NCBI GenBank assembly: GCA_965240325.2
Contig: OZ251225.1
Coordinates: forward strand, 682,001-746,000
Direction of reading: 5' to 3'
From: Rebecca billardiae RCC1528
Taxonomy: Eukaryota > Protista > Haptophyta
Length of the DNA: 64,000 nt
Shown here: in pieces, positions 1 to 64,000 of the stretch
Position numbering within the stretch: position 1 is the first letter of the stretch
How the letters are laid out: each line of letters starts with the position of its first letter
Notes under the pieces: generated by a model
Databases searched by the model: none
The model's input: the letters and a program-made list of their open reading frames with translations, nothing else
Told to the model about the DNA's origin: nothing
Position numbers and translations under genes: made by a program

Positions 1-3000
1 ACGCGAGCGCGCGCGCGCCGTCGAGCGACGGGCCGCCGGCGCCGCCTTCGCGCGGCCGCGGCTGGGAGGCGCGCCACGCGACGACGGAGGCGAGCTCGTC
101 GCGCAGCTCGGCGACGGTGCCGCGCAGCCCGTCGTTCTCCTCGCGCAGCGCCTGCGCCCGCAGCCGCTCGCGCTCGAAGTCCCACTCGCCGCCGCCGCGC
201 AGCGCGTCGAGCTGCTGCAGCAGCGCCGCGTGCGCCGCGCGCACCGACTCGGCCGGCGCGGCGCGCGCGAGCTCGGCCTCGGCGGCGGCGAGCTCGGCGC
301 GCAGGATGGAGGCGCCCGCGCGCAGCGCGCCGAGCTGCTCGCCCAGCGACTCCCGCGCGCGCACCGTCTCGGCCAGCTCCTCGTGCAGCCCGTCGTGCAC
401 GCGCAGCGAGCGCTGGCGCTCGTCGGTGAGCGCGGCGCGCGCGGCGCTCAGCTGCGCGGCCGCGTCGCGCGCCGCCGCCTCGTGTGCGCGCTGGAGCTCC
501 GAGGCGAGGGCGCGCGCCTCGGTGGGCTCGTCGGAGGAGGCGTCGAGCGTGAGGTCCTGCGGCGCCGCGCGGGGCGGCGGGCGCCGAGGCGCGCAGACCG
601 ATCAATCGCGCGCGGCGCGCGGATGGCCGCGGGGCGGCGGCGCGCGGCGCGCCGCGCGCGGCGCGGCGCAGCGTCGCGGCGCAGCGCGCGGCGGCGCGCG
701 GCGGCGCGCGGCGGCGCGCGCACCGGCGGGAGCGGCAGCTCGTCGTGCGCCTCGGGAGCGGCCTGGCGCAGCGTGCGCCGCGCGTCGAGCGCCGCCTCCG
801 CCAGCGCCGCGTTGCGCAGCAGCAGCCGGCGCACCTGCGCCGCCGCCGCCTGCAGGCTCTGCGCGAGCTCGGCGGCGGCGCGGCCGTCGGCGCCGGGCGG
901 CGCGGCCGCGTCGGCGGCGGCGGCGGCGGCGAGCGCGGCAGCGCGAGCGGAGACGGCGTCGACCGAGCCGAGGGCGAGGTGCGCCTCGAGCAGCGAGCGC
1001 GCGTCAGCCTCACCCGGCGCGAGCGGCGCGCGCGGCATCGTGCCGCCCACGCTGAACTCGCGCGTCTGCGCGAGGCTGGCTGGCGGCGAGCGCTGCGGTT
1101 GCCCCAGTCCCTGCGGCTGCGGCGGCCGCGGCCGCGCGGCTGGCGGCGACGGCGGTGTTGCGCTCCCAGCGGCGCTCTGCGCGCGGGGCTCGACGCCGTC
1201 GGCGCCGAGGCTGTCGCGCGCGGCGCGCGGCGCCGATCGCGCGGCCAGCTCGCCGCCCGCGCCGCTCGCGCGGCCGCCGGATGCGCCTTCGTCGTCGGTG
1301 GCGGTGGCGGCGGCGCCGCCGCTGTCCCCGCCCGCGTCGGCGGCGGCGGCGCCGCCGCCGCCGCCGACGGCGGCGCTCGCCGCGCCGCCCGGCACCGCGC
1401 CGCCCTTGGAGAAGCCCGCGCGCACGATGGTGGCGTGCGTGGGGCCGGCGCGGGCGGGCTCGCGCATGCTGCCCACGCGCGAGACGCTGCCCCCCTCGCC
1501 CTCATCCGCCTGGCGCCCCTCCGCGCCGCCGCCGTCCGCGCCGCCGCCGCCGCCGTCCGCGCCGCCGCCGCCGCCGTCCGCGCCGCCGCCGCCGCCGCCC
1601 GCGCCGCCGGATCCGCCGCCCGCGCCAGCGGCGGCGGCGTGCGCGGCGTGGTGTGCGCCGAGCGGCGGCGTGGCTGCGGGCACGACGAGCCCGAGCGCCT
1701 CGCGCACCTCGCGCGCCTCGCGCCCCCCGCCCACCGCCCTCGCGAGCACGTCGAGCTGCAGCTCGAGCGTGGCGCGCGCGCAGTCCAAGTCGCGCAGCTG
1801 CGCGGCGCGCGCGGCCGCGCGCACGCGCCACGCCTCCGCCTCGGCGCGGGCGGCGTCGCGCTCGGCCTCGAGGGCGAGCGTGGCGCCGCGCTGCCGCGCG
1901 ACCAGCGCCTCGCGCTCCGCCTGCAGCGCCTCCACCCGCTCCACCGCGCCCGCCGCCTCGCGCAGCGCGCGGCCCTCGAAGGCGGCGCCGCGCGCGTCCG
2001 CCGCCACGGCCGCGCGCGCCGCTTGGAGCTCGGCCTCGCGAACGGCGGTGGCGAGGAGGGAGGCGGCGATGGCGGCGGCGCGCGCCTCGGAGGTGCGCTC
2101 GTCCGCGCGCGCCCTCTCCGCGCCGAGCAGCGCCGCCGCGCCGCGCTCGCGCTCGCGCGCCGCGCGCAGCTCCGCCGCCTCGGCGCCGAGCGAGGCCGCC
2201 GCCGCCTCGGCCGCGTCGGCGCGCGCGGCCGCGCCGCCGAGCGCGGCCGCGTGCGCGGCCGCGGCCGCGAGCGCGGCGTCGCGCGCGGCGTCGGCGTCGG
2301 TGCGCGCGGCGGCGTGCGCGGCGAGCGCCGCCTCCGCCTCCGCGAGCGCCGCCTCCGCCGCCGCCGCCCGCCGCCGCGCCTCGCCCACCTCGTCCGCCGC
2401 CAGCAGCGCGGCCTCATCCGCGTCCGCGCGCGCACCGTCCGCGGCCGCGGCCGCGCGCGCGAGCTGCAGCCGCAGCTCGACGGCCTGCGCCTCGGCGTCG
2501 AGGCGCGCGGCGTCGGCGTCGATCGCGCGCGCCTCGAGCGCCTCGCGCGCCGCGTCCGCCTCGCGGAACCGCCCGCGCCACGCCACGAGCTCGCCCACCA
2601 GCCGATCGCGCTCACCGTCACGCGTCGCGGCGTCCGCCGCCATCGCGTCCGTCAGGCTGCCGAGCCGCGCGGCCGCCGCCGCGATGTCGACGGGCACGTC
2701 GCGCCGCGCGGCGCGCGCGGCCTCCTCGGCGGCAAGGCGCGCGTCGAGCTGCGCCGCGAGCTCGCGCTGCGCGTGCGCGCGCGCGTGCACCCAGCCGAGC
2801 AGCCGGCGCACGCGCCGCGTGCCGGCCACCGGCAGCGTCGAGCGCGCGCGCAGCGCCGCGCCCGTGCGCAACACGCCCGCGCACCCGTCGGCCGGCGCAG
2901 ACGCGTCCGGCAGGCAGAGCGCGGCGGTGGCGCAGTCGCCGCCGAGCGCGTCCTCGACGAGCTGCGCCAGCTCCACCGCCTTCACGCCGCCCGACTCGAG

Positions 3001-3798
3001 CGCCGCCCGCGCCGCCAGCGCCGCCGCGCTGCTCGTGCCCGCGGCCGCGCCCAACGCGCCCACCAGCGCCACGCCCAAAGGGTCAGTCGGGGCGCCCGTG
3101 TGCACGTGAGCAAGCACGAGCTGCGCGCTCGCGCCGCCCGGCGCGGGCGCGCCGAGGAGGCCGGCGGCGTCGGCGCCGCCGCCGCCGCCCGCCGCCGCGT
3201 CGACGCTCACCACGAGGAACGACGAGCCCGGCGGGCGCTGCGCAAGCGCGTGCGCGCGCGCGCCGTCGAGCGCGGCGCCGAGCGCGGCCGCGTCGGCGCC
3301 GCGCAGGTCGAGCGCACGCGCGCCCGGGATGGAGATGGGCGAGACGCCCGCGACGCCGGGCGCGAGCGGCACGGCCGCCTTCTGCGCGTCGAACAGGTCG
3401 ACGACGCGCTCGCGCTCCGCCGGGAGGCACGCGACGCAGCGCGCGAGCAGCGAGCGCTCGAGCCCGACAGTCGCGCCCAGCGTGCCGAGCGCCATCCGGC
3501 AGAGCTCGCTGTGCAGCTCGACCGCGCGGCGGCCGGAGCCGATGACGAAGAACGTCGCGTTGATGCCGCGGCCCACCGAGTCGAGCAGCGGGCGCACCAC
3601 CGTCGCGTACACGTCCGCGGGCGGCGCGGCGGCGTCCAGCACCCGGTCAAAGCCAAACACACCCCGCCCGCCGGCGGGCGTGAGCAGCTCGATGGAGGTG
3701 CCTTGCACGAGCAGGCGGGTGGCGCCGCGCGCGTCTTCTGCGTCGCCCGGCGCCGTGCGCGGCTGCGCGAAGACCGTCACGCGCTCGGCGTCGGCCAT
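1..3798 (-). CDS. Kinesin-motor-like (degenerate) N-terminal domain plus long coiled coil, possibly CCDC78-like; 3' end runs off window; exons 3798-724 and 556-<1
   Basis: ORF 448..3903(-), ATG at 3798 (MADAERVTVFAQPR). The segment FGFDRVLD...VYATVVRPLLDSVGRGINATFFVIG matches the kinesin motor N-terminus, followed by Ala/Glu/Arg heptads. A GT-AG intron 723-557 restores the frame (LPLPP|DLTLDASSDE). Confidence 0.7.
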
Positions 3799-5403
3799 GC
3801 CCTCAATCACAGCGAGGCGTACACCCCGCGACAGCTCCCGCGCCCTCCATCGTGGCCGCCTTGAAACGGCTGCTCGGCCGTTTGCACTGGCCACTGGGGA
3901 CACGGCACCCAGGGTCGGAGAAAATCGGCGCGCTTTTTATTTCCGCCTTGCATTTATTCAGCCGCGCGCTGCGCGGCGGACGCGCGCGTCTCGGGCGAGC
4001 GGGCGACGGCGCCGCGCTCCCGTGCGTGTGGACGATCCCGCGAGCGCAGAGCCGGCGAGCTAGGCTGGGCAGTCGTGCTGAAGTGCCATTCGCCGCTTCG
4101 CGCCGCGCATCGCATTCGGCTGTACTTGCCTCGGGCCAGCACTTGTCTGTGCACACCGCCACACGGCCAGCCCGTCGCCCGCGTGCGCCATGCGAGGTGA
4201 GACACACACGGAGCATGCGCTTCCGCGCGGCGAGGCCTACGCTGTACGCACTGCGCTACCTTGCGCCGCCGCGCATGAGCGCGGGTCCGAACAGCTGCGT
4301 GCAGGTGTGCTGATTGCATCATTCATACGAGCCGATTGGTCGAACAAGCGCTCTGGCCCGACGATGACGTTGCAGCGCACGCCATGCTGATATGCGGTGA
4401 CGCGGAGCATGTGCGCTCGCGCGGAGTGGCCACACGCGTGACCGCTGTCCAGCTCTGCCCCGGCATTGAACTCCGTGACTCGTGCTCCGACGTCAATCTT
4501 GGCCCGAGCTAGTACGTGCATGTATGCGTGCTGATGCAGAATATACCTGAACGAGGCCCATGATGGCCTGCCTGCGTGTATGTGCCTCCTCGGATGACAC
4601 GGCGCGTGTATGAATGTGTGTATACTACCTTGTCAAGCAGTAGCTCACGTCTGGACGTTCGTGTCGAACTTGACGGTGCGCATCGTGCACACACGGTCAG
4701 CCTTGATAGACGCACCCGTGCAGCCGGAAGGCAGCATCAGCCTGCCTAAGACGTGAGCATCCAGCCCCGACGCCGCTTCCGGTGCCTGAATGGCGCGCGC
4801 TCCTTTCACGCGGGAATGTGCTCACTACATCACTATCCAGAAGGGCGCATGTCCGTGCTTTGCATGCTCACATGACCCTCGCCGTAGGTCGATGCCAACC
4901 GCTGCGTGATGCTCGATCATGCCTTTTGACGGCTGTGTGACCCGTGCAGATGCGTATGCCAGGCAGCGTACTGTGACGAGCGATGACGCGTGCATACACT
5001 ACCTGGACATTGCCCAGTGCAACCAAGTGCCGGACGCCGACGCCGCTGCTCGCGGCACGCGTGCAGTCAGCCGAGGAATGCACACAACTTCCTTGTTGGT
5101 GCGGCGCACGCGATGGCCTGAGGCGCGGCGGATGCAGTGATTCCGAACGGCGAGCGGTGGAACGACGCAAATGGCTGCTCTTCAGCCGCGCTCAACCACG
5201 CGCACCGCCTTCGCGGGCACGCAACTACCGCAGGAGGGCGCGCAGTCGGCGCCCATCTCGCCCCTCCAGCGCCGCCCAGCGCGCTGTCAGCGCAGCCGCC
5301 AGCGGCAGAGGTTGGTGGTGCTCTGACGGCATCACCAACATATTCGGAAAAGAAAATCCCCACCCGAAATTCCTGCGCCCAGTGGTGCTTTCCGGACCAA
5401 TTC

Positions 5404-6897
5404 GGGGCGATGGCCGACGCGACGGGAGTGGTGGGTTTGGCAGTCCGCGGCGGTTATCGCGTTATGACTGCCGCGTCGCTGCTCCGCCGCCGCCCGTGCC
5501 CCTCCCCGCTAGGTGGGCGTACCCGGCCGGACGCGGGCTCGGCGCTCGCAGCGGCATCGCCGGAGTGACCGGACGGTGACGAGATGTGAGTCGGAAGCAG
5601 CTCGCCTTTGCGGCGCGGGTACCAAGCGGAAAGTGAGCGTACCTGCAGGCGGGCCGACCCTCGGCGTGACAGGCGCACCTTCGGGGCCGGTCAGGGGAGC
5701 CCACGTCGTGCAGCCGACCGCTTCCGCCGCGACTGCCCCCCGGCGCACCCTGCCCCGGCCGACGCCTGAGCACAGCGGCCCCGCCCGGGCCCGGGGCCCC
5801 CGGGCGGCAGGCCGCGGCGGCGCCGGCACACTCACGGACAGCCAGCGGCGCTCCTCCGCCTCCTTCGTTCTTCGTTCATCGGTGTCCCCTCGGTGTTGCG
5901 AGCAGCGCGCGCATTCATCCCGCCCGGCCTCGTCATGAAATTGCACCCGTGCTGCTTCTGGGTCCCCTGCGGCTTCCGGCGCTGGGCGCACAGTGGAGCG
6001 GAGTGTGAGGGGGCGGTGCGCTGTCGTCCATCGTGCGCGCTCTTCGCTCGTCACCACCCTCTGCCTCGCTCGAGCGCGGCGCGCGCTCCGCGCATTCTGC
6101 CTCGCTCGTGCGCCAGCGCGCTTTTATCCTGGGGATGACGCGTGCATCCGTGCTGCTTCGGCGTCCTCCTGCACCGTCCGGCGGCCGAGCGCACAGCGGG
6201 GCGACGCGGGAGGTGCCGGTGCAGGGGCGTCCGTCGCGGTCACTCAGCGCTCATCGCCGTCTGCTTCGCTCGAGCGAGAGCGCCCTCAGCGCATTCATCA
6301 CGCCCGGATGCCGCCAGTCGCCACGCGGGGGGCAGGGCGGCGAGGCAGCGCCCGCCCGCAGCGCCCCGCGCCCCGTGGACGCTGACTCAAGCCGCACCCA
6401 CCCCAGCGCGGCGATCCCACGCCAGGGAGGGCGGGCGGGAGGCGGAGGAGCGCCGCTGGCTGTCCGTGAGTGTGCCGGCGCCGCCGCGGCCTGCCGCCCG
6501 GGGGCCCCGGGCCCGGGCGGGGCCGCTGTGCTCAGGCGTCGGCCGGGGCAGGGTGCGCCGGGGGGCAGTCGCGGCGGAAGCGGTCGGCTGCACGACGTGG
6601 GCTGCCCTGACCGGCCCCGAAGGTGCGCCTGTCACGCCGAGGGTCGGCCCGCCTGCAGGTACGCTCACTTTCCGCTTGGTACCCGCGCCGCAAAGGCGAG
6701 CTGCTTCCGACTCACATCTCGTCACCGTCCGGTCACTCCGGCGATGCCGCTGCGAGCGCCGAGCCCGCGTCCGGCCGGGTACGCCCACCTAGCGGGGAGG
6801 GGCACGGGCGGCGGCGGAGCAGCGACGCGGCAGTCATAACGCGATAACCGCCGCGGACTGCCAAACCCACCACTCCCGTCGCGTCGGCCATCGCCCC
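5404..6897. repeat. Long near-perfect inverted repeat (foldback), arms ~5404-5863 and ~6438-6897, spacer with diverged ~200-bp direct repeats
   Basis: GGGGCGATGGCCGACGCGACGGGAGTGG at 5404 is the reverse complement of the sequence ending at 6897. Identical peptides appear in opposite-strand ORFs (5454..5678- vs 6623..6847+). Confidence 0.9.
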
Positions 6898-7130
6898 ATA
6901 ACCGCGCGCGCGTCGTGCTCCTTCTGGCGATCCGGTGTTACGATACGCTGATGATGCTGCAGGGGTTGCCTGGGGCCGCCAGTCGCCACGCGGGGGGCAG
7001 GGCGGCGAGGCAGCGCCCGCCCAAAGGGGCGCAGCGCCAGGCGCCACGCCGGCATGGCCGGCGTCGGCCGGCGCGGCCGAGGCCAGGCCCGGCCCCGACC
7101 CCAGAAGGAGCACGACGCGCGCGCGGTTAT
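6898..7130. mobile_element. Small MITE-like unit bounded by perfect 30-bp inverted repeats
   Basis: ATAACCGCGCGCGCGTCGTGCTCCTTCTGG (6898-6927) vs CCAGAAGGAGCACGACGCGCGCGCGGTTAT (7101-7130). The interior repeats ~6308-6360. No TSD found. Confidence 0.55.
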
Positions 7131-7132
7131 TG

Positions 7133-8209
7133 CTAATACTGCAGTCATGTTGAAGCACCCCCCCCATGTCCTTCTGTGGGGGGGGGTGCACCCTGCTCGA
7201 AGGGCTGATGGGCAGCAGGGGGGGGGGGGGTGCAACCTGCTCAAGCTCAGGCTGGCGGGCTGCAGGGGGGGGGGGGGTGCTCGCACCCCGATTGAGCAGG
7301 CCCATTGGGTGCTGCGGCAGGCGCGCGCCGCGGGCCCGGGCAGGCCGTCGCAGTGCAGGAAGTGGTCCCAGAGCTCTGCAGAGCGCGCCTGCGGCGCAAT
7401 GACTGGCCTTCATAGCAGTAGTCTTCATCACCCATCCGCCATCTCATGATATCCGCCTAAGCGGGGGCCATCGCGCCGAGCGCACCGCGCGTGACTCGTG
7501 TCGGCGCGGCCGACCGTGACGTCTACGGACTGCTCGGCCTCGGACGCTCGTCACTCCCGACTGGGACGCGGCCGCCGACTGCACGAGCGGCACCCTGCCT
7601 AGGGCGGTCGGCGCGTCGCTGCTCGCGACGCACCTACTCCGAAGCAGACGCCCCTCGCCGGCCCGCAAGCTCGGCCACCATGCCACCGCGTGGCGAGCGC
7701 AACCGGTTGCGCTCTGGGCTGACCAAGCCAGCAACCGGGAGCGGCGCGGACGCCGCGCCACCGCGTCCGCCTGCCGTCGCGGTTGGATTGAGCACGGACC
7801 GTAGCACGAAGGCACGTGGCGTGCCAGCGCGCTGCCAGCCCACCAGCGCTCTCCGTTGCACGTACGCGCACAACGCACGCTTGGCCGGGCGCCCGGGGCC
7901 GCGGGGGAATCCAGCGCCGCCATCGTCTCGATCAGAGCGCCAGCCTTCGGCTATGCTGTGCATCCTCATAGAAAGCACGCCAAAAAGGGCCAAAATTTTC
8001 TTCGCCTCGGCCCGGCGGGGCCCCGGGGGAGGCCCCCCGGACCCCCCGCTGTGGGTCCGGGGGCTGGCGCCCCCGGACTTCCGGTGCAGGGGGGGGGGGC
8101 TACCACCTCGGGGCGCCAGACGCTGCAGGGGGGGGTCGCAACCTGATCAGGCTCAGAAGGCCCCACAGAAGGACACAGTGGCAGGGTTACAACATGACTG
8201 CAGTATCAG
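7133..8209. mobile_element. Non-autonomous TIR element (~50-bp imperfect TIRs, ATACTGCAGTCATGTTG core)
   Basis: CTAATACTGCAGTCATGTTG...TGTCCTTCTGTGGGG (7133-7180) vs CCCCACAGAAGGACA...CAACATGACTGCAGTATCAG (8161-8209). A decayed third copy of this end lies at ~15835-15877. Confidence 0.6.
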
Positions 8210-8267
8210 GACTATGGTACGACGATTTCTTAAATAAGACTCATCATCATCTACACCTTTATATTAA

Positions 8268-8831
8268 AGGGTCAACCCACTATAAATAACTGTCAGGCAG
8301 CGCCATTCGCCGACGAGTGCCCACGGCCCACGTGCGCAAGTTTGTGCGACATTCACAGCGACGACGAGGTCGCGGAACCCGGCCGCTCCGACGCGCTCTT
8401 GACTTCCGCGTGGGACGTGCGGGGAGGTCAATCTCTGAACACATCCTCATTGTCGACGGTGCCGACCTCGCCGCCCTGAATGTCGCACAAATTTGAGAAT
8501 GGCACCTCGGGCGTGGGCCGCGACACGCATGCCAGGTCAGCGCGGCGCTCTGTGGGCAAGCGCGCCAAGGGGCGCAGCGAGTCCGGTGCGGCTGTCGTGT
8601 CACGGGTCGATCGCGAGCGCCGAGTCGGCAGTCGCAGCCGCGCGCGCGCCGCGCCGCAGGCGCCGGGTCGCCCGGGGGAGAAGGCGCCGCTGCAGCGCTC
8701 CTTCTGCCATCACGCGATCCGCCGGCAGGAAGACCTGACTTGCGCCCAGTTTTGACCAAAACGATGAATCTTCAACTCCGCGCGCTCTGAGCGGCTCTGG
8801 GTAAACCTGACAGTTATAGTGGGACGGCCCT
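8268..8831. mobile_element. MITE, Harbinger- or Kolobok-type ends
   Basis: TIRs AGGGTCAACCCACTATA[AATA]ACTGTCAGG / CCTGACAGTTATAGTGGGACGGCCCT; flanks (T)TAA and TTA(G). Confidence 0.6.
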
Positions 8832-9707
8832 TTAGGCAGGCAGTAGGCATGATGAGGGCCACGCGGCTCGCCTGACTCGTCTGTCGAAGTACTGATTGGA
8901 GGCGGAGGATGTGTAAGCGCGTTGGCCGCGGATGATCATGAGGGATGGAGTCGTCGCCGATGCTGATCATACATACCGCGGAGGAGTACACGGTGCACGG
9001 CGCACGCCGCAGCGCGGCGCGACGGGCGGCGGCGCGGCGCGCTCGGAATTTATTCCGAAAGAGGGCCCGAGCGTACGGGCCGACGCGCCCACTCGCGGCG
9101 CGCCCCGCGCGCGCCCCGCCTAATGCGCGAGCACACGCGAGGCGCGGGTCGACACGCTGGGGTGCGCGGCGCGGCCGTCAACAGCTCCCCCCCGTGTTGA
9201 CGAGCGTCCCGGGTTCCATTTTCCGGACTCCCCTTGAGCTAAACTTTGAAAAAGCGTATTCGTCGTCACGAAATCACGTCGTCAGAAAGTGCATGTAGAC
9301 TCCTGCTCATAGCAAGGGCTTACATTGAACATAGCTACCTGGTGCCCATACTCGGCTGCCAAAGGCCTGCTTGCTATTTACTGCGGCCCTTGTGAGCCCC
9401 TCCCCTGGTGACCATGCATATTTACTATCTAGTGACGATAATTAACCGCGCCGGCGCGGGTCCGAACGAGGATCACGCGCCCGGGCCCAAGCATGCATAT
9501 TTGAATGAAGCCTGTTGCTTATTGTCGTGGGTTTCGTGAGCGACGGCTCGGCGCGAAAGTAGTAGTTAGTGATCAAGATTCGGCTGGTCACGTAATCGAG
9601 CGCAGCGCGCCGACCCCTGCAGGTTTTTTACCGCGGCGCGCCGCGGGCCCTGCTCCCTACCGGGGGCAACGCAAAAAGAGGCCAGGCGGGTCGACTCGAC
9701 GGCGCGC

Positions 9708-10018
9708 ATGGCCATGGGGCGCCTTGCGACCGTGTGCGGCGCTCTGCTGCTTGGGCTGGCGGTCGTCCACGGCCAGAATCTGCCGCCACCGCCGCCCTCG
9801 CCGCCGCCATCGCCGCCGCCGCCCGCGCCGCCGCCGCCACCGCCGCCCTCGCCGCCGCCCTCGCCGCCGCCGCCCGCGCCGCCGCCGCCACCGCCGCCCT
9901 CGCCGCCGCCCTCGCCGCCGCCGGGAGGGGCGGGGGCTCCCGAGCCGCCGCCGCCGCCGCCGCCCTCGCCGCCGCCCTCGCCGCCGCCGCCCACGCCGCC
10001 GCCGCCGCCGCCGCCCAC

Positions 10019-10060
<42 letters not shown>

Positions 10061-10073
10061 CTCGCCGCCACCA

Positions 10074-10115
<42 letters not shown>

Positions 10116-10536
10116 AGGTTCTGCGAGGATCATCCACTTGCCTGTGTTGGAGGGGTACGCGCAAGCTGCGTGAGTGCCTGGGGCGTTCTGGTGTCGTCTG
10201 GGGTCGTCGGCAGGTGCCCCGCGAACGTGCCCCCGCGGTGCCCTGCATGTGTACACCGCTCACGCGCGCGCTCCCTTATGCCCGTGGATGGTGTGTTGGC
10301 AGGCCATTCGCATCATGCGCAAGTACGTCAAGCCGTTCCTCCAGTACCTCCAGGTGCTCAAGGTGCGCGTGTTGTGCAACTTCATCCTGACCGCATTCGC
10401 GCTCGGGGACAAGTGCGACTCGGCCGACGGGCAAGCGGTACCGTGGTTTGATCGCGGTCAAGCAGCGGCAGCCGGAGCGGCACGCCCCGACGACCTGTTA
10501 TTCCGCGACAGCTCGGCGCCCCCTGCGGCGCCTTAG
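9708..10536 (+). CDS. Secreted Ser-Pro-rich (extensin/HRGP-like) protein; exons 9708-10154, 10303-10536
   Basis: Signal peptide MAMGRLATVCGALLLGLAVVHG and (SPPP)n/poly-Pro tract. GT-AG intron 10155-10302 joins ACVGG to AIRIMRKYVKPFLQYLQVLK in frame. The 3' structure is uncertain. Confidence 0.65.
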
Positions 10537-10739
10537 ACTTGGTCCAGGATGCCAGGGAGGCTATGCCAGGAACGGACATGAACATCTAACTTTAGGTGGC
10601 CTCGGCTTCGCCGCCCACCATCCGGAATTGAGTACTTGAATTAGAGCGGAATATAACTCGGCACCCGAGTTGTTGTCGTTGACGGTTCTGTCTTCAATGA
10701 GTCCAATCACCGTAGCTAAGCAGAGTTGACATTATGACG

Positions 10740-11008
10740 TGCACGCTGCTCAGGTTCACTCTGCAGACCCCAGGGACCACCCCGCAGTTAGTTGGGCTTG
10801 TAAGTTTGTATGCTGTTGGCAATGATGGCATAGTCATACCCCCGCCTCCTCTGGAGGCGGGCTATCCACAGTGGAGTGGCCTGTCAGGGCACTATGACTA
10901 ACTAGGTAAGTAGGTGTCTCGGTCTTACCAGTGGTTTGAGGTTGGGTGGGGGTGGTGGTTGGTTGGGGGCTGGCCAGGGTAGGGCTGGAGGCTTCGGCCG
11001 CCAGTCTG
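10740..11008 (+). repeat. Decayed copy of the 3' end of the dispersed repeat at ~31775-31986
   Basis: Shared text CAGTGGTTTGAGGTTGGGTG..GGTTGGGGGCTGGCCAGGGTAGGGCTGGAGGCTTCGGCCGCCAGTCTG; this copy carries many small insertions. Confidence 0.85.
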
Positions 11009-14000
11009 ATCACCCGGAGCCCGTTATAAAGGGGAATTTATTATATAGAGAGAGAGAGAGAGAGTCAGGACCAGGTTCAGGCGTGATCGACGCCCTCCAG
11101 CACTGCACAAAGTCAAAGACACCGCCACATTTTGAAACTGAAAACAGACGACCGGCGCAACAGGTGCGTAATGGCGCGTTACCCTGACTTACCGCACCTC
11201 ATCGAGGCGGCCATTGCAGCAAGAACGGGGCCCCGCCCCGCGCTCGGACTAGTCGGAGTCGGAGGCGCGCGCGCTCGAGAGCCGTGCGCTCTGACACCAC
11301 GCGGCCCGCCGGAGCCGCAGTGCTGCTCCTGGATTTTGTTTGATTCTTGGCGCGAGGGAAGCAGACAGCAGTGAGCTCGTGAGTTGGCATCCATCGTGGG
11401 AAACTCGACACCTCTTTCCTGGCCCGGACGTACGTATGTCATCACAGATATCTCACTACTCTCAGCCACCTTGAGAGTGCAGCCGCGCCATTGAACACCT
11501 GCCTGCGCTGTCTGTGAGCGACGCCGCGTCGGCTGATCGAGCCCCTGCCGAAGTACGCGGCTTACTATTATTCATATCATTAATATTCCTGTTATGGGCT
11601 ACATTTAATTTGAATTTATTGAAACTGTCCGATTCTCTGTAGTCTGTTAACGCGCGCGCAGCGGGCACGTAACAAAACAGCCGTCGGTGACGACGGAAGC
11701 GGTGGACGGGGCGTTGATACCTCGGTCGCCCGGAAAGGCAGGGGCCAAAAGGCAAGGCAAAGTTGCCCCAACACGCATCTGACGGGCGTGGAAGGCGTGC
11801 AAATCGCGTCACTGAAAATCATTTCATGTCAGTTCTGCACAATATATATTCTGACGAGTTGCAGTGCGCAGCAGCGGGGAATTCGGGGGAAATGCGCGCA
11901 TATTATAAGACGTTCGGGAACGTTGACGAACGTTGAACCAGCAGATAGATCCTCGACATTCGCGTCGTGAATTAACGTTGTCTTACTCCGCCGGAAATCG
12001 ACGACGTTACGCGTCGTCACGAATAGATATATATACATATAATTCGTCTCAGACGTCCGCGCCGCCGAATAATGGCGGCGCGAATCGTCATCGCGCGCGG
12101 CCCGCGGGCCGGCCGGGCCGCGTCGGCACGGACGGCGACCACCGCCACCGAGTGAGTGGCCTCAGTGGGTGACACTTGTTAGAGCAGGACAGATACGATT
12201 GCACTCGATACAGCACGTGTGGGCTGCAGTCCGCCCTGATCGACCCCGCTGAGACGACGGCGCTCCATCCGTGAGCGCGGCCACCGATCACATCACTTAG
12301 TACACATGTCAATGCGTCGCAACCAACGGGCGCGCGCTGAAACCGATCACTACGGGGCCAACCTACCGAGACTCCACTGAGCCTCGGACTTTGGTTGTCA
12401 TCCGGACCGTTCTGCAGCGCCCTCAATGGCTGTGAGCTTGTCCGTGCGCGGGCCGCAGATGAGCGTGTAACAACAGTCAGCTCGTTGTCGCAGTGGGCAC
12501 ACTGGGCGTCACCAGAAATCAGAATCAGAAGCCACACAGTGGGCTCCGGCTTCAGACAGACAGAACGGCTTCAGTCCACCGGCCCCCCAGTGACCAGTCC
12601 GGTCCGACTGGAGCGTTACTATCTTGACACTGCAATGCCTCTGATGATCTACACTACTCAATAGCTCCGGCGACCACCCCAGGCGGTCCCTTGGACGACA
12701 TTACGGCCAGATGGATCATCATCAGCCACACCTCCAATAGGTTCAGACTCTGTTTTCTATAACTAAATACCCAGCTGGCCCGGGTATCATTTTCGCATAT
12801 GCCATACAGGTCGGTCCGGAACGCTCCCGGACTGTGCTGACATATGAGTAAGGGGCGGGTAATTACACGCTGCGTTCCTGAGCCGCAGCGCCAGAATTAC
12901 GCGAGATCAGAGAACCTTTCTTTCCTCCCACGCGCGCCATTGGTCGAGACGTCGCTGAAGGGGGCCGAAAGTTGAGCAGCGGGTAACCTTCTGTTAATGA
13001 CGTGAGTAAGTCTCGCCGTAGTGGGCCCAAAATTGCAACCTATGACTTTCGCTTGATCGTCCGATCTCTCGAACATCTGCCCCGAAGCGTCGCTTTTGTG
13101 AGGATACACAGCAGCATCTCTCCATCGGTTGATCCTGCAGGCCCTCAACGCTCCTAGACCCTTCGTCGGCGGACGATCTACGAGCGAGTGACGACAGGCG
13201 ACGCCTCCCCGGCACACTAGTACGAGGTCGATGGCGAACAACGCTCGTGCACGGACTAGGGGATGTTTGAGTGCGCGTAGCCTCGCTCGATACGACTGCG
13301 GGCAGGCGCGGCCGACGCAGTCCCGGCAGCTCCTGTTGTTTCTGCCTGCCACGCCCGCGCCGTTCATCATCCGTGCCGCGCGTGGCCCGACAACTTGCCA
13401 GCGCCGCCGACAAGTTGGTGATCGAAGGGCGCGATTTGAAGGTTCAGCCACCACTCAGGTGGGCATCCCGGGCCCACTTTGAGTTGTCTTCGATGCTGCC
13501 CACCGCGCTGCTCTCGACAGCCTCCGTGCCCTCGTGACAGCGCGCGCGTGCCGGCAGCTGCACGACGGTGCGGCAAGTCGGCATGGCTTGCTCAGTCGCT
13601 CTTCACCTCTGCAGTGCAGAGGATGGGCCACAGCGATTACAGCGATACTGCGGTCGGTGGCAACGAGCATACTCCTCATGACCGCCGCCGCCGCGTGCCG
13701 CAGCTACCCGCCACCGGACGTGCTGCATCACACGTCGATGCTCATGGCTCATTAGACAGGATCTCACGCTCATCCGTGGGCACCGTTGTACGTGCGGCAT
13801 GGCAAAGCCCTACTGACTTGGATGTGTGGATGCGTCGGCACGGCGGCAGTCGTCAGTGGCAGTGCTTGGCTCTGTGTCGCAGACGTGGCGCGGCGCCTGG
13901 CGCAGTCACGACGCACTCGTTGACCGGGCCACGCGCTGTCTCGGACACTGGACGGCGCGGCTCCGAGCAACACTCGCTCGCCGCTGGGCCTGGGCCTGCC

Positions 14001-15877
14001 GGCCCACAGGGCCTGGGCCGCCTCTGCCCACGCCGAGGCCTGGCCTAAGACGGTAAGGCCCCGGGTCACATAGCACGACGGCTCAGTGCCGCTGCCCTCT
14101 GGACCAGTGGCGGTGCTGCTCTGCCGGCTCGGGGCGACCCGCTCGCGCCGCGGCGGCCGTGGCAGCGCTCATCGACTCAAACGTGCCGCCGGAGTCAGGA
14201 TATTCGATCACAGACACGGTCGTCACTACGGTATAGTCGTCATCATGCACTTATCGCAGCATGCCGCGTATAGCGTGACTCACCTTGGGTCCGCGTGCTG
14301 ACTGCTGCATCATCAGTATTCAGTGCGCATATATTATAAACCGAAACGGTTATTACGGCTGTCAAAGTGAGTGTCAAGTGTCAGCATTGTCAGCTGCGCG
14401 CGCACGGGACAGACGGGGCAACGGAACCTTAGCCGCGTGCCCGTTAGTGAATAGTGCGGACGGTCCGCAGTATCGAGTGATGAGCAGTAGTCTTGTAAAG
14501 CCCCGCGCCCGGTACGTACCGAGGCTCCGTAGTAAATGTTGCAGTGACTGGGCCCGGCGGGCGTGCGCCGGCAACACGCCGACGGCTGAACCGGCTACGC
14601 CTCCAGTCTGAGTCGCAGATTACGAGCGCCCGCGCACTGGCAGCGGTCGAGCCGACTGGATTGTCAGAGTTAGTCAGCGAGTCGAGCCGCGGGCGCCGGC
14701 CAAGGCGGTACGGGCGGTACAGCGGTACTCCATCGAGCCTGCGTAGAGACCCGCTCACGGACTCCCAGCGCAGCGTGTCACTGCCCGAGCAGCATTGCGT
14801 GCGCTCGCGTGCAGCCCCCGGAGCCAGCCTGGGGCTCCGAAGGTGTGCTTGCAGCTGGTGCGTGACCTTACGAGTACTGCACACCGCTTGTTGACACTGC
14901 ACGCCAAGCCGATCGAAGGCACAACGTGAGGATGTGAACTGGCGGCAGCTTTCTGCGGATCTGGGCCGTGACCTCTGTAGGCGCGCGGGCACAGAGTGTC
15001 CGACGGCGAGGAAAGAGCTCGAGTGGCCGCTATCGGGGTCGAATAGGAAACATGCGACTCGCCGTACATCGCACGCCGACTGCTGGCAGGCTCGCCCCCC
15101 CCCCGCCCGCACCTGCACGATCAGCATCAGGAGCAATGATTGCGGAGTGCGCATTAGCCGCAGAAGAGGACCAGGTGCGCACGCGCGTGTGCAAGCAAAG
15201 GGCGACGCCCAATGTGGACCTACGAAGGTGTGCACGCGGCTGACACTGAGCGCTGATGTCCCTGGACCCGCGCGAGAGCTCCTCAGCCACGCCAATGTCG
15301 CAGAGACTCTCTGGCGGCCTGGCCTGGCCGGGCTGCGTCCGAAGCCCTGCCGCCCGCCGACGACCGGCGACACACTCTACTCGTCTTGGCCTCTTGAACC
15401 CTCGGTGGCAATCTCTCGCGATCTGCCTCGCCCGCATAGCACGGCTTTGGGCTCGTTCGCTCATCAATCGAAGACCGCCAACCGATGCGGGTGCGCTGAA
15501 AATGCGATTCTTCGTATGTGAACAATTGCGCGGCTTTATTCTCGCGTAATTCTGGCGCTGGGGCTCAGGAACGCAGCGTAGTAAAATAGAGTCTGAACCT
15601 ATTGGCAGGTGGTCGGATGCGACATTCACATTTCTCGTTGAATAAGTCATCAATGAGACATCAATCGCCAATCGGCCATCGGGCCGGTCGGAAGGGACTC
15701 TGCTGCATAGTGCATGGTCCGCTTGGTTGACTAATGAGTCTAATGACCGTGTTCTCAGGCTCGCTCGGGGCCAATAAGACGTAACGTCGGAGGCTGGGGG
15801 GGGGGGGGGGGGGGGGGGGGGACAGCCGGCCAGCCAGTGGCAGGGTTTGATATTACCGAACATGAAGCCTGCAGTAT

Positions 15878-20769
<4,892 letters not shown>

Positions 20770-20915
20770 TAAGCTGCGCTGCGTAGTGCGTAATCACTAA
20801 GTAGCATACTACAGTAAGTGAAACCCGCGCGACGTTACAACTTACCACTTAGTACACTGGTGCACAGTCATCCTGCTCCGCACGTCGCACTCGTGAACTC
20901 GTCCGGCCAGCGCGC

Positions 20916-22019
20916 CTACTCGTGCGGCGACGAGGCGCCCAAGCCTGCGGGCGCGTTCTCCGCCCCTTCGTCGCCCACCATGGTCTCAATGTCGCTCGCC
21001 ACCGCCTCCGCGTGCAGGCCCTGCGCGCGATCGTCCACCTTGATGAACGGGGACGACGGGCCGCGCTGGGCCGGGCGCGGCAGTTGAAAGGAGTCACGCC
21101 GGACGACGGTCGACAGCAGGCCCTCCATGTCGTGGAGGAGGGCCTCGACGTAGATCGAGTCGATGGCAACCTCCACCGTGGTGCGGCGCTGGAGGGGCTG
21201 CTGCGCACGGAGCATGGCGCTGTACTCGTCCGCGGCAAACATGGGCAGGAAGGTCGCCGTGTTGGCAAACACGTTCTTCACAAAGAGGCTGAACCACGCA
21301 CGGCCCACGTACTGGGGCCGGAGCATGCTGCCGACGAGGCTCATCCGCTCGGCGGCCGTGGCGTTGGGCCCGAGCTTGGCGTGCACGGTCGAGCCGGTCT
21401 CCGTGATCAGGCCCGCCGTGGTCTCGACCACTGAGACGAGCGGCCCCACTACCGCCGAGAGGTAGGCTGCGTTGCCGGCGACCTGCGCCTCCGAGCGTGG
21501 CGGGCGGTAGTCGCGGCCGCGCGCGAAGGGCACGAGGAAGTCTTTCGTCCCGAAGCAGAACATGGTGCGCAGCGCCTCGCCCGGGCCGAAGATGGCCGTG
21601 TTGCCCAGGTAGGAGCGCAGGCCATCGCGCGTGAAGTAGATGCGGCGAATGGCGGTCGGATAGTTCTCGCCGTTGAGCTTGGCGAGCTGGAGCATGCGGA
21701 ACACGTTGAATACGGGGGAGAAGAGCAGACCCGACACGAAGGAAGCCGTGAAGGGCCCTCGCTCGCGCATCTCCTGGGGTATGAAGAGGTTGAGGGTCGT
21801 TGCCGTCACCTTCATGCCCGTGCGCGCCACCGCGCCAGCGTACGCAATGCCGGGGCTGCTGAACGTGGCGCGAAAGTGGTGCGCCAGCGAATGTCCCATG
21901 ACTGCGTCCTGGGCGACGACCACGCGGAAGCGGTCAAGGGGGATGGCGAAGACATTGCCCACGCCCGCCGACGAGACGCCGCCGGCAAGCCGGATCGTGT
22001 CCTCGGAAGGTGGGGCCAT
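20916..22019 (-). CDS. Divergent mitochondrial carrier (SLC25/MCF) family protein
   Basis: Intronless ORF with ATG at 22019. GVGNVFAIPLDRFRV contains the Px[DE]xx[KR] signature; hydrophobic Gly/Ala-rich helices; later repeats are degenerate. Confidence 0.6.
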   Translation of the reverse strand: MAPPSEDTIRLAGGVSSAGVGNVFAIPLDRFRVVVAQDAVMGHSLAHHFRATFSSPGIAYAGAVARTGMKVTATTLNLFIPQEMRERGPFTASFVSGLLFSPVFNVFRMLQLAKLNGENYPTAIRRIYFTRDGLRSYLGNTAIFGPGEALRTMFCFGTKDFLVPFARGRDYRPPRSEAQVAGNAAYLSAVVGPLVSVVETTAGLITETGSTVHAKLGPNATAAERMSLVGSMLRPQYVGRAWFSLFVKNVFANTATFLPMFAADEYSAMLRAQQPLQRRTTVEVAIDSIYVEALLHDMEGLLSTVVRRDSFQLPRPAQRGPSSPFIKVDDRAQGLHAEAVASDIETMVGDEGAENAPAGLGASSPHE

Positions 22020-22409
22020 GCCGATTCGCGCGAACACGCGCGGGCGCGATTCAGGACCGCCCTTGATTCATCAGGCATTCAGGCCAGGCCGTTCGTGCCC
22101 ATCGATCACTCCGCCGCGCAATCTGAATTCAGAGTAGCGCTTCGATCTACAGTTTTCGCACGCGTGCGCCAACCGAAGGATGGTCGCAGATCTGTCCCGG
22201 ACGGATTTACTATATTTGATTCTGATCACGAGTCCCACCTCATCAAGAGCCCACTCGCGTGAAGCGAGTGCGATGGCGGAGAGTACCAGCCAGTCAGGAA
22301 CCCATAGCGGGCGCGAATAAAAAACTGTGCCCTGGCGGGCGGGGGGGTCGGCGGGCCGTGCCAGTGCTGTCGCCACCCGTCCGGCAGCCCCCTACATGAA
22401 CATCTATAA

Positions 22410-23458
22410 AGGCCGTTCCAGACAGCTTTTGCAGCTGAGTTTCCCGGGTACTTTTCCACGGGCAATTGTTCTATTCGTACATAGAAGGCACGCCGGAAGA
22501 AAAAAATGCGTTCCAGACAGCCTTTTGCAGCCGCTCCGTGGAGAAACGAGATACGGAAAGACATAGAGGAGATTGCAAGAAAAGTCCCAAACGCGGGAAA
22601 GATTGGCGGCGAAAGCCGCGAAAGGCGCGGAGAGGGTTGCAAGGAGAGTTGGCCAGCTCGGCAGCGTCCTGTGCCGGCTGCTTGGCACGTGCGCCCCGTC
22701 ACATGTGGTCCGGGGAGCGCTCGGAGTCGGTCGAGTCAGCCGCGGGAGATACGTCGCCTCTCGCTCTGCGTCTAGTGCGTTCCCACTCATTCGAATGTGA
22801 CGAGCTGTCCGCCACGCACAAGCCGGGCGTTGTCGGGCGCCGCTGTTCAAATCTGTGCGTCCTGTGGGCTGTTGTCGAGGGCTGATCAAGCCAGGAAGGG
22901 ACAGCTCTCTGTCGGGAGACGCAAGACGCCCCAGCCGTCATTCGAGGCCCCAGGAACAACTGCACATGCCACGTCAAGCTCAAGTCGCAAGGCGGCACGG
23001 CGCCGGCAACTTGAGTCTACGCCGCACGCTGCACGACAGAGAGCGATGACCTCAGTGTCGCGGGGCACAAGGCCGTGCGACCGATCATAGTCGTGCGCGC
23101 CATGGAGCACGCCACTCCTGTCGCCAACGATCACCGCGCGTTTGCGCGCACGTGCGGGCACGTGACGAGCCACGTGGTTTGGCGTCGTCATGCCCCGCGG
23201 CCCGAGACACCCTCTGCCGCGCATCTGGGGACGGCTCTCTTGAAGGAGGCCAGATTCCTCAGCGCGATCTCCTTCTTATTGAGCTACGATTCCCCCGGAG
23301 GAAAAAGAAAGTCAACGGTTGTTTCGGCCGAAAACAACCGTTGACTGCTTTCTTTTTCCTCCGACGGGTTTCGTCGTTTTTTTGTCTTCGGAATTGTTGT
23401 AGAAATTGTCCGAAGGAAAAAAAAGCCGTGCGTGTCCAAAAACTGTCTAGAACGGGCT
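22410..23458. mobile_element. PIF/Harbinger-type (Tourist-like) non-autonomous element
   Basis: TIRs AGGCCGTTCCAGACAGCTTTTG / CAAAAACTGTCTAGAACGGGCT; perfect TAA target-site duplication (22407-22409, 23459-23461); internal ~68-nt hairpin 23296-23363. Confidence 0.75.
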
Positions 23459-23699
23459 TAAGGCCCTACATGGCCTATGTCACTATACTATGTGCACTTC
23501 AAGGCCCCTGGTATTGGAAAATACCCGCAGCTATTCGTTGCCAGTCCATTTCATAGTCACTGAGCTCAAAACCCTCGCTCCGAAGTTTTTGAGCCCGCTG
23601 AGCCGAAGACGGGCTCAGAGGCTTTCTGGGACGGGTCCGGAATCACTTCCTCTGCGACTGCGGGTTCACGTCTTTCCACAGCATTCGCTCGTGGCCGTG

Positions 23700-24203
23700 G
23701 GTGACGGACAGTCGGACCAGTGACACCTGTGAAGAGTGTGAAGTTCTCCCACGTGCGGTACGCGTCCGTGCGCATCAGCGAGGCCCACACCCACGAGGGA
23801 ATGTGCAGCACGCGGGGCGGGGCGGGTAGCCCGATGCTCCGCGTGAGTGTGTGTATGCGCTGTATGTGCCGCATCTCGACCGCGATGGCGTAATCGAGCG
23901 CCTCGCCGCCGACGAAGCCGCCAGAGTAGATCGTGTGCTGTCCTCCTGCCGCCAGCCGAGAGCGGTCGTCGCGAGGATGCTTGCCGATGTCCGCTCCGGG
24001 CATGATGGCCTCGGCGCAGCTCGCGTTGACATCGTACACGGCCGCCACGCTGAGCGCGAGCGCGTTGTTGACGCGCGCACAGCGACAGCGTGTGCCACTC
24101 GCGATTGAGAGTGGGCACGAGCTGCTCACACAGGCACACGAATCGCAGCGCATCCGTCACCGGCGCGACGACGTCCGCCTCGTCCCGCAGCGCCTGCGCC
24201 ATG
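23700..24203 (-). pseudogene. Frameshifted gene fragment, possible F-box-like N-terminus
   Basis: MAQALRDEADVVAPVTDALRFVCLCEQLVPTLNREWH continues in another frame as NALALSVAAVYDVN...VLHIPSWVWASLMRTDAYRTWENF. Confidence 0.3.
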
Positions 24204-25954
24204 GACGAGGATGGCGCGGCGATGTTGCATGCTCGACGATTCATCTCTCTGCGGATGGCATCACGGGCTTGTCTGTGTCGCGCTGCGGCGAGGGTCGCCA
24301 ACTCACGAAGACTCGGTTGCTGCCACGGCGACAGACCCGGGAGGTGCGTCCGCTGCGCGTCGTACGCCGTTGGCGCTGCGCTTCCGTCGCATTGGTCACC
24401 GTCGACGCCATGCAGGCCGGACGTGGGCTTTCGGCTGAGGACCGCCACTTCGCGAGCGACAGTCCGGTGCGAGGATTCCCGGCGATCGAGTTCAGAAGGC
24501 CGCGCCAAATCTTGCGTCGGGTGCGATGGCGCTTCCCGCCCGCGAGACACCTCGTGATGAGGGCCTTTCCGCACCGAGCCCGACGCGCGGTGGTGGATCG
24601 CGCGAGGTGGTTGCCGTGCGTAGCGCTTGCTACTATGGCCCGTGCGAGCGCTCGACGTGCAAGTCAGGCGAGGACCGCCCCAGGTCGCACGATCGTGTCG
24701 ACGCGCCGAGCGTACCTCCAAACGCGTCGACTTTGGCCCGCGTTCGACCTGCACGCGAGACGACGAGGGCAGCAATCGCGAATCGGGCGAGACCACGTCT
24801 CGGGAATCCTCGCGCGATGTCCACGCCGGCGTTGGATCTGGCGCGCGCCGCCCACGCGCTCCGCGCCAGCCTGAACAGATTTTCGGCCGATCGTGGCCCA
24901 GTGGGAGCTGCGAGGGCGCCCGGTACAGGGGTCTCAACAATTAATTGTCACATTCTGACTGAGCTGCACGCCACTGCTCACCCTGCCCTCCTGGGCTGAT
25001 CCAGGCGGCCCCCACGGCCCGTGCACGACGGTTTCGACCCAGCGCGTCAGCCCCAGCGCGCGCGGGCTGGAGTTGGGCACACTGTCAGCACCGGGTCACA
25101 CGGCTGCAGGCGTACAGCCTGTCGCAGCTGGCCAGATCCTGCCGCAGGCTTGTCGTCACTGGTCGCGGGCCGTGTGCCCACACAGACCAGGCCTAAATAA
25201 TTGTGCTTGGCAGTGGATCTGGTACCCCCTAGGGTGGGCTGCATGCCACCTGGGGGGGAGCTCATGGACATGGGATGCAGCTGCTGTGGCACAGTGCCCA
25301 ATCCCGCACCCCCACCTGCGCAGGACCTGTCCGGTCAGCTCCCCTGCACTGGGAGGCCAGCAGCAGCACCCGCTGACACACCCCGAGGGTGGCCAGCCAC
25401 CCGACTTGAGGGGGCTGGAGTGGGGCTGGTGCAGCCAAGAGCTCTGCAGCCTAGCTGCTGGTGGCTGGCCTGCATGGATTTTCAAGCTGACTAGCTGACC
25501 ACCCACTGCTGCCTGCCGCACCCCTCGCTGCACCCACCTGGGCTGCTGCACATGCGCACTCTGGATGGCACCACAGCCCAGCATGGAGAGCTGGCCAAGC
25601 AGCCACCCACTCGTCAGAATGGCCAGGGAGTGGGCTGTGCTAGACCACATCTAGCCACTCAAAGCCAGGCAATCAAGTGCTCACATGCCTGTCCAGTGGC
25701 ACAAACAGAGATACAGCTAATTGTTGAGACTCCTGTAGTGAGCGAGGCGATTTTCTTTTCTTGGCGAGGCGATTTCCTTTATTCGTTTCTATTTATTTTC
25801 TTTTTCCCGGGCACTACTGCCTGAGCTGTGTGCGTCTCTTATTCTTAGTCAACTGTACAAGGGGCTGGACTCGCCGCGATCCAAGGCGCGAGTGCAACGT
25901 CCGGGACCGGGGGCGTTGCACTCGCCGGTCGGCGTCGCCGTGCGGTCTGCTGCC

Positions 25955-26233
25955 TACTTTTCCACCACTCTCACGTCCGCGTCCGTACGTCCTCGTGCGA
26001 CCGGCGCGCGTGTGAGGCTGTGCATGGGAAGAATGGGCAAGACAGTAGGGACCAGGATCACCCTTCCGACGGTCATGCCGACCTCATTGGTATGCCTTAC
26101 GACGATGTAGGCCAGTCAATGTTCCGTCGAGCGGTAGTCGTGCGACGGCCGTCATCGCACGGCAACTCGCCACTCGGAGTTCGGCTACGTGCGAATACGT
26201 GTGCAGCGTGTGCGCTTCTGTCGAAGGCGAGGC
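25955..26233 (+). repeat. Diverged relic of the mariner-type MITE interior (58520-58800)
   Basis: ACCACTCTCACGTCC...CCAGGATCACC...GCGGTAGTCGTGCGAC...GTGCGAATACGT is shared with 58520-58800. Confidence 0.7.
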
Positions 26234-26433
26234 NNNNNNNNNNNNNNNNNNNNNNNNNNNNNNNNNNNNNNNNNNNNNNNNNNNNNNNNNNNNNNNNNNN
26301 NNNNNNNNNNNNNNNNNNNNNNNNNNNNNNNNNNNNNNNNNNNNNNNNNNNNNNNNNNNNNNNNNNNNNNNNNNNNNNNNNNNNNNNNNNNNNNNNNNNN
26401 NNNNNNNNNNNNNNNNNNNNNNNNNNNNNNNNN
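26234..26433. other. Assembly gap (200 N)
   Basis: Run of N. Confidence 1.
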
Positions 26434-26840
26434 AAGCACCCCACGGATCCCGGGATGATCTGCGTGATGTCGAACCAAAGATCGAACCACGACTTCTGGA
26501 AGAACTGCTGGACCAGGCATTCCCAGTCGTTCCGCCTGCCGGGGATGCGCGCCTGCAGCACAAGAGGCAGGCGAGGCGCAGACGTCAGACGAAGCGCGCA
26601 CGCGAGGGCGGGGGGCCAAGCGCTGGACCGCCGTCAGCGCGCAACCGCGAGCGCGCTCCGAGCGCGTGCCTGGATGCGGCTGCCACCAATGCCTGGGATC
26701 AGCATGACCGGCGGCAGGTTCGGATCGCCCATGTCCTTGCGCTCCACAATCTTGCCCGTGGGATCCTCGACAGTGATTCCCCCATCCACCACGCGAGCGA
26801 GGCCCAGGAAGGGCAGCAGCAGCGCCACGCGCATCGTCAT
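26434..26840 (-). CDS. LCAT / group XV phospholipase A2-like lipase-acyltransferase, 5' part only (truncated by gap); exons 26840-26670, 26552-<26434
   Basis: Signal peptide, then PVMLIPGIGGSRIQ|ARIPG...WFDLWFDITQIIPGSVGC, matching the LCAT PVILVPGxGGSxLxA...WFxLW pattern. Joined by a GC-AG intron 26669-26553. Confidence 0.8.
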
Positions 26841-27159
26841 CGACGAACACCCGGCGGCGCCCTTCCGCCGAGACGCCAGCGCAGATCCCGGTGGCAAGCG
26901 CGTCCGGTAGCACGGCCCCGCGCGGGATCGATTTCTTATTGCCGCCATTTTGCCGCCCAGCCTGCCGTCGGGTGGGTGATGGTCTTTCCCGCCCAGCCAG
27001 CGCCCAGCGGGGCTCGAGAGCGGCGAGACCGCAGCTTGGCCTCAGTGGTTGACTTCGGCTCGGGAGTCGGGGCCACGTTACTACATCATCACATGAATCT
27101 CTCTGTCTCCGCCTCTCCTCTATTCCAGAAGACTGGCCAGCTGCTTCAGCTAGTCGGCG

Positions 27160-29243
27160 TCACACTCCGGACGAGTGGCGCGGGCGGCGGCCGCGCGCTC
27201 GCAGATTGTGCGCAGCGTTGTACAGCCTGTGCATGAACTCCTCGCCCTTGCCGACGTCATAGTCGTCGTCTATGCCGTCGATCGCCGCGAGCTGCGCGCG
27301 CAGCTGCTCGATGCTCGCCATCTGCTGCTCGTGCACCTCGCGCTCCATCGAGCGCAGCACGTCCCGCTGCGCGCGCTCGCGCGTCTGCCGATCGGAACGC
27401 GCGCCGCGAATGCGCCCCTGCGTCGCGGCGCGCGGCGGGGTCGGGGGCGGCGCGCGGCTGGTGAGCTCGGCGCTCGGCGCGGCCGAGCGCGCGCGCGCAC
27501 CCGCCCGCCCGCCCGCCCGCCGCACCTCGAGCATCTGTATCTGCTCCCTGTAGAAGCCCTCCGTCGCGTGGTAGCTGCGCTCGGCGGCAAGCCGGCGCGC
27601 GCGCGCGCGCTCAGCCTCGGCGTCGCGCCCGAGCTGCAGCCGCTCTCGCTGCAGCTTGAGCGCGAGGCGGTAGAGGTGCTGGCGGTACGCGGCGCCGCGC
27701 GAGCCCCTGCGCGCGCGCGGCGCGCACAGGGGGACACGCCGCCAGCACGGCGTGAGCCTCGCGCAGCCCCGCGCAACACGCCAACCACCAACGCCCCGGC
27801 AGCGGCGCGCGCGCGCGCGCCGCCCTCGCGGCCCGCTCACCCCCTGCGCGTGCGGGCCATGGGCGCGAGGGCGTGCGCGGTGGTGCGCGTGCGCGTGTGC
27901 GCGCACCTGCGGCTCGCGATGGACGCCTCCCAGCTCGCCGCGTCGTGCTCGCGGCGCAGCCGGCGGATCCACAGGATCCGCTCGTCGCGCAGCGCGTTGC
28001 GCGCCGCCAGCTCGGCGCTCGCGCGCTGCTGCCCGTCCGCGCGCCTCAGCTCAGCTGCGTACTGCCTGAGGAGGGACATGAGCACGGCGTAGGCGCGCAC
28101 GCCCGCGTCGCCGGCGAGGCCGCTCGAGGCGTACTCCGAGAGCCGCCGGATGTCCTCGGCGTACACGCCCGCCTCCTCCGCCGGCGCGCCCTCCTCCTCC
28201 GCGCGCGCGCCCGCAGACTCGCGCGCGCCCTCGACGCGCGCGCGCGCCTCCTCCACGCGCCGCGCCAGCCTCGCCACGTCCTCGTTGATCGTGGCGTAGG
28301 AGAGGGTGCGCGCGTACGAGAGGGGCGCGTGCGCGCGGCGCGGGCGCGCGGCGTGCTCCGGCGGCAGCGGCGACGACGCCGCCGGGCCGTCCGCCCACTC
28401 GCGCGCGCGCGGCACGGGCAGCGGCCTGGCGGGCGGCCCAGGCGCGCGGCCGCCAGGCCTCCAGGGCTCAGCTGACGCCGGCCGCTGCCGCAGCCGCGCG
28501 CGCTGCGCGTCGGCCGCGCGCGCGAGCTCGTCCACGCGCAGCGCGGAGGCGGAGGTGTACGCCCGCCTGCCCGGGCGCTCCTGCACGAGCACGAGCCCTG
28601 GCCGCGCCGCGCCTCGCACGCCGCGCGCCACCGCGCGCCGCGCGCCGCCGCGCCCGCCCGCGCGCAGCAGCGTGCGCCTCACGTGTTCGATCGGCGCCTC
28701 GTCCTCGCCCTCCTGCGACCAGGGCGCCATCTCCTCCGCGTCGTCGGCGATGTCGAAGAGGACGTCGTCGGTCTGCACCCCACGAGGCGTGCGCGCGCGC
28801 GCGCGCGGCCTCGAGTGCGTGCGCGGCGCCGTGTCCGGCGAGCCCTCGCGCCGGCGGCGCGATGGCGGCGTGTCCTGCTCGGGCGCACCGTCGGGTGCGC
28901 CCAGCTCGCCGCTCGACTTGAAGATCTCGTGGAGCTCGTCGAGGATCTCGAGGAGGTTGCGCGTGGTCTCGAGGTCCACATCCGCCAGCGCCGCGCCGTC
29001 GATGTGCGACAGGTCCATCATCAGCACCGAGGTCGCCAGGTGGCTCACGAGCGCGTTGAAGTTGGCCTCGTGGTCCGCGTGCGTGCGCGCGGCCGTGTGG
29101 ATGCCGGCGGGGAGGCCGATGAAGAGGCGGCGGAAGATCTGGAGGAGGAGCAGCGAGTCGAACTCCTCAAGCCGGCGTACGCGCTGCACGCCCACGCGGT
29201 CGAGCACGCGGTTGAGGGCCGCGACGACGTCCGTAGCCGACAT
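27160..29243 (-). CDS. CEP95: Centrosomal protein of 95 kDa-like (N-terminal DUF5745, C-terminal coiled coil); exons 29243-27907, 27706-27526, 27417-27160
   Basis: N-terminus ...LATSVLMMDLSHIDGAALADVDLETTRNLLEIL and C-terminus ...LALKLQRERL...EGFYREQIQMLE. Two GT-AG introns (27906-27707, 27525-27418) keep the frame. Confidence 0.75.
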
Positions 29244-29421
29244 CTTCGGTAGCGCTGCGGTGGGCAGGGCCGAAGGCCACTGGGTAGGCGCGCGGCCGGA
29301 CGTGACTTTGCTGTTGCGAAAACGTCAAAAGTCAAAACGCGGGCTGCCCTTTTGGCCTTATTATTTTCCCAGCTGCGCCTGTGCTTGATGTGCATGAAAA
29401 CTGGGCGGTGCTCGTAATAAC

Positions 29422-30582
29422 TCAGTCGTGCACGGCATCGGCCACACTGGAATCACGCAGCTCGGCGAGCCTCCTGCGGATGCCCTCCGCCATGCGCGCA
29501 TTATGCGCGTCCTGCACCGAAGGCCTGCGCCCTTCTGGCGCCGATTGCGACGACCCCTGCCCCACCGCCGCAGGCGCGCGCGCTGGCTCCGCCCCTGTGC
29601 CAACGGGCAGAGGGGCAGGAGAGGCAGCAGAGTGCGATGCCGCCGCCGCTGCTGCGGCCACAGCGAGGGCTTCGAGCGCCTGCTGATACAGCGCGATCAC
29701 CTCGTCGCGACTGGCCTCCCCGAGCGGCTCGAGCGCTGAGGCGAGGCGCAGGCACACCTGCGCGCGAAGTGCGCACATCTCCTCCTCCTCCTCAGCCTCA
29801 TCGGCACTCGCCGTGTCCACCGGGGTGGCAGGAGTGCGCTCGAGCAAGCGGGCGGCTGCGCGCAGGTGCTCGCGCGCGCGCTCCGAGTCCGGATGGAAGG
29901 CATGGCGCGCGGCGGCGGGGGCGTGCGTGACATCCTCGCTGCCCTCCTCCCCCTCGTTGCCCGCCGCCGCCGCCGCCGCCGCCGCCGCGGGCGCGACCGC
30001 GGGCGCGAGGCACATGTTGGCAAGGTTCACGTGCGCGCGCACCGCGCACGGCACGTCCGCGCACGCCTCGGCGGCTCGGATGCATTCGGCTTGCTTGGCG
30101 GCCGCCTCGGGCCATCGACCGAGCGAGCGAAGCGCGAGAGCCACGTTCCCCAGCGCGTGCGCCCGGCCCTGCTCGTCGCCGTGCCGCGCGCACAGCTCGG
30201 CACAGCCCTCGAGCATCCGAAGGGCAACTTGCGGCTTGCCGATCTGGCGGTAGCAGATGGCGGCAGAGTTGAGGGCGTCCACCTCGCCGCGGACGTAGTT
30301 GAGCGCGCGCGCCATCACGTACGAGGCCGCGAAGCACTGCAGTGCGCCGCACGTGAGCGAGTGCGCGTCGGCACCCGGCTCGCCAGCATGCGCAAGCTGC
30401 GCGTTGCCTGCACCCATCATGCCGTCGAGCTCGTCCTTGCCGAGGCCCGCGAGGCCCTTCCCGCGCTCCTGAAGCACGGCGAGCTCACGCTCCGCGTCGC
30501 GGAGCGCGGGTGAGTACCCGTGCCCGTTCACCGCGGTGTCACCACGCCCGCCTTCGTCGTCGCTGTCGTGCCCGTGCTCCAT
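29422..30582 (-). CDS. Tetratricopeptide repeat protein
   Basis: 386-aa ORF with TPR-like units ALNSAAICYRQIGKPQVALRML, AHALGNVALALRSLGRWPEAA, VRAHVNLANMCL. Confidence 0.7.
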   Translation of the reverse strand: MEHGHDSDDEGGRGDTAVNGHGYSPALRDAERELAVLQERGKGLAGLGKDELDGMMGAGNAQLAHAGEPGADAHSLTCGALQCFAASYVMARALNYVRGEVDALNSAAICYRQIGKPQVALRMLEGCAELCARHGDEQGRAHALGNVALALRSLGRWPEAAAKQAECIRAAEACADVPCAVRAHVNLANMCLAPAVAPAAAAAAAAAGNEGEEGSEDVTHAPAAARHAFHPDSERAREHLRAAARLLERTPATPVDTASADEAEEEEEMCALRAQVCLRLASALEPLGEASRDEVIALYQQALEALAVAAAAAAASHSAASPAPLPVGTGAEPARAPAAVGQGSSQSAPEGRRPSVQDAHNARMAEGIRRRLAELRDSSVADAVHD

Positions 30583-30625
30583 GTTTGCTGCTCGGCGCTT
30601 CTGCCGTTCGCCCGGCCGGGCAGTT

Positions 30626-31986
30626 CTAGGAATGGGCGCGGGACTGACGAACGGGACCCGGGGACGTGGCCTTACTGAAGGCAGGGCTAGGCATCATGCA
30701 GGCCCGCAAGGACGTGGACTCCCAGCTGTCAAAGGCAGGGCGTCTCCTCCGACATGCCAGGGAGCTTCGGCCGCCGCCTGGGCACGACCAGGGGGGGCAG
30801 CCCCCTCCCCCACAGGCACAGGCAGGCCCAGGAGGGGCGATTGCCATGAATAATCAGTTACAGGGGCCACCTGTCATCCAGCAGCAACCCCCTGCCCAGG
30901 CTGGCCAGGGCTGGCAGGCAGGCGCGGGGCAGGCCAACCTGCACCAGCCAATAGCGCGCGGTCACCACGTGCGCCCTCAGCTACTCTTGCGGGCATGGCC
31001 CCTACAGCGTGCTCGCCCCCTCCCTATGGTGATTGCGTGGCCTCTGCAGCCTGCCACACCTCTTGTAGCATGGCCGCTCCAATATGTTACCCCACTGGCT
31101 CGCCGCGATGTGCGTCCGTCGGACAATGTGTTGACACATGGGGGCCCTGAGATTGAGGCAGATCCTGCTGCGGGCAGTCACACTGGTCACGGAGCTCACA
31201 ACGGCATTACACAATCAGACACTGGACAGCAGGCCACACAGCCACCTGCTGGCTCTGCCAAGACACTGGCAGCCCCCAGGCGCAGGCTGCCTCCTCCTAG
31301 TCAAGCTCAGCAAGACAGCCCCCCGCCCAAACGACACTGCCCACCCCGCCAGGCAAATGTGCCTATCCTAACACCAACTGGCAGGCAGGCTCAGCCTGCA
31401 CAGCGAAGTATGCAACCCCCTGCAAAGAGCAGCAGAAAGAGGCGCGCAAACGACTCCTCCCCAGGCGTATTAGCCATCGCCACCACTCTGCTTGCCTCCT
31501 ACAGCGGCCCACGCCCTGACTTGATGCCCGATATCGCACACATGTCTGACATGACACCATCTGCCTCCATAGCAGCACGAGTGAAATACAGGCGCCTCAC
31601 TGCCAGGACCAGTGGCCCAGACCCCGGCCCAGCTACTGGGCTCGCTGACAGCCCCCTCCGTCCCCTCCCCCGCGCAGGGATCGGCTAGTGGCTGGCCCTC
31701 TGCCCACACTGGGGCACCCTAAGGGGTGCCCAGTCTGCCGACTCGGCTCAAACTCGATGATCTCGAATTGCAAGGCAGTGCACTGCTGGTACCTGGGACC
31801 ACCCCACAGTGTTGGGCTTGTATGCTGTCGGCAATGGCATACCCCCGCCCCCTCTGGAGGCGGGCTGTCCACAGCGGAGTGGTGTCAAGGCACTTGGTGT
31901 ATCGGTCAGTGGTTTGAGGTTGGGTGAGGGTGGTGGTTGGTTGGGGGCTGGCCAGGGTAGGGCTGGAGGCTTCGGCCGCCAGTCTG
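30626..31986 (+). mobile_element. CpG-poor dispersed repeat (probable truncated transposon) with a 340-aa low-complexity ORF (30666-31688)
   Basis: Abrupt composition shift (few CG, many CA/TG). The 3' end is duplicated at 10740-11008. The ORF is Pro/Gln-rich with no recognisable domain. Confidence 0.45.
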
Positions 31987-32276
31987 CAGAGTCCCAGTTG
32001 TCATTTCTTCGACCGCCCACGCATATGCGTGCGCCCGTAACCAATTCTTAAACGCCTGGGCCTTTTTCGGATGCGGGCATCCCCCCGCGAGAATTATGGA
32101 AAGGCGCACGCATGTGCGCGCCAGGCGATATCGGAGAGCAATAATCAACGAGCGGCCGCCGCGCGCGAGGGCGCTAACCCTACCCCCGTCGCGCTCGCGC
32201 GACGGCGGCGATCCCCGCATCTGCGCGATTGACCACGATTCGCCGCGTTTTTGCCCACCGCGCGCGCACTCGCCTC

Positions 32277-33887
32277 ATGCGCCCGCCGAGCCCTCGGGAC
32301 GACCACGCGCGCGCGCGCCGGCGTCGTCGGGCGCTCGCGCTCGCGGTTGCCACTGCAGGCGCTGCGCTCTTCCTGCTCCTCGGGCACTGGGCTGACCGCG
32401 CGGTCGACGACGACGGGGCCGACGCGGGGCCGGCGAGCTTGCGGGCGGCGTGGGGTACCATCCCGACGGTGGACCTGTACCTGGTGGTGTTCCACCCGCA
32501 GTTCTCGGAGGACAAGTTCCAGGAGTGGATGCGCATGAAGAAGGCCACCTTCCGCGCGCTCGACGAGCGGCTGGCCCGAACGGCCACGTACGACGCGATG
32601 TTCGAGCGTAACAGCGGCAAGGCGAGGCGTGCTCGGGGTCAGCGCGGCCGTTATGCCAAGCGCACACGCCAGATGGAGATCGCGACCGCCATGTTCGTCC
32701 TGAGTGGTGGGGAGCGGTACAGTCGCGCTGCCACGCTCTGGGGACTCGGCAGCGGCGGCCAAGTGACGAATATCATGCGGCGCTTCATCGCGGCGGTGAA
32801 CGAGATCAAGGACGAGGAGATTCGCTTGCCGTCCACGCGTGAGGAGGGAGCACGGGTGGAGGCGGGGTTCCGCGGCATCAAGGGGCTGCCGGGGTGCATC
32901 GGCGCTGTGGACGGCACGCACATCGAGATCCCCAACCCGAGCGCCGCCGTGGACGGGCGCCCCGGCCACGCGGGTGGCAAGGAGTACCTGTGCTACAAAG
33001 CACGCTACTCGGTGCACTTGCAGGCGGTCGTCGACCACACCGGCCTCTTCCTCGACGTGCAGGCGGGCTTCCCGGGGAGCTGGAACGACAAGCTCGTCTT
33101 CGGTGAGAGCGAGCTGTTCGAGAAGCTGCAGCCGCTCCTCAACGATCCCGACTTCCCGGGGCGCTACTTGCTTGGCGACGGTGGGTACTACCTGCGCCCG
33201 TTCCTGATCATCCCATTCCCGCACGACACCACCGACCCGGCCGAGTGCATCTTCAACTCGTACGTCGCCTCCTCTCGCGTCGTGGTCGAGAACGCGTTCG
33301 GCCGCCTCAAGGCGCGCTTCCGGTGTGTGCGCGCGCGCGCGCACGCACCGCGCCGCGCGTTGCGTGTGTGCACGGGCAGGCGGGTGGTGGTTCGCGCTGA
33401 ACATGCGCGGCCCGTGCGCCCCACCCACCGGCGCACCAACCACAGGCGGCTCCGCTACCTGAACTGCCAGCTCGAGAGCACGGGCGAGCTCATCGTGACC
33501 TGCTGCGTCCTGCACAACTTCATCCAGCGGCACGAGACGGCGGCGGACGACGAGGACGGCGCCGACTTCGCCCGTCGCCCCGCCTTCGGTCAGCGCGATC
33601 TGCGCCCCGAGCGCAGCGACATCAACGACGGCCCGGTGCCGCCGCCGCGGGACGAGGACGGTGATGGCTCCGACGGCAACGGCAGCGCCGCGGACATGCG
33701 CCGTGACCTGCAGGGGGGCAGGGACACCCGTCAGATGCTGCTGGATCACTGCTGGGCCCTGCACCTGCAGCGCGGGACTGAGCGCACGCGGCTCTTCTTG
33801 GAGTGGTACGCGGCCATTCTGGATGAGGACGCCAATGCCGGCGGCGCTGATGATGGTAGTGATTCTGACAGCGGCGACGACGAGTAG
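32277..33887 (+). CDS. Harbinger DDE transposase (DDE_Tnp_4, HARBI1-like); intron 33323-33445
   Basis: GCIGAVDGTHI, PGSWND, YLLGDGGY, RVVVENAFGRLKARFR, IVTCCVLHNF. The D-D-E triad is intact, and a 123-nt GT-AG intron removes the aberrant insert. Confidence 0.93.
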   Translation: MRPPSPRDDHARARRRRRALALAVATAGAALFLLLGHWADRAVDDDGADAGPASLRAAWGTIPTVDLYLVVFHPQFSEDKFQEWMRMKKATFRALDERLARTATYDAMFERNSGKARRARGQRGRYAKRTRQMEIATAMFVLSGGERYSRAATLWGLGSGGQVTNIMRRFIAAVNEIKDEEIRLPSTREEGARVEAGFRGIKGLPGCIGAVDGTHIEIPNPSAAVDGRPGHAGGKEYLCYKARYSVHLQAVVDHTGLFLDVQAGFPGSWNDKLVFGESELFEKLQPLLNDPDFPGRYLLGDGGYYLRPFLIIPFPHDTTDPAECIFNSYVASSRVVVENAFGRLKARFRCVRARAHAPRRALRVCTGRRVVVRAEHARPVRPTHRRTNHRRLRYLNCQLESTGELIVTCCVLHNFIQRHETAADDEDGADFARRPAFGQRDLRPERSDINDGPVPPPRDEDGDGSDGNGSAADMRRDLQGGRDTRQMLLDHCWALHLQRGTERTRLFLEWYAAILDEDANAGGADDGSDSDSGDDE

Positions 33888-36235
33888 TCATGACCCGTAT
33901 ATCTATATTTATATATATATATATATATTTATATATATTATTGGACACCGCCACTACGGGCGTCGTCGCCAGCCTCAGTGCGACATATCGGCCTGCGACC
34001 CGCGGCGTGGTGCCTGCGACCCGGCGCCGCGGACGATCGATAGGAGTCAGCAATCGTCAGCTGCACACTATGACTAGCAGAGCTCTGCAGTAGCTGACTC
34101 GCGCACGCGCGCCGCGCGCTGACTGTCACACTGGCCGGCTGCTGTTGACTGCGGACGCGGGTCCCGGCCCGCACGTGCAGCGTGCACTGTGCGGAGCGCG
34201 TTTCATCGCATCACCCCGAGCAGCCTCTGGGCAGCTGCAGCGTCTCGGCCTGCGATCCGGCGCCGCCGGCCAATCTGCGTGTGCGAGTACGTCGTGTGTG
34301 GCACGGCACTGTGTGCGCACACGCCTCTGCTCCTGTACGCCGCCCCGGACGACGATCGAATTGACAGATTCGATAGCAGCTTATTCGAGTCATCGTCATC
34401 TGCTTACGATATGTCGGTCAACACCACCGATTGCAGATAGCCCGGCTCATATCACTACACTCTGACACAGGCGCGGCTGGCGCGCGCAGCGGTGCCGGCA
34501 GGGGCACTGGCGCCGCTGCGAACGGGCAGGCGCCGAGCGTCTACGCGCCGTAAGTCGGGCAACTGCTACTGCAGCAGCACCGCCCGCGCCGATCCGGCCT
34601 GTCAGCGTTCCGACTGCTCCTCTGTGGTCCGCTCGCACGCCACAGACAGGGCAGGGCGTGCGGCGAGGACACGCACGATCACACGACGTCGCGGAGGGCA
34701 AGGGCAAAGTGCCCGCGGTCGCGGGCACTTCTCGTCGCGGCGCAACTGCCACGCGTGATGTGCTCGCCGAGCCCGTGCAGGCGCTCCGCGCGACCCAGCT
34801 CGACCTCTGGCGGGTGTTGGCGCGCGGCATTGGTGGCGTCGACAAGCGCTAGGCCGCTCGCTCGGGCGCCATCGCAAGTGGGCAGTTCGTGGTGGGATCT
34901 TCAGCCCGCTTTCGCGGGAATTCGCCGGGACTGCCCCGAATGTTCCGACCGCATCTTCTCGACGTCCGCGTGCCGATCGGTTCCTCACCATTGCTTTCGT
35001 GCGCGACTTTTCGATACCCCCGTATCTTGCCCATAGCTCACGGTGCCGCCATCGTGCCGGCTTGGCGGCGACAAACATCCACGATGGCGTGGCGCAAACC
35101 GCGTGCGCCTCGGCACGAGCTCGGTGCGCCTGCGCGCGAGTGGCGCGGAAGGCGCGCGCGGCACGGGCCTATTTCGGCGCTCCTGCTAGCCGCGCAGCCT
35201 GTGCGCGATGCGCGTCGCGCTGAGTGTGAACGCCCGTCAAGCTTTTTGCGCTACAAGTCGCGCGGCCTCCTGCATGCGCGTGTGCACACCAACTCTGTGC
35301 TCCGGCGTGCTCACGCCGGATCCCGCGGGCGACGTCGGCGCAGTTCCACCGACCGGTGCCCGACATCCAACGAGCTCGTCAGCCTCGATCCCTGCGTCGA
35401 ACTCAGGCTGTCAGTGCTGTCCTGTGCGCAGCGCGCCCCGCGCGACACTCTTGGCGGCGCGTCCAGTACACACAGCTGGCGCACTCCTCCATCGTCGGCG
35501 CCATGGCTGGACGCGGCGGGTGCTCAGGCGCTCAGTCGACGCGTTTTCGCCGACCGATTGCAGACACGGCAGCCCGTCTGCGCGCGTCCAGCGCCGGCCA
35601 CCCAAGTCACGGCGGCGCAATGCACTCCCTGCGCCTGGGCCTGCGGCCCAGACTGCAACCGCAGCGCTCGTCGCACACGTCGGTCGCAGAGCTCTTGTCG
35701 GCTCGCTTGACGCAGCGCACTGTCGTACTCTCAGTGCGAGTCAGAGGCGCGCGTCGGCGTGTCGTGCGGCGCGAGTCGTAATATCAATCATGAGCGCATC
35801 CATCATGAACACTACTGATTAGATGCTACGACTTAACTTACAATACCATACTGCTGACAATAGAGTCCGATAGAGTATGATAGACTGATGACTACTGCCA
35901 AGACTGCAAGCACTCGGTAACTGGCTACTGCTGAGTCGTCCTACATCATCGTCAGTATAAAATAATAATAATAAAATAATAATAAAATAGTATAATATAT
36001 ATGATGATGCATATATTTAATAATAAATAAATACAGGAGTCATAGGTCACCGCGACTGGTGTTCGTACTTACGTGTGCGCGCTTCGTCATTCGTGCCGAT
36101 GTGGCGTGTGCGGTCACGCCCCCCACCCCACCCGACCCCCACATCCCCGGCTCCGGCCCCCGCCCCACGCCCGCCCTGCGTCCGCGCGTCGGCGCCGACG
36201 GCCAGCCAGCTCAGCTCGCCTGTGAGCGACGGTCG

Positions 36236-38584
36236 TCACATCAACATGTCGCTCTCCTCGTCGCTCTGGGGCTTCGTCAACTCCACCCAGACCTTCTCGA
36301 GCTGCTGGAGCCTCTCCGCCTGCGACTGGCCGTCGCGTCGCCGATCTGCGAACCCGAGCGTCACCATGGCCTCCTTCATGCATGCCGCTCCCTTCGCCTC
36401 GAGGATGGCTCTCGAGATGCCGTCGAGCTGCTCGCGGGAGGACAGCTCAGGGTTGAACGAATACCCGGGGACGCTCCTCGCCAGCTCTGCGAGGCGCTTC
36501 TCGTCCACGACGAGGGGCCCCACCCCCTCCCGCTCGTCCCTCCGCGCCGCATCCCTGTCCTCGGCCGCCTGCAAGGCGCCGCGCATGCCCTCCATGGATG
36601 CGCACAGCTCGCGCGCGACCCCCAACAGTCCGTCGGTCGCGCCCGCGCCACGCGTCTGCCCAGGCCGCTGGCCCGTGGCAGCGGCCCGAGCAGCGCGTGC
36701 GTCGAGGCCCTCGGCAGCGCCCGCAGCAGCCCCCGACTTTCGCTGCTTGCCGCCGCGCTTCGCCGCCACCACCGTCGAGCTCGTGTGCTCCTCGAACGCC
36801 TCCCACGCCCGCGCCAACTCGTTCTCGTCTAAATCCGGCGCATCTGCACCCTCAGCGTACGCGGCCAGGGCTTCGGCCAGCTTCTTGAGCGGCTCCGCCC
36901 CACGCCGCAGGAAGTCCATGAACGCCGGGGTGCTCGCCAGAGTGCGCGGATCACTCGGCCCAACGGCGGTCTCCGCCGGCTCCACCCCGTCGACCAGCTC
37001 CATGCCGCCGGCGCTGTTCGGGACTGTGTCGGCGCCGCCGCGCGCGCCAGCTGCCCCCGGGGGCATGCCAGCGGCTTGTGCGGCCGCCCGGATCACAGGG
37101 CCCAAGTGCGCTCGCGCCCGCCTCTGCGATGGCGACAGCTCCTGGAGCGCCTCGTCCTGCTGCTCGAAGTGCTCGTGCTCCGCGTGCTCGAAGTTCATCT
37201 CGGCGCCTGGTGCCGCCTCGTGCGCACGCGCCGACACAGCCGTCTTCTTCCGGCCAGTGCCCGCCACACCCGGCGCCATGCCCCCCGCATTCACCCGAAT
37301 GCGCAGACGATCGTACGCCTCCTTCGCAGCCGAGTAGCCCGAGCCAGTGCTCTGCGGCTTCTTGAGAATCTCCAGCCGCTGGCCGATCGCCTCAGCCGTG
37401 CGCAGCGGGTCCCACTTGCCATCCTCGAGGAGCGCTCTGTACAGCCCCTCAAGCGCCGTGTGGCGCCTGGCGGCGCACTCCTTCTTGGCGGCGGCCGTCG
37501 TCGGGGCGATCTTGGTCGTCCGTCCGTCGGCCGCCTGGCTCACGTCGTAGTTGATGAGCACGTCCACCAGCTGCAGCTCCGCGAGCTTCGTGAGCATGCG
37601 GATCGTCTCCGTCTTCCACTCCTCGGTGTCCAGTGACAGGGAGTGAGGCTCCTCCTTCTCCCGCGGCGGCTTGTCCCAGTTGCGCTTCGTCTTCACAGCC
37701 GGTGCCGACGACGCGGCCGGCGCAGGCGAGCCGGACTGCGCAGCTGCCCGGCTGCCGCCCGCCAGCACCGGCGGCTGCTGCCACGGCTGCTGCCACGGCT
37801 GCTGCGGCAGCACCGCGCCGGCCGGCAGCGCCTGATGCGGCATGCTGCCGGGAGGAGGCATTCCTGCCGTATGAGGCATTCCTGCCGTGAGCGGCTGCGC
37901 CATGAGCGGCGCGCGCCAGCCGATCTCCATCGCGGGCACCGGTTGCGCCATCGACCCCATGCCCTCGGCCGGCGGCTGGTGGAGGCCGTACTGCCAGCCG
38001 AGTGGCTGGTCTTGGCGTTGTACACGCTGGGGGGGAGCCGTCTGAGCTGCGCGGGCGCCCGTCTCGCCCGCCGCTCCGCGCGCTCCGACCGACGACAGGA
38101 GGCCAGCCGTGCAGCCCGACGACGGGTGGGCTTGCGGCGCCGTGTCGTCGGCGGCGGCGGGCGCAGCGGCCGTCGCCGCCCCCACCGCCGCACGCGACCC
38201 CGCCACGTCGCCGCGCTTGGCCTTGCTTGCGGGCTTGGCCCGTTTCTTCTTGTGTCCGGGGTCGATGTCTGCTGCGCGGTCGGACTCGACGGCAGCTGCG
38301 GCCGCGTCGGCGCCGCGCGCGGCGCGGACGCCAGCCGCTGCTTCGTCCGCGACATCCGTTGCGCCGCCCACGCCACCGCCCTCCTCGTCCGCCGGCCGCT
38401 GCTGCTGCTCGCGCGCGTCGCGTCCTTGGTGCCCGGCCTCGCGCTCGCGCCTCTTGGCCCGTGTAGCACGCGCCTGAGCCGAGTCGGTGGTGCTGGAGGT
38501 GGCGCGCGCGCCCCCTCGCGCAATGCCGTCCCCGCCATCCGCGGGCCCGCCCGCCGCATGCTGCGTCCTCCGCGACGAGACCAT
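36236..38584 (-). CDS. Harbinger accessory Myb/SANT (trihelix-like) DNA-binding protein
   Basis: Long ORF with NLS (HKKKRAK) and EEWKTETIRMLTKL...LRTAEAIGQRLEILKK, a trihelix-like pattern. It lies within the TIRs opposite the transposase. Confidence 0.7.
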   Translation of the reverse strand: MVSSRRTQHAAGGPADGGDGIARGGARATSSTTDSAQARATRAKRREREAGHQGRDAREQQQRPADEEGGGVGGATDVADEAAAGVRAARGADAAAAAVESDRAADIDPGHKKKRAKPASKAKRGDVAGSRAAVGAATAAAPAAADDTAPQAHPSSGCTAGLLSSVGARGAAGETGARAAQTAPPQRVQRQDQPLGWQYGLHQPPAEGMGSMAQPVPAMEIGWRAPLMAQPLTAGMPHTAGMPPPGSMPHQALPAGAVLPQQPWQQPWQQPPVLAGGSRAAAQSGSPAPAASSAPAVKTKRNWDKPPREKEEPHSLSLDTEEWKTETIRMLTKLAELQLVDVLINYDVSQAADGRTTKIAPTTAAAKKECAARRHTALEGLYRALLEDGKWDPLRTAEAIGQRLEILKKPQSTGSGYSAAKEAYDRLRIRVNAGGMAPGVAGTGRKKTAVSARAHEAAPGAEMNFEHAEHEHFEQQDEALQELSPSQRRARAHLGPVIRAAAQAAGMPPGAAGARGGADTVPNSAGGMELVDGVEPAETAVGPSDPRTLASTPAFMDFLRRGAEPLKKLAEALAAYAEGADAPDLDENELARAWEAFEEHTSSTVVAAKRGGKQRKSGAAAGAAEGLDARAARAAATGQRPGQTRGAGATDGLLGVARELCASMEGMRGALQAAEDRDAARRDEREGVGPLVVDEKRLAELARSVPGYSFNPELSSREQLDGISRAILEAKGAACMKEAMVTLGFADRRRDGQSQAERLQQLEKVWVELTKPQSDEESDMLM

Positions 38585-38889
38585 GCTCGTCAACGCGTGC
38601 CCGACCTAGCTCCCGCGACGTGGGCGCAGCCTCAACGTGGGCCGTCGCGCACCCGCGTGCGCGAACCCAACGCCCGCGGGTGCCCTTGTCATACTCACGC
38701 ATCGACCGCTCCGCGCGATTGCCCATAAGCCGCTCAGGCCCGCCGTAATCACTCACCGTTCGCCGGTATTCAAATCGCCGCGCATATGCGTGGGCGATCA
38801 TATTGTCATCGACCGACATGGCTAGCGAGCTGATCAGGACTAGTAACAACGACCTTGTTTGCGACCACGCCGCCGCGTCGATTTGTCGA

Positions 38890-38893
<4 letters not shown>

Positions 38894-38949
<56 letters not shown>

Positions 38950-38990
38950 ATATAGATCGATATAGATAGATAGATATATCTATAGATAGT
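38894..38990. repeat. (CT)n microsatellite followed by (AGAT)n-like repeats
   Basis: Direct reading. Confidence 0.95.
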
Positions 38991-39389
38991 TATAACTCAC
39001 TGAACGCCGATATTACGGATATACGCCAATACTACGGCGGCCCGCGTAACGCGGCTTATTAGACCGTCGACAGCACTGGCTTAGTCCGCGTCAGTCAGCG
39101 CCCTGAGGCCTGAGCCGACGGTCTGACCGTTGACACCAAGCTTACCAGAGCGGTAGTCAGCTGTCTGTCAGCACGGGCGCTGTGACGGGCCTTGGTGCTC
39201 ATCTCGCCTCGAGGCGTGCAGCTCGCGCACTGTGTCCGGCGGAGTTTAGCGTCCATGGACGCGAAACTCGCCCCCGGACCGGGACGGGTTCAGGAGCTTC
39301 TTGGGACGGGTGGTCGGTCGGCTCTCCGTCCCCCTAAGATCTCGGGCCGCGGACAGCAGCGCTCCCCCGCCGTCCTCGCCCGCCCGCCG

Positions 39390-40580
39390 TCATCGGTCCC
39401 CGGCGTCACTGCCGCCCTCGTGCTCGCCCTCGTGCAGGACGCCGCCGCCGTACCCGCCCATCCCGTACCCGCCCACGTCGTCGTCCGCGCCCGCGCCCCC
39501 GAAGCCCCCGCCCTCGTCGTCCTCCGGCTCGGCCTCGTCCTCCGGCTCGCGCGGCTCCACGTCGTCGTGGTACTGCACCGCGTGGTCGATGGCCATCGTG
39601 ATCAGCTCGATCGACGACTCGTCGCTCGCGTCGAGCGGCATGAAGTTGACCATGCCGTAGTCGCTGATCAGGCTGCCGATCGCCGTGGTGAGCGCCGCGC
39701 GGCGCGCGTCGACGCCGGGGTCCGTGGCCAGCTCGGCCACCAGCTCGTCGATCGGCGGGTCGAGGAAGCGCTCCACCGCCGACTTGGTCGCCAGCAGGTC
39801 GACCTTGCTCAGCACGTTGATGTGCGGCAGCTCGAGCGCCGTCATGCACGAGAGGCAGGTGAGCACGCCCTGCGGGGACGGAGGGCGGCGTGGGGCGGGG
39901 AGAGGCCGGCGCGGGCGATGGGCGGAAAGCACGCGCGCGCGCCACGCGCGCGGGGCGCGTCTGCGCGGCCGTGCGCCCTCCAGCACCGCCCTGGCCGCCG
40001 CGGCCACCCCGCCGCGCCGTCCGCACCGACATGTACTTGGGCGGGTCGATCATGAACTGCGAGTCGAGGAGGTAGACGGCGGCCATGGAGAAGTCCATGC
40101 GCTGCAGCTCGTTGACGAGCGTGCGCATCACTGGCACGTGCGAGAAGAGCTCGATCTGCCCCGGGCAGTCGAACGCGACGTAGCTGTCGTTCCCGAGCTG
40201 CTCGAGCTCGTCGCGCAGCCAGTCGATGTTGTCGACGAGGTACTCCATGCAGAAGACGAGGCCGCCGTTCGGGCCCAGCTCCATCTCCTCCATCACGTCC
40301 TCCAGGCTGATCAGCTCGCGCACGTCAACCGCTACCTGCGAGCCGCGCAGAGCGCCGCGCACAGACCCTGAGCCTGCGCGCGTGCACACGTGTGCGTGCA
40401 ATGTGCGCGCAGCGCGCGTGCGTGCGCGCGCACGTCGTAGTTGAACTGCTCCGCCGCGGGGTCCAGGTTGACCACGTGAAGTCGGCGGTGGACGGCTTGC
40501 ATGTGCTCGTTCAGCCGGCCGCAGTACGTGGACTTTCCGGAGCCCGCCGGTCCCATCACCAGCTGGCCGCATCGCCCCAT
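39390..40580 (-). CDS. GPN3: GPN-loop GTPase 3; exons 40580-40434, 40335-40027, 39869-39390
   Basis: [73 protein letters not shown]; two GT-AG introns. Confidence 0.93.
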
Positions 40581-40745
40581 CGCCGGTCGCGGTCGCTCGC
40601 TACCTGGTAATCGCCAAAGCCCTCGCGCAGTCGCGCGGTTCGCGCCCGCCAATGACCGGACCAGCCTTCCACACAGGCACACAGCCCGTTTATCGCGCCC
40701 AGTCACCCACCGCCGCGCGTCGGTGTCTGGAGGGACGCGACGGCC

Positions 40746-41399
40746 ATGCGTCCCCCGTCGCTGCTGTGCGTCCTCTTGGTGGCGCCAAGCGCCACAGCCA
40801 TCGGCCAGCTCAACCCTCTCAAATGGCTGCACATGCAGAAAGTGGTGACGGCCATGCTGGCGAACAACGTGCTGCCGCATAGCGAGATCCTCGAGCTCAC
40901 CGCCACCGTCGACACGAAGACGCTTACGTACTACACGACGCCCAACAAGGTGACCCTGTGCTCGCTGCAGCCCGTGGACTCGTCCCTAGTGGCTGCCGCG
41001 GCGAAGGCAGCCAATGTCGCCGTCGATTCCCTCCCTCCGATGCAGGCCGACCCGCTCGATCTCCCAGTGCATGAGGGCGCGTACGATGCAGTGGTCTGCT
41101 TCCAAGTGCTGTGCCAGCTCAGCACAGATGACGTCACACGCGCTATCGAACGCGCGCAGGCAGCTCTTCGGCCTGGCGGGCGGCTCGTGTGGATCGAACC
41201 AGATGGTAAAGAGCAGCTGTCCACGATGATCTCGGCCTCGTGGCTCGAGACGTGCGGCCGCGCTGCCGAGGTGTTTGCAGACGCCGAGGAGGGCTACTCG
41301 CTCGGCGTGGCGGTCAAGCCCCGCGTGGTCGCGGGGCGCAGCCGCTCGGAGCGGGGGCGACGGAAGAATGAGGGCAAGGGCTTTGGCAGAACAGTGTGA
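40746..41399 (+). CDS. Class I SAM-dependent methyltransferase-like protein with N-terminal signal/targeting peptide
   Basis: [23 protein letters not shown]...[13 protein letters not shown] motifs; hydrophobic N-terminus. Confidence 0.7.
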
Positions 41400-42289
41400 C
41401 CCCAGGGAGTCTCCACTTCAGCCACCATTTACCGCGCCCAAGCGGGGAGGCAGGCGTCACCCGACGAGTCCGTTGCTGAGCTGCGGCATAGCCTGGCCGC
41501 ATTCGGCATGTAAGGGATAAGGCATTCGCAATGTGCGCGGGCCGGCGGGGCCTCGCTGCCTCTGAACTCGTGCCTACTCGGCTACTCGCGGAGCGCGGGT
41601 CCGGGAGCGGTCGCCATCCATGACGATGCTCCCGGGGCGCATGGACGACCGAATGCGGGGCGGGCGCCATCTTAGAGTGACATGGCATCTGACGAGTCTG
41701 ACGACATCGGACATGGCATAATCTCAACTCAATCTGCTAGGTGAGACTGGCAACGAGTGTAAGAGTTACGAGAGACAGACGAATCTGGAATCAGATCCGA
41801 CTCTGACCGATGGCCCCGGCGGAATGCGGACGATGCGGCCCGTGCCAATAACGAGTCATATATCAATAACTCATCACTCTGCAATGCTCGTCATAACTCA
41901 TATAAATAAGTGATGCATGCTGATGACTACATCATGTGATTGTGCCAATGACAGTGATCCTCTCGCGGATGATTCAGGACGATAGTATGCTGATCGGTTC
42001 GCGACAACGGTAGCTTGCTCATGAGTGAGTAAGCTCAAGGGCGGTAGTAAGCTACTACTGTTGAACAAGCCATCGTCAGTGATCAGAGCGGCAGAGCCAG
42101 CAAGCCCAAGGCGACCCGAAGGGGCTGACGCCCGCATGACGGGCCCCACGTGACACGGGCACCGCGCCGTCGACGCCTGGCACCACTCACCAGCGGCTCG
42201 ACCCGCCGCAGCAGCGGGCGCGCGGAGCTCAGTGGCTGGAAGCCGCTGCCTGCCACCGCAAGGGCATCGGCGCCGGGCGCACCAGCCGT

Positions 42290-43534
42290 TCAGTACACGT
42301 GCCGGTCCGAGCACTCGTCATCATCCAGCTCGTCGTCGTCGTGCAGCCCGACCACACCCAGCCGGTGCTCGTCGTCGTCCGACGCCTCGTCGACTTCCTC
42401 CTCGTCCGAGGGTGGCGGGGGCGCGTCCTCCTCCTCTGCCGGATGCTCGTCCGGGCCCTCCTCAACAATCACGCGCTCGTCTGCTGCGCCGTCCTCGGTC
42501 GGGACAGTGGCGTCGACGGCGCCGAGCGCGGGCGCAGGGCTCTCGCCCGCACTGGGGGCTGCGCTGCCCGCCGCCGCAGCAGCAGTGCTCGCTCGTGCTG
42601 TGCCCAGCGCAGCACTCGCGCGGGCGAGGTCGTCCGCAGTGGCCACAGCCTGGTTGCGAGCCAGGCCGCGCAGGATGCCTGTCGTGTCGGCCGGTAGCCT
42701 TGCGACGGTGGGCACGTCCGGCGCCGCCGGTGGGACGGCCGGGCGTACCGAAGGCGCCTCGGCTCCAGCCGCTGCGGTCGGCGCCGGCCGTGCGGCGCGC
42801 GCCGCCTGCACCTGCGCCGCGATCGCCTGCAGCTCAGTCGGGTTGGCAGGCAGCCGGCGGGAGAGCGCGGCGGTGATCCTCGCCGGCTGCTCGCGCTCCT
42901 CGCGCTTGAACTTGAGCTTGATCTGTCGCCTCGTGCGGTGCGGCATGATCCGCTCGATCAGCGAGAAGTCTGTGCCGTAGCGCGAGAGCGCCGAGTAGAA
43001 GGCCTCGGTCTCCTCGGCCGTCCACTTCTCCGAGGGCGTTTTGTTCATGTACGTGCCGTACGTGACGGAGCTATTGCCCTCGATCACGAGCGACGGCTCC
43101 TCGAGCCGCGCGTCCGGCCGGCCCGCGGTGATCTCGAGCGACTGCTCGTCAATCACGATCCGTCCGTCGATGATGCGCACCTGAGGCGCAAACACGGGAT
43201 CGTCGTCACCTGGCCCGGGGCCGGCGGCATCCTCGTCACCATCGGCGGCGGCGCCGGCAGCTCCGGAAGCAGCGCCGCTCGCGCCATCCGCGCCGCCGGC
43301 TACGCGCGGGAAGGACCCCCCACCGTGTGCGCTGCAGCAGCCGCGGATCGCGCCGCGGTACGCCGCCTCCTCCTCAGCGTCCTGGTCAGCGAGTGTGCTG
43401 TCGAGCGGCTGCTTGCGCTTCCTGCGCGACTGGCGCTCGAGCGCCTCCTTCATGGGGACGCCTTTCGGGCACTTCCGGATGAGCTCGCTGACCGTCATGT
43501 GCTGCACGCTCTCCATGGCCTCCTGGGCGTTCAT
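42290..43534 (-). CDS. BDP1: TFIIIB subunit B'' (Bdp1) homologue, SANT/Myb domain
   Basis: APQVRIIDGRIVIDEQSL and KWTAEETEAFYSALSRYGTDFSLIERIMPHRTRRQIKLKFKREER are characteristic Bdp1 motifs; ATG at 43534. Confidence 0.9.
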   Translation of the reverse strand: MNAQEAMESVQHMTVSELIRKCPKGVPMKEALERQSRRKRKQPLDSTLADQDAEEEAAYRGAIRGCCSAHGGGSFPRVAGGADGASGAASGAAGAAADGDEDAAGPGPGDDDPVFAPQVRIIDGRIVIDEQSLEITAGRPDARLEEPSLVIEGNSSVTYGTYMNKTPSEKWTAEETEAFYSALSRYGTDFSLIERIMPHRTRRQIKLKFKREEREQPARITAALSRRLPANPTELQAIAAQVQAARAARPAPTAAAGAEAPSVRPAVPPAAPDVPTVARLPADTTGILRGLARNQAVATADDLARASAALGTARASTAAAAAGSAAPSAGESPAPALGAVDATVPTEDGAADERVIVEEGPDEHPAEEEDAPPPPSDEEEVDEASDDDEHRLGVVGLHDDDELDDDECSDRHVY

Positions 43535-43707
43535 CGTGGCCGACAGTAGAGCACGATGGCGACCGCCCGCGCGCACGGCAAAAAAGAGTCCGCGCACGCG
43601 CGCGCGCGGCGCCCGCCGCCACGCGAGGCTCTCGCGAGATTTCAGATTATTTTGGCGTCGCAGCATGGCTCCGCAGCCGTGACTCAGGAGCACCCTTGCA
43701 AGGGCCC

Positions 43708-44940
43708 ATGAAGCGAGGACGCGACGACAGCGTCCGTGGCCTCGCGGGCAAGTATGCAGAGCTTCACCCGTGGCACCCTTCGCCCGTGCTCTTCGAGCGC
43801 GTACTCTACCCTTCGCTCGAGCATGCGTACGTGGCCGCAACCGCAGGAGACGGCGCGCAGGCAGCAGACTTGCGCGCGCGCCTTGCCAGTGCAGAGTCCG
43901 TCACGGCGTCGAAGGCCCGCTCGATGGGCTCCCCGGACACGCTCGACACCAAGCGCCGCCTGGCCGCCATGCGCGCGCTGCTCCGCGACAAGATGATGCG
44001 CCACCCGCGCTGCAAGCAGCTGCTGCTGGAGACGGTCGACGCGCGCATCTACCACGACGACGACACGGCCGACGAGTTCTGGGGCGTGCGCTCGGGCGTG
44101 GGCTCGAACCACCTCGGCGTGCTACTCGAGAGCGTGCGCACCGAGATCTCCGCGGGCAAGCAGGTGAGCACCTGGGTCAGCTCGGTCTGCGAGCCGCTCC
44201 CCGCAGACTCTGTGCCGGGCGTGAGCGTGAGTGTCGAGCGGAAGGGCGTCGAGATCGACAAGCGCGCGCTCGACGGCAGCCGCGCGTTCCACACGGTGGG
44301 CAAGTTCGAGTCGTCTGACTTTGTGCTCGAGCACGTGTCCAGCTCGCGCAAGCACGCCCTCCTTGCCTTCGACGCGCGCTCGACCAGTGGCCTCGCAGTG
44401 ATCGACCTCGGCTCGAAGGCAGGCACCTGGCTCGACGGCGCGCGCGTCGCGCCGCTCGTACCCACAGACCTGCCGACTGGCGCCGAGCTGGTGTTCGGCC
44501 AGGGCTCCTCGCGCGTGTTCAGGGTGAGCGTGGACGTGCACCGCCTGATCAGCGCGCTCGAGCAGCGCCGCGCCCAGCTGCGCTCCGAGGTGGCGCAGCT
44601 CGAGCGCGACGTCGCTGACGAGAAGAGCGGCTTTGGCCTCGTCGCGTCCAAGCGGGTCGACCCGAGCCGGCGCACGTGCTTCGTGGGCAACCTGCCGTAC
44701 GAGGTGGAGGAGGGCGACGTGAAGGAGCTCTTCGGCGCGTATGGCGCGGTGTCGCGGGTGAACTTGCCGCTCGACCGCGAGACGAACAAGCCGCGCGGCA
44801 TCGCCTTTGTCGAGTTCGCCCACGCGGCGGATGCGCACGCTGCGTGCGCGCTCTCGGGCGAAGACTTCCTCGGCCGCACGCTCAAGGTGGAGTTGGCACA
44901 GCCATCGGCACCGAGGCCAGCGCCGCGCAGCCCGCGCTGA
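43708..44940 (+). CDS. NADAR (YbiA-like) - FHA - coiled coil - RRM fusion protein
   Basis: NADAR: YPSLEHAY...MRALLRDK...LLLET...DEFWG...GSNHLGVLLESVR. FHA: SSSRKHA...VIDLGSKAGTWLDG. RRM: CFVGNLPY (RNP2) and RGIAFVEF (RNP1). Single intronless ORF. Confidence 0.85.
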   Translation: MKRGRDDSVRGLAGKYAELHPWHPSPVLFERVLYPSLEHAYVAATAGDGAQAADLRARLASAESVTASKARSMGSPDTLDTKRRLAAMRALLRDKMMRHPRCKQLLLETVDARIYHDDDTADEFWGVRSGVGSNHLGVLLESVRTEISAGKQVSTWVSSVCEPLPADSVPGVSVSVERKGVEIDKRALDGSRAFHTVGKFESSDFVLEHVSSSRKHALLAFDARSTSGLAVIDLGSKAGTWLDGARVAPLVPTDLPTGAELVFGQGSSRVFRVSVDVHRLISALEQRRAQLRSEVAQLERDVADEKSGFGLVASKRVDPSRRTCFVGNLPYEVEEGDVKELFGAYGAVSRVNLPLDRETNKPRGIAFVEFAHAADAHAACALSGEDFLGRTLKVELAQPSAPRPAPRSPR

Positions 44941-46305
44941 TGAGCGGGCCGTCGATGGGCCCGGCCAGGCGGCCGCTGCGGGACTAGCCGCTTGCGACTC
45001 GGCGGCGCTGCCGCCCTGCATGACCCGCGCGCCGTCGCCCGTGCCGCATCCGATTATCCGAACCGAATCATATCGGCAGTATAACATCTATTATATATAT
45101 ATAATAATATGACCGCGTTCCGCGGTCCTTTTCCGTAGAACGAACGTAGTTCAGGGCCCGCGGTGGCGGTGCACCCTCCATCGCAGTCGTCTATTGACAG
45201 ACCCGGAGTTGCATGCCCGTACAACTAGACTCCAGCGGCGCGCCGCCGCCCGCCGCGCCGGGCGCGGGCCCATCGCACTTCGCAGCCGCCGGCGCGGCGC
45301 CGATTGTGTACAGGCGGATCCGACGAGGCGTGATCGACGCATGAGCGCGACTCCACGTGCACGCCAGGCCACGCGAAGCTGACAGCCAGGGAGCACGGTG
45401 CGGGGCCGCGGATTCGTTCGGGCCGCTGCTGCTGACTGACCGACTGTGGCGCTGTCCGCCGCGGGTCACCGCGCACCGGCAGCGCCAGGATAGTACAGTA
45501 GATGATTTGCACTGGTCCGAGTAGGGTTCGACCAGCGCCTGCGCGACGGCCGACAGGCGGGCGCGAGGCGTGATCGACGCATGAGCGCAACTCTACGTGC
45601 ACGCCAGGCCACGCGGAGCTGACAGCCCGAGGGAGCACGGTGCCGAGGTCGGAGGTGCGAGCGGGCACCAGTGTCCAGTCACGGATCGTTCGCGCACGCC
45701 GCGCGTGCACGGGCTGACACACCTCGATCAGGCTCGGCACGCGTTGCAGAGGCACAGCCAGCTCTGGGGACGTCACGCACCACCGTCGCCCGCGCAGCTC
45801 GTCCTCCTCGTAGAGTACCGTGCAGTTCCGAGGCGTAGCCCTCGCTCAGAGTCGACCGTCGACGATGGATGGACTCGGATCGTCGGCGCTCCCCGGAAAG
45901 GCATGGCAAGGGCGGCGCGTGGTGAAGTCGAAGACTCAGAGATCGATCAGTCCGGCATCAGGCGCCGCTGCCCCCGAGCTTGCGAGAGCCCGAATACAGG
46001 GCGGCTGCCGCGGCGCGGCCCGGCCGGGCGCCCCGGCGACCGGGCGCGCGGCCGCGCGCAGGCATCGACACGGGGCGGCGGGGGCGCGCGGAGTGAGCGG
46101 GGGCACGAACGCGATGTCGACGGCAGTCGGGACCCGCCGCAGCCGCGCGCTCCAGGCGCCACTCGCCGCGCGCACCTGCCCATCGCCGTCCTCACCCGTC
46201 GGTCGCTCGTGGCTGGCGCCTCCTGAGCTCCTGTCGCCGCAGCCGCGGCGTGCAAACGCGGGCCGCACACGCCGCGCGGGCGCCGCGCCCCCTCCGGCTC
46301 CGACC

Positions 46306-48580
46306 AAGGGCGGTAAGGGCTGTCAACTCCCAGTGGCGCCGAGTGGCGGAGGTTGGGGCAAGGGTACATAGTAAGGGTGAGCAACTCCGCTGGCGACAGC
46401 CGCGGAGGTCGGGAGGGCTCTGTTTGCCTCGGCGCCCGGTGCGAGCGGAGCGGAGCGAGTACTATCAGCGGCGGAGGGCGCTGAGGCCGCGCACGGCGTG
46501 AGGCGCGGCGTCGGCCGAGTCGGTCCGCGGAGGATGCGCGGCGCTCGGCCCGCTGCGCAGCGGCAGTGCACCTCACTTTGCCCCGAGCGCCGTCCTCCTC
46601 GTCGCCTCCTTCCCGCCTTGGAGCAGCACGCATGTGCGCGCCGCCGCATCGAATGCGGCACAGGCTTGCTCAGACGACCGCGCGCGCGTGGCGCGCGACT
46701 TGGTCGGCTGCGCGCGCGTGCTGCCGCGGTGCAATGTAGCGCCACCGCATACGCGCCGTGCCCGCGCGAGAGCGTGTGCATGGACGTGAGTGCGAGCTCA
46801 CACACATGTCAAGAGTGCTGTCATGGCAGCACAGTGCTGGCAACTGAAGTAAGCTAGAGAAGACAGCAGCGTGAGTGTTAGTACCATCGATGCGGAGCCT
46901 TAGCGTCCGCTTGCGTTCGTGCTGAGAAGGGATACACAAGACTAGGCCTTCGTCCTGGGTATCCAATGTCACTCAACACCTCGCTGATCGACCCGACGAG
47001 CGTCGGCGTGAGGCACAGCGAAACATTCGTGAGAGCAACAGACAAGCGAGCACTACGCTCATGAGATGGCCGTGAGCAAAGGCTCGCGCGGGCACGGCGC
47101 GCGTATACGGTGGCGCTACCTTGCCCCGCGGCAGCGCGCGCGTGCGGTCGACCAAGTCGCGCGCCACGCGCGCGCGGTCGTCTGAGCAAGCCCGTGCCGC
47201 ATTCGATGCGGCGGCGCGCACATGCGTGCTGCTCCAAGGCGGGAAGAAGGCGACGCGGAGGACGGCGCTTGGAGCAAAGTGAGGTGCACTGCCGCTGCGC
47301 AGCGGGCCAAGAGCCGCGCATCCTCCGCGGACCGACTCGGCCGACGCCGCGCCTCACGCCGTGCGCGGCCTCAGCGCCCTCCGCCGCTGATAGTACTCGC
47401 TCCGCTCCGCTCGCACCGGGCGCCGAGGCACTGACAGAGCCCTCCCGTCGCCAGCGGAGTTGCTCACCCTTACTACCCTTGGTTGGGGGCCCCTCAACTC
47501 GTGCGGCCGCGCGGCGCAGCGGCTAAGTCTCCTGGGGCGCCGCCCTGGAGGGCGCGTGGGGTGCGCACGCCGCGGGCTCCTGCGCCCGCGGCAGCGGCCG
47601 CGGACACGGCGCGCGTGGTTGGTCGCCTGCTAGACAGCACGTAGTACCCTCCCACGCCGCGCGCCGCGCTCGCCGGTGCCCTCGCCGCGCCTCAGGCCAG
47701 CCGCGCACGCGCGCCGCGCCAATGGCCAGCCGTGGCCACGAGCCAGCCGCCGGCGCGCGCGCGGTGCGCGGTGCGGTCGGCGCGGGTCGGGCGCGCGCCC
47801 GGGGCGAGGCTCGCGTATGATGGGCGCGCGGCATGCCGCCTCGCGCCGCCGCGCTGACGCCCGCATGGGTCGGCGCGCACGCGTTTACATGCTGTCGAGT
47901 GTGCATTGCCATGTTTGAAAATGCTCACGTTGAGACGATCATGGGACGGCAGCGACGCGTGATAGACAAGCGCAGACCACTAATATGTGCACGGCCAGCC
48001 TCATGTCATGGCAAGCAAGTCCCCGAGTGCCCGCGTTCGTCGCACTGATGCGCTCACAACCACTTATCCAAGCTCATTTCTGATGGCCGAGGAATGCTCG
48101 ACGAGCACTCTTCAGCAGCCGCGTGCAACGTGATCAAGCTCGTGGGTGGCGGCGCGAGGCGGCATGACGCGCGCCCATCATACGCGAGCCTCGCCCCGGG
48201 CGCGCGCCCGACCCGCGCCGACCGCACCGCGCACCGCGCGCGCGCCGGCGGCTGGCTCGTGGCCACGGCTGGCCATTGGCGCGGCGCGCGTGCGCGGCTG
48301 GCCTGAGGCACGGCGAGGGCACCGGCAAGCGCGGCGCGCGGCGTGGGAGGGTACTACGTGCTGTCTAGCAGGCGACCAACCACGCGCGCCGTGTCCGCGG
48401 CCGCTGCCGCGGGCGCAGGAGCCCGCGGCGTGCGCACCCCACGCGCCCTCCAGGGCGGCGCCCCAGGAGACTTCGCCGCTGCGCCGCGAGGCCGCACGAG
48501 TGAGGCCGCACGAGTTGAGGGGCACGGAACCTCCGCCACTCGGCGCCACTGGTCAGGAGTTGACAGCCCTTACCGCCCTT
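46306..48580. mobile_element. MULE-like foldback element A (long TIRs, ~430 bp)
   Basis: Ends AAGGGCGGTAAGGGCTGTCAACTC / GAGTTGACAGCCCTTACCGCCCTT; 9-bp TSD GCTCCGACC/GCTCCGACT. The left TIR is split by element B and resumes at 47481, pairing with ~48150-48580. Confidence 0.8.
46360..47480. mobile_element. MULE-like foldback element B (~400-bp TIRs) nested in the left TIR of element A
   Basis: Ends AAGGGTA[CATA]GTAAGGGTGAGCAACTC / GAGTTGCTCACCCTTACTACCCTT; 9-bp TSD GGTTGGGGC/GGTTGGGGG. Confidence 0.8.
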
Positions 48581-48999
48581 GCTCCGACTATACGGATAGC
48601 TGCGGCGGGTATTTTCAATCTCTCGCACTATTGGAGTTGGTTGGACGATTATGTCAACGGTCGTTCTTGGCATCTTGCAGCGGCGAGGCCATATTATTTT
48701 ACTATGGTCACACTACATTAAGGAGAGTCTACCCACAATTACCCTGCCTCGCACACTTGGGCGCGGGTTTCGTTGATTCCTCTGTTCACTATTCAAGACG
48801 GCGGACGCGCCCTTTTTCGACGAGGATGCACCTGTAAGGGAGTCTCGAAATTCGAAACTCGGTCTCCTCCAGCCCTGAAAATCGTCCCCCGTCCCTTTTT
48901 TCTTTGATCAAAGATCTTTTTGAAACGTGGTTCGGGCCCGCTGGTGCGGGCTCCACGCTGCGCGCTCCGCCCTGCACCGCGGGCCATAATTAATAATTA

Positions 49000-50291
49000 T
49001 GGCCCGCGGTGCAGGGCGGAGCGCGCAGCGTGGAGCCCGCACCAGCGGGCCCGAACCACGTTTCAAAAAGATCTTTATGATCAAGAAAAAAGGGACGGGG
49101 GGCGGCGGAAAAAAAGGGACGGGGGGCGATTTTTAGGGCTGGCGGAGACCGAGTTTCGAGTTTTTGAGATCGCATTGAGAGGTCTATCAGGCCAAAAAAA
49201 AGCGCGCCCAGCTGATTCCCTTAAGTAAAGTGCGATCTGGACGTCAGCTGGACGTGACATTAGTGTAACGGTTCGTTACGAGCGAATATCGTACTCGTCT
49301 TCCCGGATCGCGTGACGTCCGGACTGGGCCACATCCGGATCGTCGGAGGTGACGTGCCCCGGCACGATGGGCGATGGCGGATATGCGGGACGGCGCCTGC
49401 ACGTGCCTCCGGACCCGCCTCCCGCTTGCTGCTCACGCAGTCAGCTGCGACCGTGGCGCATGATCGCAGAAGCAGTGCCGGCAGTACGGCCTGCATCAGC
49501 TAGTGCCGCGCCGTCGTGGCGCGCGCGGTACGGTTGCGCGTTTGCAGCGCTCGCCACTCGCCCTCGGCGACGGCACGCGCGTGCGGCTCAGGTGTGTCAA
49601 ATGCGGTCTCGTCGGCGCGCTTTCGCCTGCCACCTCGTGCACCCGTGCCGCCAGTTTCATCGTCTTCATGAGGACTGCTGCTGCTGTCGCCATCCGCTCT
49701 CCATCACCCCGAGTCGCCGGTCGCGCGGCGCGCGCGGTAGGCACTAGGCAGGGCGTACGGTCACTCACCCGTGCAACGGGTCAAGTGGCCAGAGTACGTC
49801 TGGTCGTTGGCTGGCACGGGCCGCAGCGCTAAAGCACCCTGCTGTCACACCCGACTCCTTCAGTACTCCGAGCTCCGCGGCACGACTCACTCGGCACGAT
49901 CGCGGACGGGTCGGATCCGAGCTGATCAGCCAGAGTTGGACACAGTTTGGCAGCTACTAGTAGTAATTCCGATGCCGATGGCACGATCGCGGACGGGTCG
50001 GATCCGAGCTGATCAGCCAGTTGGACATTTGGCAGCTAGTTGTCAGACGGACGTCCGATTTGACGACCGGTGCCGGGTGCGGTCTCAGGTCCGCTGCTGT
50101 GATTGTGTGAAGTGTGAATGAGTCTCGCGGTCGCGCAGGCAGGGCGACGGTCGGACTAATATAGCTTCAGTCATCTCAGAACCGACTTCAACTGGCGAAC
50201 TGCCACTACGGCGGAGAGCCGCGATTGCACGGCCACCGCGGGCCCCCAACTGCGTTGATTCTATGCAGAAAAGGACCGCGGAACGCGGTCA
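49000..50291 (+). mobile_element. Hairpin-ended TA-associated element, copy 3 (head-to-head with copy 2)
   Basis: Starts TGGCCCGCGGTGCAGGGC and ends GGACCGCGGAACGCGGTCA, followed by TA repeats. Confidence 0.7.
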
Positions 50292-50311
50292 TATATATAA
50301 CATCCAATAGA

Positions 50312-50314
<3 letters not shown>

Positions 50315-50387
<73 letters not shown>
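50315..50387. repeat. (TA)n microsatellite (shorter TA runs also at ~50292-50299 and ~50448-50466)
   Basis: Direct reading. Confidence 0.97.
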
Positions 50388-50393
<6 letters not shown>

Positions 50394-51411
50394 CTAAACA
50401 TGCGACGACTTATATCGGACTGATAATAAGCCGTAGTAGTCGTCATATTATATATATATATATATAATTGTGTCTAGAGTGAGTACAGAACTAGCGTCTC
50501 GCGCAAAACTGACTGCCGCCTTGCCACCGTTGATGGTCCCATGGATCATTGTCAGTGACACAATGAGCAGCAGAGACAGCAAAGTTCATCATTGTATTCG
50601 TAGTGTGATGCCGATGCGGCGCCTTCGGCCTTGCCCTGGTCGTTGACTGCCCTTCGGCCGCCGCCGGCCGGCGGTGGCTGAGCCTTGAGGCTTGTGATCG
50701 AACCATACGCCCGAAAGCGCCTGGCTCAATGGTGACACAGGGGGTATACCCCCCTGTGTCATCCGGGAGCTTTTGAATACGATCTGCGCGTGCGCGGGCA
50801 CTCCCGGACTGCCGCCGCGCAAGAAGGCCAGCCTGCGCGCCCTCGTCGGTCGTCCGCCGTGGCGCGTGCGCGTCGAGGCGCATGACGGCTTTAGTCGCGC
50901 CCTTCGTGCGCGTGCTCACGGGTCACGCACGCCCCGCGACCGATACGCATGTCTGGCGTGCCCTCCTTTTGCTCGCACTGCGGTCTCCTCGTCGACAGCC
51001 TTGTGATCACGCGCGCCGCCATTTCAACCGCTTGCTGGCCTGCCAGCTGCCGCGCACGCGCGTGCGGTCCGACCGATGTCGGCATGGCTGATGGCGACGC
51101 AGTGATGTTGAGTACTCTCATGCCCATCGCACAGACGCGAAAAAGCCGACCTTGAACGCCCCAGGGACGCACGCGCGCCCATCACGCTCGTCGGACAGGC
51201 CTTCTCGAGAACTGCGCCTGCCACTCAGCAGGTCTCTGCGCGCGGAGAGGGCGGCGAGGGCGTGGACGAGGCGGCACGATTGCTGCCTACGGGTGTTCTC
51301 GCCCCCGCAAAGCGCCCGCGCACGGCTGTCAAGCCCGCATGCGGCCTTGGGAGCGCTGCGCACGTGGGCCCTCGCGTCGCCCAGGGTTCGCCATCGCCCC
51401 TTCGGGCGTAT

Positions 51412-54400
51412 TACACCCCAGCTCGCCGCCGCTGCGGTGCTTTCGCGCGAGCCCCAGCGGGCAACTCGACACCCCCGTTTGGCGCGCTGGCGGGGCTGGG
51501 ACGGCCGGCCGAGGCGCGGCCGCAGCTGCGCCCGCATGAGCGCGCGCTCGGCCGCGTGCGACGCGGCGGAGTCGCGGCTGACATACCCCGGGCCCTCCTC
51601 GCGCCGCGCAACGCCGCCCACACGCATCGCCGCTCGCACGCGCAGGCCTGCCACGCCCGGCTTGGGCTTGTCAGCACAAGCTCGGCGGAGGCGCGCGGCG
51701 CCGAGGGCTCGGCCGGTGATGCGGCGCTCGCCCAGGCGGAGACTTGGCGGATGCATGGGAAGTGCCTTCGGCTGACCGGATCCCGGGCGTCGCAGTCAGT
51801 GTGTACACGCGAGGCGCGCCTGTAGTGGTCGACAGGTGACGGGCGCAGTGCGCTCGCCCTCGAGCAAGCAGTGTGTACACGCGAGGCGCGCCTGTAGTGG
51901 TCGACAGGTGACGGGCGCAGTGCGCTCGCCCTCGAGTAAGCAGCGGACGTACCGGTACGGGTGCGCGCGCACACAGCGGGGCTGTCGAGCTGCCTCCGGC
52001 TGGGTAGATCGACGGTGCATGCCCTAGTCCTGGTCTGGGAGGCTTGCGCGGGTTCGGAGGCCGGTGAACGCTCGGCGCAGACCCACGTGTCTTGCCGGGC
52101 ACGGCGGCGCGACACTCACACTGCTCGACTGCCAGTCTCAAGGATGAGTAGTGGCATCAGAGCGCTTGCCGGCGTGCTGGTGGGCTCCACCGCCACCGCC
52201 GGGCCGACGGCCACGCCTTGGCCAGGACAGGATGAGCTCACGAGTCCTCCGTAGCCGCCTGCTGCTGTGGACCCGCCGCCCAAGGCCTGCGGCCGACCGG
52301 CCATTCGGAGAGGCCAGCCAGGCGATCCGACGCCGGGCTGGGGGCGGCGAGGGCGGCGGGGATGGAGGCGGGCTCGGCGTTGGAAGGGGCGGCGGCGGGC
52401 TTGGTAGCGGCGACGTTGGCGGCGATGTCTGTGGGCGGCGTAGTGGGATTGAGCTCGGAAGCTGCCAGTGGTGATTGTGGCTCGCTGACTGACGGTGGCT
52501 GGCTCGGCGGCTGGCTCGCGAAAGAGATGAGCTGTGAGGCGGCTAAAGTCACTGTGCCACGGCGGGCTCGCTGCGTCACCGTCGCTCTCGGCCAGCAACC
52601 TGGCGGTGACGCAGCCCGGCCAAGCACGCGTCGGGCGTGGGCGCTGCCGCTAGGTTGGCCACAGGCCACCCACTCGGCAAAGCGCGGACAACGCCAATGT
52701 GACCCAGAAATGCCGTAGGGCACTGCGGGCTCGCTGCGTCTGGCGTCACCTGTGAAAGACTGTTCAGTCCGCGAGAGAGATGATTGTCACTGCCAAGTCT
52801 GTCAGGGTTCGATGAGTCGTCTTAGACTACTTAGCGACCGTAGGCTGCTGCTCGACGTCGTCATCATCATCTGACCTGCTGCGCGCGCAGTGCACTCTCG
52901 ACTGAGTCATATCAATCATAATTGCGCGGACCAGCCGCATGACGGCATGAGATGTCATCGCGACTCAGCAGAGTTCGTCACTGGCGGCCACTCAGCCCGC
53001 GCCCCGCTCGCCCCGCTGTCCACTTAGATACGCGCCTGCTGGCGATACCGTGCTCCTGCTGAGTGCTGGCTGATGACGCTGATCTGTGATGATCGCGAGA
53101 CAGCAGTCGCAGCACCACGATCATCGTATTATCAATATCAGACGGAGCCATGCGCTGCTGCACACTAGCCATCATCAGTGTCCGGTCAAGCAGTGCTACT
53201 GGCTGCTGCGAGGTCCACGTGGCAGCGTTACGGCTAGTTGCAGCAAGGCGCATCCCCAGCTCACTGCAAGTGTGCGACAGTTCCGCAACTCAAATGCATT
53301 AGGTCAAGCCGATCGGAACTGATGACGATCAGAAGCTGAGTATGCGCACAAGTCTCGTCTCGTCCAGCTTTGCGGAGCCAGCTGCTGCGTACGTGATTTG
53401 CGCGCTGGCGCCGGGCGCGCTGGCCGAGCGCTCGCATCCGCAGGCGGAGTACTACATCACTCAAGAATCTTGCCAAGATATACTAGTTAGCTCCGGCGGA
53501 CGCCATGAATAGCTGATGAGCCTGATAGTGATCGGCTGCTCATGCACATGCTGCCCGCTGCCGGGCCCGGCGGGACGAATGACAAGCAGCCTAGGGTCGG
53601 TGAAGCTGCGGCAGCTCGTGGAAGTCTAGCAGACCTGGCGAGGACCTCCATCACGAACTCAGCCCTCTCGTGGTGACGTAATGTAGCGAGTTTGCGGCCA
53701 CTACGGCCCGACTGCGTTCAGCCGCTAGCTCGGACCGCGACGGCGCGAGCTGTCGGACTGAGTGCGGCCCGTTGGCCACGGGCCTTGGGCGGCGGGTCCA
53801 CAGCAGCAGGCGGCTACGGAGGACTCGTGAGCTCATCCTGTCCTGGCCAAGGCGTGGCCGTCGGCCCGGCGATGGAGCCCGCCAGCACGCCGGCAAGCGC
53901 TCTGATGCCACTACTCATCCTTGAGACTGGCAGTCGAGCAGTGTGAGTGTCGCGCCGCCGTGCCCGGCAAGACACGTGGGTCTGCGCCGAGCGTTCACCG
54001 GCCTCCGAACCCGCGCAAGCCTCCCAGACCAGGACTAGGGCATGCACCGTCGATCTACCCAGCCGGAGGCAGCTCGACAGCCCCGCTGTGTGCGCGCGCA
54101 CCCGTACCGGTACGTCCGCTGCTTACTCGAGGGCGAGCGCACTGCGCCCGTCACCTGTCGACCACTACAGGCGCGCCTCGCGTGTACACACTGCTTGCTC
54201 GAGGGCGAGCGCACTGCGCCCGTCACCTGTCGACCACTACAGGCGCGCCTCGCGTGTACACACTGACTGCGACGCCCGGGATCCGGTCAGCCGAAGGCAC
54301 TTCCCATGCATCCGCCAAGTCTCCGCCTGGGCGAGCGCCGCATCACCGGCCGAGCCCTCGGCGCCGCGCGCCTCCGCCGAGCTTGTGCTGACAAGCCCAA

Positions 54401-54645
54401 GCCGGGCGTGGCAGGCCTGCGCGTGCGAGCGGCGATGCGTGTGGGCGGCGTTGCGCGGCGCGAGGAGGGCCCGGGGTATGTCAGCCGCGACTCCGCCGCG
54501 TCGCACGCGGCCGAGCGCGCGCTCATGCGGGCGCAGCTGCGGCGCGCCCCGGCCGTCCCAGCCCCGCCAGCGCGCCAAACGGGGGTGTCGAGTTGCCCGC
54601 TGGGGCTCGCGCGAAAGCACCGCAGCGGCGGCGAGCTGGGGTGTA
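51412..54645. repeat. Long inverted repeat, arms ~51412-52290 and ~53770-54645; each arm contains a 72-bp tandem duplication
   Basis: Identical peptides in opposite-strand ORFs (51671..52141- vs 53921..54391+). The duplication AGTGTGTACACGCGAGGC...CTCGAG is present in both arms. Confidence 0.92.
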
Positions 54646-56569
54646 CAGGTCGCTGCTTCGTTTTTCGGACTGCTTCGTCTTTCAGACCCGGCGATGGCGA
54701 CGCACCTCGCGCAGCGGCTGCTGTGTGGCGGGCGCCGCGCGGCAGGGCTAGGCGGCCTGTCGGCGCGTCTGGTGACCTCAACGCAGCTCTGGTGGCTGCG
54801 GGGCTGGAGCCCATCGCCTTCCCGATCGTGCTGTTGCTCGACAACCACTCGTCGCGGTACACGGAGGACGTGCTCGCAGCCCTCGGCACTGCTGAGTCCG
54901 AGTTCGGCATCCGCATCTTCACCGAGGAGCCGAACACGTCGCACTTCCTACAGGTAGGCGCCCGTGCGCGCGGACGGCTGCAGCGCCTCTCCGGCGCGCG
55001 CGCGTGCCCCGGGTGTACCTGGCGTGCAATCGGCCCGGCGCGCGCGCGCGACGCGCGCACAATCACCTCTCCGCCCTCGCGCGGCCGCACGCACCGTGAA
55101 GGCTCTCGATCAGTACAACCACAAGTTCCACTCGCAATACCAGAAGGGCCTGGCGTCTTTCAAGCACGCGTACACGGCGAGCTACGGCAAGGAGCCCACG
55201 ATCGGCCTCCGCGAGTTCCTCCAGATCCTCGGCGGCTGTGAGGAGCTGTCCACGCCGGGTGCGTGGTTCTCGTGGTGTGACACCTTTGACATCATCAACG
55301 CGTGGCGCAAGGTGGGCATCACGGGCAACGTGTTGGACCCGGACCAGATCAACAGGAAGGACTTCGTGGATCGTCTCGATGCCGCACAGGCGAAGGCGGA
55401 GCGCAGGCGGCAAGAGGAGGAGGCCGATGCCGCGTCGCTCGCGGCGGCGGCGCCGGCAGCGGCGCCAAGCACTCCGGAGCGCGGGGCTGCGCGCTCGGCC
55501 GACGACGGCGAGCCCTCTGGCGCGCACGCATCACCTACGTTTAGTGCGTTCACAGCCACGCCTGCGGGGATGCGCTCGAACACTGCTCCAGCCCTCCGCG
55601 CCAAGCTCGAGCTCGCCAAGGAGTACTCCGGCCGCCAGGCCGCCAAGCTCGTGCGCGAGCGTGATGAGCACGACGCCGAGCTCGCCGCGGTGCGCAAGGC
55701 GGTGAGGTTCGACCCGGGTGAGCTCGCAGACCAGCTCGGTGTCCTTCCAGTGCCCGCCGTGGAGCTCGCCGCGCCGAAGCCGGACAACACGCGGCTCGAC
55801 AGCCAAAACGGCTCGTGGTCGTTGCGTGAGATCAACACGCAGAAGGCCGCGCAGACCGCGCAGAAGGAGGCCGAGGCGGCGCGCAAGGCGGCGGCCGCAT
55901 CCGAGCGTGCGCGGAAGAAGGCGGAGGCGGAGGCAGCTGCTGCTGAGCTCGAGGCGAGCTTCGACCGCTGTCACCAGACCTGCTCGTGCGGCGTGTCGCC
56001 CTGCCCGATGGCGAAGGCGAGACGCTGCCCGACGTGCCAGAAGATCGATCTCCGAGGGTGGCTGTGCAAGAAGGCCGAGTGCTCGGAAGCTCGCAAGCAA
56101 TCGGCGCCGGCGCCGGCCGCGCCGGGCACCGCCGCGTCAGTATGAGCTGTCGTCGTCGACCGTGCTGGCCGCGCAGCCGCAGCGCCGGCTGGCGGTGGCG
56201 CGGAAGCCTAGTGAATCCCTGAGGTGGTCTGCTGCATGTATGTGGTATCTAGAGTGCATGATGCCGTTAGCCCGACTCACACGGCTCACCAGACAGCGGC
56301 TCTGACTCGGCGCGCGCGCTGAGAGCCCGCGGGTCTGAAAGTTGAAGCATGCCGTCGGCGGCCCCGTCGTGGACCTCGTGGCGTCCGTGGGGCACATGGT
56401 AGTGGAACAAAGTCGTCTAAATGGTACATACCCGCTGGGTTGTACCTCAGGCACACCCTGGGGGTGCCGCCAGACGCGATCTCGAGCGCCGCAGACCCCC
56501 GGGGGCGCCGCCGCCATCGTGCACAAAAAGTGAACAGCAATCGGGTCCGAAAGTTGAAGCAGCGACCTG
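54646..56569 (+). mobile_element. pogo/Fot1-type Tc1-mariner element, internally deleted
   Basis: TIRs CAGGTCGCTGCTTC / GAAGCAGCGACCTG, TA duplication on both sides, and subterminal repeated binding-site-like motifs (~56331, ~56543). Confidence 0.85.
54770..56145 (+). pseudogene. 5'-truncated DDE_1 (pogo-like) transposase with C-terminal Cys-rich domain; intron 54954-55101
   Basis: IVLLLDNHSSRY...EPNTSHFLQ|ALDQ (second and third catalytic Asp), IINAWRKVGI, and CSCGVSPC...CPTC...CKKAEC. The HTH and first Asp are missing. Confidence 0.8.
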
Positions 56570-56814
56570 TAGTATGCTTCCTGCAAGCTTCGGAGGGGAA
56601 CTGCCGCAACTTGTGGGCCTGGCCTGGGCAGCCGTGGGGAGCCGTGCGTCCGCAGCCCCCGCCCGGCCCCGCCGGCCGGGGTACCGGACCGGACATCCAG
56701 ACACCTGCCCGGTGCGCAGGCTGATCAACACCTCGACCAAGGGCGGTACCGCAGCTTTGCCGCCGGGGCCGCTTGTTTGGCGCCCTCCTCGCCGTCAGGC
56801 GTCACCCGCGCGCG

Positions 56815-58134
56815 ATGGGCGACTTCGGGCACGTGGATCTCGTGATCAAGAACCCAAGCCTGCCGGACACCGAATTTCGCACCTCCGTGCCCCTCGCGTC
56901 CTCCGTGCGCGAGCTCAAGGAGGAGCTGCACCGCACGCACCCGTGTCGCCCGCCCGTCGCTGAGCAGAAGATCATCTTTGCAGGCAAGGTGCTGCACGAC
57001 GCGGACGAGCTGCACGGGCACATGGCGCGGCATGACACGTCAACTCCGATCACGCTGCACCTTGTCATCCGGCAGGCGTCCGCAAGTCTGCCTGCGCACA
57101 ACGTTTGCGCGGCCCCGGCGCGCGGGGCGGACTTGCCTGCGGCTGATGACGTGCCGCCTGTCGCTCCGTGGGCAACGGGCGCCGAGGCGGCGGCAGCGAC
57201 GGCGACGGCGAGCGCGGGCGCGATGCACCCGCCTCCCGTGTATTCGCAGCTCTGCTACGTCGTCGCGGGCCAGCAGCCCGTCTGGTACGAGGTCCACGGC
57301 CAGCCGTATGTGTTCCTGATGCCGAGCTGGCAGCCTCTGCCTGCGTCCCTCGCGCAGCCGCCACAGGGTGCGGTGCCCTTCGGCATGCCGTACTTTGCGC
57401 ACGCTGGCGGCGCGCACATGCCCTATGGCGCAGGCTGGGGCGTCATGCCTCCTTGTGCGTGGCCGCCGCCACCCGCTGCATCTGACGCCGCTGCCGCGGC
57501 GCACGGCGCCGCTATGAGCCACGGCGAGGCGCCCGGGCAGGCGCGGGCAGGGGCCGGCCCAGGGCCGGTCGTTCTCAACGGAGGCGACGGCGGCGGCGGG
57601 GCCGCCAACGGCGCGGGCGCGCTCGGCCGCGCGGCCGGCGCCGCCGCTGAGCCCGGTGCCGCCGATGAGCTCGCGCAGGTCATGCGACGCGATGCAGTTC
57701 AGCTTGTGCTCAAGCTCGCGCTCCTCGTCTTCATGCTCGGGCAGGACGGCGACACGGACCGGCTGCTCGTGCTCTCGGCCGTGGCGGTGCTCATCTTCCT
57801 GTTTCAGACGAACCAGCTCGCGGGGCTGTTGCCCCCCTTCCGCGCCGCCGCACAGCCCGGTCAGCCGGCTCCTGCGACCCCGCCCGCGGCCGCGCAGCCG
57901 CCACCGCCGCCCTCAGCGCTGCGCAGCTTCTTCCATCTGGTCGTGGCGTTCTTCTCGTCGCTCTTCCCCGGCTGGCAGCTGCATCACACGCTGCAGGCAG
58001 ATGCGCACCCGGATGCGTACGATGGCGAAGCGCAACCCGGCAACGTCCCAGGGGCTGCTGCCGCTGCTGGCGCAAATGACATCGACGCCGGGGCCGCTGC
58101 GCAGGCAGCCGCGCAGGCCGGCGTAAACGGCTGA
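56815..58134 (+). CDS. HERPUD/Herp-like ER membrane ubiquitin-like domain protein (ERAD)
   Basis: UBL: LVIKNPS...VRELKEEL..HPCRPPVAEQKIIFAGKVLHD...LHLV. C-terminal TM segments LKLALLVFML...LIFLFQT and FFSSLFPG. Confidence 0.8.
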   Translation: MGDFGHVDLVIKNPSLPDTEFRTSVPLASSVRELKEELHRTHPCRPPVAEQKIIFAGKVLHDADELHGHMARHDTSTPITLHLVIRQASASLPAHNVCAAPARGADLPAADDVPPVAPWATGAEAAAATATASAGAMHPPPVYSQLCYVVAGQQPVWYEVHGQPYVFLMPSWQPLPASLAQPPQGAVPFGMPYFAHAGGAHMPYGAGWGVMPPCAWPPPPAASDAAAAAHGAAMSHGEAPGQARAGAGPGPVVLNGGDGGGGAANGAGALGRAAGAAAEPGAADELAQVMRRDAVQLVLKLALLVFMLGQDGDTDRLLVLSAVAVLIFLFQTNQLAGLLPPFRAAAQPGQPAPATPPAAAQPPPPPSALRSFFHLVVAFFSSLFPGWQLHHTLQADAHPDAYDGEAQPGNVPGAAAAAGANDIDAGAAAQAAAQAGVNG

Positions 58135-58347
58135 GGCCAGCGGCGCTGCGCCTGCTGCAATGCGCGTACTTACTGATTGGCAGCGGCCGGTGGCGTCAAG
58201 CAGCGCGGGGCACCTGCGGCATCTGCCATCTGGCGCACGGCTGACCAACCCTTGAAGGGTGCCGATCTGATTCCCGGATGATGCAGCTCACTCTTGCCAA
58301 TGTGGCCGGTCGCGGGTCTGAACTTGTGGCGGCACCGGTTCTATTTA

Positions 58348-58980
58348 CAGGGGGGGCCAGATGAGGTTTCCCACTTCGGAAGGGAAGCCATGGCGGGCGT
58401 GAATGCCCGTCCCAACGCGATCTAAGGCCCCAGCGCCACGGCCCGGTCACTGGGGCGTGGCGTAGGCAGGTCGGCGTCGCCGTACGAGCGCGTGCGCGTG
58501 AGTGACAGCTTCCCTTCCGACTTTTCGACCACTCTCACGTCCACGTCCACGACCCCGTACGACCGGCGCGCCGGTGAGGTTGCGCATGAGAAGGATGGGC
58601 AGGTAGCGGCCAGGATCACCGTTCTGACGGTCATACTGCCCTCTGGGGCATGCATTGCGACGGTGCATGCCTGGCAATGGTCCATCTGACCCTACAAGCC
58701 GTGGATCTGACGAGCAAGGTTGGCTGCGCGGTAGTCGTGCGACCGCCGTCCGACACGGCTGCCGTGCGAATACGTTTGGCGTGTGCGCGCCTGTCAACGG
58801 CAGGGTGATCAACGACCGGCATGGCTAGCAAGCTGATCAGGACTAGTAACAACCTTGTCTGGGACCACGCCACGCCATTTGGCGACCTCGCCACCGCTCA
58901 ATGCCCGTCCAGAGGCACGGACGTGCCGCACTACCTGGCCAGCCACCGCCAAAGTGGGGCCCACCATCTGGACCCCCCTG
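58348..58980. mobile_element. Tc1/mariner-type MITE
   Basis: TIRs CAGGGGGGGCCAGATG..CCCACTT / AAGTGGGG..CATCTGGACCCCCCTG with TA on both sides. Relics of the interior lie at ~25955-26233 and ~38810-38870. Confidence 0.75.
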
Positions 58981-59489
58981 TATAATAATATCACAGTGAA
59001 CAAAAACGGGATTATCGTAGTTATAGACGTTACCGTAAGGCGTAACCTGAATCTGTGAGCACACGAGCCGATTTTCGGGGAATTTCTGGCGCGCGGGCCG
59101 CACGAGCGCAGGCAGAAGACGCTACGGACACGGTGGTACGTCGCGCAGGCGCTTGTCGCGTGCCCCGGGCATGGGACTGCAACATCCCACCCAGCCTCCC
59201 CATCCCTCCGCCCCTCTCTGCCTCGCCGGGTGCCCGGGTTGCACGCGGCTGGCCGGTTACGTGATTCTCTGTTCACGGCACTTGAGTCGCGTCGACGGAC
59301 CCTGATTCGGGCCTGATTGGCTGATTGATGGGACAATACGCATGGCCGCGCGGGGCCTAAATAGCGGCAACTCGAGCAGGAAAGGACAAACGCGTACACC
59401 CATAGGTCTAATCAGTATTTCTGCCGCGGCGAATATGTACAACTACAAGGACTGTCCCAACCGGGGGCACGCTGGGTTACAAAAGCTAG

Positions 59490-59568
59490 GTCGATCCGCT
59501 GTCTTTCGGAGTAAAACACGTCGATTCGCTGACTTTCGGAGTAAAGGACCGCGATCCGCTGACTTTTC
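59490..59568. repeat. ~30-bp tandem repeat, 2.6 copies
   Basis: GTCGATCCGCTGTCTTTCGGAGTAAAACAC / GTCGATTCGCTGACTTTCGGAGTAAAGGAC / CGCGATCCGCTGACTTTTC. Confidence 0.8.
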
Positions 59569-59816
59569 ATAGGGGAAGTCCGAATTGTGGGCATCATTGT
59601 CGTATTGTTCACGCACCTCCGTTCGTTACTCGTATTTTACGCGATTAAGTAGAGTGGATAATAATACATATTATTATTCTGAGAAGTGATGAGATCGGTT
59701 GAGCCGAGCACTCGTCGGAAAATAATATTATCAGAATTGGCGTCGCCATCATCAATTCGATGACAAAATGAGCAGACAGCATAATCCATCCTCCCAGCAT
59801 GGCCACGTGACCGAGG

Positions 59817-60575
59817 ATGCCCAGCGTCGCCACGAACACCGAGCCCGAGGGGACTTTCCCCGGCGAGCTGCGCTTCTCCGACCGCGCACTGCGTGACGGA
59901 TCAAAGCGCACCGTCGCGGATGGCCTCTCGCGCTGGTGGACCATCACGCTTGCGGATGGCACGCGGCTGACGCACTCCATCGCCAGGACGGCCACGCAGG
60001 AGGCTGGCTTTGCTTCTCCACAGGGAAAACGCGCCGGCCCCCGCCGGCGGCGCAAGGGAGGTCGTGGCACGCCTCCTACTGCTCCCCCGCGGACCGCCCA
60101 GCACGCAGCGCGCACGCCGGCCTCGCCGGTGCGCCCGCCCGCCGCGCAGGGCTCGGACGCTGAGGCGCTGCAGGCGAACGACGAGCAGCAGCACTCTCAG
60201 AAGCGGAAGAAGAAGCCCCGGCGTGGGAAGCGCGGGCAACGGCGCGACGCCGAGGGCCGACGGATTCGTTCTCCATCGAGCCGTCGCTCCTCGACGCGCC
60301 GCGCCGTCAAGGAACGCCAGGCGCGCAAGGTGGCGCGCCTGGCACCGACCGCTGCACCCACGCCAGTCCCTGCTGCCCCGCTCCACGAGGACCGAGACTC
60401 GCCCCCGGGCGACGACTTGGACGACGAGGAGCTGCCGCAGCAGCGGACGAAGCGCACCCTGGACGACGCCGCAGCGCCAGCCGCCGCCAGCCAGCCAGCT
60501 GGCTCGAGCGGCAGGCGCGTACGCGACCGCTCGGGGAGCACGGGGCAGGCTCGACCAGCTGCTACCAGCGGCTGA
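59817..60575 (+). CDS. Hypothetical basic protein with NLS-like tracts
   Basis: ATG-initiated 252-aa ORF with GC3 bias, a globular-looking N-terminus (RWWTITLADGTRLTHSI) and KRKKKPRRGKR; flanked by AT-rich DNA. Confidence 0.45.
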   Translation: MPSVATNTEPEGTFPGELRFSDRALRDGSKRTVADGLSRWWTITLADGTRLTHSIARTATQEAGFASPQGKRAGPRRRRKGGRGTPPTAPPRTAQHAARTPASPVRPPAAQGSDAEALQANDEQQHSQKRKKKPRRGKRGQRRDAEGRRIRSPSSRRSSTRRAVKERQARKVARLAPTAAPTPVPAAPLHEDRDSPPGDDLDDEELPQQRTKRTLDDAAAPAAASQPAGSSGRRVRDRSGSTGQARPAATSG

Positions 60576-61164
60576 GACTGCCAGCTGACATCCGGACCTG
60601 CACCATCGCCCTCGCTCGGGGCACAGCAGGGCCATGCGAGCCGCGCAGCGCAGGTGGATCGCGCTCCAGCAGCTCAAGGCCGCGCTCAAGCTTTACGATC
60701 GCGGTGCAGGCTATGCTCTGCCACCAACGCCGACTTCGTGTCGACGATCGGGCACTGCCGCCGACGAATCAGGAGACCCGCGTCGTCCTACCTGTGTCGT
60801 TAAATCATAGAATGAGTCCGCCGGTCTGAGAGTTCGGGTTGACCCGCGATATTAATAATATATATCAGATTATTGCATGTATTCTTAAAGTGCATGATGC
60901 TAGCCAACCATTTGCTGCTCGATGTATGGCAGTTGATTATTGAGACCAACCACAGAGGCCGTGCGTAATTAAATAACGAGGAAAAAGCTGCGCAGCCGAA
61001 GTGGCCTGCGATTCGCCCCTGGGCCTGAGCAATGACGGCATCGTCAGATCGGACCCGACCGTGAATCGGTTGGCAGCCATCACTCATCAGCAGACCGACA
61101 GACGCTCCCCAAGTTCGCGAGATCATGTCCAACGCGCCGACAGCATGAGACGTTCAAAATGAGC

Positions 61165-61785
61165 TCATGTGGTGTGCTTCATCAGCGGGGAGAGCTCGGC
61201 CTCGAGCCACTTGAAGCCAGACAGCACGCCGTCGTCTGGATCGGCAGTGGCAGAGCACTCCTGCAGAAAGCAAGCCCGACCGGACGATCGGACGCCATCC
61301 ACGTCCAAGTGGGTGGCGAGCTGCTCAACTGGAATGGCCTTTGTTAGATCTTGCTTGTTTGCGAAGACGAGCACCGGTGTGTGGTCCATTCCGCGTTCCC
61401 GGTGCAGCGCGATGATGTGACGCAGCCTCTCAAGTGCCTCTTCCAGCCGGGCGTAATCGTGGGCGTCGACGACGAAGATTAGCGCGTCCACGCGAACGCG
61501 CAGCCATGGCAGATGCGTCAAATAACCGCGAAAGCGGACGCGGCTTGCCTCGATGCACATGAAGACGTGCGCTCCGAAGGTGAGGGTGTGCATGTCGCCG
61601 AGCATGCCAGCATCGCGCGTTGCGACACCATGAGTGAAGCGGGTCAACACACTTGTCTTTCCCGCTCCGTCGAGACCTTCCAGCAAGAGACGTCCACGGG
61701 GTGCAAGGGAGCGACGCTGTCGTGGCGAGATCGCACGACAAATCTTGGAGCAGGTCTCGCGAAGGGCCGCCACCACGACGCGCAT
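61165..61785 (-). CDS. Atypical Arf/Arl-family small GTPase
   Basis: GLDGAGKTS (G1), DALIFVVDAHDYARLEEA, PVLVFANKQDL (G4), QECSA (G5), GVLSGFKWL. Confidence 0.85.
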   Translation of the reverse strand: MRVVVAALRETCSKICRAISPRQRRSLAPRGRLLLEGLDGAGKTSVLTRFTHGVATRDAGMLGDMHTLTFGAHVFMCIEASRVRFRGYLTHLPWLRVRVDALIFVVDAHDYARLEEALERLRHIIALHRERGMDHTPVLVFANKQDLTKAIPVEQLATHLDVDGVRSSGRACFLQECSATADPDDGVLSGFKWLEAELSPLMKHTT

Positions 61786-62656
61786 TGGCGGACGGCGATC
61801 CTGGTCCCCGGCTGACTCACGAACGGTGACTCGTCCAGGCTCGTCAAATACTCAAATCGTTCGGACGCGTTCGCGGTTCGCCCGGTTTATTGACGTTGCA
61901 AGAAAACCTAGAGCCCCGGCCCAGCGCGGGAAGCGGCGACACCGCCCTGCGGCGTGGTTCGCCCCGCGCTTGTGGGGGCTAGCGGCTTGCGCATCGCCAT
62001 CGGAGGAAGTTCTTGGCGCCTGTGGGATGCTCTCGAAGTGCGTTTGCCCGCGCGAGCACGCGAGGGGTGCATTCCTCTCGCTAGCCTCGCGCCGGCGCGC
62101 GTGCGTGCGCTCGTTCGGAACAGCATGTTGAACCCCGCGATCACGACCGCGTGAAGCCCGCGCACGTGACATTGTGCCGGATGACAGGGCGCCTGGGGCC
62201 GGGCAAGTATACTACGGATGCATACGTTGGGATGACATCGTATGCCACCCTCGCTAGTGCACCGAATGCCCCTGATGTGCTGTCCCGCGTGCATCACGAC
62301 CGTCCGCCGTGCCGTCGTCGAGAGTGACCCACCCAACTTCAGACTGCAATATTAGGTCCCAGGGTGATGCTCAGGTCCCTGAAGGTGTTGGGCCTGTATC
62401 ATGGTGTCAGGGAGACCCAGAATGACTTATTCGCCGGATGCCCATCATGCCGCTGAGACCTAATATACCCGTGTAACGGTCGGGGCTCTAGGTTTTCTTG
62501 CACCATCAATAGCCCAGGTTTGCTCGCCGGAGCAGGACGGGAAGAAAATCCGGTTCCACCCTGCCGAGCTGGCGAGTGCAGCAAGCTTCGCAGCACCCGG
62601 CTGTGATTGGGTCGCGAGGGGAAGCGGTGGCAGGCGACGTCGAGGCCGCTGCGCCC

Positions 62657-64000
62657 ATGACGTCGCTCGGGGCGGCTCAGAGCTCGACGTCCGGCGGTCG
62701 GAAGCGCGCAAAGGTCGAGGTGACGAGCAGCAAGCCCGCGCTCGAGTGCAAGCTCCGTCTCGACCTGCAGGCGCTGTACGAGGACGGGCTGCTGTCGGAC
62801 GTGCACCTGCATGTGCGCGGTGACGGGGCGCAGGCGGCCAAGACGTTCTCGTGCCACCGCGCGATCCTGGCGGCCGCTTCGACGTACTTCAAGGCCATCT
62901 TCACGTCCAACTGCAAGGAGAACGGCAAGAGCGAGGTGACGCTCAACGATGTTGATCCTCACGTGTTTGAGGACATCATTCGGCTGTGCTATGGCGGGCC
63001 CGTGACGTTGGACAGGGCCAACGTCGTCGGGCTGATGCAGGCGGCGGAGTTTTACGGCGTGTCCGAGCTGCGCGAGTCGTGCACCGCCTTCTTCCAGCAG
63101 GGTCTCTCCGCCGAGGTCTACTACGAGCTGCTCGACCTGGGCATGACGATCCGGTGCGAGCGTGCACAGCAGCTGTGCATCCGCGCGCTCGCCAAGGACT
63201 TTGCGACGGCGATCTCGCATCCGGCGTTCCTCACCGTGTCGGTGGACAGCTTACGCGGCATGCTCCAGGACGACGCGCTCAGCGTGCCGAGCGAAGAAGC
63301 CGTCCTGCAGGCCCTTGTGACGTGGCTCGAGCACAACAAGTCGGGCATGCTCGAGCGCGAGATCCCAGCGAGGGAGATTGACGAGCTGCTGCTACTCGTG
63401 CGCTGGCCGTGGCTGCCGACGTCGGTGCTGTGCGCCGTGCAAGAGCGGTACCCGTGCCTGTCGTCATGCGCGATGCTCGACCGACTGCTGCTGCAAGCCT
63501 TTCGTTTTCACGCCTCGAGCGCCGAGCAGCGGAGCGCGCTCGGGTGCGAGAGCGTGCAGTTTCAGCCGCGCCCCGGCATGCTGCGCCTGAGCGAGCTGCT
63601 GCCCGACGGGCTGATGACCGACATGACCTTCGTCTGGAACGTGCCCAACTTCGCCTCGATCGAGCAGGAGAGCCTGTACTCCCCGCACGTCTGCGTCAAC
63701 GGCAACCGCTGGTCCATCTACATGTGGCCGCGCCGCCGATGCAGCTCGCAGACGGGCAAGGAGCAGGACTGGGTCTCCATCTACCTCAACTCGGTGGACG
63801 TGAAGAACGGTGACGTCGAGCAGCTGCCGACGTACGCGTTCGAGCTCACGGTGAAGAACTACCTGGACGCTGGGCGGTCGATCACGCGCGAGTACGAGCA
63901 CGCCTTCGACTCACAGGCGGTCGACTGGGGCCTCAGCCGCTTCGTCTCATACGCACAGGTGTGCGACCCGTTCCAGGGGTTCCTCAACGGCGGCACGCTC
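62657..64000 (+). CDS. BTB/POZ - BACK - MATH domain protein (3' end off window)
   Basis: SDVHLHV...FSCHRAILAAASTYFKAIF (BTB), LSVPSEEAVLQALVTWL (BACK), FVWNVPNF...NGNRWSIYMWP...VSIYL...DWGLSRFV (MATH). The frame is open to the window end and absent from the ORF track because it has no stop. Confidence 0.9.
   Translation, partial: MTSLGAAQSSTSGGRKRAKVEVTSSKPALECKLRLDLQALYEDGLLSDVHLHVRGDGAQAAKTFSCHRAILAAASTYFKAIFTSNCKENGKSEVTLNDVDPHVFEDIIRLCYGGPVTLDRANVVGLMQAAEFYGVSELRESCTAFFQQGLSAEVYYELLDLGMTIRCERAQQLCIRALAKDFATAISHPAFLTVSVDSLRGMLQDDALSVPSEEAVLQALVTWLEHNKSGMLEREIPAREIDELLLLVRWPWLPTSVLCAVQERYPCLSSCAMLDRLLLQAFRFHASSAEQRSALGCESVQFQPRPGMLRLSELLPDGLMTDMTFVWNVPNFASIEQESLYSPHVCVNGNRWSIYMWPRRRCSSQTGKEQDWVSIYLNSVDVKNGDVEQLPTYAFELTVKNYLDAGRSITREYEHAFDSQAVDWGLSRFVSYAQVCDPFQGFLNGGTL

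Follow-up and report, generated by a model that had tools for sequence, protein, structure and literature searches.

Sequence analysis places a haptophyte NADAR-FHA-RRM gene in a conserved, uncharacterised protist family

Does a haptophyte gene that joins a NADAR domain to an FHA domain and an RRM encode, as an earlier note proposed from the sequence, a phosphorylation-recruited enzyme that strips ADP-ribose from nucleic acid? The gene lies in a stretch of 64,000 nucleotides of the Rebecca billardiae RCC1528 genome (contig OZ251225.1, positions 682,001 to 746,000; hereafter the window, in whose coordinates all positions are given). An uninterrupted ORF on the forward strand (ORF list and sequence) runs for 410 amino acids from a first ATG at 43708 to a TGA stop at 44938-44940, and an upstream in-frame TTG start of the same ORF is found at 43696. 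The case for a gene rests on homology and not on ORF length. The window protein aligned end to end, at 57-58% identity, with three orthologues (P0002-P0004), and over its full length, start to stop, its ORF was colinear with orthologous ORFs, likewise unbroken, on other contigs (P0002 in L001, P0003 in L008), which supports both the intronless model and the choice of start. Judged by this homology, 43708-44940 is a genuine, intronless gene. The genome is ∼70% GC; chance long ORFs are common, and many of them overlap in the ORF list. The gene and its surroundings are as follows.

42290-43537, minus strand: divergent neighbouring gene, Bdp1-like (Myb_DNA-bind_7; Pfam 100.6 bits)
43538-43707, no strand assigned: short shared upstream region, presumed to hold a bidirectional promoter and 5' leader (ORF list)
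43708-44940, plus strand: complete, intron-free coding sequence, 410 codons plus TGA (ORF list, sequence, orthologue alignment)
43729-44187, plus strand: NADAR (YbiA-fold) domain, residues ∼8-160 (Pfam, family profile, AF2 model)
43768-44148, plus strand: Pfam core of the NADAR domain, residues 21-147 (41.9 bits against a cut-off of 35.1)

The N-terminal region was indeed a NADAR domain, its match to PF08719 exceeding the cut-off given above, and a profile scan of the genome scored the locus at 44.4 bits. The family profile matched E. coli YbiA (2B3W) with an E value of 5.6e-29. An AF2 model of the NADAR part alone had a pLDDT of 90.8 and gave Foldseek TM scores of 0.70 over 154 columns with 2B3W and 0.58 with the Phytophthora nicotianae NADAR in complex with ADP-ribose (8BAU); its best structural match was an Atlas cluster of mostly phage NADARs (TM 0.79 by target). 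The whole protein, modelled with a 60-sequence alignment, had a mean pLDDT of 92.3. The predicted fold, in which two small sheets lie at the flanks of a helical core, is of the bare YbiA type and not of the DarT1-antitoxin type. The comparison with DarT1-cognate NADARs suggested in the earlier note did not hold up: the overlay on 8BAT was not significant (TM 0.49, E 5.2) and the N-terminal extension was absent, so that a DarT1-antitoxin likeness was rejected.

Since the closest solved structure is that of YbiA, the protein might be read as a riboflavin-pathway damage-control N-glycosidase (YbiA/COG3236 type) incidentally fused to other domains, and some database entries do label relatives 'ribA/ribD-fused uncharacterized protein'. 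We consider this highly improbable. The equivalog-domain HMM TIGR02464 scored 33.3 bits against a cut-off of 73.7, on which basis the YbiA riboflavin equivalog was rejected; the domains fused to the NADAR, FHA and RRM, are not riboflavin enzymes; and the genome holds two canonical NADAR paralogues, with a score of 163.8 bits recorded for one canonical NADAR elsewhere in it.

The remainder of the protein consists of the following.

44218-44535, plus strand: FHA domain, residues 171-276 (Pfam core 196-264; 47.1 bits against a cut-off of 20.7)
44539-44616, plus strand: long single helix between FHA and RRM, residues 278-303, a candidate coiled coil (AF2, block pLDDT ∼93-94)
44668-44901, plus strand: canonical RRM, residues 321-398 (Pfam core 325-393; RRM_1 70.8 bits against a cut-off of 20.7)

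All three domains thus pass their curated Pfam cut-offs, and with the colinear orthologous ORFs this upholds the earlier reading of NADAR, FHA and RRM in one intronless frame. The coiled coil placed between FHA and RRM fared less fully: the long helix is there in the AF2 model, and its coiled-coil state is still a candidate. The FHA has the beta-sandwich fold of PF00498. Its sequence matches in the PDB were TbPar42 (2N84), NIPP1 (2JPE) and kanadaptin (4H87), and its top Foldseek match was the kanadaptin FHA (E 2.8e-11). In our searches it most resembled FHAs from proteins of nuclear RNA processing, namely kanadaptin, NIPP1, DDL and Pml1, the score differences being modest; no PNKP or aprataxin FHA was among the matches listed. 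The loops read G198-K199, S213-R214-K215-H216 and S236-K-A-G-T240. Phosphothreonine binding can be called only putative, because K199 replaces the canonical Arg, Lys being the norm across the family, and A238 replaces the canonical Asn. The RRM has RNP2 as C-F-V-G-N-L and RNP1 as R-G-I-A-F-V-E-F, whose third position is aliphatic; its PDB matches include nucleolin, CstF-64, PABP and U2AF65, and its nearest relatives are generic. Spliceosome chains, which we take to be SNIP1 or RBMX2, appeared among the Foldseek matches. A fused RES-complex-like module (Pml1/SNIP1 FHA with Snu17/RBMX2 RRM) was considered and found unsupported, the sequence neighbours of the RRM being generic.

The architecture proved not to be rare: a profile search returned more than 55 cluster representatives that share the layout from end to end, and the family they form extends over stramenopiles, dinoflagellates, ciliates and this haptophyte. 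NADAR was present in all 60 aligned members, and FHA and RRM_1 in 59 each. Named members come from Ectocarpus, Mallomonas, Polarella and the ciliate Pseudocohnilembus, all annotated as unknown in public databases, and are joined by MMETSP transcripts; the relatives' transcript ORFs (MMETSP, TRINITY) are marked complete. The accompanying claim, that no characterised protein with this layout is known, was borne out. A literature text search found no published description of the family, and a Protein Atlas feature search gave no usable match. The 2012 paper of de Souza and Aravind, which reportedly defined NADAR, may mention the architecture. In the tree the window protein grouped with P0002-P0004 (support 100) in a sub-clade of four inside a stramenopile/haptophyte clade. 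An Arg-rich RS/RD/RE tail follows the RRM in 36 of the 60 relatives; the window protein has 12 residues after its RRM and no such stretch, and its clade also lacks the N-terminal extension. The window gene belongs to this conserved, uncharacterised protist family as one of its short and derived members.

What such a member might do depends on its NADAR site, which was mapped with 8BAU as residue guide.

43819-43842, plus strand: active-site helix motif E38-H39-A40-Y41-V42-A43-A44-T45 (mapped onto E43 to K50 of 8BAU via alignments)
43942-43947, plus strand: L79-D80, where 8BAU has the Trp that contacts the diphosphate (W89), an alignment uncertain by one residue (family alignment)
44053-44082, plus strand: end of the last strand and loop, H116, D117-D119, then D122-E123-F124-W125-G126 (alignment A3, 8BAU mapping)

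All motifs named in the earlier note are present in the translated sequence. The NADAR domain keeps E38, H39, D122, W125, G126 and N134, the last within a G132-S-N134-H-L-G137 motif. E38, D122 and W125, the latter two forming the DxxW motif, are E43, D130 and W133 of 8BAU, whose R93 corresponds to R83/R84, and in E. coli C7 NADAR the Glu is E88; counterparts of these E, D and W residues are critical in YbiA and SNA-3 (PMC9303266). Other 8BAU residues, namely K50, R79, W89 and E125, have no like-for-like counterpart, their places being taken by T45, Ser, L79/D80 and H116, and the Gly-Arg pair (G78-R79) is not conserved. Within the EHxxQAxK motif the Glu, found in 38 of 60 family members, is retained, Gln has become Val and Lys has become Thr. 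The Lys seven residues after the Glu binds adenine and diphosphate; as K50 of 8BAU, or K95 of E. coli C7 NADAR, it is essential for efficient guanine-ADP-ribose hydrolysis (PMC11543638). The change from QAxK to VAAT was correctly read and is not harmless, T45 sitting at exactly this position. Of the 60 members in the family alignment, 32 have K here and 15 have R; the window clade has T, V, V and L. A Trp at the W89 position is more widely kept (54 of 60); the four proteins of the window clade have L, V, V and V instead, and one further member has F. Outside the Pfam core, W156 and R144 are invariant or nearly so. Both residues that hold ADP in the solved complex are thus replaced in the window sub-clade. 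The charged residue of the last strand differs by NADAR subfamily (Glu in the YbiA type, Asp in the BC4488 type, His in the phage type). H116 shares its column with the Glu of the genome's two canonical paralogues (alignment A3), and most family members have Y, F or W there.

Because E. coli C7 NADAR needs this Lys to hydrolyse efficiently (PMC11543638), the window NADAR, which lacks it, may be inactive. One reading, possible though doubtful, goes further and makes the clade's NADAR a pseudoenzyme or scaffold: no longer catalytic, it would serve an RNA-binding, phospho-docking adaptor as a folded module for binding or structure. Besides the missing Lys and Trp, it draws on the family-wide absence of the subfamily-defining last-strand Glu and on two alveolate clades that independently lost the EH-motif Glu (now S/T/F/Y/Q/R) and kept the whole architecture, which suggests that the family tolerates loss of catalytic residues; NADAR domain 1 of SNA-3 also lacks conserved residues (PMC9303266). 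Against it stand the six retained residues listed above and the gain of His116 and Asp118 at active-site positions. Between P0002 and P0003, dN/dS was 0.145 for NADAR, 0.249 for FHA and 0.42 for the linkers, figures to be read only as a comparison between domains, absolute dN/dS being unreliable at a GC3 of 0.84-0.95. By that comparison the NADAR domain is under purifying selection, and a value no higher than that of the FHA also speaks against the pseudoenzyme reading, although a structural role would give the same.

The earlier note's own model, an active de-ADP-ribosylase recruited by phosphorylation to guanine- or cytosine-linked ADP-ribose on RNA or ssDNA, is correct in its domains and motifs; standard activity is less likely, given the Lys and Trp lost in the window sub-clade. 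We know of no endogenous base-ADP-ribose writer in this lineage, and this too weighs against the model, as do the unconserved Gly-Arg, the poor match to DarT1-cognate NADARs and an FHA resembling those of RNA processing, with no DNA-repair FHA among the matches listed. In its favour, PARP-type writers are encoded in the genome, at no fewer than 11 catalytic loci, nucleic-acid affinity would come from the RRM, and the last-strand His is the phage-NADAR state, the tested T4 phage NADAR being active on guanosine-ADP-ribose. Moreover, all tested NADAR families hydrolyse guanosine- and cytidine-ADP-ribose on DNA and RNA (PMC11543638, PMC11833690, PMC12945103). Taken together we think the model unlikely, and canonical de-ADP-ribosylation by the window copy seems, from its residues, unlikely as well.

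We tentatively prefer, at rather less than even odds, an RNA-tethered, phospho-docked factor with a remodelled NADAR site. The RRM would bind single-stranded RNA and the FHA would attach the protein, through a phosphothreonine site, to a partner in nuclear RNA processing; these two contacts would bring the NADAR to RNA as a module of the ribosyl N-glycosidase type. Of the NADAR residues in the haptophyte sub-clade, those surrounding the scissile ribose are kept or renewed (E38, H116, D122, W125) and those gripping the ADP part of ADP-ribose are replaced (Lys by T45, Trp by L79/D80), from which we would expect altered substrate recognition rather than standard guanine-ADP-ribose hydrolase activity. 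The kanadaptin/NIPP1/DDL/Pml1-like FHA and the usual RS/RD-rich tail of the family point to RNA-processing machinery rather than DNA repair. NADARs do act on guanosine-ADP-ribose in RNA (PMC11833690), the NADAR protein SNA-3 serves trans-splicing in nematodes, and the PARP-type loci of the genome count for this reading too. Much of this 'splicing-like' argument rests on the RS tail and the N-terminal extension, both absent from the window clade.

A bolder version is that the family is an endogenous eraser of base-linked ADP-ribose, or of a related ribosyl adduct, on nuclear RNA in SAR and haptophytes, recruited to RNA-processing complexes by its docking on phosphothreonine, with the window sub-clade retargeted to another ribosyl-base adduct. 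We would give this proposal only a slim chance. The retargeting would go with the lost ADP-holding Lys and Trp and the gained phage-type His; the adduct could be, for example, a phosphoribosyl remnant. Apart from NADARs, no enzyme is known to erase guanine-N2- or cytosine-linked ADP-ribose from DNA and RNA, and the field describes eukaryotic NADAR roles and endogenous eukaryotic base ADP-ribosylation as unknown (PMC11125620, PMC12945103). A conserved family in which a NADAR is coupled to an RRM and a phospho-reader, usually with an RS tail as well, offers a tangible starting point for seeking such RNA chemistry in algae and other protists. For the window copy a role as 'ADP-ribose eraser' is doubtful because two ADP-ribose-holding residues are lost; canonical members (Ectocarpus type, such as CBN76756, or Mallomonas type) would be better test objects, and the window copy is informative as a natural variant without the ADP-holding residues.

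Among known systems, E. coli YbiA (2B3W) has the fold, the EH-motif Glu and the DxxW in common with the window NADAR. In YbiA, a bacterial enzyme that stands alone, the QAxK Lys, the Trp and the last-strand Glu are all present, whereas the window protein has Thr, Leu/Asp and His at these positions and is fused to FHA and RRM. The P. nicotianae NADAR is, like ours, eukaryotic and not linked to DarT. The DarT1-associated antitoxins (E. coli C7 NADAR; G. lovleyi 8BAT) are of the same superfamily, but the window NADAR lacks their N-terminal beta1-beta2-alpha1 extension (its domain begins at residue ∼8), their last-strand Asp and a DarT neighbour: the locus is in a eukaryotic genome, and the upstream gene is the Bdp1-like Myb gene instead of a DarT toxin. 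NADARs of the phage gp30.3 type have a His at the subfamily-defining last-strand position, where our alignment puts H116, and, unlike the window protein, are single-domain.

On the RNA side, C. elegans SNA-3 is a nuclear RNA-processing protein built on three NADAR domains, some of them without conserved catalytic residues, and acts as an SL1 trans-splicing factor in nematodes (PMC9303266). It is nematode-specific and has neither FHA nor RRM; the likeness that we can point to is that of the NADAR domain. Kanadaptin, NIPP1 and SNIP1/DDL/Pml1 have the FHAs closest to that of the window protein by sequence and structure, but carry no NADAR and have Gly-Arg where ours has Gly-Lys. NIPP1 and SNIP1/Pml1 act at the spliceosome. 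SR-like proteins combine an RRM with an RS/RD-rich tail, the element missing from the window protein and present in the majority of its relatives noted above. Aprataxin and PNKP fuse an FHA, of a distinct type without the SRxH histidine, to an enzyme that cleans nucleic-acid ends, a logic of FHA-recruited repair; the window protein would share the arrangement of an FHA recruiting a nucleic-acid enzyme and differs in the type of FHA.

The NADAR-FHA-RRM gene is a real gene with three domains, each of which scored above its Pfam curated cut-off within one ORF, and every motif quoted in an earlier note was found when the sequence was read and aligned with its orthologues (residues are those of the encoded window protein).

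43708 (first ATG) to 44938-44940 (TGA), + strand: NADAR-FHA-RRM ORF, 410 residues, uninterrupted
residues 21-147: NADAR, 41.9 bits (cut-off 35.1)
E38-H-A-Y: EH motif of the NADAR
V42-A-A-T45: at the usual QAxK site of NADARs
D122-E-F-W125-G and G132-x-N134-H-L-G: further NADAR motifs
residues 196-264: FHA, 47.1 bits (cut-off 20.7)
G198-K199 and S213-R-K-H216: FHA motifs
residues 325-393: RRM_1, 70.8 bits (cut-off 20.7)

Orthologous ORFs on three other contigs are colinear with the window ORF and uninterrupted, supporting its start codon and the intronless structure that had been claimed for it. The AlphaFold2 model, built with a 60-sequence family alignment (mean pLDDT 92.3, pTM 0.77), has three folded domains, with a 26-residue helix (278-303) joining FHA to RRM.

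A word-based sequence search returned seven clusters with all three domains. When 1.84 billion representatives were searched with a profile, over 55 additional proteins matched in one stretch from NADAR through RRM, each representing one 50%-identity cluster. NADAR was present in 60/60 aligned sequences, FHA and RRM_1 in 59/60 each. Members were named from exact-sequence look-ups, and domain content was rechecked for the MMETSP and Ectocarpus-type proteins.

Ectocarpus siliculosus, CBN76756.1 / D8LBP7: 'conserved unknown protein'
Mallomonas annulata: from EukProt
Polarella glacialis, several entries: 'FHA domain-containing protein'
Pseudocohnilembus persalinus, KRX10356.1: 'SMAD/FHA domain'
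MMETSP transcripts: marked complete ORFs

The architecture is thus a broad, database-visible family without a characterised member and not a unique fusion; its reported unfamiliarity holds for characterised proteins but not for databases, which already contain those more than 55 cluster representatives. Our full-text literature search found no description of the NADAR-FHA-RRM layout, although de Souza & Aravind 2012, which defined NADAR, may mention it. The window protein is a trimmed, derived member: the N-terminal extension of ∼50 residues seen in most relatives is absent from the window clade (the window protein and its close orthologues P0002-P0004), which also has only 6-12 residues past the RRM.

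The NADAR-only model (pLDDT 90.8) was compared with solved structures (TM by query).

2B3W, E. coli YbiA: 0.70, best match
8BAU, Phytophthora NADAR bound to ADP-ribose: 0.58, second
8BAT, DarT1-associated Geobacter NADAR: 0.49, E 5.2, not significant

Together with the match of the family profile to E. coli YbiA (E 5.6e-29), this points to a predicted fold of the bare YbiA type. Of the two comparisons suggested earlier for an active-site overlay, YbiA fits, whereas an antitoxin-type, DarT1-associated fold is rejected on the 8BAT result. The best Atlas structural match was a mostly phage NADAR cluster (TM 0.79 by target). We carried the 8BAU ligand contacts (PMC11543638) to the window protein via alignments.

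E43: E38, kept
K50: T45, lost
W89: L79 or D80, lost (placement may be off by one residue)
R93: R83 or R84, kept
E125: H116, changed
D130: D122, kept
W133: W125, kept

Counterparts of E38, D122 and W125 are reported to be critical for YbiA glycosidase activity and are mutated in SNA-3 (PMC9303266), while K95A in E. coli C7 NADAR, equivalent to K50, abolishes efficient guanine-ADP-ribose hydrolysis (PMC11543638). The K50 position is K or R in 47/60 family members, mostly Q in the dinoflagellate-type clade and T/V/V/L in the window clade; the W89 Trp is present in 54/60, replaced by L/V in the four window-clade proteins and by F in one other. The window NADAR has specifically lost these two ADP-ribose-holding residues. 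The last-strand position (H116) defines NADAR subfamilies, with Glu in the YbiA type, Asp in the BC4488 type and His in the phage type (PMC11125620); within the family most members have an aromatic residue there, whereas the sister clade has Ala and the window clade His, and the two canonical NADAR paralogues of the source genome have Glu in this column. Judged from these alignments, the pocket appears to be kept or renewed at its ribose end and dismantled at its ADP-holding end.

NADARs hydrolyse guanosine- and cytidine-ADP-ribose on RNA (PMC11833690, PMC12945103), which makes the RNA de-ADP-ribosylase proposed in the earlier note reasonable for canonical family members; for the window copy, which has lost the K50 and W89 counterparts, we consider it unlikely. 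We tentatively favour a remodelled N-glycosidase with altered substrate recognition. A quick maximum-likelihood tree resolved three groups, the two Glu-less ones having S/T/F/Y or Q/R/K in place of the EH-motif Glu.

Ciliate-type clade: Glu lost, Lys to Arg, D130 to Asn
Dinoflagellate-type clade: Glu lost, Lys mostly to Gln
Stramenopile-plus-haptophyte clade: Glu, Lys, Asp, Trp all retained

The window clade lies within the last of these and has a long stem (1.05 substitutions per column), with P0005-P0007 and P0024 as its sister. Both Glu-less clades nevertheless keep all three domains. On at least three separate occasions, then, the family has exchanged catalytic or ligand residues with the whole architecture retained, so that a non-catalytic NADAR module remains a serious rival, if a somewhat less probable one. 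In the sister-clade protein P0008, a long unalignable Arg/Ala/Pro-rich stretch replaces the FHA end and helix, which suggests a frameshift or a wrongly called gene model in a metagenome assembly.

The altered NADAR of the window clade is still under constraint. Compared with its three close orthologues, the window protein is 55-60% identical in NADAR, 54-63% in FHA, 40-55% in linkers and helix and 68-69% in RRM. Nei-Gojobori dN/dS between P0002 and P0003, whose absolute values are unreliable at GC3 0.84-0.95, was 0.082 for RRM, 0.145 for NADAR, 0.249 for FHA and 0.42 for linkers and helix, a ranking which shows that NADAR is constrained no less than FHA.

The start codon of the window ORF lies ∼170 bp from that of a divergent upstream neighbour.

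42290-43537, - strand: Bdp1-like Myb_DNA-bind_7 gene, 100.6 bits
43665-43682, + strand: upstream ORF of five codons (ATG GCT CCG CAG CCG TGA) in what is presumed to be the 5' leader, in a different frame from the 43708 ATG
45078-45112: AT-rich island (TATATATATAATAATA-like), ∼150 bp past the stop, in surroundings of ∼70% GC

A Myb_DNA-bind_7 gene (L001:5494-6627) also lies ∼2 kb from the P0002 gene on its contig, suggesting loose conserved linkage with the NADAR-FHA-RRM gene. The AT-rich island may serve the NADAR-FHA-RRM gene and the next one as a 3'-end or termination signal.

Three NADAR loci were found in the source genome, along with at least 11 PARP-catalytic ones; ADP-ribose writers are therefore present in the organism. 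The two other NADAR loci are as follows.

L005:1162-2820, + strand (G000:C25 ∼1211623-1213281): single 552-aa ORF with a canonical NADAR (160.5 bits) and a C-terminal RNase_T/DEDDh-type 3'-5' exonuclease (83.6 bits)
L007 (G000:C5 ∼2367256-2369407), 39-1310 (-) and 1117-2190 (+): stand-alone NADAR gene (36.7 bits) and PARP-catalytic-domain gene (48 bits), head to head

The former is another fusion of NADAR with a nucleic-acid enzyme; the latter is possibly a writer-eraser gene pair, and its PARP-catalytic-domain protein carries repeated 'HDFCGRTHA'-like Cys/His motifs.

The FHAs nearest to that of the window protein are those of nuclear RNA processing: TbPar42 (2N84), NIPP1 (2JPE) and kanadaptin (4H87) by sequence, and kanadaptin, human spliceosome entry chains, Arabidopsis DDL and yeast Pml1 by structure, with no PNKP or aprataxin FHA among the matches listed by either approach. 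Gly-Lys instead of Gly-Arg is the family-wide norm and SRxH is kept, but the third-loop Asn is Ala in the window clade and some other clades; phosphothreonine binding is therefore no more than plausible. In the RRM, both RNP2 and RNP1 are standard, and the closest relatives are of a generic kind (nucleolin, CstF-64, PABP, U2AF65). We infer that the RRM would bind RNA and the FHA would dock the protein on a phosphorylated nuclear RNA-processing protein, the NADAR module thereby being presented to RNA. Past the RRM, 36/60 relatives carry an Arg-rich tail with many RS/RD/RE dipeptides, resembling the tails of SR-like and U1-70K-like proteins. In kind, the window protein belongs with the NADAR hydrolases and with eukaryotic RNA-processing NADAR proteins such as SNA-3.
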